This document shows positions 1 through 64,000 of a stretch of 64,000 nt of DNA, piece after piece. The number at the start of each line of letters is the position of its first letter. Position 1 is the stretch's first letter. Under the pieces are notes generated by a model. The model worked only from the letters and a program-made list of their open reading frames with translations, made no database searches and had not been told where the DNA came from. Both the position numbers and the translations under genes were made by a program. Origin of the DNA: Candidatus Algichlamydia australiensis (GTDB taxonomy: Bacteria; Chlamydiota; Chlamydiia; Chlamydiales; JAJFMI01); contig JAXCHI010000004.1 of the NCBI GenBank assembly GCA_033977065.1, positions 320,001 to 384,000 of the forward strand, given 5' to 3'.

Positions 1-14
1 TAAAAAAGAAAAAA

Positions 15-108
15 CCGAGGAGAGCTTAGAGCAATCATCATTTTCCTTAAGGCTGCTGCCTTCCGGCTCTGACCTGGTTCGGAAATGATGACCCTCTAAG
101 GTCCTCGG
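15..108 (-). ncRNA. ffs: Bacterial small SRP RNA (4.5S)
   Basis: The minus strand reads CCGAGG...CCAGGTCAGAGCCGGAAGGCAGCAGCC...CCTCGG. This is the conserved domain IV motif in one long hairpin with paired ends, followed by a T-rich tract. Confidence 0.92.
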
Positions 109-213
109 AAAAGACCATTTTATCACATACACGTCTCTTTTTCTATTAAAATATTTCCTCTTCTTTAAAGTTTTCTTAAAGAGCGGTATGATACCTGAAG
201 GTTTGGTGTTTTT

Positions 214-1155
214 ATGGAAGATACAGTTGTAACAGCTTTAAATTTAGCGACATCTGCTGCCGCATTATCGCAAAGTAAATATTTGAATAGTTTTCTTCGG
301 AGTGAGCCAAAAGCGCTACTTTATTTAAATATTGCGACTTTATTAGGAAATACCTATCGCTGTATGCGGTCACGAGATGGCTATCCTCTTAAATTCTCTC
401 GTAGATCATTTAACTCGATTAGGTTTCAAAGTGACGAGTCTCTAAATAGAGAAACAAGGGGCTTTTTTGACCGTCCTATTCCGCGGTTCCTGGCTATTAT
501 CACGGGGTTTGCTGTAGCAGGTGTTGCATTAAATCGCGTTTTTGTTCCAAGTAAAAGTGTTCTTCCTACAATTGAAGGAGCAACAAATATTTATTGGTCT
601 GTGCCGCGCTCCCAAGACTTGATGCAGTTTGTCACGATTTGCAACCTTGCTATCAATACTTTTATGGCCAGATGTGCTAGAGATTCAACTGTAAGATACC
701 AAGGGGCTATCTCATCTCTTGCGAATGTGGCCACTCTTGCGTCTACGGCTTCTGTTAGAACTATTTGTGTAGAGACAGAGAAGACTTTTCTACCATTACC
801 TCTTAGAAGAGTTACTGTCGGTTATGCTATTCCGGTTCAAGGGCGTGAAAACCTTCAAGCGCTTAATGAGTTCCACTCTTTAAAACCTTTTTCTGAAGTA
901 GCGCAAGGGTTTGTCGATGCGGTAAAAGAAGCTGGGGGTAACGATGCAGAACTTGGGATTTTCAAGAAGGTTGGGCTGGTCAGCTCTCTTTTTGGTCAAA
1001 AAGAGAGCTATATGCTCACTATAAGGGGTAAATACTTTAGTCATCTTCAATTCTCTGGTAATGAACTTTTTGGCTACAGTACCTACTCAGGACTTTTTGG
1101 AACGTGGAAAGGCGCTGCTAAAGTTATTCTCAAAGGCACGCGCTTTTTTGATTAA
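214..1155 (+). CDS. Hypothetical multi-TM protein, paralog of 1170..2105
   Basis: 313-aa ORF with several hydrophobic segments. It shares motifs with the next ORF (TALNLATSAA / YALNLGFAAA). Confidence 0.75.
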   Translation: MEDTVVTALNLATSAAALSQSKYLNSFLRSEPKALLYLNIATLLGNTYRCMRSRDGYPLKFSRRSFNSIRFQSDESLNRETRGFFDRPIPRFLAIITGFAVAGVALNRVFVPSKSVLPTIEGATNIYWSVPRSQDLMQFVTICNLAINTFMARCARDSTVRYQGAISSLANVATLASTASVRTICVETEKTFLPLPLRRVTVGYAIPVQGRENLQALNEFHSLKPFSEVAQGFVDAVKEAGGNDAELGIFKKVGLVSSLFGQKESYMLTIRGKYFSHLQFSGNELFGYSTYSGLFGTWKGAAKVILKGTRFFD

Positions 1156-1169
1156 AAAATGGAGATATT

Positions 1170-2105
1170 ATGAGTAATTCAATAGATCGTTACGATGTTG
1201 CAACATACGCACTAAATCTTGGTTTTGCTGCCGCGTCTGCTTGCGAGCACTCCCGTATAGGCAATGTATTAAGTAAATGGCGTATAAGTTTATTACTACT
1301 TGGAGCAACAACCTATGCTTTTAATTATGTCCAATTTATTAGGACATTGTCCGATGACTTAAAAGATCAATTTAATCCTCACAAAAGCGAAGTCGATAAC
1401 GATTTTTTTAAGTTCTCGCTTGCAATTACACCTATTTTTGCCGCTTTCTTGCTTCCAGTTGCTTGCCATTATTTGGGAAAGAGAGTAACTCACGCATTTC
1501 CTAGGGTTCAGTTGCAAGCGCCTAAGGGCTGTACTGCAGAATGGCTAGCTCCCTCTACATTTCACAACTTGGTTCAAGGATTTGCAGTGTCAAATGCACT
1601 TTTAAATCTTGCTGCAACTTTTGGTGGAAATGCGCACTCAAGATTATCTACAGGAGTTTTGTCTCTATTACACTTTGGCACAATACCTACACTTGCAAGT
1701 GGAAATCTAATTGAAGCGACTACCACAAGAGATCATAGTGATGGAAAAACACAGTTCCTTTTCAGCTATATTTTTCGAGTAAAAAAACCTACTGATCCCT
1801 TGACCATAAGTGAAAGTGGTACAGTTTATTCCTATTCAAAAGTTATAGAAAATTTTTATAAAAATATTCAACAAATTAAACTTGATGATAGCACAGTTGA
1901 ATGCTCTGAAAAAGCGATACCAATTGTTGTTGGTGTGAATCCAACAATCACTAAAATCGTGAAATTGATTACCTATCACTTAACAGTTGCCAAAGACCTT
2001 ATACCTGAAAAACTCAAAGGCTTTTCTCAACTCACTGCTTTTGTAAAAGATACGGGGCCCTTTGTTCCCAACGTCATCAAGGCAGCATCTATTGTGCCTT
2101 TGTAG
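1170..2105 (+). CDS. Hypothetical multi-TM protein, paralog of 214..1155
   Basis: 311-aa ORF with a GGAG RBS and a hydrophobic pattern like the upstream ORF. Confidence 0.75.
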   Translation: MSNSIDRYDVATYALNLGFAAASACEHSRIGNVLSKWRISLLLLGATTYAFNYVQFIRTLSDDLKDQFNPHKSEVDNDFFKFSLAITPIFAAFLLPVACHYLGKRVTHAFPRVQLQAPKGCTAEWLAPSTFHNLVQGFAVSNALLNLAATFGGNAHSRLSTGVLSLLHFGTIPTLASGNLIEATTTRDHSDGKTQFLFSYIFRVKKPTDPLTISESGTVYSYSKVIENFYKNIQQIKLDDSTVECSEKAIPIVVGVNPTITKIVKLITYHLTVAKDLIPEKLKGFSQLTAFVKDTGPFVPNVIKAASIVPL

Positions 2106-5100
2106 GTGAAATGATGTTTACTACCTTTCCACCTTTCTCACCAGCTCCAGGCCCTAGCTCGATTTGGTAGTCAGCCGATTCGATGATATCGGAGTTGTGC
2201 TCGATCATAATAATGGTATGACCGCTATCGACAATTTTATGGAAAATTTTGAGGAGTTTTTCGATGTCGACACTGTGCAGGCCGATAGTCGGTTCGTCAA
2301 AGAGGTAGAGGGTGTGGCGTTTGGCTGGACGGACGAGTTCGCGAGAGAGACGCAGGCGCTGCGCTTCTCCGCCAGAGAGCGTTTGCACGCGCTGGCCTAA
2401 GGTGAGGTAGCCAAGTCCCACTTCTACTAAAACTTTTAGTGTCTTTTGAATTTTCGGAATTTTTGGGAGGAAGTCAATCGCTTCATTTACGGTGAGGTTG
2501 AGCAGTTGCCCGAGGTTTTTTCCTTTGTAGGTCACCTCAAGGGGAAGGGGAGCGAGGCGATTGCCATTACAGCTGTCACAGGTGATGGTCACAGCCGGCA
2601 TTAGCTGTAGCTGGATTTTGCGTGTTCCCAGGCCCCAACACTTGCGACACATGCCTTTCATGTGGTTGTAGCTAAAATGGTAGGCTTTCAGGTTGCGCAT
2701 GCGCGCTTCGGGTAGTTCAGCAAAAAAGCGGCGCAGAGGTGTAAGAAGATCGGAATAGGTGGTGATGTCAGCACGTGCAGTGTGTCCAATAGGAGATTGG
2801 TCAAGTGCAATGCATTTTTCGATTTGCTTAAGCCCTGAGATTTTGCTTCCATGAATGGTAATGGTGTCGGGGGGTTGCCTATGCGTAAGCGCTTTTTCGA
2901 CAGCTGGCCGTAGTAGGTGGTGCATCAGCGTCGATTTTCCCGATCCTGAGACACCGGTAATGCAGGTAAAAATGTGCAGGGGAATGTCTAGAGAGATATT
3001 TTTAAGATTGTGCAGCGAAGCGTTTTCAATTTTTAAAACTTTTTTGGTAGGTTTGCGGTATTTGCAATCCACAGCGCTCTTTTCTCCAGAGAGGTAGGCG
3101 CCAGTAAGCGATTTCGGATCGCGTTTGATTTGCGCAATAGAGCCTTGTGCAATGATCTGCCCCCCTTTTTTTCCCGCTTCTGGGCCAAAATCGATGAGAT
3201 AGTCGGCTGTGTTAATAGTAAGAGGGTCGTGCTCAACAAGAAGGAGAGTATTGCCGCTTTTACAGAGTTTTTTTAGTGCGCGGTTGAGTAGCGCGTTATT
3301 TTGCGGATGCAAGCCGATAGTGGGTTCGTCTAAAACATAGAGGCAGCCAGTTAGACCAGATCCAAGCTGACGCGCTAAATGAATGCGCTGTGTCTCCCCA
3401 CCTGAAAGTGTAGGTGCGCTACGAGAGAGCGCGAGATACTCAAGTCCGATTTCCATCATAAATTTTAGGCGATGATCGATCTGCGAGAGCGTCTCATCGA
3501 GAAGGTTTTTCTTCTCTTTTGGAAGGGAGAGTTTTTTCAAGAATTGTACTGTTTGTGAGATGGGAAGCTCACACACCTCTGGAAGGGTTTTTCCTGCAAC
3601 TTTTACCCCTCGTGCAAGGGGATTCAAGCGCGCTCCGTTGCAGCTTGGACAGGGAGACTCGTCCATGTGTGGCAAGATCTCTTTGCGTAAATTATTTTTT
3701 GCCGCCTTTGCTCGCTTAGCAAAGAGCGTTTCAAAGCCGATCCATTTAAAAGAAATTTCTGCAAAAGTAAAGCTCTTTTCGCTACCTCTCATTAATAGTT
3801 TTTGCTGCTTATCTGAGAGGTCACAGAGAGGGGTGTTGGGATCAATTTCTTCTTTTTCAAGAAATGCCTCAAAAAGCTCTAAAGCTTCATCAGAGAGACG
3901 ATCTTTGCAGAGATAGTAGAAGAGTGTGATGGGAGGGCAACGCATGATTTTAGGAAAGCGAGTAAGATCTGCGCCCCACTGAATGCCAAGTCCCTGACAG
4001 TCAGGGCACATGCCCTCTTCAGAATTGAAAGAGAAGGTGTGGGGTTTAATTTGGGGGTAGGAGCGTCCCGTTGAAGGAACCGCGAATTCTAAGTTAAAGA
4101 AAAGATCTTGATCATCAAGGGCTGCAATCAGTTTTCCTTCTCCACGCTCGCTCGCAAGGGAGACGGCCTCAAAGAGGCGTGGAGTGATGTCAGGTTTGAT
4201 TACGATCCGATCGATGACAAGATGGAACTCCTGTTTGACTCCGCGTGAGAAGGGGATTTCATCTTCCAAATCATAGGTCGTGCCATTGAGCCGCACGCGG
4301 CGAAACCCTTCTGCTTTGAGTCGCATAAGAAGAGAGGAAAAGTCTTCTCCATGCCGAAGAGTGAGTGGGGCTAAAATTTGCACACGCGTCTTTTCTGGAA
4401 GCTCTTGCAACTTCTTGCAAACAAACTCTTTGGTAATTGCTACAATTTTTTCACCCGTCTCAGGACAGAATGCTTCACCCAAATGCGCGTAAAGCAGGCG
4501 CAAATAGTCATAGACTTCTGTCATGGTCCCAATCGTTGAGCGTGGATTGCCTGCGTGGCGCTTCTGTTCAATAGAAATTGCTGGAGATAGGCCCTCAATC
4601 AACTCTAATTTTGGCTTGGCCATCTGCTTGACAAACTGGCGTGCGTAAGAGGGGAGAGACTCAATATAGCGACGCTGCCCTTCAGCATAAATTGTCTCAA
4701 AAGCAAGCGAACTCTTCCCCGACCCAGAAGGTCCCGTACAAACCGTCATTTTGCCGCGCGGAATTGTGAGATCAATTCCTTTTAAATTATTTTGTTCTGC
4801 TCCCTTCACTACAATCTCTGTATGCTTTGAGACTCTCTTTTTAGATGGTGCGCTGACTCTCTTTTTCTCCCCCAGCGCAATCCCAGTTGCCGTCTTTGCT
4901 TTGATGATCTGTTCCGGTGTGCCCTCAGCAAGAACATTTCCATCCTCCAAATCGATGACCCAATCGGCTACCTTGATCAAATCCAAATTGTGCTCAATAA
5001 CAAGGACTGTATTGCCTTCGCTCACAAGTCGCTCCAAAATGCGCAGCAAGCGGTCAATATCGCGAAAATGGAGACCTGTTGTCGGTTCATCTAAGATGTA

Positions 5101-7659
5101 AAGAGTTTGTCCCGTCGAGGGGCGAATGAGCTCTTTGGCAAGCTTGATGCGCTGCGCCTCCCCACCAGAAAGCGTGGTGGAGCTCTGGCCGATTTTCATG
5201 TAGCCGAGACCCACGTCGTTGAGAAGTTGCAATTTTTTGCGAATATTAGGAATTGCATCAAAGAACTCCAACCCTTCTCGCACACTCAAGCGCATCACGT
5301 CGTAGATCGATTTTCCCTTGTAAAGAACAGAGAGCGTTTTGGGATCAAAACGACGCCCGTCACAGAGAGGACAAGTTGCAAAACTATCCTCTAAAAAGTC
5401 CATATCGATACGTATCTGACCCATTCCAGAGCATTTAGGACACGACCCCTCGCGCACATTAAAACTAAAACGACCTGAAGAAAACCCTTGCGCCTTAGCA
5501 TCGGGAAGCGAAGCAAAGAGATTGCGAATATCGTCGAACAACTTCACATAAGTCGCAGGATTGGAACGCGGCGTGCGGCCAATGGGCGTTTGATCGATTG
5601 CAATAACCTTGTCCAGATGCTCGATGCCCTCTAATGCCTTGTGCTTGGCGGGGCGTAGCAGCGATCGCTGTAATTTATTGGAAAGAGCAGGGTAGAGCGT
5701 ATCAATAATCAGCGAAGATTTTCCCGCACCTGAGATTCCTGTTACTGCAACAAAAAGTCCAAGAGGAATTTCCGCATCCATCTTTTGCAAATTATTCGCC
5801 TCAGCGCCTCTGATCACTAGCCTTTTTTCTGTAGGCTTGCGGCGGCTTTTCGGAGTTGCAACTTTTTCTTTTCCCGAGAGGTAAGCACCCGTAACAGAGC
5901 GCGGGCTCTTGATCAGATCAGCCGGCTTGCCTTGTGCCACAATCTCACCGCCTTCAACACCTGCACCAGGACCCACATCGACAATCTCATCGGCCGCATA
6001 AATCGTCTCCTCATCGTGCTCAACCACAATCACCGTGTTGCCTTGATCGCGCAAGTTCAAAAGCGTGCGAATGAGGCGCTCATTATCTGTCGGGTGCAAG
6101 CCAATTGAAGGCTCATCTAAAATATACGTAGTCCCAATCAGCCCCGCTCCAATTTGTGAAGCGAGGCGCACACGCTGCGCTTCGCCACCTGAGAGCGTTG
6201 CTGAAGTCCGCTCTAAAGAAATATAGTGCAGGCCGACATCAAGGAGAAAATGCAGACGCCTCTGCAACTCCTTAATCATCTCAGCCCCGACTTTTTTCTC
6301 CATTTTGGAGAGCTTAAGCGCATCAAAAAAATTTGCCGCCTCAGCAATTGTCATACTCGTGATATCGTGAATTGTCTTTTTTCCAAGCGTTGTCACCCGA
6401 GGGTAAGAGCGAATGCGCGCGCCCAGGCAGTCAGGACAGACCTGTTCGCTCATCATCTCTAGCATCCGCTGCTTGTACTTTTCGCTCTTAGCTTCATTAA
6501 AGCGTTTTTTAACCTCATGTAAAACGCCCTTCCACTCCACATATTCAATCCAGCGCTTCTTAGACTTTGGATGGACAAACGTCATCTTCGTCCAGCGCTC
6601 CTCCGTCCCATGCAGAAAAATATGCTTGGCACTCTTTGAAAGCTTTTTCCAAGGCTTCTTTACATTAAAATCAAAAATGCGGCCTAAATTGCGATAGATA
6701 TTGCCCCAGAGTACCGTCTCAAAACTGCCCGCAATTGCGATGCAGTCCTCACTAATACTCTTCTCTTCATCGATGATTTTTTCCTCATCAAAGACAAGAG
6801 TCGTGCCCAAACCCGAACAAGCCGGACACATGCCTTTCGGATGGTTAAAAGAGAAATCTTGCGGTTCAAGCGGGGGATAAGAAATTCCCGATTTAGCTGA
6901 ATGCGCATGCGTAGAAAAAAGATGTTCCTTGCCACTCTCCACTTCAAGACAGCTCATCACACCCTTGCCTAGCTCAAGAGCGCTACTTACCGCCTCTTTC
7001 AACCGCCCACGGTTTTCACGATCAACCTTCAATCGATCAACCACTAGATCGACATCGTGTGAGACACTTTTTTTAAGCGACATACCCTCTTCTAGCTCAA
7101 CAATCTCGCCATCGACACGCACCCGCATGAACCCTTTGCGAAGTAGCTCCGCAAAATCTTCCTTAAACTCGCCCTTTTTACCCTTTGCAAACGGCGCCAA
7201 TACAATTAGCTTTGTACCTGCCTTCAACTCACTAATCTGCTCTAAAATTTGCGTATTGCTCTGCGGCGTGACACGCTCCCCACTCTCCGGACAGTGCGCC
7301 ACACCAATCCGCGCAAAAAGTACCCGCAAATAGTCATAAATTCCCGTAATCGTCCCGACAGTTGACCTCGGACTCTTGTGCGTGGTCTTCTGCTCAATGG
7401 AAATTGTGGGAGAAATCCCGGTAATCAGCTCCGCATCAGGCTTAGGGATATCGCCCATATACCGTCGCGCATACGTAGATAAAGATTCAATATAACGGCG
7501 CTGCCCTTCAGCATAGATCGTATCAAACGCCAGCGAGCTTTTGCCTGAGCCAGAGACCCCGGTAAAGACAATCAATTGTCCCGGCTTTAGCTCTAAAGAA
7601 ACTTTTTTAAGGTTATGTACAGAAACTTTTTGAAGTTGGATCTTAGGACTTTCGCTCAT
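2089..7659 (-). CDS. uvrA: Excinuclease ABC subunit A, chlamydial double-length form
   Basis: 1856 aa with four Walker A motifs (GVSGSGKS, GISGAGKS, GPSGSGKS, GVSGSGKS), four LSGGE signatures and CxxC zinc motifs. Confidence 0.97.
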   Translation of the reverse strand: MSESPKIQLQKVSVHNLKKVSLELKPGQLIVFTGVSGSGKSSLAFDTIYAEGQRRYIESLSTYARRYMGDIPKPDAELITGISPTISIEQKTTHKSPRSTVGTITGIYDYLRVLFARIGVAHCPESGERVTPQSNTQILEQISELKAGTKLIVLAPFAKGKKGEFKEDFAELLRKGFMRVRVDGEIVELEEGMSLKKSVSHDVDLVVDRLKVDRENRGRLKEAVSSALELGKGVMSCLEVESGKEHLFSTHAHSAKSGISYPPLEPQDFSFNHPKGMCPACSGLGTTLVFDEEKIIDEEKSISEDCIAIAGSFETVLWGNIYRNLGRIFDFNVKKPWKKLSKSAKHIFLHGTEERWTKMTFVHPKSKKRWIEYVEWKGVLHEVKKRFNEAKSEKYKQRMLEMMSEQVCPDCLGARIRSYPRVTTLGKKTIHDITSMTIAEAANFFDALKLSKMEKKVGAEMIKELQRRLHFLLDVGLHYISLERTSATLSGGEAQRVRLASQIGAGLIGTTYILDEPSIGLHPTDNERLIRTLLNLRDQGNTVIVVEHDEETIYAADEIVDVGPGAGVEGGEIVAQGKPADLIKSPRSVTGAYLSGKEKVATPKSRRKPTEKRLVIRGAEANNLQKMDAEIPLGLFVAVTGISGAGKSSLIIDTLYPALSNKLQRSLLRPAKHKALEGIEHLDKVIAIDQTPIGRTPRSNPATYVKLFDDIRNLFASLPDAKAQGFSSGRFSFNVREGSCPKCSGMGQIRIDMDFLEDSFATCPLCDGRRFDPKTLSVLYKGKSIYDVMRLSVREGLEFFDAIPNIRKKLQLLNDVGLGYMKIGQSSTTLSGGEAQRIKLAKELIRPSTGQTLYILDEPTTGLHFRDIDRLLRILERLVSEGNTVLVIEHNLDLIKVADWVIDLEDGNVLAEGTPEQIIKAKTATGIALGEKKRVSAPSKKRVSKHTEIVVKGAEQNNLKGIDLTIPRGKMTVCTGPSGSGKSSLAFETIYAEGQRRYIESLPSYARQFVKQMAKPKLELIEGLSPAISIEQKRHAGNPRSTIGTMTEVYDYLRLLYAHLGEAFCPETGEKIVAITKEFVCKKLQELPEKTRVQILAPLTLRHGEDFSSLLMRLKAEGFRRVRLNGTTYDLEDEIPFSRGVKQEFHLVIDRIVIKPDITPRLFEAVSLASERGEGKLIAALDDQDLFFNLEFAVPSTGRSYPQIKPHTFSFNSEEGMCPDCQGLGIQWGADLTRFPKIMRCPPITLFYYLCKDRLSDEALELFEAFLEKEEIDPNTPLCDLSDKQQKLLMRGSEKSFTFAEISFKWIGFETLFAKRAKAAKNNLRKEILPHMDESPCPSCNGARLNPLARGVKVAGKTLPEVCELPISQTVQFLKKLSLPKEKKNLLDETLSQIDHRLKFMMEIGLEYLALSRSAPTLSGGETQRIHLARQLGSGLTGCLYVLDEPTIGLHPQNNALLNRALKKLCKSGNTLLLVEHDPLTINTADYLIDFGPEAGKKGGQIIAQGSIAQIKRDPKSLTGAYLSGEKSAVDCKYRKPTKKVLKIENASLHNLKNISLDIPLHIFTCITGVSGSGKSTLMHHLLRPAVEKALTHRQPPDTITIHGSKISGLKQIEKCIALDQSPIGHTARADITTYSDLLTPLRRFFAELPEARMRNLKAYHFSYNHMKGMCRKCWGLGTRKIQLQLMPAVTITCDSCNGNRLAPLPLEVTYKGKNLGQLLNLTVNEAIDFLPKIPKIQKTLKVLVEVGLGYLTLGQRVQTLSGGEAQRLRLSRELVRPAKRHTLYLFDEPTIGLHSVDIEKLLKIFHKIVDSGHTIIMIEHNSDIIESADYQIELGPGAGEKGGKVVNIISPTKAQ

Positions 7660-7717
7660 AGGGGGAAGTATAAGAGATTTCTGTACTTTTATGCGAATTT
7701 AGATTATATTACTTCTT

Positions 7718-9268
7718 ATGAATATCGTGCCAGTAAGTCTAGAAGCAACTAAAAATTATTTTAATATAGATCGCGCAGGATGGAGCCAAACAGCAGGGAA
7801 GGTGAGTTCCTTTATCTTCTCACATAAGAGGGGGCTGTTGGGGTTGACTCTTATTCTCTTCCCATTTGTACTTGTCGCAAAGAAATATTATAACATTACA
7901 GACGTGTGGCCTCATCAAGTATTAATTGCGAATATTTTATATTCTTTACGTAATTATGTGCCGGAAAATTATCGCGTAGGGATTGAGCGGTATGTTGGTG
8001 AAGTCTATCCGGCAAATAAATTCTCTGAAGAAGATAGGGAAGAATTACAAGAGTGGGTTAATCAAGCACAACCTAGGCAAGCACAAGCTAGAGTAATTGG
8101 AATAATTGATTCTCAGGAATCACGTCAGAGACTTATGAACTGTTTGCTACGAGGTAGTAAGGAACTGGAGTATGCACCTTCAAGTTTTTTAGAATTAAAC
8201 GTTTTTGATAAGCTTTCGCACCTCCAGTCAATAGAATTTAATTCAGATGAAAAACTGGATCTTCCAGAGAAGATTCTAAATTTAAAAAATCTGCGTAGTT
8301 TGCGACTTGAAAATTTTAGAATTCCAGAAAATTTTGAATTTGAAAGACTTTCTAAAATCCAACAGCTTTCTCTAATTAAGTGCGATATTTCAAATGATGT
8401 ACACTTGGAAAAACTCTTTTTTTTAAAAAAACTTCGTATTTCCGAATCTAAACTTGAAGCATTACCTTTTTTACCATTAAAAAATTTAGTTACATTAGAT
8501 CTTTATTCCCTTGATCTTGCTGTTATTCCTGAATGGATCGGAGGTTTATCAAAATTAGCTAGTTTAACATTGACTAAATGCGCAGCTTTAAAAAGCCTAC
8601 CAGAAGAAATTTATCGGCTGCCAAAGGGATGCAAAATAAACATATGGGCTTCTGGACTGGCTCATGCCCCTATTTTTGAGCAGACGACAAAAGAAGGTTA
8701 TTCAGGACCTAAATTCTCTACAGAAAGTAGGACTAGTTCTTTCCCTTTTAGAAAGACTCCTTTTTTAAGATTTGGAGCTAGCTGGCTTGATGTAGTCAAA
8801 GAGCTTGACAAATGGATTCATGTAAATAAGGAGAATTCTCTTAGCCGTATAAGATTTCGAGATGAAATCATAAATAGAAGTTTTATTTTTGAGAATTTTA
8901 GTCAGGGTGACGAACTAGAGAATAAAGCATACATTGACATGTTGGCATTTATTTTGAAAAAGAGTCGAGACACGGGTAAACCTTTTCAATCTTATTTTGA
9001 GTTTTGCCCAAGAAGCGTTGTTGAGTATGAAAGAACTCTCGAAATATTGGAATATATAGCAGATAAATATGCAGGCTCATACACAATGGCATTTTATAAC
9101 TATAATCATCTGCCACTAGAAATAGATTTTGAAAAATTAGGAGGGTTGCTTTATCAAAGAGAACGTTGCAGTAGGTTGTCGATTGAAGGATTTACCTTAC
9201 GAAACTTCGGTTATCTCGATAGTCTACCGATCGAAAAATTATCTCTAGAAAATTGTGAAATTTTGTAA
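7718..9268 (+). CDS. N-terminal TM + leucine-rich-repeat protein (putative effector), copy 1
   Basis: LxxLxxLxL repeats, an N-terminal hydrophobic helix and a CEIL C-terminus. Confidence 0.85.
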   Translation: MNIVPVSLEATKNYFNIDRAGWSQTAGKVSSFIFSHKRGLLGLTLILFPFVLVAKKYYNITDVWPHQVLIANILYSLRNYVPENYRVGIERYVGEVYPANKFSEEDREELQEWVNQAQPRQAQARVIGIIDSQESRQRLMNCLLRGSKELEYAPSSFLELNVFDKLSHLQSIEFNSDEKLDLPEKILNLKNLRSLRLENFRIPENFEFERLSKIQQLSLIKCDISNDVHLEKLFFLKKLRISESKLEALPFLPLKNLVTLDLYSLDLAVIPEWIGGLSKLASLTLTKCAALKSLPEEIYRLPKGCKINIWASGLAHAPIFEQTTKEGYSGPKFSTESRTSSFPFRKTPFLRFGASWLDVVKELDKWIHVNKENSLSRIRFRDEIINRSFIFENFSQGDELENKAYIDMLAFILKKSRDTGKPFQSYFEFCPRSVVEYERTLEILEYIADKYAGSYTMAFYNYNHLPLEIDFEKLGGLLYQRERCSRLSIEGFTLRNFGYLDSLPIEKLSLENCEIL

Positions 9269-9300
9269 TTTTCAGACTTTTTCAAAAAAAATATTATAAT

Positions 9301-9378
9301 ATCCCTAAAGCCAATCAATTGTCCCATTTTTAGCTGCAAATAAATTTTTTTAAGTTGGACCTTAGGACCTTCGCTCAT
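9301..9378 (-). pseudogene. Duplicated 5' remnant of uvrA
   Basis: Translates as MSEGPKVQLKKIYLQLKMGQLIGF, versus UvrA MSESPKIQL[QKVSVHNL]KKVSLELKPGQLIVF. Confidence 0.8.
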
Positions 9379-9435
9379 AGAGGAAGTATAAGAGATTTCT
9401 GTACTTTTATGCGAATTTAGATTATACTACTTCTT

Positions 9436-11004
9436 ATGAATATCGTGCCAGTAAGTCTAGAAGCAACTAAAAATTATTTTAGCATAGATCGTGCAGGATG
9501 GAGCCAAACAGCACGACATGTGGGTTCCTTTGTGTTAAGCCACAAAAGGGAGCTGTTGGGAATTACCATTGCTTTCCTTGCGGTTGCTGGGGCTGCATCA
9601 TTCGTTTATCAACAATATACAGATGTTTGGCCGCATCAACTGTTTATTGCAAATCTCTTGTACCCCTTACGCAATTTCGTTCCGCAAAAAATAAAAGGAG
9701 GAATTGAAAGGTATAACAGCGAAGTCTATCCGGTGCACAAATTTACAGAAGAAGATCGACAAGAATTGCAAAATTGGGTGGAAAGAGTTCCCCTTGGTGT
9801 ACATCACATGGGCGGAGCTAGAAGGGAGATCCGCGAAACTATAATGGAAGAGGTTCTTGCCGGTAAAAAGAGCCTGTCGAAGGAAGTTCCAGTAAATTTT
9901 TTACGGCTAAACGTGTTTGATAAACTTTCCCATCTTCAAAAAATAAAAATTGTTTCGGGAGGAACGAAAATCGATCTACCTGAAGCGATCAAAAAATTAA
10001 AAAATCTCCAAACCTTACATCTAAACAAGTTAATAATTCCCGAAGATTTTCAATTTGCAGAATTTCCTAAATTGGAGTGCCTTTCTTTAGAATTTTGTGA
10101 CGTTCCGTGTGGCCTTCAACTAGAGAATCTTAAGCATTTAAAGAAGCTTAGTCTTAGTTATAATTGTACACTTGGTGCACTCCCTTCAATTCCATCGAAA
10201 AATTTAGTATCGTTGGAGCTTTGTTGCACACTTTTGGCTTCTGTTCCAACTGCAGTCGGGGGCTTCTCAAAGTTAACTTTTTTAGATTTGAGCCATAATA
10301 GAGAAATGAAAAGCCTACCTGAGGAAATTTATCAATTATCAAAGAAATGTAAAATATTAATAGGGTGGTCTGCTATTGCTCTTGCGCCTGTCTTTCAAGA
10401 GATAATAAAAGAAGGCTATTCAGGGCCTCAATTTTTTGTTAATAGCACGCCTATTGATGAAGGCGATTATCATCTTCCTTTATCTGAAAATAAAAGTCAT
10501 TCATTTTTGTCATTGGGATCTAATTGGCTTGAAATAGTCAGAGAGCTTGATAAACTTGTTCATGACAACGTCCCTCTTCATAGATCTTTTCGAGAAAAAA
10601 TTATACATAACAAATTGACCGATTATAAATTTAGGCTAGGGGAGCATATGCGACAAGATAAGAAAGTTATCGACATGCTGGTATATATTTCGAATAACTG
10701 CGAAGCAGGAAGCCCAATACGTAACTGTCACTTTCAATTTGAACCAATGTGTGTTTCAGATACGGAACAATCCATTAAAATAGCAAATTATATTATCGAT
10801 AATTACAAAGAAAAATATTCATTCTCATTTAGGAAGCTTGGCCCCAGACCTCTAGAGATAAATTTAAGAGAATTGGTGGGCCTAGCGAATCAAACAGAAC
10901 TCTGTAGTAGCCTGTCGATTAAAGGATTTACCTTGAGGAATTTTGATTATTTGGACACTTTATCGGTAGAAAAGCTTTCAATAGAAGATTGTGAAATTTT
11001 GTAA
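9436..11004 (+). CDS. N-terminal TM + LRR protein, copy 2
   Basis: The first 26 aa are nearly identical to copy 1. It has LRRs and ends CEIL. Confidence 0.85.
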   Translation: MNIVPVSLEATKNYFSIDRAGWSQTARHVGSFVLSHKRELLGITIAFLAVAGAASFVYQQYTDVWPHQLFIANLLYPLRNFVPQKIKGGIERYNSEVYPVHKFTEEDRQELQNWVERVPLGVHHMGGARREIRETIMEEVLAGKKSLSKEVPVNFLRLNVFDKLSHLQKIKIVSGGTKIDLPEAIKKLKNLQTLHLNKLIIPEDFQFAEFPKLECLSLEFCDVPCGLQLENLKHLKKLSLSYNCTLGALPSIPSKNLVSLELCCTLLASVPTAVGGFSKLTFLDLSHNREMKSLPEEIYQLSKKCKILIGWSAIALAPVFQEIIKEGYSGPQFFVNSTPIDEGDYHLPLSENKSHSFLSLGSNWLEIVRELDKLVHDNVPLHRSFREKIIHNKLTDYKFRLGEHMRQDKKVIDMLVYISNNCEAGSPIRNCHFQFEPMCVSDTEQSIKIANYIIDNYKEKYSFSFRKLGPRPLEINLRELVGLANQTELCSSLSIKGFTLRNFDYLDTLSVEKLSIEDCEIL

Positions 11005-11168
11005 TTTTCAGATTTCCTAAAAAATATTTTAATATCCCTAAAGGCAATCAACTTTCCTAGATTCAATTATAACGAAAGTTAGTGAATTCAGATCAGAAGA
11101 GCTTTAATCCTATTGGAAGTATTGGGAATCTCTATACTTTATTACAAGTTCATGTTAAAATGTTCTCT

Positions 11169-12125
11169 ATGAATGCTACAAATTTAACTGAAACAAGTCT
11201 AAAAATATCAAAAAATATTTTTAATTTTGATCATGCTGCATGGAGCCAGACGGCAGAGAAAGTGGGCTCTTTTTTCCATTCACACAGATTTCTAATGGCT
11301 AAAATAGTGTTGGGAGTGACTCTTTTAAATATTGTTACTATTATGGGCGCTGGATCTCTGATATATAGAAAAATGCGAGGTGTTTGGCCACATCAAGTAC
11401 TTACTGCAAATATTTTATATCCTCTTCGTAATTATACACCTGAAAGTTGGAAAACAATCATTGAGAACTATAATGACGAAATCAACCCGGCAAATAAATT
11501 TACAGCAGAAGACAGAGAAGAACTACAAGAGTGGGTTGATCAAGCAGAAGAGCGACCTGATAGAGGTGCAGGGATTCCTGATTCTCGGGATTTACGCCAA
11601 GGACTCATGAATCGTGTGCTAGAAGGAAAGAAGAATTTAGATTTTTATTTACGTAGGCCTTTAAACTATTGGGAGCAGGGGGGGCTTCCTGATGAAAGAG
11701 AAATAGTTGTTCCTCTAAGTTTTTTAGATTTAAAAGTATTTAATAAATTATCTCATATTTCTGATATTAGCATTAAATCAAATGAAAAACGCGATCCACC
11801 AGAGGAGATTTTAGATCTAAAAAATCTTCGTAGTTTGACTCTTATAAATTGTACAATACCAGAAAACTTTGAGTTTGAAAAACTCCCTAAATTGGAAAAA
11901 CTTTTCTTTTGGCGGTGCGATATTCCAGATATTTTGTATTTGAAAAAGGTAAGCAATTTGCATCAAATTGGTATTGCAAATTGTACAATACCAGAAAACC
12001 TTCAGTTTGAAGAACCCTCTAAATTTGAAAAACTTTTCATTGTTGATTGCAATATTCCAGATATTACGTTTTTGGAAGGGTTAAGCCATTTGCGTGGAAT
12101 TGATATTGAAGATTGTATAATTTAA
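11169..12125 (+). CDS. N-terminal TM + LRR protein, copy 3 (shorter)
   Basis: Shares WSQTA, VWPHQV and NKFTAEDREELQEWV with copies 1 and 2. The start at MNATNL is chosen by alignment. Confidence 0.8.
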   Translation: MNATNLTETSLKISKNIFNFDHAAWSQTAEKVGSFFHSHRFLMAKIVLGVTLLNIVTIMGAGSLIYRKMRGVWPHQVLTANILYPLRNYTPESWKTIIENYNDEINPANKFTAEDREELQEWVDQAEERPDRGAGIPDSRDLRQGLMNRVLEGKKNLDFYLRRPLNYWEQGGLPDEREIVVPLSFLDLKVFNKLSHISDISIKSNEKRDPPEEILDLKNLRSLTLINCTIPENFEFEKLPKLEKLFFWRCDIPDILYLKKVSNLHQIGIANCTIPENLQFEEPSKFEKLFIVDCNIPDITFLEGLSHLRGIDIEDCII

Positions 12126-12195
12126 ATTGCCATTCTGTAACCTAGAGGATCTTCCGCTTCAGATTACAGTTTTTTGTATAGTATTTGTTAGTTCA

Positions 12196-12240
12196 ACTGA
12201 AGTTGCTACCCAGTTTCTCCTATAGAGAGGGGGATTTTTT
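12196..12240 (-). mobile_element. MITE family A, partial end
   Basis: ACTGAAGTTGCTACCCAGTTTCTCCTATAGAGAGGGGGATTTTT matches the reverse complement of the right end of 19546..19704 and 51545..51703. Confidence 0.75.
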
Positions 12241-12340
12241 CTTTGCATATTCTCCGCAGATAATTAATCATATTAAATAATTGAATTCTTGTAACTTATC
12301 GCTTTTTTAGTTAAAATATTCCCATAACAAGGTTACTCCT

Positions 12341-13033
12341 ATGCTAACTGTAAATGAATACTTTAATCACTCTTGTACGCTCGCCAACGCAGGAAAAGAG
12401 CGCCTGGTCTCCTATTTTAAACCTGTATCAAGCTATGCAGAAACGTTTTTTAGTGAAGGAGCGAAAGAGACAATTGCTAAAAATCGCGTTCTAATTATAA
12501 CAGTTCTTTCAATTACAGCCCTAGGATTAACAGGGCTATCTGTTTATTACATTGCAAAGCGGGTCTTCAGTAAAACAACTTCCGATGCCAAACCTTCTCT
12601 TAAGAGGAGCCCAGAGTATGACAAAAATACAGGCAGGTATTCTAGTGCCGGGTGCTCTTTTGCTCTTCCTAATGGAATAAATCCCAAAGAGGAGGAGATA
12701 ACATTTATCCTTCCGAGTGGTGTAAAGCTGACGTTTTTTCAATATAAAGACCGTACAAAGTCCACAATTGATGATGACTTGAGCGCGTATACTACTCATT
12801 ATCAGAAAGGCTTGAATCAAGAACCCAAAAAAGGTTCTCTTGATAACGGACTTAAGTATCTCGCAATCTCTCCGATTCATGTTGAAGGAAATCCCTATTT
12901 AAAATCCTATACTATCTACAACGGAGAGGATAGATATAGGTTTACGGCGACTCATATAGAGCAAGCAAAGATAAAAGAGAGTATTGAAATGAATGCAATT
13001 TTAGAATCATTTACCCTTACTAAGGAGAGCTAA
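12341..13033 (+). CDS. Single-TM protein with possible PsbP/DcrB-like domain, paralog 1
   Basis: FF...NR-TM motif shared with the next two ORFs; C-terminal AILESFTL. Confidence 0.7.
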   Translation: MLTVNEYFNHSCTLANAGKERLVSYFKPVSSYAETFFSEGAKETIAKNRVLIITVLSITALGLTGLSVYYIAKRVFSKTTSDAKPSLKRSPEYDKNTGRYSSAGCSFALPNGINPKEEEITFILPSGVKLTFFQYKDRTKSTIDDDLSAYTTHYQKGLNQEPKKGSLDNGLKYLAISPIHVEGNPYLKSYTIYNGEDRYRFTATHIEQAKIKESIEMNAILESFTLTKES

Positions 13034-13034
13034 A

Positions 13035-13739
13035 ATGGCAGCTATAGGAACTACACTTTCCATAGCAGGGAGCGCTGCTCAAGCTTTACCTGGAGCAAAC
13101 ACTAACCAAGCAAAGACAATTGCTAACAGATTCTTCAACAATGATATAAAAAAAACATTTGTGCAAAACCGCACTCTTATTTTCGCTACTCTTACAGTAG
13201 TAACTTTGTCATCTACTGTACTCGCTATCTATTTTGTTTATCAAAAAAATGTAACCCTCAATAAAACAGATAAAGAAAATGAGTTCACGATTCAAATCAG
13301 TGGAAATCGTGTTTCTGTTTCTCCCTCAGGTTTTACTTTTCAGATTCCTTCAAGTACAAAACAACACGCAAATCAGAAATTTTTGCTACCTGAAGATTTA
13401 ACACTACAATTTTCAGTCTCTAAGACGAACAAGAGCATTGGTGATTATGTGGAAGAATTTAAAGATAATGCATGTTCAGGAAAGACGGAAAAACCGATAA
13501 GTGTAAATGGAAGATTAAGAACTTCATACGCAGGAGAGTTTGTTCCACAATTGTTTAGCGTTAATGGGGTTCAGGTTCTAGAACGTCGCCCTAAAAAAGT
13601 GCTTGAGGGAGTGTTTGAGCGGAGCTATTACATAGTAGGTGCAGGTCGCCTCTACCTACTAAAATTTTCTCACGAAAGTGATCCGTCAAAACTAGAAACT
13701 TTACAAAATGTTTTAAAATCAATAGTTTTTCATAATTAG
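13035..13739 (+). CDS. Single-TM protein with possible PsbP/DcrB-like domain, paralog 2
   Basis: RFF...NRTLIF-TM motif; C-terminal NVLKSIVF. Confidence 0.7.
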   Translation: MAAIGTTLSIAGSAAQALPGANTNQAKTIANRFFNNDIKKTFVQNRTLIFATLTVVTLSSTVLAIYFVYQKNVTLNKTDKENEFTIQISGNRVSVSPSGFTFQIPSSTKQHANQKFLLPEDLTLQFSVSKTNKSIGDYVEEFKDNACSGKTEKPISVNGRLRTSYAGEFVPQLFSVNGVQVLERRPKKVLEGVFERSYYIVGAGRLYLLKFSHESDPSKLETLQNVLKSIVFHN

Positions 13740-13748
13740 AGACTTAAG

Positions 13749-14471
13749 GTGACAACTGTAGGAAATATTATTACAGAAGCAAGCAAAGCCACTCAGGGTT
13801 TACCTGCAGCAAAAATGGACCGAGCGAGTTTTGTTGCTAGTACGTTTTTTAGCGGAGGTATGCGCAACTTTATTGCTGAGAATAGATCATTCGTTATTGC
13901 GCTTTCTGCAGCCACGCTATTTGGTACAGCTTATTTAGTTCATAAAATGATATCTGAAAAAACTGGAGTTAAGTATAACATCCAATTTGACCTTCCTGAC
14001 GGAGTAAAAAAGGCTGATTTAGAAAAATCTATCAATCTGGAAGTGGCCAAAGAGAGTGCAAAAAAAGAAATTACCGCTCGTCAAAAAGATGGCATTGTTT
14101 TTACTGATGAAGAAATAGCCTTTCTTTGTGCCGATCTGATAGAAATACAGCTATTTAAAAAGCCTAGTGCAAAAGAGTTATATGTATTTTGTTCCATCCA
14201 AAGCAGAGATCAAACGTTTGATTTTTCACAAATTCATACTGTTTGGACGAAATTCTATGGAAAAGATTTTGTAGAATCAACGCTCTTAACTTTGACAAGT
14301 GGGGAAAAAGCCGTCCGTTTTAGGGTGTCAGGTAAAGAAGCTTCTGAAATTGTCATGATTGAGAAAGGGGGGTTCTTTTACGGGCTCTGTTTTCCTTCTT
14401 CTGAAGTTCAGCTATTAACGTTTCGGGCTGATGTAACAAATCTGATCAATTCAATCACATTTCCCGAATAA
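13749..14471 (+). CDS. Single-TM protein with possible PsbP/DcrB-like domain, paralog 3
   Basis: TFF...NRSFVI-TM motif; C-terminal NLINSITF. Confidence 0.7.
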   Translation: MTTVGNIITEASKATQGLPAAKMDRASFVASTFFSGGMRNFIAENRSFVIALSAATLFGTAYLVHKMISEKTGVKYNIQFDLPDGVKKADLEKSINLEVAKESAKKEITARQKDGIVFTDEEIAFLCADLIEIQLFKKPSAKELYVFCSIQSRDQTFDFSQIHTVWTKFYGKDFVESTLLTLTSGEKAVRFRVSGKEASEIVMIEKGGFFYGLCFPSSEVQLLTFRADVTNLINSITFPE

Positions 14472-14525
14472 AATTCTGAATAGAAGCAAAAAGCGTTTTC
14501 TGTAATTAGCTCAAAAGTCTGTTTA

Positions 14526-14746
14526 GGGGTGTTCTCTTAATTTATGAATTTGAGGGGTGGTTTTCTTTTTAGAAGAAATTTATTATAGAGGGTAAAAGCA
14601 GCTTGATAAAACTCAAGTTACTACCTAGTCTCTCCAGAAGGGGATGGGGGTAGCAACTTGAGTTTGATAAAATCGGTGAAATCTGAATAGCAAATCTACT
14701 CAGAAAGAAAACCGAACAGCAAGTTCAAAAATTCAGAGAACACCTC
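14526..14746. mobile_element. MITE family D (host of a nested family A copy)
   Basis: Imperfect TIRs GGGGTGTTCTCTTAATTTATGAA and TTCAAAAATTCAGAGAACACCTC; noncoding. Confidence 0.6.
14611..14663. mobile_element. MITE family A, 53-bp internally deleted form
   Basis: ACTCAAGTTACTACC...GGTAGCAACTTGAGT, flanked by the direct repeat TTGATAAA. Confidence 0.85.
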
Positions 14747-14748
14747 AA

Positions 14749-16548
14749 ATGCACCGTAGAACAAAAATTGTTTGTACTATAGGCCCCGCCGTCAGCAGCG
14801 AAGAGAAGATCGATCAGCTGATTTCCGCAGGAATGAATGTGGCGCGCTTAAACTTTAGCCATGGGACCCGTGAGGATCACGCGAAAACAATTGCTAATTT
14901 AAAAAAACTGCGTAAAAAGCGTGAAATTCCTCTAGCTATCATGCTGGATACGAAAGGACCTGAGATTCGTGTAGGCAAGTTAATCCAAGAGCAGCTTGAG
15001 TTAAAGAAGAGAGACAAACTTAAGCTAGTAAAAGGTGAGGCAAAAGAGAGCTTAGAGGTGCCAATTACGCCCGCTTCTGTTGTAGATGATTTAGAAGAGG
15101 GAATGCATGTACTCTTTGATGATGGCTACATCAGTGCAAAGGTTATAGAGAAAAGCAAAGACTTTGTAACAGTTCAAATAGAGAATCCTGGCGTTCTGCT
15201 TAGCAATAAAGGAATCAATATCCCCCATGAAAATATTGATTTACCTGCGATGACAGAACAGGATATGGCAGACATTCGGTTTGGGTGTGAGCAGGATGTG
15301 GATATTATTGCCGCATCGTTTATTCGCTCTGCAGAGCATATTCTTGAGATCAAACAGCTGCTGGCAAAAGAGAAGGCGCAGGATATCATGGTCATGGCCA
15401 AGATAGAGAGCGCTGAGGGGGTCAACCACTTTGACTCTATTCTCCAGGCAGCAGATGGAATTATGGTAGCAAGGGGCGATCTAGGCGTAGAATTGCCTCT
15501 TAAAGATGTGCCGCGCTTGCAGAAAATGATGATTCGTAAGTGCTACCATTCAGGCAAGTCTGTGATCATTGCGACGCAAATGCTAGAGTCGATGATCACA
15601 AATCCAAGACCGACGCGAGCAGAAGTCTCTGATGTAGCCAATGCGATCTATGATAGTGCATCTGCTGTGATGCTCTCAGGAGAGACCGCTGTTGGTAAGT
15701 ACCCAATTGAAGCGGTTAAAATGATGCGCAGCGTAATTGAAGAGGCTGAGAGCGATTTTGACTACCGCAGTTTTTTCTACAGTGACACAAGAGGGGATTT
15801 TTATGATGTGGCGACTTCTGTTGGCTTAGCATCGGTAAAAACAGCCTATGCGATCGATGCAAAAGCTATTTTTGTCTTTACTCATAGTGGTAATGCGGCG
15901 CGTACTATTGCCCGTTTGCGACCTTATCAGCCGATCATTGCACTCTCTCCTACACAGAAAACTTATCATCAGATGGGCGTAAATTGGGGGGTCGTCCCAT
16001 TTTTTGGTGAGGTTAAGGATTTGAAGAGCGGATTCGCCACTCTGAGCTGTTTTGCACTGAAGAAAAAGCTTACGCGCTATGGAGATTTGGTAGTCGTTTC
16101 AGCAGGATCGCCCTTTGGGATTTCAGGAACAACTAATACAATGATTGTGGAAAATATTGGAGATGTTCTAGTGCGTGGGTACGCGACAAAAAAAGGCAAA
16201 CGCACAGTTGGGAAAGTGCTCATTGTGCTCTCTACAGAAAATAAAAGACAGTACCATATACAAGGCAAAGTTGCGGTGCTCACTGCTTGTGATACAGAGT
16301 ATGAGAAGCTTCTGCATGGAACAGCTGGAATCATTTTACAGAATCATCCAGACGATTTAGAGTCGGAAAAATGTGCCAAGGCACTGGCAAAAAACCTTAA
16401 TGTTCCTCTGATCACGCGTGCTGATAACGCCTCCACAATTCTGCAAGAAGGACAACTGGTCACTCTTGATCCGCAAAAAGGTCTTGTTTTCAAAGGATCG
16501 TTTTCAACAGACGATGAGATGATTCATCAAGTTTGTTGTGATGATTGA
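14749..16548 (+). CDS. pyk: Pyruvate kinase with C-terminal PEP-utiliser-like domain
   Basis: RTKIVCTIGP, ARLNFSHG, MVARGDLGVE and VMLSGETA motifs. Confidence 0.97.
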   Translation: MHRRTKIVCTIGPAVSSEEKIDQLISAGMNVARLNFSHGTREDHAKTIANLKKLRKKREIPLAIMLDTKGPEIRVGKLIQEQLELKKRDKLKLVKGEAKESLEVPITPASVVDDLEEGMHVLFDDGYISAKVIEKSKDFVTVQIENPGVLLSNKGINIPHENIDLPAMTEQDMADIRFGCEQDVDIIAASFIRSAEHILEIKQLLAKEKAQDIMVMAKIESAEGVNHFDSILQAADGIMVARGDLGVELPLKDVPRLQKMMIRKCYHSGKSVIIATQMLESMITNPRPTRAEVSDVANAIYDSASAVMLSGETAVGKYPIEAVKMMRSVIEEAESDFDYRSFFYSDTRGDFYDVATSVGLASVKTAYAIDAKAIFVFTHSGNAARTIARLRPYQPIIALSPTQKTYHQMGVNWGVVPFFGEVKDLKSGFATLSCFALKKKLTRYGDLVVVSAGSPFGISGTTNTMIVENIGDVLVRGYATKKGKRTVGKVLIVLSTENKRQYHIQGKVAVLTACDTEYEKLLHGTAGIILQNHPDDLESEKCAKALAKNLNVPLITRADNASTILQEGQLVTLDPQKGLVFKGSFSTDDEMIHQVCCDD

Positions 16549-16570
16549 TTCTATTTGTTAAGCTAATTGC

Positions 16571-17020
16571 ATGTTTGTACAGTCGTATGTCGAATTAAAT
16601 GAAACAGAAAGTCTTGTCTATTATTTAAAAACAGCAGATGATTTTGATCCCACATCTCAAAGTGCTGTAGCGGCACTTTGGACTGCTTTCGAAAAGAGTT
16701 ATTTTGACGTTCAGGATGTTTTAATGAAGCAAGGCGTTGCAAATGCTGATTATCGAGATGATGAAGGAAATCACCCTATTCATCTTTTAGCAGAAAAGGG
16801 CAATACCTCTGTAGGCGTCTGTTTACAAAATGGAATTCCTATAGATCTTGAAAATAGTGCTGGAATGACACCTCTACAATTGGCTGTTGCCCATAACCAG
16901 AAAGATATGGTTCAGTATTTGATTAATAATAAGGCGAAGATTCCTGATAATGAGACAGATCAAAAGATCCAAGAGCTGCTTCAGGAAAAACCGCATCACT
17001 TTTGTTGCCACCTTTTATAA
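16571..17020 (+). CDS. Small ankyrin-repeat protein with C-terminal CaaX box
   Basis: GNHPIHLLA and GMTPLQLAV ankyrin motifs; ends CCHLL. Confidence 0.85.
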   Translation: MFVQSYVELNETESLVYYLKTADDFDPTSQSAVAALWTAFEKSYFDVQDVLMKQGVANADYRDDEGNHPIHLLAEKGNTSVGVCLQNGIPIDLENSAGMTPLQLAVAHNQKDMVQYLINNKAKIPDNETDQKIQELLQEKPHHFCCHLL

Positions 17021-17072
17021 AAATTGTGTAGAGTGGCCCTATAAATCTAATTTTTCCTTATTACTTTCTTTT

Positions 17073-17633
17073 ATGGGATTTGCAAATATACAGTCACTCG
17101 TTTTAGTTCGTCACGGTGAGGGCGAGCATAATGTAAAAGGGATCTGGTCGCAAACGGCCCCTCTCACAGAGGTGGGTGTGGAGCAAGTTTTTCAGACAGG
17201 TAAAGATCTTTTGGAGCAGGGTCTCTCGAGTGAAAAAGTTTCTGTTGTCTATGTTTCACCTATGCCTCGTACGCGTCAGACAGCGCAGGCGCTTATTGAT
17301 TCTGGAGTCATTCGAGAGGAGCAGCTTGTTTTTGATGAGCGGCTGGCTGAGATCGATGCTGGCTCACTCGAGGGAGAAAAATTTCGCCCTTGGGGAGATG
17401 CCGATCTTTGGGATTTGCCTTTTGCTGAAGAGGTCGGTGGGGAGACGCTAGCGCAGGTGCGCGATCGTATCGGAAGTTTTCTTTCTGAGCTCTCTAAGCA
17501 GGAATTTGAACACCATGTTTTTGTGATTTCTCACGGCTCTCCGTTACGAGAGTTGCTGGGGCTACTTGGGCATGAGCGCATCAAGTTGAATACAGCAGAA
17601 GCCAAAATCATCCCAAAACCGCCAAAGCACTAA
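17073..17633 (+). CDS. Histidine phosphatase (phosphoglycerate mutase family)
   Basis: LVRHGE, SPMPRTRQT and ISHG motifs. The start is set at MGFANI. Confidence 0.9.
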   Translation: MGFANIQSLVLVRHGEGEHNVKGIWSQTAPLTEVGVEQVFQTGKDLLEQGLSSEKVSVVYVSPMPRTRQTAQALIDSGVIREEQLVFDERLAEIDAGSLEGEKFRPWGDADLWDLPFAEEVGGETLAQVRDRIGSFLSELSKQEFEHHVFVISHGSPLRELLGLLGHERIKLNTAEAKIIPKPPKH

Positions 17634-18273
17634 TTCCGGCTGTTTCAGCTCGTAAAACATGCCTGCTCAGGCGCACCCCTGTAGCAAATTCACGAAGTTG
17701 TGTAAGTTCATTTTCAGAAAAACCTCCTTCGGGTCCGATGTAAATCGTCGTATTTCCTTTGGCAGCAGTGAGAGGAGGCGCATTAGGATCGAGATCACCA
17801 AAGAGTGCTTTGCCTTTAGCCTCTGGAAAGGTAGAAAAAACTTCAATTTTGGGAAGGTAGAGGCGCTTGCACTGCTTAAGTGCACTGATGGTAGCGGTTT
17901 CAAGTCTCGCAAGATGGTTAGAGGAGAGTTTTTGTCTTTCTGAGTGATCGGAAGCAAAGAGGTGAAAAGCAGTAGCCCCGAGCTCTGTTCCCTTTTCAAT
18001 GAGCCACTCCAAGCGGCTCTGTTTGATGAGGGCTGCTGCCAGAACAATTTTGGGTGCGGGTTCCTGCTGCTTTTCGCAGGCGGTAATTTCTACAATTGTT
18101 TCGTGTTTATTTGAGGAGAAGAGAGTGCCTTGCGCGAGAGTTCCTTTGCCATCAACAAGTTCAAGATGATCTCCTTTTTTGCCGCGCATCACACGCGTAA
18201 GGTGATGAGCTTCTGCTCCCGATAGGATAGACTTTCCCTTCTGCAGTTTTTCTGTCACATAATAGCGATTCAT
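17608..18273 (-). CDS. rsmE: 16S rRNA m3U1498 methyltransferase
   Basis: HHLTRVMR, EKGTELG, IGPEGGFS and LRAETA motifs. Confidence 0.95.
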   Translation of the reverse strand: MNRYYVTEKLQKGKSILSGAEAHHLTRVMRGKKGDHLELVDGKGTLAQGTLFSSNKHETIVEITACEKQQEPAPKIVLAAALIKQSRLEWLIEKGTELGATAFHLFASDHSERQKLSSNHLARLETATISALKQCKRLYLPKIEVFSTFPEAKGKALFGDLDPNAPPLTAAKGNTTIYIGPEGGFSENELTQLREFATGVRLSRHVLRAETAGISALAVLG

Positions 18274-19466
18274 ATATGTTCTTCCCTGCATATTGCGAGT
18301 TTCAAGATCTTATCAAAGGAGGGCTCTTGTGCTAAGATGAGTTTGGGGGTAGCAAGTTCTATTAAATCTTTTTTTGTTAGTACTTCAAAAGCCGCTTGGC
18401 GTTTCCAATGACGTGTAATGTTTTCTTTAGAAAAATTAAAGACAAGTTTAAATCGGTAATCTTTGCGGTAGGGATCGTATGCCAGGTGTTCAAAGCCGTT
18501 TTGAGGTGTGGGGCACATAAGAGTGAGAAAAGCGCGCGGGTAGATGGTGCGAAAGGTTTGCATCCAAGGCTCCCATTTAGGTGCAATGATGAGAATGGAA
18601 TCGTGGCGAAAGCGGTAGTAGACGTTTTTTGGGCTCTCTTGCTTCCAGCGATTGTGTTGCCAGAGCCACTGCTCGGGGCAGGTTTTGATAGAAGTTTCAA
18701 AGATTTGTAGCGCCTCCTTCATCATGCGCTCAGTCTCTTCATTCATCGGTTTGGATTTATCAGGCCAAATAGGATCACTGTAGGTGATTTCGTAGGTGAC
18801 GCCTACGCGTTTTGTAGTAGCGACCATGATGGGGCAACCGGTTTTATAGGAGAGGAGTGCGGGCGCTGTTGAGGTAAAGGCGCGTCTGCCAAGAAAAGAG
18901 CTGGAAAAGTCGCTATCGGGAAAGCCTTGGTCACCAACGATTCCAAGGAACTTTCCAGCTTTTAGACCGCGCAAGCCCTCTTTGATCGCAAGCTTAGGTG
19001 GGACAATTGTGCCGCCAAACTTTTCGCGCATCTGTACGATCCACTCATAAACTTTTTTCTGTTTAATAGGCCTTCCAATAGCAACACCGGGCATGCGTTG
19101 GGTACCTTCTAAAAAAAGAACTTCCCAGTTGGCTTGGTGACCGCAGAAGAAGATGATACCTTGCCCTTTAGCAATGAGCGCAGCAGCTGGTTCTGGATTT
19201 GTGCAGCACGCCCACTTAAAGCTTTTTCTATGGGCAAATTTGGGATACTCAAGAGCGCAAGTGAGGAGGTTGGCAAAGGAAGCTTTGGCTATACGTCGAA
19301 TCTCTTTAGGGCTCAGCTTAAGGTCTGTAGCGAGGGCGAGATTGGAGAGTGCGCGCTTGCGCCACTTAGGAATGGCGCAGTAGGCAATGGGGGCGAAGCC
19401 GTGGCTTAAAAGATTGATAAGCCATTGTGGGGTAATCGCAAGAGGTGTGGTTAGGAGTTTAAACAT
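18270..19466 (-). CDS. htrB: Lipid A late acyltransferase (LpxL/HtrB)
   Basis: GHQANWE, VGDQ and PEQWLWQHNRWK motifs; chlamydial synteny with cdaR/cdaA. Confidence 0.9.
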   Translation of the reverse strand: MFKLLTTPLAITPQWLINLLSHGFAPIAYCAIPKWRKRALSNLALATDLKLSPKEIRRIAKASFANLLTCALEYPKFAHRKSFKWACCTNPEPAAALIAKGQGIIFFCGHQANWEVLFLEGTQRMPGVAIGRPIKQKKVYEWIVQMREKFGGTIVPPKLAIKEGLRGLKAGKFLGIVGDQGFPDSDFSSSFLGRRAFTSTAPALLSYKTGCPIMVATTKRVGVTYEITYSDPIWPDKSKPMNEETERMMKEALQIFETSIKTCPEQWLWQHNRWKQESPKNVYYRFRHDSILIIAPKWEPWMQTFRTIYPRAFLTLMCPTPQNGFEHLAYDPYRKDYRFKLVFNFSKENITRHWKRQAAFEVLTKKDLIELATPKLILAQEPSFDKILKLAICREEHI

Positions 19467-19545
19467 GGTAGGGTAAAATCGATTCTACCCTATAGGCAGT
19501 TCTATTTTCAATGGATAGAATACAAAACAAGGGAGTGTCTTCGAA

Positions 19546-19704
19546 ACTCAAGTTGCTACCCCTTTCCCCCTTTGGAGAGACCCTTTTTGCGATCTACTTA
19601 GTTTAAAATTTCAGAAATGCTTGATAAACATTCCTTCAATTTGAAACGAAACATCTCATCAAAAATCCCTCTCTCCATAGGAGAAACTGAGTGGCAACTT
19701 GAGT
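19546..19704 (+). mobile_element. MITE family A, full-length 159 bp
   Basis: TIRs ACTCAAGTTGC/GCAACTTGAGT and 6-bp TSD TTCGAA. Near-identical to 51545..51703. Confidence 0.92.
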
Positions 19705-19769
19705 TTCGAATTAAAATAGAGTCCAAAAATTGGCCAAAATAATTGAAAATCTTTCTCTTGATGAGGAGT

Positions 19770-20178
19770 CTAGTACTCTGTAACAGAAAATTTTAGCATT
19801 ATTTTTACGTCAAAGCCTTCGCATAAAAATGGATCCCAAACGTGAAAAGTAAAGCGATTGTATGTGATTGAAAAAGCTGTCTAGACCTTGCAAAGTTTTC
19901 TGCAAAACAAAAAAAACAGCCGCGCAAGCGACGTGAAAGGGGCCCCTCCCGAAACAAAGTGGAGGGTGGGGAATGAACGCGCGATGCGCTCGATGGCTTC
20001 AGATTGGCTTTGAAAAATTGCGGTGCAGGAGGAAGAAGTAGTGCTTTGCACGGTTTTCCGACGAAACGCAATTTGGCATGCCAAGATGAAGCTCAAAGGG
20101 CAGCGGGGATTTGCCCGACTGTCTCTATTGGCTGTTTTTTTAAATTAAACACTAAGATTTTCTGTTACAGAGTACTAG
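19770..20178. mobile_element. MITE family B, about 409 bp
   Basis: 27-bp TIRs CTAGTACTCTGTAACAGAAAAT(T/C)TTAG with one mismatch. Internal pieces recur near 26561, 47186 and 48311. Confidence 0.88.
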
Positions 20179-20253
20179 GTTCCAAAAATAAAATCATGTT
20201 TTCGAAAATTAAAGATTGTTGATAAGATTGAGCTGATCAAAGTGGAGGTAAGC

Positions 20254-20955
20254 ATGAAAAAGAAGATTACTGTAGCGGTACTTTCAGTACCATTTCTATT
20301 TGTCCCTCTTGCTGCGGATTCCGTACCAAGTGAAAAAAGCATGGTAGAAAACTTTTGGGAGCTTATTGGTCTTCAAACAGAGAGTTCTAAAAAGGAAGTT
20401 GGGTTGCTCATTCAAGAAATTGCTGAGCTGAGACAAAAAAATGAGAAGTTGCGCATGCGTGATGAATGGTTGCGTAATCGATTAAAAGGATTTGAAGAGG
20501 GGTCTTGTGAAGCGCTTAAAGAAAATAGGTCTCTAAAGACCCGATGTGGAGAATTAGAAATGATAAATGCAGACCTTATAAATCAATTACATAAGCAGGA
20601 TCTTGAACTTAACAAATTGAATTTTATCGGTTGCGAGATAGGATCTTCTTCTGTGGAAGATATGACAGATGAAGAGCTTGAGAGGGAGTGTAAAGAGCTT
20701 AGCAAGAGAAGAAGGGCGCTTATCGGAAAGCACAAGGAGATCTGGATAAGGCATAGGGATATCTCTAATGAGTTATTTTTAAGAGAGTGTGAAGATATGG
20801 ATTTGCAAGAGGAGCGCGAAGGAATGAAAGAGCAAATCAAGAAGCTAGAAAAGAAAATTGCAAAGAACAAAGCAGTTTATGATACGCAAGAGGCCTTGTT
20901 TAAAGGCGAGATAGAGAGTCTTCAATCAAAGCTTCAGGAGGAAGAGACGCAGTAA
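20254..20955 (+). CDS. Secreted coiled-coil protein
   Basis: GGAGG RBS, signal peptide MKKKITVAVL...LAA, and an E/K/L-rich heptad pattern. Confidence 0.75.
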   Translation: MKKKITVAVLSVPFLFVPLAADSVPSEKSMVENFWELIGLQTESSKKEVGLLIQEIAELRQKNEKLRMRDEWLRNRLKGFEEGSCEALKENRSLKTRCGELEMINADLINQLHKQDLELNKLNFIGCEIGSSSVEDMTDEELERECKELSKRRRALIGKHKEIWIRHRDISNELFLRECEDMDLQEEREGMKEQIKKLEKKIAKNKAVYDTQEALFKGEIESLQSKLQEEETQ

Positions 20956-20957
20956 AC

Positions 20958-22037
20958 TTATCTCACAAATTGAAAACTTGAGTTTTCTAAACATATTTTA
21001 GTTAATGCGCTTAACTGGTTTTCGAATGTATACGATTTCACTGTATTACGGATCTTTTTGGCGCGCTCTTCTGTTTTAGGACGGGTAAGAGCTTTCTGTA
21101 GGGCTGCGAGAAGAGAGTCTTGTGAAGTGAGGTCCTCAATAATAATCCCTGTTTCTGGAGTGAGGACTTCATGACCACCATTGGTTTTTGACGTTACGAC
21201 AGTAAGGCCCATAGCGAGGGCTTCGACGGTGGTATTGGCGAAGGGGTCGTAGAGTGTGGGAAGAACGAGGCAGTCAGCTTTTTGGTAGAAGGTTTGGATG
21301 TCAACACGTTTTCCAAAAAATTGGACTTGGTTTTGAATTTTTAACTTTTCTGCGAGTTGTAGGTAGTGAGTGAGGTTGCGATCATAGCCAACAACTGAGA
21401 GTTGCCAATCTTTTTGGGAGAGGTGGGCAAGTGCGAGCAGAAGCAGGTCAAGACCTTTGCGTTTAAAGCCAGAACCCACAAAGAGAAAATGAAACTTTTC
21501 ATTGGATTTATAGGAGGGAGTCAGCTCGTTCCACTCAACTCCGTTGTAGATTACACTGATTTTTTCCTCAGGAATACTGTAGTGCTGCAAAATCTCTTGT
21601 TTGACCATTTGTGAGTTTGTAATGAGTCTTTTCAAGCGGGGATTTTCAAACGATTTTTTCTCAAGATCTAGTAGTAGACGATGGAGAGGGTTAAGAGGAA
21701 AGGTAAGGGTTTTGTAGAGGGGCTCAAAGCGTTTACGATGATTCAAATAGGCGGCATGGCAGCCGTTGCCTGCACGAATATGGGTTGCCATGCGAATGCG
21801 GTCCATTGTGAAGATGCAGTTGTAGCTGCTTCGGGCAAGATGGTCACTGCAGGCGCGGTCAAAATTTTTGATATTTTGGAATGAGAGAGGTTTTCTTTTA
21901 AGGTGCAGACTATCTGCTGTAATGAGGGTAACACGGCAGCCTGCGTCTTCAAAAGCTCTCTTGATTCGCCGCGCTTGCTTTTCTAATCCTCCTGCAAAAC
22001 CAAAAGAGGTTTTAATCAGTGCAACAGAGGTCTTCAT
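20958..22037 (-). CDS. Glycosyltransferase family 4 (WaaG/RfaG-like)
   Basis: GGLE, FVGSGFKRKG and YDPFANTTVEALAMG motifs. Confidence 0.9.
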   Translation of the reverse strand: MKTSVALIKTSFGFAGGLEKQARRIKRAFEDAGCRVTLITADSLHLKRKPLSFQNIKNFDRACSDHLARSSYNCIFTMDRIRMATHIRAGNGCHAAYLNHRKRFEPLYKTLTFPLNPLHRLLLDLEKKSFENPRLKRLITNSQMVKQEILQHYSIPEEKISVIYNGVEWNELTPSYKSNEKFHFLFVGSGFKRKGLDLLLLALAHLSQKDWQLSVVGYDRNLTHYLQLAEKLKIQNQVQFFGKRVDIQTFYQKADCLVLPTLYDPFANTTVEALAMGLTVVTSKTNGGHEVLTPETGIIIEDLTSQDSLLAALQKALTRPKTEERAKKIRNTVKSYTFENQLSALTKICLENSSFQFVR

Positions 22038-23271
22038 GAGCTTCGTTAATCGTAATCATTTTTTCGTGTTGGTAGATGTCGAGTTCAAATTTTGAGCTGT
22101 CAGCTCGGTAGAGCTGGAAGCGGTTCATGTAGCTGCGAAAGCGATTGCGTAGATACTCCTCGCGCATTTTAGGGTTAGCAAAGCCACCCTTGTCCTGCAT
22201 GCTATTTCCCATGGCCAGCGTAATGTAGCGGTTTTCTAGTTCACGCGGGTTGATGAATTGTACACTCCAATCAAAGCTATTGTGGTGGCCGGGACCAACA
22301 ATCACGGTAATTTCAAGGTGGTTTTGTACAGTTTGTAAAAAGAGTTCGCTAACCCCTTTTGTATACAAATCTTCTTTGATCAGTTTTACCCCATTGACCT
22401 CTTTCACAAGTGGAGATGTTGCAAGTTGTAATTTCCCTTTTTTCAAGGTACGTGCAGAGCGCAGGGGGTAATAGAGATTGATCTGAATAGGTGCTTTTAC
22501 AGGAAGGAGTTCGGTGCGTATGAAGTCGATGTGTAGAGCTTCATTTTTTTTGTCAGCAATATCAATAGGGGCAGCTGAGACATCAGGAAGGTAGATCTGT
22601 TTCCAGTGTTGAGGTATGTCAAAGGAGATAACGTCAGTCTGGCCATTATGTTCGCTCACTTTTAGCTCATCGAGCTCACCATGAGTGATATCCCCTAAGT
22701 TAAAGGTAAGCTTTACACCGCGCGATTTGTAGCGTGAAATGATATCTTCAGGTCCGCGCAACATAACATGGGCGCGATAGGGCCAAACATCAACAAATTG
22801 GTATCCTTTCGGAGAATCTCCCTTTGGCTCTGTAATGACTACCGGAATTTTTTCACGGATAAGCCTCTTTGGTTTCAGGGCAAGTGTAACGGGGTTTACG
22901 CGCTTGATTCCTGTGAGGTTGGAGTTGGGATCAGTTGCTACAACATTTTTTTTATTGATTTTTTCAATCCACTCAGAAGTATGGCCATGCCCATCAATAA
23001 GAATTTCTAGATCTTGCTCGCTGATTTTGTCTAAAAGTATCCTGTTACCAGTGATATTTAGATCTAATCGACGAGAGAGTACACCTCCAGTATTCATTCC
23101 TTCGACTGTGATACCTTCAGGCAAGTTGACAATGCGAACACCAACATTGTGAAGCATTTTTGTTTTCGTTAGCGATTGGTTTACCACGAACCAAACAATA
23201 ACTGCGAGAATAAGGGAGAGGATCTTTCTCTGCCAATTAGCGATAAAAATCTTATTACACAACTCTTTCAT
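22012..23271 (-). CDS. cdaR: YbbR/CdaR-type regulator of diadenylate cyclase
   Basis: N-terminal TM (KILSLILAVIVWFVV); overlaps the cdaA stop codon. Confidence 0.85.
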   Translation of the reverse strand: MKELCNKIFIANWQRKILSLILAVIVWFVVNQSLTKTKMLHNVGVRIVNLPEGITVEGMNTGGVLSRRLDLNITGNRILLDKISEQDLEILIDGHGHTSEWIEKINKKNVVATDPNSNLTGIKRVNPVTLALKPKRLIREKIPVVITEPKGDSPKGYQFVDVWPYRAHVMLRGPEDIISRYKSRGVKLTFNLGDITHGELDELKVSEHNGQTDVISFDIPQHWKQIYLPDVSAAPIDIADKKNEALHIDFIRTELLPVKAPIQINLYYPLRSARTLKKGKLQLATSPLVKEVNGVKLIKEDLYTKGVSELFLQTVQNHLEITVIVGPGHHNSFDWSVQFINPRELENRYITLAMGNSMQDKGGFANPKMREEYLRNRFRSYMNRFQLYRADSSKFELDIYQHEKMITINEAHEDLCCTD

Positions 23272-24065
23272 CTGTTGAGGAGTGCCTTGAGTTTAAAAGT
23301 TGCTTTTGTTTTTGGTTTGACCGGAGGATTGAATACGCTTCGTATAATTCCGCTAAAACGATCAATTTTTACACCGCGGGTCATAATGCCGTCACGCGCA
23401 ATGGAGACTTTTCCTGTCTCTTCAGAGATTACGATAACAAGAGCATCACTAATTTGGCTAATACCAAGACCTGCTCTATGACGCGTTCCCATCAAACGCG
23501 AGAGGTGTCCAATATCTTCTGCAAGTGGGAGGATTACAGCGGCAGCAACAATAGAGAGATCGCGTACGATGATCGCTCCATCATGTAAGGGGGTTGTCGT
23601 TTTGAAGATGGATTCAACTAATTCTGATGAGAAGGTCGCATTGAGCATCACGGCTTTTTGTGCGTATTCATCTAAAGTATCTTCATTTTCAATAACAATA
23701 ATCGCACCAATGCGTTTGTCTGCCATGCGATAGGTTGAAGTAGCAAGCTGGTCTAAAAAACGGTCAAACTCTGTGATCTCTTTGTAACGTTTCCCTTTGA
23801 GACTTAAGCGAGATAGCGCAACGCGCAGTTCGGGCTGAAAAATAATGAGTATGGCGATAACGGCAACACTAGAGACGTTGATCATGAGTTGATGAAGAAC
23901 AGGGAAATTCAATAGAGAAGAGAAAGCATAGACACTTAAGAACGCAAAAAGACCGAGAATAAGGTCCATCGATCTTGTATTCCAAAAGAAAGAGAGGATG
24001 TAGTTGATCATGACTGCAATGATCAGGATTTCGATGAATGGAGTAATGTGGGTGTAGAAATACAT
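23268..24065 (-). CDS. cdaA: Diadenylate cyclase
   Basis: Three TM helices plus PLHDGA and GTRHRA motifs. Confidence 0.96.
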   Translation of the reverse strand: MYFYTHITPFIEILIIAVMINYILSFFWNTRSMDLILGLFAFLSVYAFSSLLNFPVLHQLMINVSSVAVIAILIIFQPELRVALSRLSLKGKRYKEITEFDRFLDQLATSTYRMADKRIGAIIVIENEDTLDEYAQKAVMLNATFSSELVESIFKTTTPLHDGAIIVRDLSIVAAAVILPLAEDIGHLSRLMGTRHRAGLGISQISDALVIVISEETGKVSIARDGIMTRGVKIDRFSGIIRSVFNPPVKPKTKATFKLKALLNR

Positions 24066-24141
24066 CTTAATTCGATCTTACATGAAGCTGTAAAAAAAAA
24101 CATCATTTGTGCATGATGGAAAAAAAATTTTGGTACTACTA

Positions 24142-25509
24142 ATGGACGTTGTAATTCTAGCTCGAATTCAATTTGCGATGACGATCGCATTTCACTATCT
24201 TTTCCCCCCATTAAGCATTGGCCTCTCATTAATGCTTGTCATCATGGAAGGGCTCTATCTCAAAACAAAGAATCCTCTTTATAAACGGATGACCCAATTC
24301 TGGATGCGCATCTTTGCTATCTCTTTTGCGCTCGGAGTTGCGACAGGAATTGTCATGAGTTTTTCTTTTGGAACAAACTGGGCTCGCTATTCGCGTTTTG
24401 TTGGAGATGTCTTTGGAAGCGCCTTGGCAGCAGAGGGAGTTTTCGCCTTTTTTTTAGAGGCTGGATTTATTGGTCTAATGCTTTTTGGTTGGAACCGTGT
24501 GAAGCCAGGAGTGCACTACTTTTCGACAATTATGGTCAGTCTGGGGGCACATTTTAGCGCCGTTTGGATCGTGATTGCTAACTCTTGGATGCAAACACCC
24601 GCTGGATTCAAAATTGTGGGTGAAGGACTCGATGCAAAAGCGATCATCACAGACTTTTGGGCGATGGTCTTCAACCCCTCTTCTATGGAGCGGCTCTTCC
24701 ACGTAATTATGGGTTGTTGGCTTACAGGAAGTTTTATTATTGTCTCTGTCGCTGCTTACTATATTATCAAAAGGCGCCATCTTGACTTTTCTCGGGCTAC
24801 AATGAAAATTGGGTTAATTACAGGGATGGCCGGACTTTTGTTACAGCTCTATTCTGGAGATCAGACGGCTCGCGGTGTAGCAAAGAACCAGCCAGAGAAG
24901 CTCGCAACTCTTGAAGGTGTTTTTAAAACAGAAGAGTACACCCCATTTAATCTGATAGGGTGGGTCGATATGACGAAGAAGAAAGTTTATGGAATTAGTG
25001 TTCCTGGTGGCTTAAGCTTCCTTGTCTACCATAAATTTAAGCCAGCTGTTCCAGGACTTGATAATTTCCCAGAAAAGGATTGGCCTAATGTACCGGTGGT
25101 ATTTCAAACTTATCATATTATGATCATGATGTGGGGAGCGATGTTTTTACTCGCAATGCTTGGCATCATTTATTGGAGAAGAGGGACCCTTTGGAATTCT
25201 AAGTGGACGTTGCGCGCTATGGTACTCTCTATTGGTGCCCCTTATATCGCCAATCAGGCGGGTTGGTTTACAGCAGAGATGGGTCGCCAACCATGGATTG
25301 TTTACCACCTACTCCGTACAGCTGAAGGAGTTTCAAAATCTGTTGCTAGCAATCAAATTTTGGGATCGATCCTTATGTTTATTGTGATCTATTCGTTTCT
25401 TTTTGCCCTTTTTATCTACCTCATGGACCACAAAATTAAAAAAGGTCCTGATGAAGAGGGAGCTGATGAAAAATTGTATTCTGATCCGATTCTAGAAGGA
25501 GGAAACTGA
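24142..25509 (+). CDS. cydA: Cytochrome bd oxidase subunit I
   Basis: ARIQFA..FHYLF, ANSWMQTP and EMGRQPW motifs. Confidence 0.97.
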   Translation: MDVVILARIQFAMTIAFHYLFPPLSIGLSLMLVIMEGLYLKTKNPLYKRMTQFWMRIFAISFALGVATGIVMSFSFGTNWARYSRFVGDVFGSALAAEGVFAFFLEAGFIGLMLFGWNRVKPGVHYFSTIMVSLGAHFSAVWIVIANSWMQTPAGFKIVGEGLDAKAIITDFWAMVFNPSSMERLFHVIMGCWLTGSFIIVSVAAYYIIKRRHLDFSRATMKIGLITGMAGLLLQLYSGDQTARGVAKNQPEKLATLEGVFKTEEYTPFNLIGWVDMTKKKVYGISVPGGLSFLVYHKFKPAVPGLDNFPEKDWPNVPVVFQTYHIMIMMWGAMFLLAMLGIIYWRRGTLWNSKWTLRAMVLSIGAPYIANQAGWFTAEMGRQPWIVYHLLRTAEGVSKSVASNQILGSILMFIVIYSFLFALFIYLMDHKIKKGPDEEGADEKLYSDPILEGGN

Positions 25510-26537
25510 TGAGCTTAGAACTCTTACAAAATCTTTGGTATTTAGTGCTCTGTGGAGCTGTGGTGTTGTACACAATTTTGGACGGTTTTGATATGGGAGT
25601 AGGTGCTCTCTATCTCTTTCCAAAGGCTGATCGAGATCGCCGAATTTTTTTGAATGCGATTGGCCCTGTTTGGGATGGCAATGAAGTCTGGCTTGTCATT
25701 GTAGGGGGAGGTCTCTTCGCTGGATTCCCCGCAGTCTACGCTTCAGTCTTTTCTGGCTTCTACAACCTTCTTATGCTCTTTCTAGCGGGTATTATTTTTC
25801 GCGCAGTGGCGATTGAGTTTCGATCTAAACACATCTCTAAACGTTGGCGTAGCATGTGGGACTACTTCTTTAGTTTTTCGAGCATCGTTATCGCTTTTGG
25901 ACTAGGAGTTGTTCTCGGAAATCTGATTCTTGGAGTGCCTCTCGATAGTAATGGGGACTTTATTCAGGAATTTGGATACATTGTGCGCCCATACGCAATC
26001 TTAGTGGGTGTTTTCTCAGTTGCTCTCTTTACCATGCATGGTGGCATCTACCTTTTAATGAAAACAGAAGATGAACTGCACGAGCGCCTGCGCTCATGGA
26101 TGCGTTACATTATTCCCGTGTTTTTTATTTTGTACCTTGCTGTCTCTTTCATGACCTGGATTGAAGTGCCTTCGATGGTACAACCGATGTTTGACCATCC
26201 CTACCTTTTTGCTGTACCTACTTTGACACTACTTCTTTTTGCTAACGTTTGCCGACAAGTGTACAAGCGCAATGATGGCTGGGCCTTTCTCTCCTCATCT
26301 GGAGCGATTGCGACCTTTTTTGCTCTTTATGGGATTGGAAATTATCCTGTCATCATTCGCTCAACTGTCGACCCAGTAAACAATAGTTTGACAGTTTTTA
26401 ACGCCTCTTCATCAATCGAGACGTTAAAAGTGATTATGATTGTGGTGCTCATTGGCTTGCCTCTTGTCTTTGCTTACGGCATTTGGGTGTACAAGATTTT
26501 TAGAGGGAAGGTTAAGCTTGACGCCAACAGCTATTAG
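25509..26537 (+). CDS. cydB: Cytochrome bd oxidase subunit II
   Basis: LDGFDMG and GPVWDGNEVW motifs. Confidence 0.97.
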   Translation: MSLELLQNLWYLVLCGAVVLYTILDGFDMGVGALYLFPKADRDRRIFLNAIGPVWDGNEVWLVIVGGGLFAGFPAVYASVFSGFYNLLMLFLAGIIFRAVAIEFRSKHISKRWRSMWDYFFSFSSIVIAFGLGVVLGNLILGVPLDSNGDFIQEFGYIVRPYAILVGVFSVALFTMHGGIYLLMKTEDELHERLRSWMRYIIPVFFILYLAVSFMTWIEVPSMVQPMFDHPYLFAVPTLTLLLFANVCRQVYKRNDGWAFLSSSGAIATFFALYGIGNYPVIIRSTVDPVNNSLTVFNASSSIETLKVIMIVVLIGLPLVFAYGIWVYKIFRGKVKLDANSY

Positions 26538-26560
26538 AAAAAAGTTATTTGGACTCACCT

Positions 26561-26660
26561 TGACATGCCAAATAGCGTTTCAGAGGAAGGCCGTGCAGAG
26601 CACTGCTCCTTCCTCTTGCACCGCAATTTTTCTAGTAGTCAATCTGAGCCCACTAGTCGC
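26561..26660 (-). repeat. MITE family B internal fragment
   Basis: Diverged reverse complement of about 19985..20083. Confidence 0.75.
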
Positions 26661-26696
26661 TTTACGTAGAGAGGATTTTTTTGAAAATTATAGGGA

Positions 26697-27140
26697 CTAT
26701 TTCGTTGGATCGTGAACTGTAAGCAGTTTACCTTTTCCATATTCGAGTATTTTATTGTCACATGTTACTAAGGCTGCGTTTTGTTCTTGGGCTGAAGCCA
26801 TAAGTATTCTATCAACAGGATCACCGTGAACTTCTCCGGCTAGGCGCGTGCTTTGTATGGCAATTTTTGGAGTTAGCTCACAAATGTTAATTCCAGCTGA
26901 ATCTAACGCCTGGTCAACCCATTCCATAGGGTCCATATCTAAGCTGAGTCTTTTTTTCTCGACGAGCATGCCTATCTCCCAGACAGACATAGGAGAAACA
27001 AGTACTCTTTGCTCTAATAAAGCAACTTTTAAGCTATCCCGAAAATGTTTTTTAAGCATGGAGTGTCCTGTCATTGTCCAAATTAAAATGTGGGTATCCA
27101 AAATAATTTTATTTTTTTTGATTTCTTTAATTACTGGCAT
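26697..27140 (-). CDS. vapC: PIN-domain VapC toxin
   Basis: ILDTH, SVWEI, HGDPVDR and LVTCD motifs. The probable start MPVIKE overlaps the antitoxin. Confidence 0.92.
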   Translation of the reverse strand: MPVIKEIKKNKIILDTHILIWTMTGHSMLKKHFRDSLKVALLEQRVLVSPMSVWEIGMLVEKKRLSLDMDPMEWVDQALDSAGINICELTPKIAIQSTRLAGEVHGDPVDRILMASAQEQNAALVTCDNKILEYGKGKLLTVHDPTK

Positions 27141-27357
27141 CCCACACCTCATCAATTGGATTAATGATATCGCCATGATAATGGACCGTTCCCTTCAGTT
27201 TGCCAAATATTTCTTCTTCTTTTTCGTCGATTGGCCCGATTTGAGCTATCGGCACGTTTCGTTTTGTAATCACAATTTTTCTACGAGTGCGGCTAACTCT
27301 ATCCATCACCTTTAAGCATTCTGCTTTAAATTTGCCTGCTGGCATTTTTTCTGACAT
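27127..27357 (-). CDS. Phd/YefM family antitoxin
   Basis: AGKFKAECLKVMDRV...IVITKRNVP; lies upstream of the PIN toxin. Confidence 0.92.
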   Translation of the reverse strand: MSEKMPAGKFKAECLKVMDRVSRTRRKIVITKRNVPIAQIGPIDEKEEEIFGKLKGTVHYHGDIINPIDEVWDASN

Positions 27358-27376
27358 AATATAAACCTTTTTTAAA

Positions 27377-27403
27377 GACTATGGTCATAATACCATGGTC
27401 ATG
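27377..27403. promoter_or_regulatory. Putative TA operator (two near-palindromes)
   Basis: GACTATGGTC and TACCATGGTC lie just upstream of the antitoxin gene. Confidence 0.55.
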
Positions 27404-27456
27404 AATAAAAAATCAAATTTTTAAAACTCACTAATTATCAAAACCTTAAATGTTAA

Positions 27457-27618
27457 GGAAGGTTTGAATAACTGCTGTACTGATAGCATGAGGCGAAAAT
27501 TCTAAAAAAAAGTTATTTGGAGACCGTAAATGACTGGATATAGTTATTAGAGGTTGAAAATAATCTTTTCTAGGATTTTTCGGCCGTAAGATCTACGGAT
27601 GAGTTGTTTAGACCTTTC
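27457..27618 (+). mobile_element. MITE family C (IS5-like ends)
   Basis: TIRs GGAAGGTTTGAATAACT / AGTTGTTTAGACCTTTC and 4-bp TSD TTAA. Homologous to the reverse complement of 53161..53321. Confidence 0.88.
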
Positions 27619-27672
27619 TTAAAGTGGAAATTGTTGTAGAAAAACTGTTTTGTTTAAAAGAGGTTATTCAAT

Positions 27673-27724
27673 ACTCAAGTTGCTACCCAACTTATCCAGA
27701 AGGGGAAGGGGTAGTAACTTAAGT
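27673..27724. mobile_element. MITE family A, 52-bp short form
   Basis: ACTCAAGTTGCTACCC...GGGTAGTAACTTAAGT; similar to 14611..14663. Confidence 0.8.
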
Positions 27725-27743
27725 TGGGTAATGATTTCATAAT

Positions 27744-27977
27744 TTAAAAAAAGTGCAAAGCTCCATAGAAAATACGGGCAGCTAAAAGAACAAAAAACAC
27801 ACTTACAACCCTTCGCACAGAAAAGAAGGGTGAGAGTTTTTTAAAATCAAAAAGCTGGATGCTTAAACACAAAAAAATGGACGATAGCAACAGCCTAAAA
27901 AAGAGCACAAGGACCATACCCGGAATACTTACTAGAAAACCTCCAAACAATTTCTTTTCCTCTTCAACCTTTTGCAA
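27744..27977 (-). CDS. Small hydrophobic membrane protein
   Basis: 77 aa with 2-3 TM segments; overlaps the stop of the upstream peptide gene. Confidence 0.5.
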   Translation of the reverse strand: MQKVEEEKKLFGGFLVSIPGMVLVLFFRLLLSSIFLCLSIQLFDFKKLSPFFSVRRVVSVFFVLLAARIFYGALHFF

Positions 27978-28218
27978 AAATAGCGCACAATGTTTGACAA
28001 ACTAGCACGGCAAGGGGAGATACATCTGGGTTTTCATTGCACTTATTCATGCAGTCAACAAAAGTCACAGCTTCTGCTCCGTTAATCATAGAAGTCGCAG
28101 CAATTGTGATAGCTGGAACAGCATAAGTTCCTACGTTTTTAATTACTTGATCTTTTGAAACAGCCGGAACGTAACTTCCTGCTCTTTGCACATAACCTGA
28201 TAGGGCGTCAAAACTCAT
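27964..28218 (-). CDS. Small protein with hydrophobic leader and twin CX3C motif
   Basis: AGGAGG RBS before MSFDAL; AEA site followed by CMNKC-x13-CQTLC. Confidence 0.75.
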   Translation of the reverse strand: MSFDALSGYVQRAGSYVPAVSKDQVIKNVGTYAVPAITIAATSMINGAEAVTFVDCMNKCNENPDVSPLAVLVCQTLCAIFAKG

Positions 28219-28333
28219 TTCGAACCTCCTGTTTTTTCCTTTTAAACGAAAATGTACAAAAAATACCACAAACAGTCAAGTGATTTTAATTGAATCTTGA
28301 TCTGCAGTCATAAAAATACATTCACGATCATGT

Positions 28334-30490
28334 CTATTCGAGGATTTTGCTAAAAGCCAGAGGCTCTGAGGCTAAAACAAAGGCTGTTGGAGGAAAGTGC
28401 TCTGTACGTGTAAGAAGTTTTTGGTAGTACTCTCCATAAGATTCCGGGGTTTCATCTAGGAGAGGGGGGCGCAGACCAAGAAAAATAAGATCAGCACCAG
28501 AGGAGGACTTTCGCATTGCTTCGGCAAAGAGATCGCCTTGAGCAAGGATCACTTCAGGTGTCAGAGGCAGGCGGCCATTGCAGGAGAGTTCGCGCAGCTT
28601 TTCTAAACTCTGCTCGCGGCTTTTTTCGTTGAAAATGGCGGTTTTCAGGTGGAGTTTTGCTCCGCGCCATTTTCCACTTGTGCGAAGCATGTGTGCAAAA
28701 AGAAGCATCAGTTCAGAGTTTTGCGGGTTAAGGCCTCCCCACCAAACATCAATCTGTTTTGGCTTTAAAGAGAAGGGGGAGCCTTCTTGAACAAGAATCA
28801 CATTTTTCTGTTCTCTGTAGGCGGTTAAGATTAGCTTTCCATACTCGGTAAATCGGCTCTCTTTGCGAGTTGTACCAAGGACAATGGTGTTAGGAGTGAG
28901 TGGACCAATACCTGCTGCTTGCGCTAGGCTCTTCATTCCATCAAAGAGGTGTGTTGAAGTAAAGGTTTCAACAAGCCCTGAGATGCGCGCCTTTTCCAAG
29001 TAATCTTCCATTTTTTTCTTAAAATTTTCTGCTTTCTGCTGCTCTTCTAAAATAGAGGCAAAGATGAGGAAACCTTGTCCATGGGTAAGGTCGTGAGTAA
29101 GCTCCATTAGGCTTTGGCGCGAGAAGGGATCTTCTAGAAAGACAAGTAAGTTGGGGCGCCACGACTTGGTCGATTTTTTCATGCGAGCAAGACCATAGAT
29201 GGAGAGGCGCGAGAAGAAGACAAGTAGCGCTTCTCGAAGATCATCGAGTTCAAAAAGTGTTTGCCGGCGCGCAGCAATGAAATAGATAGCTACCACACTC
29301 ATGAAGGCGAGTAGGGAGTGACTGGCGTCGATAAGAAGCATTACAGCAACCGCTAGCAGGGTGCCAAAAAAGGAGATGTACCATGGAAAGCGGAAAGTTG
29401 GCCGCCAGCTGGGGCTATCAAGTATTCCTTCAAAACTTGTAGCGAGGTTGAGCATAGCGTAAGAGATGAGGAAAAACATGGAGAGAACAGGAGCAATTTG
29501 ATCGATCGATCCAAGAAGAAGTCCTGCCATGACAAAAAGAGCTGTGATAACAATTGGCAATCTAATTGAGCGTCCTGCCATCCAGCGGGGTGCGATGCCA
29601 TCTTCAGCAAGCGCGCTAAGTGTTCTTGGAGCGCCAAGCATACAGGAGAGAGATGAGGAGAGTGTTGCCCCCCAGATTCCAATCAATATGAACTCTTTGA
29701 TTAGGGCAATCTCTTCCATGATCATGGGGTGTGAGATGAGCAAATCTGCAGAGACGCGCGAGGAAAGAAAGAGAGCGAGGAGAAGGTAGCTAATGTATCC
29801 AACCACTACAGCTGCAATGGTTCCCATAGGAAGCGAACGCGCAGGATTTTTTAAGTCTCCCGACATGGAGATTCCCGCCTCTATTCCTGTAACTGCAGGA
29901 AAAAATAGGGCGAAAAGGGGCCAAAAACTAATTTTTGGTATCTCTACAATTTCTGTTGAAATGGGTGTTGCGCGGCCCATAGCAAGTGAGAAGAGGGAGA
30001 TAATGATGAGCCCGAAAATGATCAGCTGACTTTTCAGAGCAATATCTGTGGAGATAAGGGCTAATGTTGTGATCAAGCTGAGCGTTGCGATCTCAATTAC
30101 TTTTGGGGAGAGAAAGGGAAGAACCCCCGTAACCGTTTCGACAAAACCTGAAATGTAAAAAGAAATAGATAGCGCCTGAGCTAAAAAAAGGGGAATACCA
30201 ATAGCACTCCCAATTTTAATTCCAAAAGTGCGCGAGAGAATGTAGTAGACGCCTCCTGAACCGATCCGCATATTTGTTGCAATAGAGGAGAGGGAGAAGG
30301 CGGTGATGAGAGTAATAAGCGAACTTAAAGAGATGATTCCAACGGTCATCCAGGGGCCTGCTACACCTACAATCCAGCCAAGTCTCAAATAAAGAATTAC
30401 CCCAAATATCGTAAGAACGCTGGGAAGAAAGACACCGGTGAAGGTACCAAACTTCGGAGAGGTAGTAAGGGTTTCTGTCTTTGTAGTCAT
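28334..30490 (-). CDS. Cation-chloride cotransporter (SLC12/CCC) family permease
   Basis: FGTFTGVF, GVILYLRLGW, FFPAVTGI, SGDLKNP, WRPNLLV and IDVWWG motifs. Confidence 0.92.
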   Translation of the reverse strand: MTTKTETLTTSPKFGTFTGVFLPSVLTIFGVILYLRLGWIVGVAGPWMTVGIISLSSLITLITAFSLSSIATNMRIGSGGVYYILSRTFGIKIGSAIGIPLFLAQALSISFYISGFVETVTGVLPFLSPKVIEIATLSLITTLALISTDIALKSQLIIFGLIIISLFSLAMGRATPISTEIVEIPKISFWPLFALFFPAVTGIEAGISMSGDLKNPARSLPMGTIAAVVVGYISYLLLALFLSSRVSADLLISHPMIMEEIALIKEFILIGIWGATLSSSLSCMLGAPRTLSALAEDGIAPRWMAGRSIRLPIVITALFVMAGLLLGSIDQIAPVLSMFFLISYAMLNLATSFEGILDSPSWRPTFRFPWYISFFGTLLAVAVMLLIDASHSLLAFMSVVAIYFIAARRQTLFELDDLREALLVFFSRLSIYGLARMKKSTKSWRPNLLVFLEDPFSRQSLMELTHDLTHGQGFLIFASILEEQQKAENFKKKMEDYLEKARISGLVETFTSTHLFDGMKSLAQAAGIGPLTPNTIVLGTTRKESRFTEYGKLILTAYREQKNVILVQEGSPFSLKPKQIDVWWGGLNPQNSELMLLFAHMLRTSGKWRGAKLHLKTAIFNEKSREQSLEKLRELSCNGRLPLTPEVILAQGDLFAEAMRKSSSGADLIFLGLRPPLLDETPESYGEYYQKLLTRTEHFPPTAFVLASEPLAFSKILE

Positions 30491-30491
30491 T

Positions 30492-31334
30492 CTAAATATT
30501 GAGTTTTCCTGCCCAGCCAAGCTTGCTTCTTAGGGTAGAGAAGTAGTCTCTTCGGTGGAGGTTTACTAGTTTAAACTTTCTTGCACTTTTACTCACGCGA
30601 TATTGCTCATTTTTTTCTAATTCAAAAGTTTTTAACCCATCAGAAATAATTTCAATTGGCTCATTTGTACTTAGATATTCAATACTTAAATTTGAATTTG
30701 TCGGAAGAACAATTGGCCGATTTGAGATGGTGTGAGCAGAAATGGGGGTAATTACAAGAGCATCAAGCATCGGGCTGATAATAGGGCCGCCAGCAGCAAG
30801 GGAGTAGGCTGTAGAGCCGTTGGGAGTTGCGATGATTACGCCGTCAGCTTTAAAGTTTGTAAGATAGACATCATCGATATGAATAGATAGTTCAATCAAA
30901 CTGGGGTTACGAGCCCGGTGAAAGACGATATCATTTACAGCAAACGACTCCTCTCCGCGATTGGATTCACCGCGTAGAACGGTGCGCTCTTCAACGGTAT
31001 ACTCTCCCTTGAGAAGGTCATCCAAACTGGGAAAGAGATCGGGAATAGGAACATCGGCCATGAATCCAAGCTGACCCAAATTGATTCCTAAGATCGGCGC
31101 TTCGATATCAGCATACTCATGATAGATTTTTAAAATGGTACCATCGCCGCCAAGAGTGAGGATAAAATCAATTTCTGAATTTTCGACATTAGAGAGCATC
31201 TCGCAACCAAGCTCTGATGCTTCTGCATCTTCTGCAACGACGGTCACGGAGTGCCTTGCAAAAAACTCTAAAATTTCTTCACAAACCTCTTGAAAATCGG
31301 GTTTGCTTTTATTGGGGAATAAGAGAATCATCAT
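30492..31334 (-). CDS. nadK: NAD kinase
   Basis: LGGDGT, AVND and TPNGSTAYSLAAGG motifs. Confidence 0.96.
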   Translation of the reverse strand: MMILLFPNKSKPDFQEVCEEILEFFARHSVTVVAEDAEASELGCEMLSNVENSEIDFILTLGGDGTILKIYHEYADIEAPILGINLGQLGFMADVPIPDLFPSLDDLLKGEYTVEERTVLRGESNRGEESFAVNDIVFHRARNPSLIELSIHIDDVYLTNFKADGVIIATPNGSTAYSLAAGGPIISPMLDALVITPISAHTISNRPIVLPTNSNLSIEYLSTNEPIEIISDGLKTFELEKNEQYRVSKSARKFKLVNLHRRDYFSTLRSKLGWAGKLNI

Positions 31335-33147
31335 GGGAGACCACTCTGTTTGCTATTTGCTCTGCTGTTAATTCTATCTCTCTCAGCAGACTTTTGCGAT
31401 CGCCATGTTCCACATAGCGATCAGGCACACCGATAGTTTGGAGCTGCACATTTTTAACCCCTTCACGCACCATCCAGTTCGATACTTCGGCACCGAGGCC
31501 ACTGTTAACAGCGTGCTCTTCAATTGTGATGAGGCGCTTATGAGTAAGCGCAATGGAGTAGAGCATCTCCTCATCAAGCGGTTTGACAAAGATGGGATCG
31601 ATAATTGTGGGTTCATATCCTTGCTTGCGCAAAATCTCTGCCACGTCAAATGCGGTGTCGACCATATGACCAAGAGCAATAATCGCAATCTCTTTTCCGG
31701 CAACAAGAACTTCACTTTTTCCCAATTTGCGTTTTTGTTTAATTTCTCCGCTCTCTGTCAGCATATTTGGATAGCGAATCGCAACAGGACGCTTCCATTC
31801 GAATGCGACCTCCATTAGCTCGCGTAAAACTTCACCTGAGCGTGGCACGGCAATGACCATATTGGGCATCGCGCGTAAGAATGAGAGGTCATAAATTCCA
31901 TGGTGGGTGCAGCCATCTGCGGCAGAAAGTGAGCTACGATCAATTGCGAAAAGAACAGGTAGGCGTTGCAAACAGACATCGTGAAAGAGATTGTCAAAGG
32001 CGCGCATTAAAAAAGTGGAGTAGACAGCGACAACAACTTTGCGATCTCCCTCTTTAGCAAGACCGCCAGCAAAAGTTACTGCGTGCCCTTCAGCAATCCC
32101 CACATCTTTGCAGCGGGTAGGAAATTTTTCAATCATCTCAAGAAGTGCTGACCCAACTGGTGTAGCGGGGGAGACTACATAAATCTCTGGATCTTTCTCC
32201 GCCATCTCTACAATTTGTTTTCCAAAAACTTTTGGAAAGCTGGGGCTCGATGCTTTTTTTGCATTTGTCGGTTTGACCCCGTGGTAGGTGATCGGATCCT
32301 TTTCCGCTTCGTAGACGCCTTTTCCTTTGGTTGTGTGTAAATGGACAATCGTCGCTTTTTTTGTATTTTTTAGTTGCTCAAACGTCTCAATCATCTGTGG
32401 AATATTGTGCCCATCAATGGGACCCACGTAGGAAAGCTCAAACTGTTCAAAAAAGAGGGCAGGGCTGACCAAATTTTTAATCGACTCTTTGATTTTTCGC
32501 CCACCACGCATCACTTTTTCACCAACACCTGGAATCGCTTGAAGAGCTTTTTTAATTCCTTGGTAGGTACTGTTGGAAGTAGGGTTGTTGAGAACGCGAC
32601 TTAAAATTTGTGTGATGGCTCCCTGGTTTTCATAAATTGACATCTCATTATCGTTCAAAATTGTAATGAAGCGGCCCAATTCTTGAGGAACGTTATTGAA
32701 TGCTTCTAAAGTCAATCCGCAAGTCAAATTTCCATCACCTACAATGGGAATAATGTGCTCTTTGCTGCCTCGTAAATCGCGCGCTGTCGCCATTCCGAGC
32801 CCAAGAGAGACCGCCGTACCTGCATGACCGGCGTAAAAATGGTCGTGAGGGGACTCATTGGGGTGAGTAAAGCCGCAAAGACCTTTGTATGTGCGAATCG
32901 TGTCAAATTGCTTGTCCCGGCCAGTAAGTATTTTATGTGGATAAGATTGGTGACTCGTATCAAAAATAAACTTATCACGTGGAGAGTCGAAGACGTAGTG
33001 GAGGGCAATAATAAAATCTACAGAGCCTAGGTTCGAGGCTAGATGACCCCCATTTTTGCCCATCACATCAGTGATGCGTTGACGAATATCTTTAGAGAGT
33101 TCTTCAAGCTGTCTGTAACTTAAATTTTTAAGAGAGTGGTTGTCCAT
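31309..33147 (-). CDS. dxs: 1-deoxy-D-xylulose-5-phosphate synthase
   Basis: [24 protein letters not shown] and AIRYP motifs. Confidence 0.96.
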
Positions 33148-33376
33148 TTTGTGGCTCGTAGGGAGTAAGTTCAGGTTCACCTTTGCGGTTTTTGATTAAC
33201 ATTTCAATTTTTTTCTCCGCTGTTGTGAGCTTTCCGAGCGCTGATTTGATTAACCCGTCTGCCTCTTCATAGAGTTTCAAAGAGTCATCAAGGGGAGTTT
33301 CTCCCGAATTGAGTTTATCTAAAATCTCTTCTAATCGTGAGTAAGCCGTTTCAAAAGAAAAATTTTTATTTTGCAT
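33128..33376 (-). CDS. xseB: Exonuclease VII small subunit
   Basis: [11 protein letters not shown]...[10 protein letters not shown]; lies downstream of xseA. Confidence 0.93.
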
Positions 33377-34700
33377 GTATCTCCTCCACAGTGGAAATCA
33401 ATTCGCCGTCATGAAAGAGAAGTCTAACTCGTTCTCCTACAGTGGCGGATGAAGAGTTCATCATAATCGAATTTTCCTTTTGCGTAAAAGGAATGCAGTA
33501 CCCTTTTTGTAAAATGTTCTTTGGATGCATCGCTTTGAACTGCAAATAGAGTGCTCGCAAGCTCTCTCGACGCTTTTCAAGATAAGTTTTTATGCATTGA
33601 TCGAGCGCTGTTTCATATCTTGAAACCTCTTTTTTGTGGAGAGTCACTTGATGACTCGGTTTGAATCCTGCAAGCTGGCGCTGCATGCCATTTAAGCGAA
33701 TTTTTTCTTGACCTAAGGTGTTTTTGGCCCACTGATCAAGGCGAAAGTTGATCTCATCAATTTTTTGAGAGTAGATTCCCAAAAGAGCAAAAGGATCCCG
33801 CATCAAAGGCTGAGATAAAATCTTTTCTAAGCGCAACTGTAAACTTTTATGTTGATGCAAGATATGAGTTTCCATCTGCTTTTTCATTTGTAGCAGTCGA
33901 TCGATCATTTGCTGCTTTTCGCCCAATACAATTTCGGCAGCAGCTGAAGGAGTTGGGGCGCGCACATCCGCTACAAAGTCACAAATAGAAAAATCAGTCT
34001 CATGGCCTACAGCGGAAACAACCGGAATTTCTGAACGGTGGACAGCTTCTGCAACGCACGCCTCATTAAATGGCCAGAGATCTTCTAAAGATCCTCCTCC
34101 GCGCCCGACAATCATCACATCACAAAGCTTTAAGTGATTTAAGACATTGATGGCACCTGCAATCTCTTCAGCAGCGCCTTTTCCCTGCACTCTTGCTGGC
34201 ACTAAAACCAAGCGAAATCCACCATGTCGCCTGGTAAGCACGTTAATAATGTCTTGGATGACAGCGCCTGTGGGACTTGTGACAACTCCAATGACCTTGG
34301 GAAAAGGAGGCAGAGGTTTTTTCTTCTCTTTGTCGAAGTACCCCAAACTCTCTAGCTTTTTCTTGCGCTCATGGAGCTGCATGAGCAATTCACCTACGCC
34401 TGCATACTCAAGCTTGCGCACAATCAATTGGTAGCCGCCGCGAGGGGGGTAAATATTGAGTTCCCCGTGGAGAATTACTTCATCACCCGGTTTCGGTTTT
34501 TTGCCAAGTTTCTCTGCTGCACCGCGAAAAAGCACAGCAGGAAGTTGTGCTCCCGCATCTTTTACACTAAAGTAGATGTGACCCGAAGCCTGAGCGCGAT
34601 AATTTGTAATTTCACCCTTTACCACAACGTTAGCAAAGTAGGGCTCTAAGCGATTTTTAATCGCCTGCGTCAGCTGAGTGACAGAAAGTGGAGTGCTCAA
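33366..34700 (-). CDS. xseA: Exonuclease VII large subunit
   Basis: [22 protein letters not shown] and APTPSAAAE motifs. Confidence 0.97.
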
Positions 34701-34906
34701 TCGTAACCTCGTGATTTGTTCTTCTTTATTTTAACTCGATGTTTTAATGATTTTTCTGTCCTGTTTTGAGGTGGTGGTGGGACAGCAAATGTTTTACTTG
34801 GAACTCCACTACTTTTTGGGTTTTTCGGGTGAAATCTTGAGCAAAAACAAGCTAAAGGGATTGCAGACTTAGGAAGAGGGCATCTTCTCATTGCACTTGC
34901 GATCAT
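34697..34906 (-). CDS. Small basic hypothetical protein
   Basis: GGAG lies 7 nt before the ATG, and the stop overlaps the xseA TTG start (TTGA). Confidence 0.45.
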   Translation of the reverse strand: MIASAMRRCPLPKSAIPLACFCSRFHPKNPKSSGVPSKTFAVPPPPQNRTEKSLKHRVKIKKNKSRGYD

Positions 34907-34961
34907 AAAATTTCTCCACGTTGAAACTAACGAATATAGGGTTTTTCCCTTCTATGCGCAA

Positions 34962-35025
34962 GCAAACACTGAAGCGGGTGCTTTGCCGATAGGTGGAGCT
35001 GAAAATTCTAAAAAAGAGTTTTTGC
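34962..35025 (+). repeat. MITE family C, degenerate left part
   Basis: CCGATAGGTGGAGCTGAAAATTCTAAAAAAG matches family C. Confidence 0.65.
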
Positions 35026-35197
35026 AGTATCATTAGCCCATCAACATGTTCTTGTTCAGGGGAAGACTCACGCTGAAATTATAAGTATTGATACAGGCCT
35101 TTCTGACCATCGCGCTCTTAAGGCAAAAATAAAATTTTAATTCTTCTCCATATTTGGTGATTGAAAACTTAATTACTGAACGCTATACTGGGGCGTG

Positions 35198-35938
35198 ATG
35201 GAACCGATCATTATCGCAAACTGGAAGATGCACAAGACCCATGAAGAGGCGCGCAGCTTTATCGAGGGATTAAAACCGCTTATAGCTGGTAAAAAAGCGT
35301 GGATTGCCTCCCCTTTTACGGCTATCTCTTCTGCTGTTGTTGCTGCGGAGGGGAGTGAGATTATGATTGGTGCTCAGAACATGCATGATGCGCTGCAGGG
35401 CGCTTTCACAGGCCAGATCTCAGCATCTATGCTCAAGGCCCATGGAGTTAAATTTGTTTTATTAGGTCATTCAGAGTGTCGCCATATTTTTAACGAGTCT
35501 GATGATCTTATTCGTCGCAAGCTAGAGCGCGCGTTGATGGAGGGACTTATCCCTGTGCTCTGTATTGGTGAGACTCTTAAAGAGCGGGAATCAGATCAAA
35601 CACATGCGGTTTTGAGAAGACAGTTAATGAGCGCTTTAGAGGGCACTACAGATTTTACACCTCTAATTGTCGCCTATGAGCCCGTTTGGGCAATTGGCAC
35701 AGGAAAAGTGGCGAGTCCAGAGCTGGCACAGGAGGCGCATCTTACGTGCCGTAAGATTTTAGCAGAATTAAGCAGCGAACAGGTCGCTGCAAGTATCCCG
35801 ATTCTCTATGGAGGATCGGTTAAACCAGAAAATATTGCGGGACTGCTTGCGCAGCCCGACGTTGAAGGAGCCTTAGTTGGAGGCGCCTCTTTGGATGTAA
35901 ATAGCTATCACCAACTGCTTTTGGGAGGAACCACATGA
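35198..35938 (+). CDS. tpiA: Triosephosphate isomerase
   Basis: ANWKM, GHSE, AYEPVWAIGTG and LVGGASL motifs. Confidence 0.97.
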   Translation: MEPIIIANWKMHKTHEEARSFIEGLKPLIAGKKAWIASPFTAISSAVVAAEGSEIMIGAQNMHDALQGAFTGQISASMLKAHGVKFVLLGHSECRHIFNESDDLIRRKLERALMEGLIPVLCIGETLKERESDQTHAVLRRQLMSALEGTTDFTPLIVAYEPVWAIGTGKVASPELAQEAHLTCRKILAELSSEQVAASIPILYGGSVKPENIAGLLAQPDVEGALVGGASLDVNSYHQLLLGGTT

Positions 35939-36225
35939 CCATTTTATTTTTTATTGGAATCGCACTCTTTTTGCTTTTAGCTTTTGTGCTCTGTGCTGTA
36001 ATTCTTATTCAAGAGAGCAAGAGCATGGGACTTGGCGCTGCTTTTGGTGGCGATAGTGGAAATGCGCTCTTTGGAACCGACACAGCAGATGTGTTAAAGA
36101 AGTTCACTGCAACGCTTGTTACGATTTTTATGATCTCTTGTATCGTATTGTCACTTTGGTCATCAGCGATGGGTCGCAAAGCTCCTGCGCCGATTCCCAC
36201 TACAATCGAGCAAGTCCAAGAGTAG
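35935..36225 (+). CDS. secG: Preprotein translocase subunit SecG
   Basis: ILIQESKSMGLGAAFGG; two TM helices; follows tpiA. Confidence 0.93.
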   Translation: MTILFFIGIALFLLLAFVLCAVILIQESKSMGLGAAFGGDSGNALFGTDTADVLKKFTATLVTIFMISCIVLSLWSSAMGRKAPAPIPTTIEQVQE

Positions 36226-36250
36226 CATTGGATAGATTATCAGGTTCTAT

Positions 36251-37864
36251 CTAAGGCTTATTTTTTGAAGTAAATTCTTTTACTAGTGAGTTTGAAGCTG
36301 AGTAAAGCTTTCCCTCCCAGCTGTTAATATTGCGAGTTTCAGAAGAAAAATTGACTCCAAGAACAAGCGTATTTTTTTCGCTTTGTACAAATCGTTCTTT
36401 GTATTTTTTTGTCTCTGCCTGAGTAAGAGCAATCTCTGCTGTTTTATCAAGTTTAAGTTCAAAGATACAGATTGCTTCGGGTGTTTCTGTCATTAAATCA
36501 ATACGCCCAATATTGGTTGCGATCTCAGAGCTTGTTCTGACACCAGCAGTTTCCAAGAAAGTGAAAAACACTGCTTGGTAAAATCCCTCTTTTGCGCTGC
36601 TAAAAACATGGTAGGGCATTTTGGCAAAGTGCGTATTAATTATGTTTATGAGGGACGAAATGTCTAATTTTTCTAGGCTTTTTTTAATCTCTAGAGCACT
36701 GCGACTAATTTCAACTGGATCGATTTCCGTAAATTCTTGTAAAAGAGAGTTAAAAAAAGCATTTTTAACTTCTTTATTGGGAAAGTCAATTTTGTAAGAG
36801 CTCTCTTCTGGGTTATATCCTTTAATTGTTAAATACCCTGCTTGGAACATCAGGGCCGCCAGGTTAATTCTGTCTACTCTGCTAATATCCGAGAGCGTGC
36901 TCTCTATTGCAGACTTTCCCCTAAGAGGGATAATTGATTGGGGTTGGTTATTGATTTGGTCAATTAAGAATGAAGGTGTCCCAGAACTGTACCAGTAAGT
37001 TTTTGTCTCTTTTTCATCCATATAATTTAAGGTAGAAAAAGGATTGTAAACATATGTTTCGGCACGAGAGAATCTATAGCCGTTGTACCAAACGCGCAGC
37101 TCATCTAGTATTGCACTTTTAGTGACTTTATACCCCTGTTTTTCTCGGCTTGCAATGACGGATTGGATATGTTGGGGAAAATAGCTTTTAAGTTCATCTT
37201 CGGTGTATCCCATCATCCCAGCGTATCTTGAATCCATAGTGATATCTTTAAGATTATTAGGACCTGAAAAAAGGGAGACTTGAGAGAATTTGCTCACTCC
37301 TGTAACAAATGTAAATTTTAGATAGCGATCTAGACTCTTTAAAGTGGCGAAAAATCCCTTTAGAATATCTCGGTTTTTTTCTGCTGTTTCTGGATGCTTA
37401 AGGTTATTGATAATTGCGTTGTCGTACTCATCAACTAAAACCACCACACGGTTTTTTCGAGATAAATCCTCAACTAAAACTTTTAATTGAAACTGTAGCG
37501 ATGGCCCTTCTACAGAAATCCCGTACAATTCCCCCATTCTCTTTAATTCTGCTGCTAACCCAGCTTCAAGCTGATCTGATGTGGTATTTAAAATTTGAGC
37601 AAAATCAAAATGCAAGATTGGATATTTTTCCCACTTATAATTACTTTTATAGATTTCAAGGCCCTTAAAAAGTTCTTTATTTCCCTTAAAAATCTCTTCT
37701 AGCGTATTGAGGAATAGTGATTTTCCAAACCTTCTGGGGCGAGACATAAAATAGTGCTTCCCAATAGCTATTAAATCTCTAGCAAACCCAGTTTTATCTA
37801 CGTAAATACAATCTTCTTCTAAGATCTCACGAATAGTTTGGATTCCTATGGGTAGTTTCTTCAT
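36251..37864 (-). CDS. AAA-ATPase-like + PD-(D/E)XK nuclease domain protein
   Basis: KLPIGIQ, RPRRFGKS, LVDEYD, YNPFS and GRIDL..IFELK motifs. Confidence 0.9.
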   Translation of the reverse strand: MKKLPIGIQTIREILEEDCIYVDKTGFARDLIAIGKHYFMSRPRRFGKSLFLNTLEEIFKGNKELFKGLEIYKSNYKWEKYPILHFDFAQILNTTSDQLEAGLAAELKRMGELYGISVEGPSLQFQLKVLVEDLSRKNRVVVLVDEYDNAIINNLKHPETAEKNRDILKGFFATLKSLDRYLKFTFVTGVSKFSQVSLFSGPNNLKDITMDSRYAGMMGYTEDELKSYFPQHIQSVIASREKQGYKVTKSAILDELRVWYNGYRFSRAETYVYNPFSTLNYMDEKETKTYWYSSGTPSFLIDQINNQPQSIIPLRGKSAIESTLSDISRVDRINLAALMFQAGYLTIKGYNPEESSYKIDFPNKEVKNAFFNSLLQEFTEIDPVEISRSALEIKKSLEKLDISSLINIINTHFAKMPYHVFSSAKEGFYQAVFFTFLETAGVRTSSEIATNIGRIDLMTETPEAICIFELKLDKTAEIALTQAETKKYKERFVQSEKNTLVLGVNFSSETRNINSWEGKLYSASNSLVKEFTSKNKP

Positions 37865-37997
37865 TGGTTATCAATTCTTTCTGTTGCCCTTTTATTATAA
37901 CTCATAAGTTAAATCGACACAAGGAGATATGTTGTAAGTTGCTTATAATCATAATGATGAATAGGGAAGACTTCTCTCAATTATCTAGATAGCGTCG

Positions 37998-38628
37998 TCA
38001 AAAGGTGCCGCTTGTCTCTAGGGTTAGTTCATCGATTCGTTGAACAAGGCCTGCTACTGACTCTTCAACTGTGAGGTCGCCCTTTCCGCTTGTCATATCG
38101 GTTTTGACATAACCTGGATGAAGAACTGCGACTGCAATCTCTTGCTCTTTTAAGTCTTTTGCTAAGATTGCAGAGACCATGTTAAGCGCGGCTTTTGAGG
38201 GGCGGTAGCCGTATTGTCCTCCGCTTGCCAAGTCCCCAATTGAACCTGCCCGCGACGAGATCATGGCAATTTTCCCTCCCTTTTTTAGTAGCGGAAGAAA
38301 AGCTAAGGAAGTTTTTAACGGGGCAAGAGTATTGACTTCAAACTGCTCTTGAATTGCATTAAAGTCGATATTTTCAAGGGTCATTCTTAAGTATATCCCA
38401 GCGTTGTTAATAAGAAGGTCAAACTGCTTATCAGAGTGCTGCTGTTTTACCCTTTCAAGGGATTTTTCATCGCGTACATCAACGTTCTCTTCGATTGTTA
38501 CATCTAGACTTTTAAGATCTTGACTTGCTTTGCGGCAGAGAGCGAGTGCTTCCCCAACCTCTCTTTTTGTAAGCTTTAGCAAGTGCGAGTCCAATGCCTC
38601 TATTTGCGCCTGTGATAATTACTCTCAT
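37998..38628 (-). pseudogene. Frameshifted short-chain dehydrogenase (CsgA-like SDR)
   Basis: MRVIITGANRGIGL starts at 38628 in a different frame from NNAG and YRPSK. There is an extra G at 38552-38555. Confidence 0.85.
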
Positions 38629-38629
38629 T

Positions 38630-40672
38630 TTAATGCACCATTTTTAGTGAAAAAGTAAACTTGTCGGCGCGCACGGTGTGAAGATAGGTGAGCCGCAACC
38701 GCCAGTTTGCTGTTACCATTGTATAAATACTTCCTTTATACTCAAGATAGGCGGGCTCATTAGCGCGGCCCCAACCTGAATGTGTTTCAAAGCGCACGGT
38801 CCAGTCGGGTCTTGGATTGATCTGGATGCGCCCCAAAAAAGTGTTGCGACCATCTGAGAGAGGAGAGTCTTCGATCTCATCAATCGATCTTGTGACATCT
38901 AAAATATAATTATTATGATCGACTTTGCGCCAATCAAAACGGCTGCGGTGACGAAACTCAACTGAAACAGCGCAATCGGGGTTAACAGTAAAAAGAAGTC
39001 TAAAGTTGGCGCGATCAAGTAGATTTTCATTGAAATTCCAGCCTAGGTTAGCAAAGAGTTGCACGCGAGAGAGATTCCAGTTTAAGTCGGCATAAGCTTT
39101 GGGAATGGGGGTAGAAAAGGGCGTTGAGCCGAAAAAAGTGATTGCATAGAGATCGGCTGTAAAGAGGGGAGTAAGTTCCCATTTGTCACCAAAGATATCG
39201 CTCTGCGCTCCCCATCGTAAGAAGTTGAGGCGGTTGTAGCCATCTGCTAAATCAAAAATAAAGAGACTGTCGGGTGAAATCGTAGGGTCTGTGATGCCGC
39301 GAAATTCCGCGTAGGGGCGAAGCAAGTGAGAAAAATGCGAATAATTTTTACGTAAGGTTGTCGTAAGATGGGCGCCGTAGCGAAAGAGAACTTGTCCCAC
39401 GTCTTCGCTGCTTGGGCTGTTGTTGTAATAAATTCCTGTAAAACCAATGTCGGGAGTAAGAGTTGCATATTTGAAATTGAATGGCCGGTAGAGGCGTTGA
39501 TCTGTTTCAAGTCGAATTGCATGAAAGTCGCGCAGAAGGTTGTCGATATCATCGGAGAAAGAGTAGTCGAGGTAGGAGGTTTTTACGCGGTTATCCATAA
39601 CAATCCCGCTTGAGCCAAATGTAAAGGGCCGAAGGGAGAGAGCTGCGCTAGGCAATTCTTGTTTAAATCCTTGGAAGGAGTTAATCCGCGGGTTGGCGTA
39701 AATACTTGCAATGTGCCGATCTTCAATTTGCCTCACCCAAAGGTAGGAGCGCCGCGCTGTGGTGAGCTCGAAGTCGGAGCTTCCAAAATCACCTGGCATG
39801 TTCTTGTCATTGAATTTATCCCAGATCGCATAGGATTGGATCGTGCTCTTCTCGTTGCGCGAGGTGTAGCGTCCTTGGAGGCGAAATCGCGTCGACTTTT
39901 TTTTGGGATCGTCATCATTATAAAAAGTGTCATAGCCAAGATAATTTTTTGTTAACATGCGTGTGAGACCATCTTCACTGTGATAGTCACTCTCAACTGC
40001 TCCGCCAACTCCTCCTGTAAAAGGGCGTAGATCAAAACGAGTATAGAGATCGAGCGTATCCCAAGAGTAGATGCGGTAACGCATGGAGAAGCGCGGTCCC
40101 TGTGCAGTTGCCCAATCGATTTTGTAGCGTACAGGTGAGTCGCGAAAATAGCGGAGGTTGCTCTTGAAACGTGGAAGGTGAAAGAGTGGGAGCTCAACAA
40201 CGCGAAAGCTCACCCCAGAAGCTTCAACTCTTTGCTGCTCTTCGATTGTAATCCCTCTTGCTGTGATACTCCACTCGGGTTTTGCATTTTCACTTGTTGT
40301 AATGAGAGCTTCGCGAATGGATAGAGAGCGATCGCAGTTTAGAGCAATCTCCTTACCGGAGATAAACCACCCTTCAACCATTGTGCGGCCTTCATAAAGT
40401 TTTCCTTCCTGTGTTGTAAAATTATAGATTAAACGCTCTCCACCAAGGTAACGACCATCGTAATCAATAAGGAGATCGCCACTCGCATCGATTGAATTTT
40501 CCTCTCGGTTATAGGAGATGTTTTGTGCCTGAATACGAATACCGTCAGACGTAATCACCCCTCCCTTTTTTGTTTGCAAAACTCCTTGCGAGTAGGAGGG
40601 CTCTTGGAGATCAATTTGAATTTGCTCCTGAGCAAATAGCAGTAGTGGAATTAGCAAAAAAAGAGTGCGCAC
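38630..40672 (-). CDS. LptD-like outer-membrane beta-barrel protein
   Basis: Signal peptide from GTG (VRTLFLLIPLLLFAQ), an OstA-like N-terminal region, and aromatic-rich beta-strands. Confidence 0.75.
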   Translation of the reverse strand: MRTLFLLIPLLLFAQEQIQIDLQEPSYSQGVLQTKKGGVITSDGIRIQAQNISYNREENSIDASGDLLIDYDGRYLGGERLIYNFTTQEGKLYEGRTMVEGWFISGKEIALNCDRSLSIREALITTSENAKPEWSITARGITIEEQQRVEASGVSFRVVELPLFHLPRFKSNLRYFRDSPVRYKIDWATAQGPRFSMRYRIYSWDTLDLYTRFDLRPFTGGVGGAVESDYHSEDGLTRMLTKNYLGYDTFYNDDDPKKKSTRFRLQGRYTSRNEKSTIQSYAIWDKFNDKNMPGDFGSSDFELTTARRSYLWVRQIEDRHIASIYANPRINSFQGFKQELPSAALSLRPFTFGSSGIVMDNRVKTSYLDYSFSDDIDNLLRDFHAIRLETDQRLYRPFNFKYATLTPDIGFTGIYYNNSPSSEDVGQVLFRYGAHLTTTLRKNYSHFSHLLRPYAEFRGITDPTISPDSLFIFDLADGYNRLNFLRWGAQSDIFGDKWELTPLFTADLYAITFFGSTPFSTPIPKAYADLNWNLSRVQLFANLGWNFNENLLDRANFRLLFTVNPDCAVSVEFRHRSRFDWRKVDHNNYILDVTRSIDEIEDSPLSDGRNTFLGRIQINPRPDWTVRFETHSGWGRANEPAYLEYKGSIYTMVTANWRLRLTYLHTVRADKFTFSLKMVH

Positions 40673-40687
40673 TTTGGTGATTATATC

Positions 40688-40858
40688 CTCAGTACTGGAC
40701 AAAAATTTCACCAATGGGAGAGCTGCACCTTCATCAAATCGATTCTCCTCCTTATCCATAGCGCTATGGGCTATGGATTCGTCGCTCGAATCGCTGCCGC
40801 TTCGATTTGATTTTGGTTCGCTTTGCTCCCCTTGGCAAAATTTTTGTCCAGTACTGAG
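40688..40858. mobile_element. MITE family E, 171 bp
   Basis: Perfect 21-bp TIRs CTCAGTACTGGACAAAAATTT and 9-bp TSD GATTATATC. Confidence 0.93.
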
Positions 40859-40865
40859 GATTATA

Positions 40866-42527
40866 TCACTGAAGTGCAATCAAAAGAAGCCCTGCTAAAG
40901 CAAAACGGTTTTGTTCATTCCCGTAGGCCATTGCATCCAAGAGGAGGTCGATCGCATTTGGCTCATGTGCAGTAGCAATTGCTTCATAGGTCTCAAAAAG
41001 AAGTTGAGATGTCTCTGCAGGTGCAAGTTCATAGGAAGTGAGTGCTTTTTTCTTTCTCTTCCACCCACTCTTTTTTTCAAATTGAATGAGATGTTTTCCC
41101 TGCTCATTATGAATCCAATCGATAAAGCTATTTTGATCAAAGCCATCTGCTTTTAATCGATAAAGTGCGAGGTTGCAGTACGCACGTGTGAGGGGCATTC
41201 CCATCTCTTTGGAGTAGGAGCGTAAAAGTTCGAGAGAGCAGGGGCTATTTTGATTTTCAAGTAGCCGAACAAGAGTAGGAATTAGTTCGCGGTGCCTTGT
41301 GTAAAAGATTTTACGAGCAATATGCATAAAGATTTTTTCCCCCAACTCCATCGAGTCTACAAGGAGTTCTTGGCGAAAACTACGAGTGATCATTGCAAGG
41401 CGTTCCCTCTCTTCTTTGGGTTGAGCTGAAGCGAGCCTTTTTACTCGCCAAGCGCGTAGTGAGCTTCCCGCAGAGAGCTGTGGCTCAAAACCAAGATCGC
41501 TCGGAGTTTTGAGCAGAAACTCTGCAATGGCGCCTAAAGCGCGCACCTCTTTTAATTTTAAGAGAGCTACAGTTGCGTTTAAACGTACGTTGATATCGCG
41601 ATCGTGAACGAGTTTAGCAAGGATATCCTTACCGCGCTCCCATTTGTGGAGCAAGTAAACGGCAAAAAGGTTTTTTTTCTCTGCCATTTTGACGATCTCG
41701 GAAAAATGCTGCTCCTCCCCAATCTGCATTAGAGCATAGAGCGCGGCAAGTTTTACATCATCAGATGGGGACTTTGCCAGATGCTCTAACTGTTTTTTTG
41801 AGCCAATATCTCCAAAATGACCGAGAGAAAAAGCAGCCATCTCCTGCTCAAATGGATCGACATGAGTAGAAAGGGCGCGAATGCTGGGAAGAAGGTCATC
41901 GCGGCCAAATTTTGTAATGGCAAAAAGAGTTGCTAGACGCACTTGCAAAAGTTGATGATTTAACAAGCTTTTTAAAAGCGCGCGCGCATCGCTTGTTTCA
42001 AGTTGTGCATAGAGCTCAGGGAAATAGGCCCAAAACTGTGGCGGTAGCTTGCGCATGAGTGATTCGATCTGTCCGCAAGCACCTTTTGCTGCACGTTGTG
42101 CCATAAAGTAGGCTGTCTGCACACGGATCATTAAAAATTTTGAGTGCATTCCTTCTAGAATTAAATCATCCGTGTAGTCTTCATGCATCTCAGCAACTGT
42201 ACCAAGAGCTGCTGCTTGCACATAGGGAGATTGACTATTTAACCCCTCTTCAAAAATGTGTAGAGGGCAGAGAACTTTTGCCGCTTTAGCGCCAAACATG
42301 CTCATCATCTGTACATCGGTATTGGAACTTGTAATGCCCTCATGTAAAAGCGAAATTGCCATCTCTTCAAGCAATTCTGGCTCATGATGCCCTACCTCAT
42401 TCCGATGGTGCATATACTCTTTGATAGCGCGCTCTGTCTCTCCGCGTTTGATTAGAAATAGGATGTGAGAAGGCTCTTTTGAAACTAAAGTACCGCAAAA
42501 AAAGCAGAAGAAAAGCAGACTGCGCAT
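40866..42527 (-). CDS. HEAT-repeat protein with signal peptide
   Basis: VQAAAL, VRLATL, VKLAAL and VRLNATVAL HEAT-like repeats. Confidence 0.82.
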   Translation of the reverse strand: MRSLLFFCFFCGTLVSKEPSHILFLIKRGETERAIKEYMHHRNEVGHHEPELLEEMAISLLHEGITSSNTDVQMMSMFGAKAAKVLCPLHIFEEGLNSQSPYVQAAALGTVAEMHEDYTDDLILEGMHSKFLMIRVQTAYFMAQRAAKGACGQIESLMRKLPPQFWAYFPELYAQLETSDARALLKSLLNHQLLQVRLATLFAITKFGRDDLLPSIRALSTHVDPFEQEMAAFSLGHFGDIGSKKQLEHLAKSPSDDVKLAALYALMQIGEEQHFSEIVKMAEKKNLFAVYLLHKWERGKDILAKLVHDRDINVRLNATVALLKLKEVRALGAIAEFLLKTPSDLGFEPQLSAGSSLRAWRVKRLASAQPKEERERLAMITRSFRQELLVDSMELGEKIFMHIARKIFYTRHRELIPTLVRLLENQNSPCSLELLRSYSKEMGMPLTRAYCNLALYRLKADGFDQNSFIDWIHNEQGKHLIQFEKKSGWKRKKKALTSYELAPAETSQLLFETYEAIATAHEPNAIDLLLDAMAYGNEQNRFALAGLLLIALQ

Positions 42528-42535
42528 ACAACAGA

Positions 42536-43624
42536 TTAGAAGATATTCTGGTATTTCTTGGAAAGGGAATAAGTACGATTTTTATTTGATGGGTTTGCAA
42601 TTTCAAAAAAACCGGTCTCTACCCACTTCTGACAGAGTTGACGTGCGGTTCTAGGAGAAAAACTGAATAATTCAGCAATTAAAGAGGTTTTGACCTCTTC
42701 TGATGTCTCAAAAAGTTCCAATACTTTTCTTTGCTTAGGATCGAGTTTTCTTAATATAGGAGAGTGATCAACTTCGTTTTGCAGTAAGCTTCGCTCCATT
42801 TCTCTAATGACATTTTCAAAAGCAAAGGCCATGCCTTCGCAGAAATAGGAAATCCAGCCTGTGATATCAGCCTCAGCTCTACCCAAATAATAATTATGAG
42901 AAGGCCCGATGGTGATTGCCTCATAATATCTGGGAAGATTTTTGGCGTAGTACTCTTCAAGAGAGTAGAGCCCTTTTAGATCGTATCCTCCAAGATGGAG
43001 AACAAGTGTTGTTAGGAGCCTTGCGGTACGTCCATTGCCATCAAAATAGGGGTGAATTGTAGCAAATTGGTAGTGCGCAACTGCAGCGAGGACGGGGCAG
43101 GGGAGATGTTTGTTTTGATTTAGCCAATCAATCATTTGCTTCATCAGATTCGTTACATCTTTTGCCTCAGGTGGCATATAAACGATTTGTCCAGAGTAGC
43201 CATCACGAATGACATTTTGTCCATCACGATAAGGCGTAGGTTGCGCTTTTACTTTACCATCACTTATAACAAGCGCATGGAGAGTTTGAATAATTTTTTC
43301 TGTAATGCTGTTTTTTTCCTCTACATACATCTCAAGTTTTGCAAGTGCTGCGTAGTAGCCTTTCACCTCTTGTTCATCTCGCTCTCTTCCGGGGAAATGG
43401 CCGTTATGCTTAAGAACTTTTTTTACTTCCAACGGTTCCAGTTGATTGCCTTCAATCATTGTGGAGTAATGTGTGGTAAAGAGCTTGGCAGTTTGGCGTA
43501 AAGAGGTAAGAATCCTTGGATTTAGGGGGAGTGAGATCGATTTATTCTTGGCGTTTTCAATGCGAAGCAGATAGCTTGTAATTTCTTCTGTAAGGGTATA
43601 ATTAGGAGTAAACTTCTCATTCAT
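42536..43624 (-). CDS. Fic family protein with C-terminal winged HTH
   Basis: HPYFDGNGRTAR catalytic motif and N-terminal STMIEG inhibitory motif. Confidence 0.95.
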   Translation of the reverse strand: MNEKFTPNYTLTEEITSYLLRIENAKNKSISLPLNPRILTSLRQTAKLFTTHYSTMIEGNQLEPLEVKKVLKHNGHFPGRERDEQEVKGYYAALAKLEMYVEEKNSITEKIIQTLHALVISDGKVKAQPTPYRDGQNVIRDGYSGQIVYMPPEAKDVTNLMKQMIDWLNQNKHLPCPVLAAVAHYQFATIHPYFDGNGRTARLLTTLVLHLGGYDLKGLYSLEEYYAKNLPRYYEAITIGPSHNYYLGRAEADITGWISYFCEGMAFAFENVIREMERSLLQNEVDHSPILRKLDPKQRKVLELFETSEEVKTSLIAELFSFSPRTARQLCQKWVETGFFEIANPSNKNRTYSLSKKYQNIF

Positions 43625-43632
43625 ACACCCCT

Positions 43633-43700
43633 ATTATGCCGATAAACCGCCGATAAGTCAAGGTGGAATGCCGATAAACCGCCGATAAACCGCCGATAAA
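43633..43700 (-). promoter_or_regulatory. fic promoter overlapped by five 11-bp GCCGATAAACC repeats
   Basis: TTGACT (43661-56), N17, CATAAT (43638-33). Repeats start at 43638, 43649, 43670, 43681 and 43692. Confidence 0.75.
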
Positions 43701-43727
43701 ATACATAAAAGATTAACTATAAAGGGA

Positions 43728-43898
43728 TTATTGTGTATCTTTATTGCAGCGTTTTTTCTTGCCGCAAGTAGGGCACTCCTTGTCTTCAGGGCGGCCACAG
43801 CGGCGCAGATGAAAGTGATTTTTTCCTGTGAGCCACTTTCCTATTGAAAGAAGAAAGACACAAGCAAGCAGAAGAAGCGCTGCTATTAGGAAAGTCAC
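43728..43898 (-). CDS. 56-aa TM + Cys-rich protein (NqrM-like), absent from the ORF track
   Basis: The GTG start overlaps the upstream stop (GTGA). Sequence: MTFLIAALLLLACVFLLSIGKWLTGKNHFHLRRCGRPEDKECPTCGKKKRCNKDTQ. Confidence 0.75.
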   Translation of the reverse strand: MTFLIAALLLLACVFLLSIGKWLTGKNHFHLRRCGRPEDKECPTCGKKKRCNKDTQ

Positions 43899-45796
43899 TT
43901 CTTCTTAGCCTTTGAAGGTTTTGCTGTTTGCTTGGAATTCTTTTCCTCTAGATCGATCCAAAGGGGAGAGCTCCAAGCGATATGACCATCTTTTTGCATT
44001 GCGCGCACGTAGTAGTAGCAGAAAGGAGAATGACCTTCAGGCTTTAGAGCAACTTTATCAAGAGGGTCGGTATCATCAACAGCGAATTCTAGTTTGTCTT
44101 CTTTAGGCTTGAAGGTTTTGTAGATTTCTCCATTACGAATTAAAAGAACTTCTTTGAGGTCGGTTGTTCCTGCAATAAATCCTTGGATATGGCGATTGAA
44201 TTGTAAACCGGGGCGATCTTTTAAAGAGATTTCTGCTCCCATATTCTCTTCTGCAATCAAAAGGCTTACAATCATGCGCTCACCAGTTGTTGCATAGCAA
44301 GATCTTTGGCTCAGTGCCTGCATCATGGCGTCACGCGTGTGTGTTTTTGCAATAATGGCAGTAAGTCCAGGAGAGTACTGGACTTGATCGGATTCGTAGA
44401 GGTGGTCAAAGGTTCCTCGATCGTCTAGCCCACCAGCAACAAACCCAAAGCGGCAGCCTGCGTTTAGTGCGGCACGGATGGATCCCTCTTTTGTTTCAGT
44501 ATAGTTTGTTTTAGATTCAATTGGGCGCGGGTTTCCTTCAGCCTTTGTACATTCAGATGAGCCCCAGCTATTATAGATCTCTACAACACGTTCGAACTCC
44601 GGATCGAATTCCTTAAAATCGTAGTGAACACCCTTTCCCATTGTGAAGGTTGGTATGGAAAGGATCTCTTTTGGTGTATGAGATTTATAAATCTTTTTTA
44701 ATTGGTTGGATTTTGGATCCTTTTTTCGGAGTAGGGGTTTATTATCTTTTGCATAGACGATTTGTCTTAGCCCTTCGGAACCTGCTGACCCGCTCCAAGA
44801 GAATCCAAGCATTGTTGAAAAGCGATCCTCTTCATTAAATTCTGCAACCTGTAAAGAGATGTTTTTCCAGATAGGGTTTGGGGTTTCTGCTTCGCTTTCA
44901 AAGTTTGAAGTGCCAAGAAATTGAAAAGCCTGATCGTCACGAAAGTAACGAAGCGCAGATTCAATGTTTTCTTGTGAATCGTAGCGTGTTGAGTCGCCGT
45001 GTAAAGATCCCCAGTAGAGACTCTTTTCTGAAGAGGGAACGCATTGAACAGGAGAGGAGTAAAAAATTTGATCTGTGCCTAGAATTTGCATTTTTAACTT
45101 GTAGATTCCCGGATCTGTAAAGTAAAAATTCGGAAGGGTGATAAAGCCCGTTTCTGGAACAAAAAGCTTCCAACTCAAGTTTTCGCGTTGTTGCTCATAA
45201 CTAAGCTCTACAAGTGTTCCTTCAGGTGCTAAGTTGGTTAGGTTGTTGAATTCGTCTTCAAAGCGGACAATAACATCGAAACGCTGCGAGCGACCAACTA
45301 GTGCAGGAGTAAGCATGCGCAAGTGGTGCAGTTTTTCACCGCGAACATCGAGAAAAAAAGATTCGGGATCTTTGTAATCTCCTTTGCCTTTTGTGTCGAT
45401 ATAGAGATGAAAAGGGCGACGTCTTTGCGTATAATACTGAGCACGATTGCTCGCTTTGTCGCCAGTTGTAGTACCGACATGAATGGCAATCTCTTCACCA
45501 GCCTTAATCTCTTTTGGGAGTACAAATTCATACTGCAGAGAAAAGGTTTTGGGGATCTCAATAGACTTTGCAGCAGAGACGCCACCATCAGGAAGGGAGA
45601 GCCATATCGAATTATTTTTTGTTTTTGGTCCCGTCTGCGGCTGCTGCCAATCGATGTCTCGCCCTTTTGAAAGGGGATCGAACTTGAGCTTTGTACCTTT
45701 GGGGAGATTATTTGAAGGAGTATAAATAAATTTCCAATTTCCTTCACTTCCAACACGAGCGAACTTAGGATCGCAATAACTGATAGATCTACGCAT
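43895..45796 (-). CDS. Conserved chlamydial DUF3604-like (PHP-like) protein
   Basis: MRRSISYC start; YWGSLHG, VEIYNSWG and YYYVR...AWSSP motifs. Confidence 0.8.
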   Translation of the reverse strand: MRRSISYCDPKFARVGSEGNWKFIYTPSNNLPKGTKLKFDPLSKGRDIDWQQPQTGPKTKNNSIWLSLPDGGVSAAKSIEIPKTFSLQYEFVLPKEIKAGEEIAIHVGTTTGDKASNRAQYYTQRRRPFHLYIDTKGKGDYKDPESFFLDVRGEKLHHLRMLTPALVGRSQRFDVIVRFEDEFNNLTNLAPEGTLVELSYEQQRENLSWKLFVPETGFITLPNFYFTDPGIYKLKMQILGTDQIFYSSPVQCVPSSEKSLYWGSLHGDSTRYDSQENIESALRYFRDDQAFQFLGTSNFESEAETPNPIWKNISLQVAEFNEEDRFSTMLGFSWSGSAGSEGLRQIVYAKDNKPLLRKKDPKSNQLKKIYKSHTPKEILSIPTFTMGKGVHYDFKEFDPEFERVVEIYNSWGSSECTKAEGNPRPIESKTNYTETKEGSIRAALNAGCRFGFVAGGLDDRGTFDHLYESDQVQYSPGLTAIIAKTHTRDAMMQALSQRSCYATTGERMIVSLLIAEENMGAEISLKDRPGLQFNRHIQGFIAGTTDLKEVLLIRNGEIYKTFKPKEDKLEFAVDDTDPLDKVALKPEGHSPFCYYYVRAMQKDGHIAWSSPLWIDLEEKNSKQTAKPSKAKKK

Positions 45797-45862
45797 AATA
45801 GGGGATTTTACATGACTTTTGATTCTTAGGCAAGGCTGTCGAAGGGTTTAGAAAAAAAATCT

Positions 45863-47152
45863 TTATGCAGACTTTCGTGGAGTAATACGCACCTTGTCGA
45901 TTGAGCGCTCATCAGCACTCTGGACTTCTAAATCAAAATTATCATGGTGGATTTTGAAACCTTTTTCAGGAATTAACCCACAAGACTGAACAATGTATCC
46001 TCCAAGGGTGTCGTAGTCGGGGCCCAGAGGAATTTGTATGCCAAGGTCGCGTTTGATATCAAGAAGACTCATCTTGGCGTCGACAATGTATCCTTTTTCG
46101 GGGTGGGGAGTGAAAGGAATTTCCTCATCTGTATCAAACTCATCTGCGATTTCTCCGACGAGCTCTTCTAAAATATCTTCGATAGAGACGATTCCTTCTG
46201 TGCCTCCATATTCATCAACAACGATTGCCATATGAATCTGTTTGCTACGAAATTCTTGAAGAAGTTGTGAAATACGCTTTGTTTCTGGTGTGTAAAGAAT
46301 GGGTTTGATTAGCTTTTCAAGTGGAATTTGATCAGGAGGCCCAAAGGTTTTGGGGTCAAGAAACGTCTCAAGAAGATCCTTGTAGTGAAGCACCCCGACG
46401 ATTTCATCAACAGAATCTTTGTAAATAGGGATCCGAGAGTAACCCTCTTTAATCAAATCAGAACCTGCATCTGCAATAGTAAGGTCTGCTGGAAGGCTAA
46501 AGATATCGACACGCGGAACCATCACTTCTCGTACAATGCGGTCTTTAAAGGTAGCAACAGAGCAGATGAGTTTTTGTTCTGAAACGGATAGTTCTTCTCC
46601 CATCTCTGTTTCATGAACCAGCTCTAAAATCTTTCTTTCAAGCTTTGGACCGCGCTCTGTCTCTTCGCGGTAGCGTGGAAAAAAGAGGCGTTGCACTTTA
46701 AGCAGCAGCGCTGTCAGAGGGAAAAAGAGAAGGAGAAAAACTGTGGCAAAAGGGTTGGAGAAACGTAGACAGAATTTTGGAGCGCCTTTTGCAAGCAAGC
46801 GTGTACCGAGGTCGAAGAGAAGAGAGAGGGCAATCAAAATAAGAAGAGAACCAAATCCAAGAAGAGAAAAAACACTTTCCAACTGATCAAGGCTACTGAG
46901 GTAGAAAAAGCCTAGAATCCCGTAGCAGAGCCTGCAGATCTGCTTACTCATACTAATCACAAAAAAGAGGTTTTCCCACTCCTCTTTGGGGAAAAAACGC
47001 TTGAGCAAACGAGGCAGAAAGTAAAATTTGGGTCTTCTGGCAAACTCTTTTTTCGACTCAATAAGGCCAAAGCGGTGCATTGCAACCGAATAAGCGGTCA
47101 GAGCGGTTGAGCCAAGCAGAAAAAGAATTGCAAAGAGGAGCCATGCCATCAT
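45863..47152 (-). CDS. CNNM/CBS/CorC hemolysin-family protein
   Basis: TM region followed by VREVMVPR, GYSRIP, VVDEYGG and YDTLGG motifs. Confidence 0.92.
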   Translation of the reverse strand: MMAWLLFAILFLLGSTALTAYSVAMHRFGLIESKKEFARRPKFYFLPRLLKRFFPKEEWENLFFVISMSKQICRLCYGILGFFYLSSLDQLESVFSLLGFGSLLILIALSLLFDLGTRLLAKGAPKFCLRFSNPFATVFLLLFFPLTALLLKVQRLFFPRYREETERGPKLERKILELVHETEMGEELSVSEQKLICSVATFKDRIVREVMVPRVDIFSLPADLTIADAGSDLIKEGYSRIPIYKDSVDEIVGVLHYKDLLETFLDPKTFGPPDQIPLEKLIKPILYTPETKRISQLLQEFRSKQIHMAIVVDEYGGTEGIVSIEDILEELVGEIADEFDTDEEIPFTPHPEKGYIVDAKMSLLDIKRDLGIQIPLGPDYDTLGGYIVQSCGLIPEKGFKIHHDNFDLEVQSADERSIDKVRITPRKSA

Positions 47153-47185
47153 ATCCGCATTGTAGCAAACTTATAGAGTAGAGTA

Positions 47186-47314
47186 CTAGTACTTGTAAGA
47201 GAAAAAATCGATTTTAAGCTATTTAGCGCACGATGCACTCACTTCCCATTCTCTACCTTGTTTCGGGAGGAGCTTTTTATGTCGCCTGCGGGGCGGTTTT
47301 TGCAGAAAAGTTTC
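47186..47314. repeat. MITE family B degenerate fragment
   Basis: A TIR-like CTAGTACTTGTAAGAGAAAA plus a reverse-complement match to about 19895..19980. Confidence 0.65.
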
Positions 47315-48059
47315 TTAATTCCTGCATCAGAAGCTTATCTCCGTGCGAGAGGTCTGGTAATTTTTCGAAAAAGAGAAGGGAACCTAGGGCCTGTATGTGC
47401 GCTTTTTGCGTGTTGCCTTGCTTATAGTCAATGATTGTGAGCATCGCATAACTTTCTGCTTTCTCTCTTAAGTCTGTTAAATCTGTGCTAGACTCTCCTA
47501 AATTTAGGAGTGCGCTTACCAAGTCAACTTTGGCTTCCCTATACTTTCTCTGTTCAAATTTCATTTTACCGCTGTAGAATTTGAAGGATGCAAGAATTAC
47601 CTGCTTGTTTTTTTCTAATAAATTGAGAGGAGTCGAAGAGTCTGGCTGGGAGGAATCCAGTATTGAGGTTACAGGTAATAATATTTTTAAGTTTTTTATT
47701 TGCAGTTTTATATGCTCTTGCTTGGCAGGAGAACAAAGAGGCGCAAGCTTTGAGGCTTTTGTGATAAACATTAGTGCTCTATCTAGGGCATTGTCTAACG
47801 TATGAATAAGTGAAAGTCTAAAATAGCTGTCAGCTAATTCTTTTGTTTTTACTCCCGACTTTTCCCACATTGATGTGGCATGTAAAAAGTATTTGCTCGC
47901 TTCTACATAATTTTTAGCTTCAGAAAATTTGATAGCTTGATGGTAAGATCGATCTGCTTCTTCAGCTATATTTAGAGGCTCTTTAGAAGAAGAATCTGAA
48001 TTGGATTCTTTTAAACCTAAAAAGTTAGGATAATTTTCTGATATTCTTTCTGTTTTCAT
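47277..48059 (-). CDS. TPR-like hypothetical protein
   Basis: Helical repeats (NYVEASKYF, LADSYFRL, KYREAK) in an AT-rich context. Confidence 0.7.
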   Translation of the reverse strand: MKTERISENYPNFLGLKESNSDSSSKEPLNIAEEADRSYHQAIKFSEAKNYVEASKYFLHATSMWEKSGVKTKELADSYFRLSLIHTLDNALDRALMFITKASKLAPLCSPAKQEHIKLQIKNLKILLPVTSILDSSQPDSSTPLNLLEKNKQVILASFKFYSGKMKFEQRKYREAKVDLVSALLNLGESSTDLTDLREKAESYAMLTIIDYKQGNTQKAHIQALGSLLFFEKLPDLSHGDKLLMQELRNFSAKTAPQAT

Positions 48060-48204
48060 AATAAAAAACGTTTGTTTTAATAAAATTATACATTAAAAGG
48101 TGATTAAATAACAACTAAAAAATAATTTAAATAAATGTTTTTAATTTTTCTGTTGTTTGTGTCTTATGTTTTTAAGATAAAGGTGCTTAAGCGCTCATTT
48201 TGAA

Positions 48205-48249
48205 ACTCAATAAAGAACAAAAAAGATCTGTCTGGAGAGAGACTTGAGT
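48205..48249. repeat. Degenerate MITE family A remnant
   Basis: ACTCAA...TCTGGAGAGAGACTTGAGT. Confidence 0.45.
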
Positions 48250-48361
48250 TTTAAAGCCTCTATTTCACAAAGTATATATTTCAATCTTGTTCGATTAACG
48301 ATTTTGGAGAAAAGTGGAGCCCAAACGTGAAAAATAAGATGGTTGTATGCTTTTGACGACG

Positions 48362-48817
48362 CTATCTAGCATCTCTTAAAAGAGCGTCTTTTTTTGAGAG
48401 GTAGTCGAGAGCTAGACGCTCTTCCGCGCGCATCTGTTTTTGTTCGTCTTCGGTTCTATCTTTGAATCCCAGAAGATGGAGGAGGCCATGAACAATGTAG
48501 AGAGCGCACTCATCAAAGGGGTCTTCACCGATTTCTTTTCCTTTTTCAACGGCGACTTCTGGACAGACAAAAATTTCCCCTAAAACAATGCAAAGTTTTT
48601 GATCGGGGGGATCGATAGGAAAAGTCATGCAATCTGTTGGAGAGGGGTCTGCAAAGTATTTTGCATGCATCGTGCAGATGCTGTTTTTATCAACAAAGTG
48701 CAGAATTACTTCTTGGCAGAAGATTTTTTTCCATTTAAGAAAAGTTTTCACAAGGCGCTCAATTCTAGTGTGGTCGAGATCAAGCGCTTGTTGAGAGTCG
48801 TAAACCGTGACGTGCAA
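48362..48817 (-). CDS. ybeY: rRNA maturation endoribonuclease
   Basis: PTDCMTFP, LGEIFVC and HGLLHLLGFKD motifs. Confidence 0.93.
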   Translation of the reverse strand: MHVTVYDSQQALDLDHTRIERLVKTFLKWKKIFCQEVILHFVDKNSICTMHAKYFADPSPTDCMTFPIDPPDQKLCIVLGEIFVCPEVAVEKGKEIGEDPFDECALYIVHGLLHLLGFKDRTEDEQKQMRAEERLALDYLSKKDALLRDAR

Positions 48818-48979
48818 TTATTTTGCAACAGGGGTTTTAGGAAGATTTGTTACGCGCTTGTTATCGCCATCTTTCCAACGACCAAGTGAACGTAACACAT
48901 CAATGCGCTCAAAACGCTTGAGAACGTTGCGTTTTTTCCCGCCTTTTCCACTCTTTCCGTAACTGCGGTGTCTAGACAT
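48818..48979 (-). CDS. PVC-type small basic protein
   Basis: MSRHRSYGK...RNVLKRFERI; AGGAGG RBS. Confidence 0.85.
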   Translation of the reverse strand: MSRHRSYGKSGKGGKKRNVLKRFERIDVLRSLGRWKDGDNKRVTNLPKTPVAK

Positions 48980-49154
48980 CTTTGCCTCCTGGAATAAAGG
49001 TAAGTACTTCACCCTGTGTGGTGATGTTATTTGTGTGTTCGCGGTATCCCTTTGGGAGGTTGTCCTTTTTGGGTCCTGTTTTCTCAGCAGCGTTATAGTG
49101 ACGCTTGCGAGGAGAGCGGTGACGTCGCTCGCCCTTCTTACTCATGCGTGTCAT
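48972..49154 (-). CDS. Small basic conserved chlamydial protein
   Basis: MTRMSKK...SPRKR; operonic overlap with the next gene. Confidence 0.7.
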   Translation of the reverse strand: MTRMSKKGERRHRSPRKRHYNAAEKTGPKKDNLPKGYREHTNNITTQGEVLTFIPGGKDV

Positions 49155-49203
49155 GAAATTTCTCCAATCTTTCAGCTAATTATAGAGAAGATTAACAATT
49201 CGT

Positions 49204-49608
49204 TCAAGAGGTCAACGTGATTTGAAAACCTTTTTCTTTATAGGCTTTATAACGGGATTTTGAAACTGCAGGCTGGGTGCGATCATCAAACTCATAGACG
49301 GTAGTGAAAGAAAATTTAGAATTGTCAATGGGGTGAGCTGTAAGGTTGAAAACTGTGTGCGCTTTATTGGGATTGCACTCTAAACAAGTAATTGCAATTA
49401 ACTCCTCTGTAGGACGGTCTGTTGCTACATGAGGAAGAAAAGAGCCAACAGGCTCTTTCCAAAGAAGGGTGTCAATATACTCTTTCGCCTTTTCGTTAGG
49501 AGCTAAAAAAAGCAAAGGCTCTCGCTTTTCAAAATGTTTATATGAAACCTTAAGGATACCCTTTAGCTTTTCTTGTGGGTTTTGAATCGTAATGAAAACT
49601 ACTTTCAC
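49204..49608 (-). CDS. holC: DNA polymerase III chi subunit-like protein
   Basis: DTLLW...SFLPH and RYKAYKEKG motifs. Confidence 0.8.
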   Translation of the reverse strand: MKVVFITIQNPQEKLKGILKVSYKHFEKREPLLFLAPNEKAKEYIDTLLWKEPVGSFLPHVATDRPTEELIAITCLECNPNKAHTVFNLTAHPIDNSKFSFTTVYEFDDRTQPAVSKSRYKAYKEKGFQITLTS

Positions 49609-50243
49609 TCTTTCTCCTTAGGGTCAAAAAGTCCGCATGAAACTAAAAATTTCAATACTTCTTCGCCCTTCATATCGACTTGCGAAATCTGCTCTTGTTC
49701 CATTAGCAGTAAAAATCCGGAAATAGGGTGGGGCGCTGTTGGGACAAAAACGGAGTGAACATCCTTGCAATCAGGAAGTTTTTTCTCCACTTCTTTAGGA
49801 GCTTTTGCTGTTTTAAATCCGAGGGCGTGCGCTTTTGAGTGAGGGAATTTTACCAGTACACAATTTTTAAAGACGTTTTCTGTCTTTCCGAGCACAGCTT
49901 CACTCACTTCCCTTGTCGTTCTGTAGATGAAGCGCACAAGGGGGATGCGCTCGAAAATGCGATCGGTTATGCGGACAAAATAGCCAAGGAAGAGTTTTTG
50001 TGTGCAAAAGCCAAGAACGACAATGAAAATCACAAGAAGGATCAGAGCTATAATACGTGAGGTCCAGAGAAAGAGTTCTCTATGAGCGATAAATTTATAA
50101 ATTTGTGCATCGAATTGGTGAAAAAAGTCTTCTACTAGGCCGACAAACGGAGCCGTAAGGAGCTTGATGATCCATATAACAATGATTGCAGTGATAGTTA
50201 GCGGTAGGAGCGTGGCAAGACCAGTAATAAAATACTTCTTCAT
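49605..50243 (-). CDS. DUF502 membrane protein
   Basis: FITGL..LLPL, RIPLV and VFVPTAPHPISGFLL motifs. Confidence 0.9.
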   Translation of the reverse strand: MKKYFITGLATLLPLTITAIIVIWIIKLLTAPFVGLVEDFFHQFDAQIYKFIAHRELFLWTSRIIALILLVIFIVVLGFCTQKLFLGYFVRITDRIFERIPLVRFIYRTTREVSEAVLGKTENVFKNCVLVKFPHSKAHALGFKTAKAPKEVEKKLPDCKDVHSVFVPTAPHPISGFLLLMEQEQISQVDMKGEEVLKFLVSCGLFDPKEKE

Positions 50244-50887
50244 GTGTTTACAGGCATATGTTCAGGTGTGATGACACCGCAAGATACGATGTACTTGATC
50301 GCTGTTTCAGGCTTCATGTCCAAAAAGGTAATATCCTCCTCTGCATACATTAAGAGAAAACCTGTGGTCGGGTTGGGGGTTGTCGGAATCAAAACAGAGA
50401 AAAGTTTTTTGCCCGCCTTTTCTGAACAGGTTTTTGGTGACTCCCGTGATACAAGGCCTAAGATATAACTTCCCTCCTTAGGAAAGGGAACCATCACAAC
50501 TTGTTTAAAGCTCGTCTTATCTGTGACAAAGAGCGTTTTGATAATCTCTTGCGTGGTCTTATATACTTTATTCACCAGCGGAATGCGATGCAAAATCCGA
50601 TCGCTTAGACTGATAAGCGACTTAAAGAAAAACCAGCGAGCGATCATTCCTAGTAAGATTGTAAAGGCAAAAATTCCTAAGAGAATGAGCAGTTGAGAGC
50701 CGTAGCGAATTAGCTGTTCAGGAGAAAGAAAGAGAAAACCTCGGTTAGCAATTCCTGTATTTCGTAAAAAGTCTGTCATTGCCCCAATAAAGGGTTGTGT
50801 CAAAAAGTTTACGATAAAAAAGATAATCGCAATCGTAACAGCAAGTGGGAGAAGAATGACCATCCCCGTAATAAAGTACTTCTTCAT
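50240..50887 (-). CDS. DUF502 membrane protein
   Basis: FITG..ILLPL and PTTPNPTTGFLL motifs. Confidence 0.9.
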   Translation of the reverse strand: MKKYFITGMVILLPLAVTIAIIFFIVNFLTQPFIGAMTDFLRNTGIANRGFLFLSPEQLIRYGSQLLILLGIFAFTILLGMIARWFFFKSLISLSDRILHRIPLVNKVYKTTQEIIKTLFVTDKTSFKQVVMVPFPKEGSYILGLVSRESPKTCSEKAGKKLFSVLIPTTPNPTTGFLLMYAEEDITFLDMKPETAIKYIVSCGVITPEHMPVNT

Positions 50888-50902
50888 TCTTACGAGTATA
50901 GC

Positions 50903-51913
50903 TTACAAAACATTACTTGCAAGGTAGGCATTGATTTCATTAATTATTTCTTCGATGATTTTTGGTAGATCTAGATCATAAGCTTGATTTGCAACTGACA
51001 AATAATGCGCGCTCCATAATCTTTGTAAGCTCTTAAGTGCACCATCCGAGAAATTTACAAGACCAGCAGCTGTTTTTCTTTTAGAAAAAGTTTTATGCAC
51101 CTGCTTTCGTAATTTTTCCGTATTCAGCCTCTCTTTGTTTTTCAGAATTATAAATAAATCGTGATAATCTTTCATCCTGCTGTTTAATGAACCTTTTGAA
51201 ATCACTGTTTCAACTTTTTCTGAAAAAATAGCCCCGATTGGGTAAGTTTTTAAAACAATATCTCCTAGAAATAAAGGATTGTTTCGAAATTTCACTTGTG
51301 GGATTTCTCTTTCTGTCGGTTCGACAAGATCTCCAATGCCTATATCTAATCGAATTTGGTCTCGCATGGCTCCAAAATTCGCAGATAAAAATATACGAAA
51401 TCCAGGGTATAGCATGTGCCTTTGCATTAACGATTTAATTTTAACTAAATGAAATGCAAATCCATCTTCAAGTCGCATTGAAGCAATTTCTTCGAAAACA
51501 TAGTATAGCCTTGATTCTTCTGCATCAATTTGTCTAAGTAAAAAACTCAAGTTGCTACCCCCTTCCTCCTCTGGAGAGACCCTTTTTGCGATCTGTTTAG
51601 TTTAAAATTTCAGAAATGTTTAACAAACATTCCTTCAATTTGAAACGAAACATCTCATCAAAAATCCCTCTCTCCATAGGCGAAACTGGGTAGCAACTTG
51701 AGTTAAAAAGTCTAAATCGACAGTTTCTCGACCAATTCTCAGCAGGTAGGAAAGAAGAAAACCACCTTTAAAAACAAGCTTTTCACGATAGGGAGAAAGC
51801 GAAATTCTTGCTAAAAATCGTTCAAGCAATAGTCTCTTCCAACAATAGTTGAAAGAGACGTTGTTTCTTGCTGCAATGATCCTAATGCGATCTTTTAGTG
51901 TTTGTTCATTCAA
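50903..51913 (-). pseudogene. AbiEii-type nucleotidyltransferase toxin interrupted by a MITE
   Basis: The N part has ERFLAR, FKGG and RETVDLD; the C part has SRMKDYHD. Both parts are in the same frame, separated by a 165-nt insertion. Confidence 0.9.
51545..51703 (+). mobile_element. MITE family A, full-length 159 bp
   Basis: 16-bp TIRs ACTCAAGTTGCTACCC and 6-bp TSD TAAAAA. Confidence 0.95.
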
Positions 51914-52490
51914 TTACCAATGCCATGAGATAGGGTTCGATTCTTACCCTAAACTTTTTAGCATATGCTTGTATTTTTGGAATACTAATGGGATCTTTTT
52001 TGTTTTCTAGTGCACTCTTCAGCGAAGAAATAGCGATTTCAGGTCCAAGAAAACGAAACGTATCGATAATTGTACGTTCACGATCAAAGATAGGAATTTT
52101 TGTTCCCATGAGGTCAATTTCAGTTTTTCCAAGCTCAATGTTTCGAGTGCGCGTAAGGCGCACTTCAGGCTTAACTTTTATCGAAGTATTATGGTCGATC
52201 GCAATCCAGTGTTGACGAGGAAGCTGGTCAGTAATTTCATAAACTGCAAGAGCTGATGTTAGGCAAATAACCCCGCTTTTAATGGAGAGGGCTGTTTCAA
52301 TAAGATCTTCCCACTGAAAAAAGGGCTCTTCATAATCTGAAAATTTATATACCCCATGCCGAATGCGTTGGATAAGTTTCAGCTTTGCATAGTAGCTAAG
52401 TTGTGCTGAACTGATTCCATGAGCATGGGCATCCTTTGTAAAAAATACTGGAGTAGCTCGCAGAGCTTGAAGTTTTTCAATAAGTTCCAT
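51906..52490 (-). CDS. AbiEi type IV antitoxin
   Basis: N-terminal wHTH (RIRHGVY) plus SALAVYEIT and DRERTIID; overlaps the toxin start. Confidence 0.9.
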   Translation of the reverse strand: MELIEKLQALRATPVFFTKDAHAHGISSAQLSYYAKLKLIQRIRHGVYKFSDYEEPFFQWEDLIETALSIKSGVICLTSALAVYEITDQLPRQHWIAIDHNTSIKVKPEVRLTRTRNIELGKTEIDLMGTKIPIFDRERTIIDTFRFLGPEIAISSLKSALENKKDPISIPKIQAYAKKFRVRIEPYLMALVIE

Positions 52491-52496
52491 GTCTGT

Positions 52497-52545
52497 ATTT
52501 TAATATTAACACCCAATAACGTCAAATGGGTGTTAATATTAAAAT
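52497..52545 (-). promoter_or_regulatory. abiE promoter within a 19-bp inverted repeat
   Basis: ATTTTAATATTAACACCCA-N11-TGGGTGTTAATATTAAAAT, containing TTGACG-N17-TAAAAT on the minus strand. Confidence 0.8.
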
Positions 52546-53105
52546 TTTAGAAGAAATCGGTAGGGGAGTTTGGCATCTTCCCCTGCATAATCCACACCAA
52601 TACGGGGCGTGGTTTGAATTTCTCCAACTAGATTCGGATTCTCTTGTAGAAAGATCTGGTTGCGGGTGAGAGAAAGTCCTGTATGAGAGGTGGTGATCCC
52701 AAGTGCTTGGGTAAGGGTGCCAGGACCAGAAGAGAGGGGGCTGCGATTTTTGCGACGCTCTCTCATGATGGGTATTCCGTGCGTAGGATGAATTGCTCGG
52801 ATGAGAATGGCGTGGGGTGTATCTTTTTTGTGCGTAACAATATTGAAAAGGTGATGCATGCCGTAGCAGAGGTAGACGTAAGCGATGCCACCGGCTGCGA
52901 ACATAGGTTCGGTTCGGTTGGTGCGACGATTGCCAAATGCGTGGCAGGCGCGATCAGTGGCACCAAGATATGCCTCTGTTTCTATAATAATACCACCTGT
53001 TAGTTGGTTGTTAAAATTGGTGAAGAGTGTTTTTCCAAGGAGAGACTTTGCAAGAGCTGTTGTGTCTTCTTGTCGAAAGTAGTCGAGAGTTAGAAGATTC
53101 TCCAT
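52539..53105 (-). CDS. 3-methyladenine DNA glycosylase (MPG/AAG family)
   Basis: IIETEAY, AYVYLCYGMHH, GPGTLTQALGI and PRIGV motifs. Confidence 0.95.
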   Translation of the reverse strand: MENLLTLDYFRQEDTTALAKSLLGKTLFTNFNNQLTGGIIIETEAYLGATDRACHAFGNRRTNRTEPMFAAGGIAYVYLCYGMHHLFNIVTHKKDTPHAILIRAIHPTHGIPIMRERRKNRSPLSSGPGTLTQALGITTSHTGLSLTRNQIFLQENPNLVGEIQTTPRIGVDYAGEDAKLPYRFLLKF

Positions 53106-53160
53106 CTCTAAATAGTTTATGCAAGAATAAGAAGGTAGTCAAGTGGTGGGACTTTCTTAC

Positions 53161-53321
53161 GGAAACTCTGAACAACTCATCCACCGATATCTCGGCCGAG
53201 AAATTCTAGAAAAGATTATTTTCAATCTCCAATAACTGTATACAGTTATTTACGGTCTCCAAATAACCTTTTTTAGAATTTTCGGCTCGACCTATCGGTA
53301 CAGCAGTTGTTCAGTGCTTCC
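53161..53321 (-). mobile_element. MITE family C (IS5-like ends)
   Basis: TIRs GGAAACTCTGAACAACT / AGTTGTTCAGTGCTTCC and 4-bp TSD TTAC. Confidence 0.9.
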
Positions 53322-53483
53322 TTACCGAAAGCTTGAATCTTAAAATCAAGGTTCTGTTTAACTGTACCCAAAAGCAGTACAGTAGAAATTGTTAACTCTT
53401 GTATTGCAGTCCGCTCTATGCTTTAAGGATGGTTTTTTCAAAAGGGGCATACACGAACTCTTAATTTTGCTACAATTGCTACC

Positions 53484-54629
53484 ATGGAAACAAACTTTGA
53501 AGAAAATATCTACGATTTGATAGAGGAGTTGGCACATTTCCAATATTATATCGAATCTGTAGATCGTATTTGGGATATCTTATTTCCAGATAACAAAAAC
53601 AAGTATCATCATATCAGAATTTCCCACTCGTATGATCTCTTTTACCTATTCCATATGGATGGCAATCTTTGCAATTTAGAGGTTGAAAAAAACAAGTGTG
53701 TGCGGGCTGGATCATCATTTGGTTCTCGCTCGTGTGATGATGGGAGTGAGTTTTTTGCCAAGGTTTGGAATCCTTTAATTACTTCTGCTCTAAAGTGGCT
53801 TCGCTTTGCAAAGAAAAATTGGATTAAAGCTGCCAAAGAGGTATATGCGTCTTATCCTCTTAACCGCCGCTATGGAGTCGTTTCCAACTCTTTTGTAAAA
53901 GCTTCGCTACAAAATCTCTATCATATTGACAAAGAGCTAGGAAAAACAAAAACGAAAAAATTTATTCGTTTAGTTGAGCAAGGATATTTTCATAAAAGCG
54001 AAAATACAACTCGAGAAACAATGACAGCCAATGATTTTTTTGAGTACTGTAAAATTGCCTACATAGCAGGCAAGCGAAAAGAGGACTATGTTGATGAAAA
54101 TTTGACAGGGCGCGAAATGTATGAGCGCTACGCTGATGGGCGTGATGAGGGTCTTTTAGAGATTTCCCCCGATTCGAAAATTGAATTTGCCGATTGGATT
54201 GATGGTAAACATCCGAAAAAATCGAGCGGTGGACATCCTTGGGAAATTAAACGAGGTGGCAATACTACCCACATTGATCTTTCCGTCTCACGCCCTTTAT
54301 ATTATCGAGATGAGGGTTTTACAGTCTCTCTGTGTGGGGCTTCTGCTGGCCGACTAAAGGAAACAGTTTGTATGTTTTTGGCTATTCAAAAAGCAGGTCT
54401 ACCCATTACGATTCATGATCCAGAAGGAATTCGAAAGAGGCTTCTTGCTCAAGACAATATTGGTATTATCCCCTGTCATCACTCGCTGCATCGAGCAAAT
54501 CAGCATTTTCATGAGCATGAAGATGTCTATGATGTTCTCTACTTTGATGATTTAGGAAGATTTAAGCAGAGGATCAAACCCTTTGTTCTTTGGGAACCGC
54601 TGCCAATTCTTAAACCTTTAACTCTGTGA
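53484..54629 (+). CDS. Hypothetical protein
   Basis: 381-aa ORF with conserved-looking ADGRDEGL and GGHPWEI..GGNTTHIDL segments; no family recognised. Confidence 0.75.
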   Translation: METNFEENIYDLIEELAHFQYYIESVDRIWDILFPDNKNKYHHIRISHSYDLFYLFHMDGNLCNLEVEKNKCVRAGSSFGSRSCDDGSEFFAKVWNPLITSALKWLRFAKKNWIKAAKEVYASYPLNRRYGVVSNSFVKASLQNLYHIDKELGKTKTKKFIRLVEQGYFHKSENTTRETMTANDFFEYCKIAYIAGKRKEDYVDENLTGREMYERYADGRDEGLLEISPDSKIEFADWIDGKHPKKSSGGHPWEIKRGGNTTHIDLSVSRPLYYRDEGFTVSLCGASAGRLKETVCMFLAIQKAGLPITIHDPEGIRKRLLAQDNIGIIPCHHSLHRANQHFHEHEDVYDVLYFDDLGRFKQRIKPFVLWEPLPILKPLTL

Positions 54630-54630
54630 G

Positions 54631-56499
54631 CTATGAAAGGATTTTCCAGTCGGTAGTTTGCTCGATAAGGTCGACGTGTTCGAGTTCTACTTTGAGGCGG
54701 GTGCCTGGCGTAAAGTGGCGGCCAGTGCGCTCGCCTAAAAGATCGCCCTGTTTAGGGTCAAAAATATAGTAGTCAGAGCCTATTTCTGAGATGTGGACGA
54801 AGGATTCGATCATGAGAGGTTCGATGTTGAGTATTAAGCCAAAAGGTTTAATTTTAGAGACGAGGGCTTCAAAATGCACACGCTTTTTCTTTTTTTGTAG
54901 GTAGTTAAGGAGACGAAGCTTTTTGAGGTTGAGGACGCTGGATTCGGCGCGGAAAGAGAGACGCTCTTGCTCAGAGAGGTGAGAGGCGATTTGTTCGATG
55001 TTTTCTGAAGGGATTTTGTCGAAAAGAAGACGGTGGACGATGAGATCGCTGTAGCGGCGAATGGGACTTGTAAAATGGGTATAATGCTCAAGGGAGAGGC
55101 CGTAATGGCCAACGTTTTCGGGTGAGTAGGTCGCCAATTTCATACTGCGGATAAAGGCGACTGAAATCTGCTTTTCGTGTGGTGTGCCGCGCGCGCTATC
55201 GAAAAGTTTTTGGATTTCAGCGGGAGTAGGGTTCGCTGTGAGAGGAAAGCCGAGGAGGCGAGCAACAGCGTAGAAATCTTCCAAATTTTCTTCTGCCGGT
55301 GTATCATGGATCCGAAAAATTCCTTTAACACCACGCTTGAGAAGTGTACCAGCGACGATTTCATTCGCTTTAAGCATAAATTCTTCCACCATCTGGTGGG
55401 TGATGTCATACTCTTCCAAGCGGTAGCCTGTGGGGACGCCTTTGTCGTTGATTTCAAGGATAAGTTCCGGCATGGCAAGATCGACGCTGCCGCGCTTACG
55501 ACGTAAGTTTTTGAGCAGGCTACAGAGCTTGGTCATTAGCTGTAGTGTTTTTTTGTGTGGGCTCTTTTTTTTATTTTCTAAAACCTCACGCGCTTGTGAG
55601 TAGGTAAAGCGTTTTTTACTCTGAATAACTGAGCGGTAAATTTCATGGTTTTGTAGGTTGCCGTTTTCATCAAATTCCATCTCAACGGTAGCTGCAAGAC
55701 GATCTACTTTTTCTTTGAGGCTGCAGAGGTTGTTGGAGAGCTCTTCTGGCAGCATGGGGATACAGCGTTTTGGAAAGTAGGTGGAGTTAGCGCGTTTTTT
55801 AGCTTCAACATCGAGAGGAGAATCGGGGAGGACATAAGCAGAAACATCCGCTATATGGACAAAGAGACGGTAGCCTTGTGGGGTGGTTTCGACAAAAAGG
55901 GCGTCATCGAAATCTTTGGCAGTTGTGGGGTCGATGGTCACGCAAGGTTGATCAGTGAGGTCGCGACGGTTTTTTTTGTCAGAGGAGCTTACCTCTTTGC
56001 CATACTTTTTTGCGTTGCTGACAACGCTTTTGGGGAAAGAGGCGCTCAGTTCGAATTCGAGCAGGGCAACATCTACATCGATGGCAGCGTTTTTAATCGA
56101 TCCTAGATTTTTTTTAAGACTGCAAGTAATAAGATCTTCATTCCAATCTGTGACGGTGATGAGAACTCGATCCCCTTCCGAGAGGTTTTTTGGCTTTGGA
56201 ATGCAAACATATTTCTCAGGGCCAAGAACAGGCACGAAAACTTCGGCCTCGTCGCGGTCGACATCGCGAACGATCCCGATCAGGTCTTTGCGATTGCGTT
56301 TAATGATTTTGAGAACGCGCCCTTCTGGACCTTTACTGCTCAATTTTGGTGAAATTTTAGCTAGGACGGTGTCTCCATCAGCTGCAGAGGCGATGTGAGG
56401 CTTGGGTATAAAAATGTCATCTCCGCCTTCTACAAGAACGAATCCAAATCCACGGGGGTGAACACGTATTGTACTGATGATTTCATTGCTTTTTTTCAT
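54631..56499 (-). CDS. rnr: Ribonuclease R
   Basis: HPRGFGF, TIDP..AKDFDDA and HFTSPIRRYSDL motifs plus an S1 domain. Confidence 0.95.
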   Translation of the reverse strand: MKKSNEIISTIRVHPRGFGFVLVEGGDDIFIPKPHIASAADGDTVLAKISPKLSSKGPEGRVLKIIKRNRKDLIGIVRDVDRDEAEVFVPVLGPEKYVCIPKPKNLSEGDRVLITVTDWNEDLITCSLKKNLGSIKNAAIDVDVALLEFELSASFPKSVVSNAKKYGKEVSSSDKKNRRDLTDQPCVTIDPTTAKDFDDALFVETTPQGYRLFVHIADVSAYVLPDSPLDVEAKKRANSTYFPKRCIPMLPEELSNNLCSLKEKVDRLAATVEMEFDENGNLQNHEIYRSVIQSKKRFTYSQAREVLENKKKSPHKKTLQLMTKLCSLLKNLRRKRGSVDLAMPELILEINDKGVPTGYRLEEYDITHQMVEEFMLKANEIVAGTLLKRGVKGIFRIHDTPAEENLEDFYAVARLLGFPLTANPTPAEIQKLFDSARGTPHEKQISVAFIRSMKLATYSPENVGHYGLSLEHYTHFTSPIRRYSDLIVHRLLFDKIPSENIEQIASHLSEQERLSFRAESSVLNLKKLRLLNYLQKKKKRVHFEALVSKIKPFGLILNIEPLMIESFVHISEIGSDYYIFDPKQGDLLGERTGRHFTPGTRLKVELEHVDLIEQTTDWKILS

Positions 56500-56652
56500 C
56501 CTCTCATTGTACCACAGGCGAGCTCCTTCGACAAACGAATTGGAAAAAGAAAAAACTTCATCAAGGGTATTGCAAAGGAAAAATAAGATTTGTTAATGTG
56601 TTTTCATCGATATTGTAAAGTAAAATTAGAATTGTGAACCCAGGAGGAACGC

Positions 56653-59454
56653 ATGAAAAAAATGGCAATTATTGGGCTGTTTTCTCTCTTTGCGATAGGA
56701 AATATCCAAGGAGAAAACAGAGAGGATCTACGCGGGTTGCGTGGTGACACTGAGAGAGTGGAGGTCGAAGAGCAAAACGAGCACTTCTTCCTTCTCGAAG
56801 ATGATGCGATCATCGAGTATGATATTTTTGCTCTTGCTAAGGGAGAAACTCTCTCGTTTAAGCAGAAGAGCCAAGATTCCTGGGGGCTTGTGCGTTTTAC
56901 GTCGAAGGAGCCTGTAAAGATTTCTGGGAAGGTTGTAGCAAATGGAAATCTGCTTCTCTGCTGCCCTGCAGGTTTTGTGATTGATGGAACAATGAAGAGC
57001 GCGGGTATGATTCTTACAGCAAAGGAGATCACAGATAGGAGTTTTCTTTCTGATGATGCATGGCAATTTGCTGAATCAGGTGGAGACATTTATGTCAGCG
57101 GAACAATTGAGGTAACAGATAGTGATCTCTATCTATTTGCTGATAAAATCACAAACATTGGTGACTGGGCAGGTCCTGATAAAATGTGGGCAGCAACGCA
57201 TAAAAAAATCACCCTCTTCCCTAATCAAGGGGTTGGAGAGGCTTTGGGCTCTGTCCATAACAATGGTCAAATAAGAGCAAACTCAATCAAGATAGATTCT
57301 AAAGAGGTTGTCAACACAGGGGTTGTTGCTGCGCTCGGACTTGAAGGAAGTGTTGAGATGTTTGCTAAAAACGGTGAGCTCATTCAAGAGGGTGTAGTTA
57401 AAGCTCGCTGCGGTGATCATGGAGGAAATGTTGTCATCTGTGGACATGAAGTGACTTTTACAGCGGACTCAATGGTCGATGTGAGCGGAGATCTAGGAGG
57501 TGGTCACGTTTCTGTTCAGGGAGATAAATGCTTTCTTGCTTCAGACGCTACAGGATTTACTTTAGTTGAAGGTGGCGAGGTGGTCTATCGGGGGCCAGCC
57601 CCAACGTCTGAAGAAGAGATGCGCGAAATGCTTGAAAGAAGAAGAAGCAATGTAGGTGTTTTACAGCCACTTTTTAATGCAGATGCTCTTATTGAAGGAG
57701 ATGGGGGATCTATTTCTATTCATTCCAATCATGAGCAAATGTTTGGGGCACAAATTCTTGCAAGAGGAGCCGGTAGTAGAGGAAATGGGGGGATTGCAGA
57801 AATTTGCTCTAAGGGTTCTCTAAGTTATACTGGTTCGGTGGACATGATGGCACCAGAAGGGAGGTCGGGTCATCTTCTTCTCGATCCTAAGTATGTAACA
57901 ATTGGAGTACTGGGTAATGATCCCGCAACAGGAAACTCTTTCGCTTCGGATGCTTCAGGAACAGTCACAATTTCAGGAGCAGATCTTGAAGCGGCTCTCA
58001 ACTCGGCTTCTGTAACAATCCAGGCAAATACAGATATCACTTTTGGAGACACGGTTGTTGCGACTACAAGCGGAAACGGACTTACCTTACAAGCTGGTCG
58101 TTCGATCTATTTCACTAGTGGGGGAGACTTAACTCTAAATAATGCGCCTTTTTTAGCGACAATTAACGATGCAGCGGCAGTTGCAGCGGATCGTGAACCG
58201 GGAGACGCTGTTTTCCAAATGTATGATGGTACAAGGATTTTTACTCAAGGTGGAGATATTACTGTCAGCCTAAGTAATTTTACGGGAAACTTTGAAGGAA
58301 GAGTTATTCTTGGGCAGGCAATTGTAGAGGCCGTTGGGGGTACGATTACAATGACGGGTACAGGATTTCCTGGTCTTTCAAACCAAAGCGGTATCCGTTT
58401 ATCTAATACTATAGTTTCTACAGTAGGCGATATTAACCTATTAGGAACAGGCGGTGCAGGTGTAGACAATAACATTGGTATCTATGCTACTGGAAGAGAG
58501 GCTCATATTTTGGGGGGGGCCGGTTTAATTACGATGAATGGAACAGGGGGCAACTCAACGGGAAGCAGTAACCAAGGAGTTCGTTTAGAAAGTGGAGCCT
58601 CAGTTCGAACGACAAGCGGTAGTATCAATATAAATGGGAATGCAGGTGGGGGTACAGACTGGAATATGGGTGTTATTCTTTCTGGGACGGGCTCAAAAGT
58701 AACATCTACAGATGGGGATATCGATTTGACGGGGGTTGCTTCAGGTACAGGGCAGATGAATCAAGGGGTTCGTCTTGAAATTGGTTCATTTGTAACGTCA
58801 ACAGGAACCGGATCAAATGCAGGGATAATTAACATTGATGGAACAGCTGCACCAGGTCTTGCTAACTGTACAGGAGTCTGCGTTTCTGGAGATGGGTCTC
58901 TTATTAGTTCTGTAAAAGGTAACATTTCTGTAACGGGGGTTGGTGATAGTGATGGTACAAATATTTGCGATCAGGGTGTTCGTTTAGAAGCGCGCGGAAA
59001 AATTGTTTCTACAGGTTTAGGAACAGATGCGGCAACAATAACGGTTATAGGGAATGGTGGTGCTGGAACGGACCATAACGATGGAGTGATTCTTTCTGGT
59101 GGTGGTTCAGTAATTACATCTGTTGATGGAGATATTAGTGTTACAGGAATAGGAGCTGGTACCGGCAGTCAAAACCAAGGAATTCGTTGCGAAAGCAAGG
59201 GAAGTATTCTTTCTACTGGTACTGGTGTAAACGCCTCAAATATTAATTGCATAGGCACGGGTGCAAATGGCACTAGTATGAATAATGGAGTACTTCTTAT
59301 TGGAGTAGGTTCCATGATTGACGCAGTTGATGGTGATATTGGTGTAACAGGGACGGCTCAAGGAGGAGGACCTACAGAAGGTGTTTCAGAGCAGGGGGGA
59401 ACCATAAACTCTGCAAATGGAACCGTTTCGATTACAAGCAACGATGTACCTTAA
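56653..59454 (+). CDS. Filamentous-haemagglutinin-like secreted beta-helix protein
   Basis: AGGAGG RBS, signal peptide, a degenerate TPS-like region, G.GG.AEI and LLLDP motifs, and Gly/Thr-rich repeats. Confidence 0.8.
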   Translation: MKKMAIIGLFSLFAIGNIQGENREDLRGLRGDTERVEVEEQNEHFFLLEDDAIIEYDIFALAKGETLSFKQKSQDSWGLVRFTSKEPVKISGKVVANGNLLLCCPAGFVIDGTMKSAGMILTAKEITDRSFLSDDAWQFAESGGDIYVSGTIEVTDSDLYLFADKITNIGDWAGPDKMWAATHKKITLFPNQGVGEALGSVHNNGQIRANSIKIDSKEVVNTGVVAALGLEGSVEMFAKNGELIQEGVVKARCGDHGGNVVICGHEVTFTADSMVDVSGDLGGGHVSVQGDKCFLASDATGFTLVEGGEVVYRGPAPTSEEEMREMLERRRSNVGVLQPLFNADALIEGDGGSISIHSNHEQMFGAQILARGAGSRGNGGIAEICSKGSLSYTGSVDMMAPEGRSGHLLLDPKYVTIGVLGNDPATGNSFASDASGTVTISGADLEAALNSASVTIQANTDITFGDTVVATTSGNGLTLQAGRSIYFTSGGDLTLNNAPFLATINDAAAVAADREPGDAVFQMYDGTRIFTQGGDITVSLSNFTGNFEGRVILGQAIVEAVGGTITMTGTGFPGLSNQSGIRLSNTIVSTVGDINLLGTGGAGVDNNIGIYATGREAHILGGAGLITMNGTGGNSTGSSNQGVRLESGASVRTTSGSININGNAGGGTDWNMGVILSGTGSKVTSTDGDIDLTGVASGTGQMNQGVRLEIGSFVTSTGTGSNAGIINIDGTAAPGLANCTGVCVSGDGSLISSVKGNISVTGVGDSDGTNICDQGVRLEARGKIVSTGLGTDAATITVIGNGGAGTDHNDGVILSGGGSVITSVDGDISVTGIGAGTGSQNQGIRCESKGSILSTGTGVNASNINCIGTGANGTSMNNGVLLIGVGSMIDAVDGDIGVTGTAQGGGPTEGVSEQGGTINSANGTVSITSNDVP

Positions 59455-60037
59455 GAACATCGTAGAGGGGCTGAAACCCGGTAAAATGGTGACCATTTAT
59501 ACCGGCTCTTTGAGCCCCTTCAATATTCTCTTTTAAATCATCAATAAAAAGACATTTTTCAGGGCTTGACGAGGCTCTCTTAAGCGCGTGCGCATATATT
59601 TTAGGATCTGGTTTTAAGACACCGACTTCGTAGGATAGTACAAGTTCATCAAAGTGGTGAATAAAATTAAAATAGTCGCGATTAAAGTGAAAATGAATCT
59701 CGTTTGTATTAGAAAGGGCAATAAGTTCAATATCTTTCTTTTTAAGTTCGACTAATAGGGAGACAAGCTCCTCTCTTGGATAAGAATTTTCGTGACTCAT
59801 ATGGTGTTTAAGTTCAGCAATCTCAAGATTGCGATTTGATAAGTGGCTTAGGTGTTGGCAGAGTTCATTAGTCGTTACTTTACCAGATTCATAGAGATCT
59901 AAAAGTTTTTCTTTGAAAAAAAGTTGTTGGATTCGCTCCTGACCAAGCCCTGTAAGAGTTCCTAAGTTTGCGCACATTTTTTCAGGGAAAATTTCAAGAA
60001 CTACATTACCGAGATCAAAGAAGATTGTCGTATACAT
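59432..60037 (-). CDS. HAD-family phosphatase (YihX-like)
   Basis: FDLGNV, LSNTN, KPDPKIY and FIDD motifs. Confidence 0.92.
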   Translation of the reverse strand: MYTTIFFDLGNVVLEIFPEKMCANLGTLTGLGQERIQQLFFKEKLLDLYESGKVTTNELCQHLSHLSNRNLEIAELKHHMSHENSYPREELVSLLVELKKKDIELIALSNTNEIHFHFNRDYFNFIHHFDELVLSYEVGVLKPDPKIYAHALKRASSSPEKCLFIDDLKENIEGAQRAGINGHHFTGFQPLYDVLKVHRCL

Positions 60038-60878
60038 AAGTTTCCTCATATTGGTTTTGAACATTTTTTATAAATTCTTTTAATTCCTTTGGATTGTCGT
60101 AGAGCATAGCAGCTGTAGCAATTGCGTCAGCAAGAGCGCAACTCTTTGCCTGTACTGTGACGCTGCGGATTGTCTTTTTGCACCGCAACATTGCCTCTGT
60201 TTTGGGGTTGTAAATATGTGTTTGATTCCCCCAGCGCTGAACGCTATCCCCACTTGTTGCAAGAGAAGAATCTGTAATTTCAATAAGTTGTGATCCTGAA
60301 GCAATTTTCCAAGGGCGGTTAGTAGGGTGTTGTCCCACACAGCGAATTTCTCCGCCCCACTCAACATAAAGAGAGGTATACCCAAGCTTTTTTAATTTTT
60401 TTGCTATGCGGTCGACGGCAAAACCTTTAAGTATCCCATCAAAATCAAAGTAGTTTGCCGTGTGTGCAGCGGTCAGCTCACTTTCGCTTGGAGTTGTTTC
60501 TACATTAAGATGATTCTTCCAAAGCTGAATAAGGGCTCCTTTTGAGGGATCAAATCTTCCGCCAGAGAGCTTTTGGATCCTGTTTGAGATCGCAAGGAGC
60601 TTTTCTACTTCTTTGGGGAGAGTTTTGAGAGTTCCTTTGTTGTACTGTGAGAGAGAAGATTTTGGGTTCCAGTGATTACATGTGCTATCAATTTTGGAAA
60701 ATTCCCTAGCAATGATCTGCTCTACGCGCTTTTTTTTCCACGTATTCAAGGGCTCTCCAACCTTCACTTGGTAGGGAATCGTCATTGCCATCCCTGTGAA
60801 TGTAGAGATCTTCTCTCCCTTTTCACACGCCGTAAAAAGAAAAATTAGAGCGAGTGCCGTCTTTTGAAACTTAGCCAT
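60015..60878 (-). CDS. apbE: FAD:protein FMN transferase (lipoprotein)
   Basis: Lipobox FTAC; DGILKGFAVD, ATSG and ADAIATA motifs. Confidence 0.9.
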   Translation of the reverse strand: MAKFQKTALALIFLFTACEKGEKISTFTGMAMTIPYQVKVGEPLNTWKKKRVEQIIAREFSKIDSTCNHWNPKSSLSQYNKGTLKTLPKEVEKLLAISNRIQKLSGGRFDPSKGALIQLWKNHLNVETTPSESELTAAHTANYFDFDGILKGFAVDRIAKKLKKLGYTSLYVEWGGEIRCVGQHPTNRPWKIASGSQLIEITDSSLATSGDSVQRWGNQTHIYNPKTEAMLRCKKTIRSVTVQAKSCALADAIATAAMLYDNPKELKEFIKNVQNQYEETYVYDNLL

Positions 60879-61714
60879 GTGTTTTTTAGTAACATTGCGA
60901 TCGTCATGGGACCAACACCACCAGGAACAGGTGAGATCGCAGAAGCGACTTTTGCTACCTGATCATAGTCCACATCACCAATCAGTTTTTGATCTTTTGT
61001 GCGGTTGATACCTACGTCAACCACGACAGCTCCCGGCTTTACCATGTTAGCGGAAATTGCCTTAGGTTTTCCCAGCGCTGCGACAAGGATGTCTGCTCGC
61101 TTGCAAACCTCAGCGAGGTTTTTTGTGCGGCTGTGAGCAACAGTGACCGTTGCATCGCGCCCCTTTTGCATTAAAAGGGCTGCCAAGGGCTTTCCTACAA
61201 TGTTGCTCCGTCCCACGATAACGACCTCTTTTCCACTCGTAGAGATCTTGTTGCGCTCAAGTAGTGTCACAATTCCGAGGGGGGTGCAAGAGATCAAACC
61301 GCTCTCATCACCCAATAAAAGTTTTCCTATGTTTTGGGGGTGAAAGCCATCAACATCTTTGTAAATATCAACAGCTCGAATAACTCGTGTGGAGCAGATG
61401 TGGGCAGGTAGAGGCTGTTGCACAATAATCCCATCTATTTCAGCTTCTCCATTTAGCTCCTCGACTTTTGCGAGCAGCTCTCCTTCGGAGATTTTCTCAC
61501 CTAAACGGCAATCAAAAGAGGCGATTCCTACTTTTTCACAAGCAAGAATTTTTCTTTTTATATAAGCCTCAGACGCCGGATTTTTCCCGACAAGAACAAA
61601 AGCGAGACCTGGCCTCACATTGTGAGAGGCAATTTCTCTCTTAATCTCATCTAATATTTGATCTGCAACGATCTTGCCGCTAAGAGTCTTCATAGGTTGT
61701 TTTAAAGTGTTCAA
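60845..61714 (-). CDS. folD: Methylenetetrahydrofolate dehydrogenase/cyclohydrolase
   Basis: KDVDGFHP, GRSNIVGKP and PVPGGVGPMT motifs. Confidence 0.97.
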   Translation of the reverse strand: MNTLKQPMKTLSGKIVADQILDEIKREIASHNVRPGLAFVLVGKNPASEAYIKRKILACEKVGIASFDCRLGEKISEGELLAKVEELNGEAEIDGIIVQQPLPAHICSTRVIRAVDIYKDVDGFHPQNIGKLLLGDESGLISCTPLGIVTLLERNKISTSGKEVVIVGRSNIVGKPLAALLMQKGRDATVTVAHSRTKNLAEVCKRADILVAALGKPKAISANMVKPGAVVVDVGINRTKDQKLIGDVDYDQVAKVASAISPVPGGVGPMTIAMLLKNTWLSFKRRHSL

Positions 61715-62507
61715 TTAGTTGGTTGTGAACTCTACCATTACTCGCTAAAATAGGGCCCTCTATAATTTCTTCGTAGCGCTTTCCCAAAAAGTCTGTTACG
61801 ACCCCGCCCGCTTCTTCAATGAGAAGCATACCGGCAGCATAGTCCCAAGGCCTTAGTGAGACCTCCCAAAAGCAATCAACACGTCCAGCTGCCATATAGG
61901 CTAAGTCAATAGCAGCAGAACCAATTCTGCGCAGAGGAATTCCGAGCTTTGCCATGTAAGTAAAATGGTCAATACAGTGAAGAGGGTTTTCATACGTATT
62001 GTAGGGGAACCCTGTTGCTGCAATGCAGTCAGACAGAGTCTCTGTCTCTGTCACTTTTAACTTCGATCCATTGAGATAGGCGCCATTACCCTTTTCAGCT
62101 GTAAATAGCTCTCCAACCATAGGGTTATAAATCGCAGCGCTTAACACACTGCCCTCAAAGACTGCAGCAATGCTCACTGCAAATATAGGAATGTTATGGG
62201 CAAAATTGACTGTACCATCGAGTGGATCGATTACCCAAGTAATCACATCTTTGCGACTTCCACTTAAGCCGCCCTCTTCTGCAAGGAAGTTGTGCTCAGG
62301 AAAAGTCTTGCGAATGAACGCAACGATGAGCTCTTCTGCTAGCATATCGTATTCAGTGACAAGATTGTGCTTTCCCGACTTGGAAGAGATCTCAAAGCTA
62401 GAGCCAAAACCCTTTTTTAAAATTTCTCCTGCACGCAAGGCCGCCAAAGTAGCAACATTAGAGAGGCGTGAAACTAAGGATCCAGGAATATTTAACGGTG
62501 TTTCCAT
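61680..62507 (-). CDS. suhB: Inositol monophosphatase
   Basis: WVIDPLDGTVNF and WDYAAG motifs. Confidence 0.93.
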   Translation of the reverse strand: METPLNIPGSLVSRLSNVATLAALRAGEILKKGFGSSFEISSKSGKHNLVTEYDMLAEELIVAFIRKTFPEHNFLAEEGGLSGSRKDVITWVIDPLDGTVNFAHNIPIFAVSIAAVFEGSVLSAAIYNPMVGELFTAEKGNGAYLNGSKLKVTETETLSDCIAATGFPYNTYENPLHCIDHFTYMAKLGIPLRRIGSAAIDLAYMAAGRVDCFWEVSLRPWDYAAGMLLIEEAGGVVTDFLGKRYEEIIEGPILASNGRVHNQLIEHFKTTYEDS

Positions 62508-62998
62508 CTTAAAAAGTATTTATCAAAATTCTGTGCAAGGTATAGAGGCCCCGTGAAAAAGATCAGCGCATAGAACCCATCTACTATAGACATGATCATA
62601 CACTCTGAACAGATTCCTTTCCAATCGAATGGAGGGAGGGATGCAAAGATTGCGAGGCTGATAATTTCAAAAACTGTTTTTGCAATTGAAAAAAGTGCTG
62701 TATAAAGAGCGAGACCCCAAAGTTTATCTGCAAAAAAACTGTGACGTTGTGAGTGCACAACCCACGTAGCAAAAAGAGAGGAAAGAGAGTAAAAGCCAAA
62801 ATGTGTATCACTACTCAAGAGATCAAGGAGCGCTCCTGCTAAAAGGGAACTCCGGTAAACTTTTGGAACGGGGGCTGAAAGAGCTGTTAGCGCAAGCAGG
62901 GGAGCGATATAAGTAATTTTTAGTTTAGGAAAAAGGTGCGGCAGGAAAAGAAGAACTAGTAGAGTCATTCCGAGCGGCAAATATTTCCTTAGCATCAA
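62492..62998 (-). CDS. MreD-like membrane protein
   Basis: Multi-TM, with a GALLDLLS..HFG pattern. Confidence 0.6.
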   Translation of the reverse strand: MMLRKYLPLGMTLLVLLFLPHLFPKLKITYIAPLLALTALSAPVPKVYRSSLLAGALLDLLSSDTHFGFYSLSSLFATWVVHSQRHSFFADKLWGLALYTALFSIAKTVFEIISLAIFASLPPFDWKGICSECMIMSIVDGFYALIFFTGPLYLAQNFDKYFLRWKHR

Positions 62999-63618
62999 TA
63001 GGCACCTCTAGCTGAGAGCATAACAGGAATTGTTTTTGCAACAAGAGCAAGATCGAATAGAAAGGAGCGTCTACGAACGTAGCAGAGCTCTAAAGAGCGC
63101 CGCCTTTTTATGGTTACGCAACTTCTTCCAGAAGTCTGCCAGAGCCCTGTAATTCCCGGCTTTACTGAGAGGATCTCATCGCTTGAATCGCCTAAAACCT
63201 CTTTTACTTCCTCGTTTGATTTTCTAACAGAAAGAGGTCGAGGTCCAACGACACTAATTTCACCTCGGAGGCTATTGATAAATTGGGGCAGCTCATCAAG
63301 TGAAGTTTTGCGCAAAAAACGTCCGAGGGGAGTTACACGAGGGTCGATCTTAAATTTGCGATAGCGCTCCCACTCTCTCTTTTTTTGCGGATCTTGCAAA
63401 AGCTCCTCAAGGCGCTCTTCAGCATCGACATACATTGTACGAAATTTAAAGCATAAAAAGGGCTTGTAGTTGCGCCCTAATCGAGAGCTTTTAAAAAAAA
63501 CAGGGCCATTTGATGAAACCTTAATTGCTAAACCTATAAAGAGAAAAAGAGGCGCTCCGAAAAGGAGAACGGCTAAGCTAAAAAGAGAGTCAAAAATCCG
63601 TTTATTTACTCTGTACAT
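62995..63618 (-). CDS. Bacterial sugar (phosphoglycosyl) transferase
   Basis: [22 protein letters not shown] and KPGITGLWQ motifs. Confidence 0.93.
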
Positions 63619-64000
63619 ATTGAGGAATTTTAAGAACTTGTTGAATATTTTTGAGTGGGGAGATTTTTGTAATAAAATCCTTTAACTCCTCATGCATTTG
63701 GTAAGAGGTAGCGTCACCATCTTCTAAATCATCAAACCACTGGTAGAGTAGCCCATACTGCTCTCCCAAGAGATGAAATTTTTTCTGCGGCTCTCCTGCT
63801 AAAACAGCTGCAAACGAAAAGGCACAAGCAAAAAGAGCGCCAGTTTTTAAGCGATTGCAGTTAAGCCAGTCGGTTCCGCCCTGCAAATCGATCATCTGGC
63901 CCTCAACAAGCCCCCTTGCTCCAGAGGCTTCGCTTAAAATCTGTATGAGCAAAATCTTTTTTTCAGCTGGCAGTTTGCACTTTGCAAGAATTTCAAAGGC
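63602..64000 (-). CDS. Polyprenyl synthetase (IspA-like), 3' part, truncated by the window edge
   Basis: GLVEGQMIDL, KTGALF and QWFDD motifs. Confidence 0.85.
   Translation of the reverse strand, partial: AFEILAKCKLPAEKKILLIQILSEASGARGLVEGQMIDLQGGTDWLNCNRLKTGALFACAFSFAAVLAGEPQKKFHLLGEQYGLLYQWFDDLEDGDATSYQMHEELKDFITKISPLKNIQQVLKIPQYVQSK

Follow-up and report, generated by a model that had tools for sequence, protein, structure and literature searches.

AbiE modules and the locus of this study

The closest described relatives of the locus reported here are the AbiE systems of Streptococcus agalactiae and Lactococcus, in which abiEi and abiEii form a bicistronic unit with overlapping genes, AbiEi has about 195 residues and an inverted-repeat operator lies over the promoter. 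Their toxins belong with the DUF1814/MenT nucleotidyltransferases, for which motifs I and II are defined as hG[G/S]x15DhD, with an Arg and a Thr phosphoacceptor, in the accessible parts of PMC3985639 and of a 2026 preprint. According to the same portions of PMC3985639, each of motifs I-IV is needed for the toxicity of S. agalactiae AbiEii. As for classification, the initial annotation of the locus took AbiE to be a type IV toxin-antitoxin (TA) family, which agrees with the view of 2014, whereas the 2026 preprint, in the part available, proposes type VII.

The window, by which we mean the whole stretch of 64,000 nucleotides analysed, carries a module with the same layout, which begins with an antitoxin gene and its upstream region:

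51906..52490, minus strand: apparently intact gene of the antitoxin/regulator AbiEi, 194 aa
52497..52545, minus strand: abiE promoter-like site and operator, a perfect 19-nt inverted repeat over TTGACG-17-TAAAAT

The abiEi product, of the antitoxin/regulator family COG5340, matches the PADLOC AbiEi profile PDLC02254 with an E value of 1e-73 (profile positions 7-196 of 197), its match to Pfam AbiEi_4 (E 1.2e-4, 22.6 bits) falls under the 25-bit cut-off, and the homologous loci in two relatives encode AbiEi proteins of 198-199 aa. The gene overlaps the start of the toxin gene by 8 nt. The arms of the inverted repeat (52497-52515 and 52527-52545) are 11 nt apart and the repeat overlaps the promoter-like TTGACG-17-TAAAAT at 52525..52497; by analogy with the autoregulation of AbiEi through inverted repeats, described in the accessible text of PMC3985639, this repeat is probably the abiE operator. 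A scan of positions 50700-52700 returned seven promoter-like sites, none of them inside the inserted element described below, and the two best (10/12 each) lie upstream of abiEi and within the C-terminal part of the toxin gene (51175..51147). Antitoxin and operator had been called intact, and both the full-length profile match and the perfect 19-nt repeat over a promoter-like site agree with this.

A toxin gene cut between its catalytic motifs

The toxin gene is found in two pieces, parted by a small element with terminal inverted repeats:

51704..51913, minus strand: N-terminal piece of abiEii, 70 native codons from a TTG at 51913, ending ...RETVDLDFL
51545..51703, plus strand: MITE copy in abiEii, 159 bp, with 16-nt terminal inverted repeats
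51635..51703, minus strand: MITE-encoded tail on the N-terminal piece, 22 codons and a TGA stop
51539..51544, unstranded: second TAAAAA duplicate, which codes for the repeated FL that opens the C-terminal piece
50903..51550, minus strand: C-terminal piece of abiEii, a 215-aa ORF from a TTG at 51550

On the plus strand the MITE copy starts with ACTCAAGTTGCTACCC and ends with the reverse complement of this string, the two 16-nt repeats being perfect. A TAAAAA target-site duplication flanks it on both sides (51539-51544 and 51704-51709), and the duplicate at 51704-51709 provides the last two codons (FL) of the N-terminal piece. The insertion target was the AT-rich TTTTTA, encoding Phe-Leu, directly after the central beta-strand that bears the catalytic DxD. 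A 159-bp element at this place, just past RETVDLDFL and with TAAAAA on both flanks, had been reported before, and we confirm its coordinates and letters, together with the stop codons attributed to it: three (TGA, TAA and TAA) fall in the frame of the toxin gene. With its MITE-encoded tail, the ORF of the N-terminal piece runs from 51913 to 51635 and yields 92 aa.

Profile searches join the two pieces into one gene. Pfam PF08843 covers the N-terminal piece with profile positions 1-42 (E 7.8e-11) and the C-terminal one with positions 43-218 (E 1.8e-19), both above the 22.5-bit cut-off, and the pieces abut in the family profile, where the MITE splits the match between positions 42 and 43. The PADLOC AbiEii profile PDLC02288 (294 positions) matches them at 9-78 (E 8.5e-20) and 77-272 (E 6.1e-43), and in the alignment with PDB 9hlo_B they correspond to residues 11-71 and 69-225. 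Removal of the MITE and one duplicate (165 nt, 55 codons) leaves an open frame of 281 codons, as had been noted earlier, and the restored junction DLDFL-LRQIDAEE aligns without gaps to DIDFLLTKLNAEE of nine intact homologues. Intact homologues have 278-285 aa, the closest of them being 42-47% identical.

All four AbiEii motifs are present, as is a Thr equivalent to the phosphoacceptor T65, and the insertion parts them. The N-terminal piece bears motif I (FKGG), the Arg, this Thr and, from motif II, the DLD; its FKGG...GRETVDLDF aligns with RSTVDIDF of 9hlo_B and with the nine homologues. Motif III (EKVE..SKG) and motif IV (KDYHD) lie on the C-terminal piece, where EKVETVISKG and NSRMKDYHD occupy nearly invariant columns of the family alignment; motif III is defined by a Lys amid hydrophobic residues and motif IV by +DxxD. 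No single uninterrupted polypeptide with all four motifs is encoded across the three in-frame stops of the 159-bp insertion. Judged on its sequence, the locus as encoded is a disrupted member of the AbiEii family, and not a functional one.

Outside the MITE we found neither frameshifts nor stops in abiEii, and 62 of 69 family-invariant residues are retained (24/26 in the N-terminal and 38/43 in the C-terminal piece). This agrees with the former statement that neither half has decayed, although with only about 2% divergence since insertion the intact state of the pieces has little power. The genome holds a single abiEii match, with no second copy of the gene.

A recently active MITE family

The element in the toxin gene is not a chance sequence, as it recurs elsewhere in the genome with up to 97% identity (E 1e-72) and eight of the ten full copies have exact target duplications. 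The family occupies 39 loci on 4 contigs of the 1.8-Mb genome, with 10 full-length copies and about 11 mini forms beside additional fragments. Full-length copies are small (159-160 bp) and lack coding capacity, and nine copies have both ends, spaced by 144-145, with no more than 3 mismatches. The exact duplications measure 5-8 bp, are AT-rich and all differ from each other, the two remaining copies having near-matches. Terminal repeats, variable duplications and dispersal over 39 loci bear out the earlier naming of the element as a MITE. Further members of the family lie in the window:

19546..19704, plus strand: full-length MITE copy, 93% identical to the abiEii copy, intergenic, with a TTCGAA duplication
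14611..14663, unstranded: mini MITE of 53 bp, two terminal repeats back to back, with a TTGATAAA duplication
12196-12239 and 27673-27724: further mini or solo MITE forms

The abiEii copy is the only genic one among the ten full copies, which would be expected if insertions in genes are mostly purged. A mini copy at C3:388041 was considered as a second genic insertion, with an apparent 205-aa frame restored, but discarded, as the GNAT gene that it lies upstream of has a start of its own. The toxin-gene copy has 2-3 changes from the family consensus over 159 bp, and two sibling copies, 97% identical to it, have similarly few; it is one of the three youngest copies. Orientation of the MITEs is uniform genome-wide relative to GC skew, a rule that the abiEii copy also obeys.

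Among 41 genomes searched in all, the family was seen in one of the 40 relatives, a genome of the same genus. A scan of 596 Gb of genome contigs (both strands) for the 16-mer of the terminal repeat gave at least 102 stretches versus about 280 expected by chance, and out of 80 of these loci examined, two extend past about 25 nt, both in one MAG titled Chlamydiae. In the 93.4%-complete assembly, pairs of terminal repeats 0.7-3 kb apart enclose no parent transposase, only ordinary genes (tRNA synthetase, ankyrin, membrane proteins). The transposase genes found with the two families searched (PF01609 and PF00665) are fragmentary or end in different terminal repeats; a 1110-bp IS5-type element with two copies and another IS were rejected as parents, since their ends are unrelated. 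This MITE family, undescribed so far and recently active, belongs to an intracellular lineage that is uncultured.

A probable young pseudogene with an orphan antitoxin

These observations are, with high probability, those of a recent insertional pseudogene that has left an orphan antitoxin. A non-autonomous hairpin transposon, of a family recently active in the genus, has landed in abiEii and would thereby have inactivated it. Starting at the native TTG, translation would end after the 70 native and 22 MITE-encoded residues, and the truncated product would carry motifs I and II without III and IV. The 215 codons of the C-terminal piece would be left without a predicted promoter of their own, behind a long hairpin and a U run, their only start signal sitting in the base of this hairpin, and for these reasons little or no C-terminal product is expected. 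Neither piece alone holds a complete active site. The C-terminal piece is thus presumably silent and toxicity lost, in an event that is probably recent in absolute time too.

AbiEi, the promoter-like site and the operator persist, as the remainder of what would be a young pseudogenised AbiE module. Decay of the toxin before the antitoxin is what one would expect, since a cell that first loses its toxin suffers no harm, in contrast to one that first loses its antitoxin. The genome also encodes at least three intact TLC nucleotide transporters, markers of an intracellular lifestyle that would fit a relaxed need for phage defence; the Chlam_OMP6 profile (PF03504) matched nowhere, controls included, and so carries no information on the phylum. 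The initial annotation had left two branches standing, a recent knockout of a defence toxin and a two-chain or excision-switchable toxin. The first is favoured by the 2-3 consensus changes, the retained invariant residues and the position of this copy as the only genic one of ten; the second is disfavoured by the analysis of the putative start signal and of the allele, as follows.

The candidate restart signal and competing explanations

The distal end of the MITE presents, on the coding strand of the toxin, a string that resembles a translation start:

51548..51569, minus strand: SD-like stretch and TTG in the distal terminal repeat (GGAGG, AAGGGGGT, AGCAAC, TTG)

Here AAGGGGGT (51564..51557) is followed by the spacer AGCAAC and by TTG (51550..51548), in frame with the C-terminal piece. 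The string complements the anti-SD of the genome itself (16S end ...CACCTCCTTT), the distance to the TTG is 6-7 nt, and the native start codon of abiEii is likewise a TTG (51913). The private change C>T at 51567 moreover creates a canonical GGAGG at 51569..51565, though 14 nt from the TTG.

From these features a split, two-chain toxin could be envisaged, where the 215-aa C-terminal piece is made from the MITE end, coupled to translation of the 92-aa N-terminal piece, and both reassemble into a nucleotidyltransferase, active or attenuated, under AbiEi control. We regard this as improbable, even if the invariant residues kept in both pieces and the retention of AbiEi and operator would suit it. 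The G-run and TTG are the consensus of the terminal repeat, present in ten of ten full copies, and the signal is therefore not specific to the abiEii insertion. Its frame match had a one-in-three chance, its orientation follows the genome-wide rule, and in no other full copy does the terminal TTG open a long ORF. The cut in the gene falls immediately behind the central catalytic strand, and a foreign tail of 22 aa is attached to the N-terminal piece.

RNA folding also bears on the signal. The coding-strand MITE folds as one long hairpin of -84 kcal/mol (z -9.25), and none of 200 shuffled sequences was as stable. The SD-like string and the TTG sit in its 17-bp stem, with a U run 3' of the hairpin, a combination that looks terminator-like. 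When the full transcript is folded, 20 of the 22 bases between 51566 and 51545 have an unpaired probability of about 0. A ribosome translating the N-terminal piece would traverse the left hairpin arm up to 51635 and could in this way unmask the signal; with the left arm deleted in the folding, the SD-like run becomes 0.24-0.78 unpaired at its five G's (51562..51558), and the TTG enters a weaker local helix together with the remainder of the SD tail (0.0-0.08 unpaired). However, the stop of the N-terminal piece lies 85 nt upstream of the TTG, and for termination-reinitiation 85 nt between stop and start is far. The letters of an SD-like string and an in-frame TTG at the MITE end are present as first described, whereas the candidate restart function ascribed to them is disfavoured by their pairing, by their status as family consensus and by the absence of promoter-like sites from the MITE in the region scanned.

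Homologues give the two-chain toxin some comfort, since four of the 12 examined among 150 listed have C-terminal-only ORFs of 209-217 aa, which start with M a few residues past the break point. No precedent for a split AbiEii appears in the accessible parts of the AbiE literature, and a metagenome scan returned two distant loci, the one examined being an ordinary full-length pair. In a broader form, the MITE terminal repeat would act as a portable, translation-coupled restart cassette: ribosomes on the N-terminal piece melt the left arm and expose the SD and TTG, the pieces complement each other, and a rare precise loss of the 165 nt restores the full toxin. This scheme is also improbable. Should the C-terminal piece truly be translated from the MITE terminal repeat, restart signals that can split genes without killing them would be generally available from MITE ends.

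Alternatively, the same SD-like string and TTG at 51550 could yield low levels of the C-terminal piece alone, a non-catalytic decoy that binds AbiEi or a dominant-negative partner. In S. agalactiae AbiEii, residues S110, R117, K188, K252 and Y253, all past residue 71, contact AbiEi according to the available portion of 10.64898/2026.01.19.700257. The sequence of the piece is undecayed, but nothing marks it as under selection, its start signal is paired in a hairpin that lacks a promoter-like site, and the genome offers it no second abiEii on which to act. We consider this role very unlikely.

A reversible switch, in which precise loss of the MITE and one duplicate restores the toxin, is more doubtful still. 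Such loss could proceed through a transposase or through slippage of replication from one 6-bp repeat to the other, and would keep a reserve of defence-competent cells in the population. Precise excision is known to occur by replication slippage where short direct repeats flank a hairpin, the junction left behind would be perfectly family-like, and the three youngest MITE copies point to recent mobility. Against this, contigs of two runs that cover the site contain no joint skipping the 165 nt (rare alleles are invisible in contigs); contigs of two further runs hold 273 and 172 bases of the C-terminal piece and stop short of the insertion. A word-index search of a 5.8-billion-protein set gave ten matches with no intact near-identical AbiEii among them, the sole near-identical protein being the 215-aa piece of the window. 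The protein of the mpg neighbour lacked a match in the same-genus and same-family genomes taken as sources of an orthologous neighbourhood. With no transposase of matching ends in the assembly either, the excised allele proposed at the outset finds no support in these searches. Furthermore, abortive infection aids kin and not the revertant cell, and selection for reversal would probably be weak.

There is next to no likelihood that two MITE copies were misjoined in assembly and that the gene is really intact or its halves not adjacent: the MITE is repeated, short-read graphs break within it and no single listed contig spans it whole, but in the two runs, probably the source data, each junction is bridged over 53 bases by contigs, and the flanks are the two parts of a single gene, between which the 6-bp duplication matches and the profile continues exactly. 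Translational bypass of the 165 nt or removal of the hairpin at the RNA level was rejected on principle, as we know of no mechanism for either at this length.

Comparison with known systems

As a recent insertional knockout, the locus would add to the cases in which an immunity gene is disabled by a mobile element, a commonplace form of gene loss, caught early. With the toxin broken, the antitoxin intact and nothing else decayed, it would illustrate the expected order of TA decay in a host-restricted bacterium, and it documents an undescribed MITE family with a strikingly uniform orientation relative to GC skew. Unlike AbiE of S. agalactiae and Lactococcus, the module has its toxin ORF cut by a 159-bp MITE between motifs II and III.

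Rickettsia palindromic elements (RPE), reportedly described by Ogata in 2000, are inserted in frame in protein genes. Like them, the abiEii MITE is a palindromic repeat in an intracellular bacterium, of a length that keeps the frame of the host gene. In contrast to RPE, which are read through as extra peptide segments, it has three stops in frame, and the frame-preserving 165 nt are therefore without effect on translation.

The Neisseria REP2 and Borrelia inverted-repeat units, as the accessible text of PMC3184786 presents them, carry a promoter, a ribosome-binding site as well as an ATG. The abiEii MITE resembles them as a dispersed repeat whose end offers an RBS-like string and an outward start codon. 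However, those units lie upstream of intact genes, whereas the MITE signal comes without a promoter-like site, in a hairpin stem, and points at the last two-thirds of an interrupted gene. Further parallels are the inactivation of genes by MITEs (Delihas 2011, PMC3184786) and the insertion of IS elements into cas genes (PMC10359306), at least as the available parts of both sources describe them: here as there, the coding sequence of an immunity gene is interrupted with stops by a non-autonomous element of small size that has terminal inverted repeats and a target duplication, but the target in the present locus is the toxin of a TA defence pair in an intracellular bacterium.

A toxin gene split by a MITE

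The only AbiEii match in this organism's own genome (1.8 Mb, 7 contigs) is a minus-strand gene of the window (C4:320001-384000) that is broken in two by a 159-bp element, a MITE. Most probably, the toxin was knocked out recently by this insertion and the antitoxin stayed behind.

Features of the broken abiE locus (window positions)
52525..52497, promoter-like site TTGACG-17-TAAAAT upstream of abiEi; 10 of 12, joint best in 50700-52700
upstream of abiEii, with an 8-nt overlap with the toxin start, minus strand, abiEi antitoxin gene; 194 aa
51913 (TTG) to 51635 (stop), minus strand, N piece ORF plus element tail; 70 residues (...GRETVDLDFL), then 22 foreign codons
51545..51703, MITE between the abiEii pieces; 159 bp, perfect 16-nt terminal inverted repeats, TAAAAA on both sides
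51550 (TTG) to 50903, minus strand, C piece ORF; 215 residues
51175..51147, the other 10-of-12 promoter-like site of the 50700-52700 scan, inside the C piece

Removing the element in silico together with one duplicate (165 nt) regains a frame of 281 codons, whose junction DLDFL-LRQIDAEE aligns without gaps against DIDFLLTKLNAEE in nine intact homologues of 278-285 aa. The duplicated hexamer codes for Phe-Leu, both at the end of the N piece and at the start of the C piece, and the element read in the abiEii frame brings in three stops. The initial annotation had described the element, its TAAAAA duplicates, the break, the 165-nt removal and the stops correctly in every detail, and had rightly recognized a split AbiEii toxin: the N and C pieces match positions 1-42 and 43-218 of the Pfam profile PF08843 (AbiEii), 9-78 and 77-272 of the PADLOC AbiEii profile PDLC02288 (length 294), and residues 11-71 and 69-225 of the only solved relative, 9hlo_B (“AbiGII”, 287 aa).

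According to PMC3985639, AbiEii of S. agalactiae is toxic only with each of G49 and G50 (motif I), R63, D67 and D69 (motif II), K173 and R180 (motif III) and D192 (motif IV) in place. In the homologue alignment, the N piece holds FKGG, R-E-T and D-L-D, and the C piece the equivalents of motifs III and IV (EKVE..SKG, KDYHD); judged from these motifs, neither piece would have a complete active site by itself. As for the classification of the family, the authors of preprint 10.64898/2026.01.19.700257 propose, in the part available, the re-filing of AbiE as type VII.

The MITE family

A genome search with the element gave 75 matches, both strands counted, and BLAST gave 55 matches that collapse into 39 loci. 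Ten of these are full-length copies (159-160 bp), about 11 are short forms of 45-119 bp with both terminal repeats and little or no interior, and the others are solo ends or pieces of the interior. Exact duplications of 5-8 bp, all AT-rich and none alike, flank eight of the ten full copies; the remaining two have near-matches there. On the coding strand, the element folds as a single long hairpin (-84 kcal/mol, z-score -9.25), a stability that no shuffle out of 200 reached.

The family was found in only one of 40 relatives, a same-genus genome (76% complete) with three matches, the best at 77% identity. When 185,579 species genomes were scanned for the 16-nt end, at least 102 stretches came up, about as many as chance would give, and just 2 of the 80 loci fetched extend beyond ~25 nt, both in one MAG titled Chlamydiae (L117 and L074). 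The first of them (L117, 2501-2654) shares its ends with the MITE and has a 6-bp duplication, with an unrelated interior. Across genomes, the family is defined by its terminal repeats rather than its cargo; in this group, one transposase type seems to mobilize several cargoes that are unrelated to each other. A parent element did not turn up: paired MITE ends at a distance of 0.7-3 kb enclose ordinary genes, and the genes of the two transposase families searched (PF01609 and PF00665, in an assembly 93.4% complete) have other ends or are fragments. One of the elements present is an IS5-type element of 1110 bp in two copies (C2:397645-398754 and C3:388891-390000, 99.8% identical), whose ends are unrelated to the MITE and whose transposase is split over two frames (239 + 108 aa), perhaps by programmed frameshifting or by decay.

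There are also mini derivatives of 45-58 bp, made of two terminal repeats back to back, at 14611-14663, 27673-27724 and 12196-12239 in the window and at ~10 further places in the genome. Because some carry their own target duplications (TTGATAAA at 14611-14663), these short forms, too, are apparently mobile. A solo end and a mini MITE bracket three tandem paralogues (12341-14471; 230, 234 and 240 aa); in each of them, a single membrane-like hydrophobic stretch is predicted some 50 residues in. At L056:1236-1503 (G000:C3:388035-388302 in this genome), beside another mini MITE and upstream of a GNAT gene, the last ~35 residues of the gene before it are present as a partial second copy.

The abiEii copy matches the ten-copy consensus at all but 3 of its 159 positions and is 96.9% identical to two other copies, both equally near the consensus; these distances point to a star-like young burst. 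Among the ten full copies, it is the only one whose removal gives a long frame with sizeable flanks (68 + 213 codons), and the others are intergenic or just upstream of starts. A single genic copy is what purifying selection on genic insertions would leave in a compact genome, and the one that survives is very young, or else its gene is dispensable. The two substitutions private to this copy, at 51567 and 51681, lie opposite one another in the hairpin and convert a consensus U-G wobble of the coding-strand RNA into a G/A mismatch; this may be coincidental or have been templated by the hairpin.

On contigs C2 and C4, where the GC skew is positive throughout, the eight full copies (in the window, 19546-19704 and 51545-51703) are all oriented alike, and the full copy at the start of C3, where the skew is negative, is reversed. 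With the C7 copy left unassigned, 9/9 full copies are consistent with an orientation fixed by the direction of replication, which elements that have terminal repeats and make target duplications do not usually show.

A candidate restart signal

The initial annotation had seen in the end of the element a candidate restart signal for the C piece. The string is real: on the coding strand, AAGGGGGT (51564..51557) precedes an in-frame TTG by six bases, and could pair with the organism's own 16S end, ...CACCTCCTTT. Its significance is what is not supported, and a two-chain toxin, with the C piece made from this signal, is in our opinion quite unlikely. As an invariant part of the terminal repeat, 5 nt from the element end, the TTG would fall in frame one time in three; the G-run before it belongs to the consensus of that end across the ten full copies (one sibling reads AAGGAGGT), in none of the other full copies does the terminal TTG open a long ORF, and the orientation of the element is itself constrained, nine of nine full copies agreeing with GC skew. 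Moreover, when the RNA is folded from the operon promoter onward, SD tail and TTG both have an unpaired probability of ~0 and pair with the opposite terminal repeat in a basal stem of 17 bp; the six U's that follow look terminator-like, in a hairpin longer than the scan tool models, and the promoter scan gave no promoter-like site inside the element. On the other hand, a ribosome on the N piece passes along the entire left arm before it meets the stop at 51635, close to the loop, and in doing so would open the stem. If the left arm is left out of the fold, the SD-like run becomes partly accessible (0.24-0.78 unpaired over its five G's, 51562..51558) and the TTG sits within a weaker local helix. 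One of the two private changes, at 51567, makes GGAGG out of GGGGG, albeit at a distance of 14 nt from the TTG. Restart at the element TTG is at most a physical possibility.

The operon and the state of its genes

The initial annotation had described both halves as undecayed and the antitoxin and operator as intact, which is borne out here. AbiEi covers positions 7-196 of 197 of the PADLOC profile PDLC02254 (E 1e-73), and a perfect 19-nt inverted repeat, with arms 11 nt apart, encloses the promoter-like site of abiEi. This arrangement fits the AbiEi autoregulation of abiE at inverted repeats published in PMC3985639 (seen in part). Homologous loci in two same-order genomes have an AbiEi of 198-199 aa followed by an AbiEii of 289-299 aa. 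The pair is flanked by same-strand housekeeping genes, mpg upstream and two DUF502 genes plus holC downstream; beside mpg, a 381-aa ORF (53484-54629) gave no Pfam or PADLOC match.

The broken gene keeps 62 of the 69 columns invariant in nine homologues (N piece 24/26, C piece 38/43), and the substitutions at the missed ones are mostly conservative. By our own arithmetic, an insertion age of ~2% distance from the consensus predicts roughly 16 neutral changes in 843 nt, only a minority of which would be stops or indels, so undecayed halves are compatible with a young pseudogene and have little power. Four public AbiEii-like ORFs of 209-217 aa (P0014, P0024, P0041 and P0063) have a Met start a few residues past the cut point of the window's gene; AbiEii may often be broken or lack its N-terminal part.

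The search for an empty allele

AbiEii is present in 13 of 40 relatives (best identity 45%) and was not found in the two same-family genomes among them, where mpg had no match either, so there is no orthologous empty site for comparison. An exhaustive profile search for homologues peaked at 47% identity, and among 10 word-index matches from a set of 5.8 billion proteins only the window's own 215-aa piece exceeded this value. Parts of the stretch occur in four public runs, all as contigs. In two of them, with 98% of the words and probably the source, both junctions are bridged by 53 bases; the other two, from different studies, have 273 and 172 identical C-piece bases and end short of the site. 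No joint skipping the element occurs in the contigs of the two site-covering runs, and contigs cannot show minority alleles, which is why the rival readings are retained at low odds: a non-catalytic role for the C piece is very unlikely in our estimation, a reversible excision switch of abiEii is highly improbable, and an assembly artefact hardly credible. From the alternatives of the initial annotation, a recent knockout is the best supported, and the two-chain or excision-switchable toxin keeps low odds.

A probably dispensable module and its known parallels

According to run labels, the genome occurs in dinoflagellate, coral and marine metagenomes, and it encodes at least three intact TLC nucleotide transporters; a further TLC-type gene (G000:C2:62034-63490) is broken, with two adjoining matches and one TAA and two TGA inside. 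The organism probably lives intracellularly, restricted to a host, and would be able to dispense with an abortive-infection module.

In the titles and abstract starts searched, we found no report of a MITE in an abiE gene or of this MITE family. A review, in the part seen (PMC3184786), describes MITEs that inactivate genes, the RPE repeats of Rickettsia fused in frame to ORFs, and Neisseria REP2 and Borrelia repeats that bear a ribosome-binding site and a start codon; CRISPR-Cas systems disabled by IS insertions are reported as well (PMC10359306, in part). The probable knockout of abiEii is a further case of a kind already described, the inactivation of a gene by a MITE.
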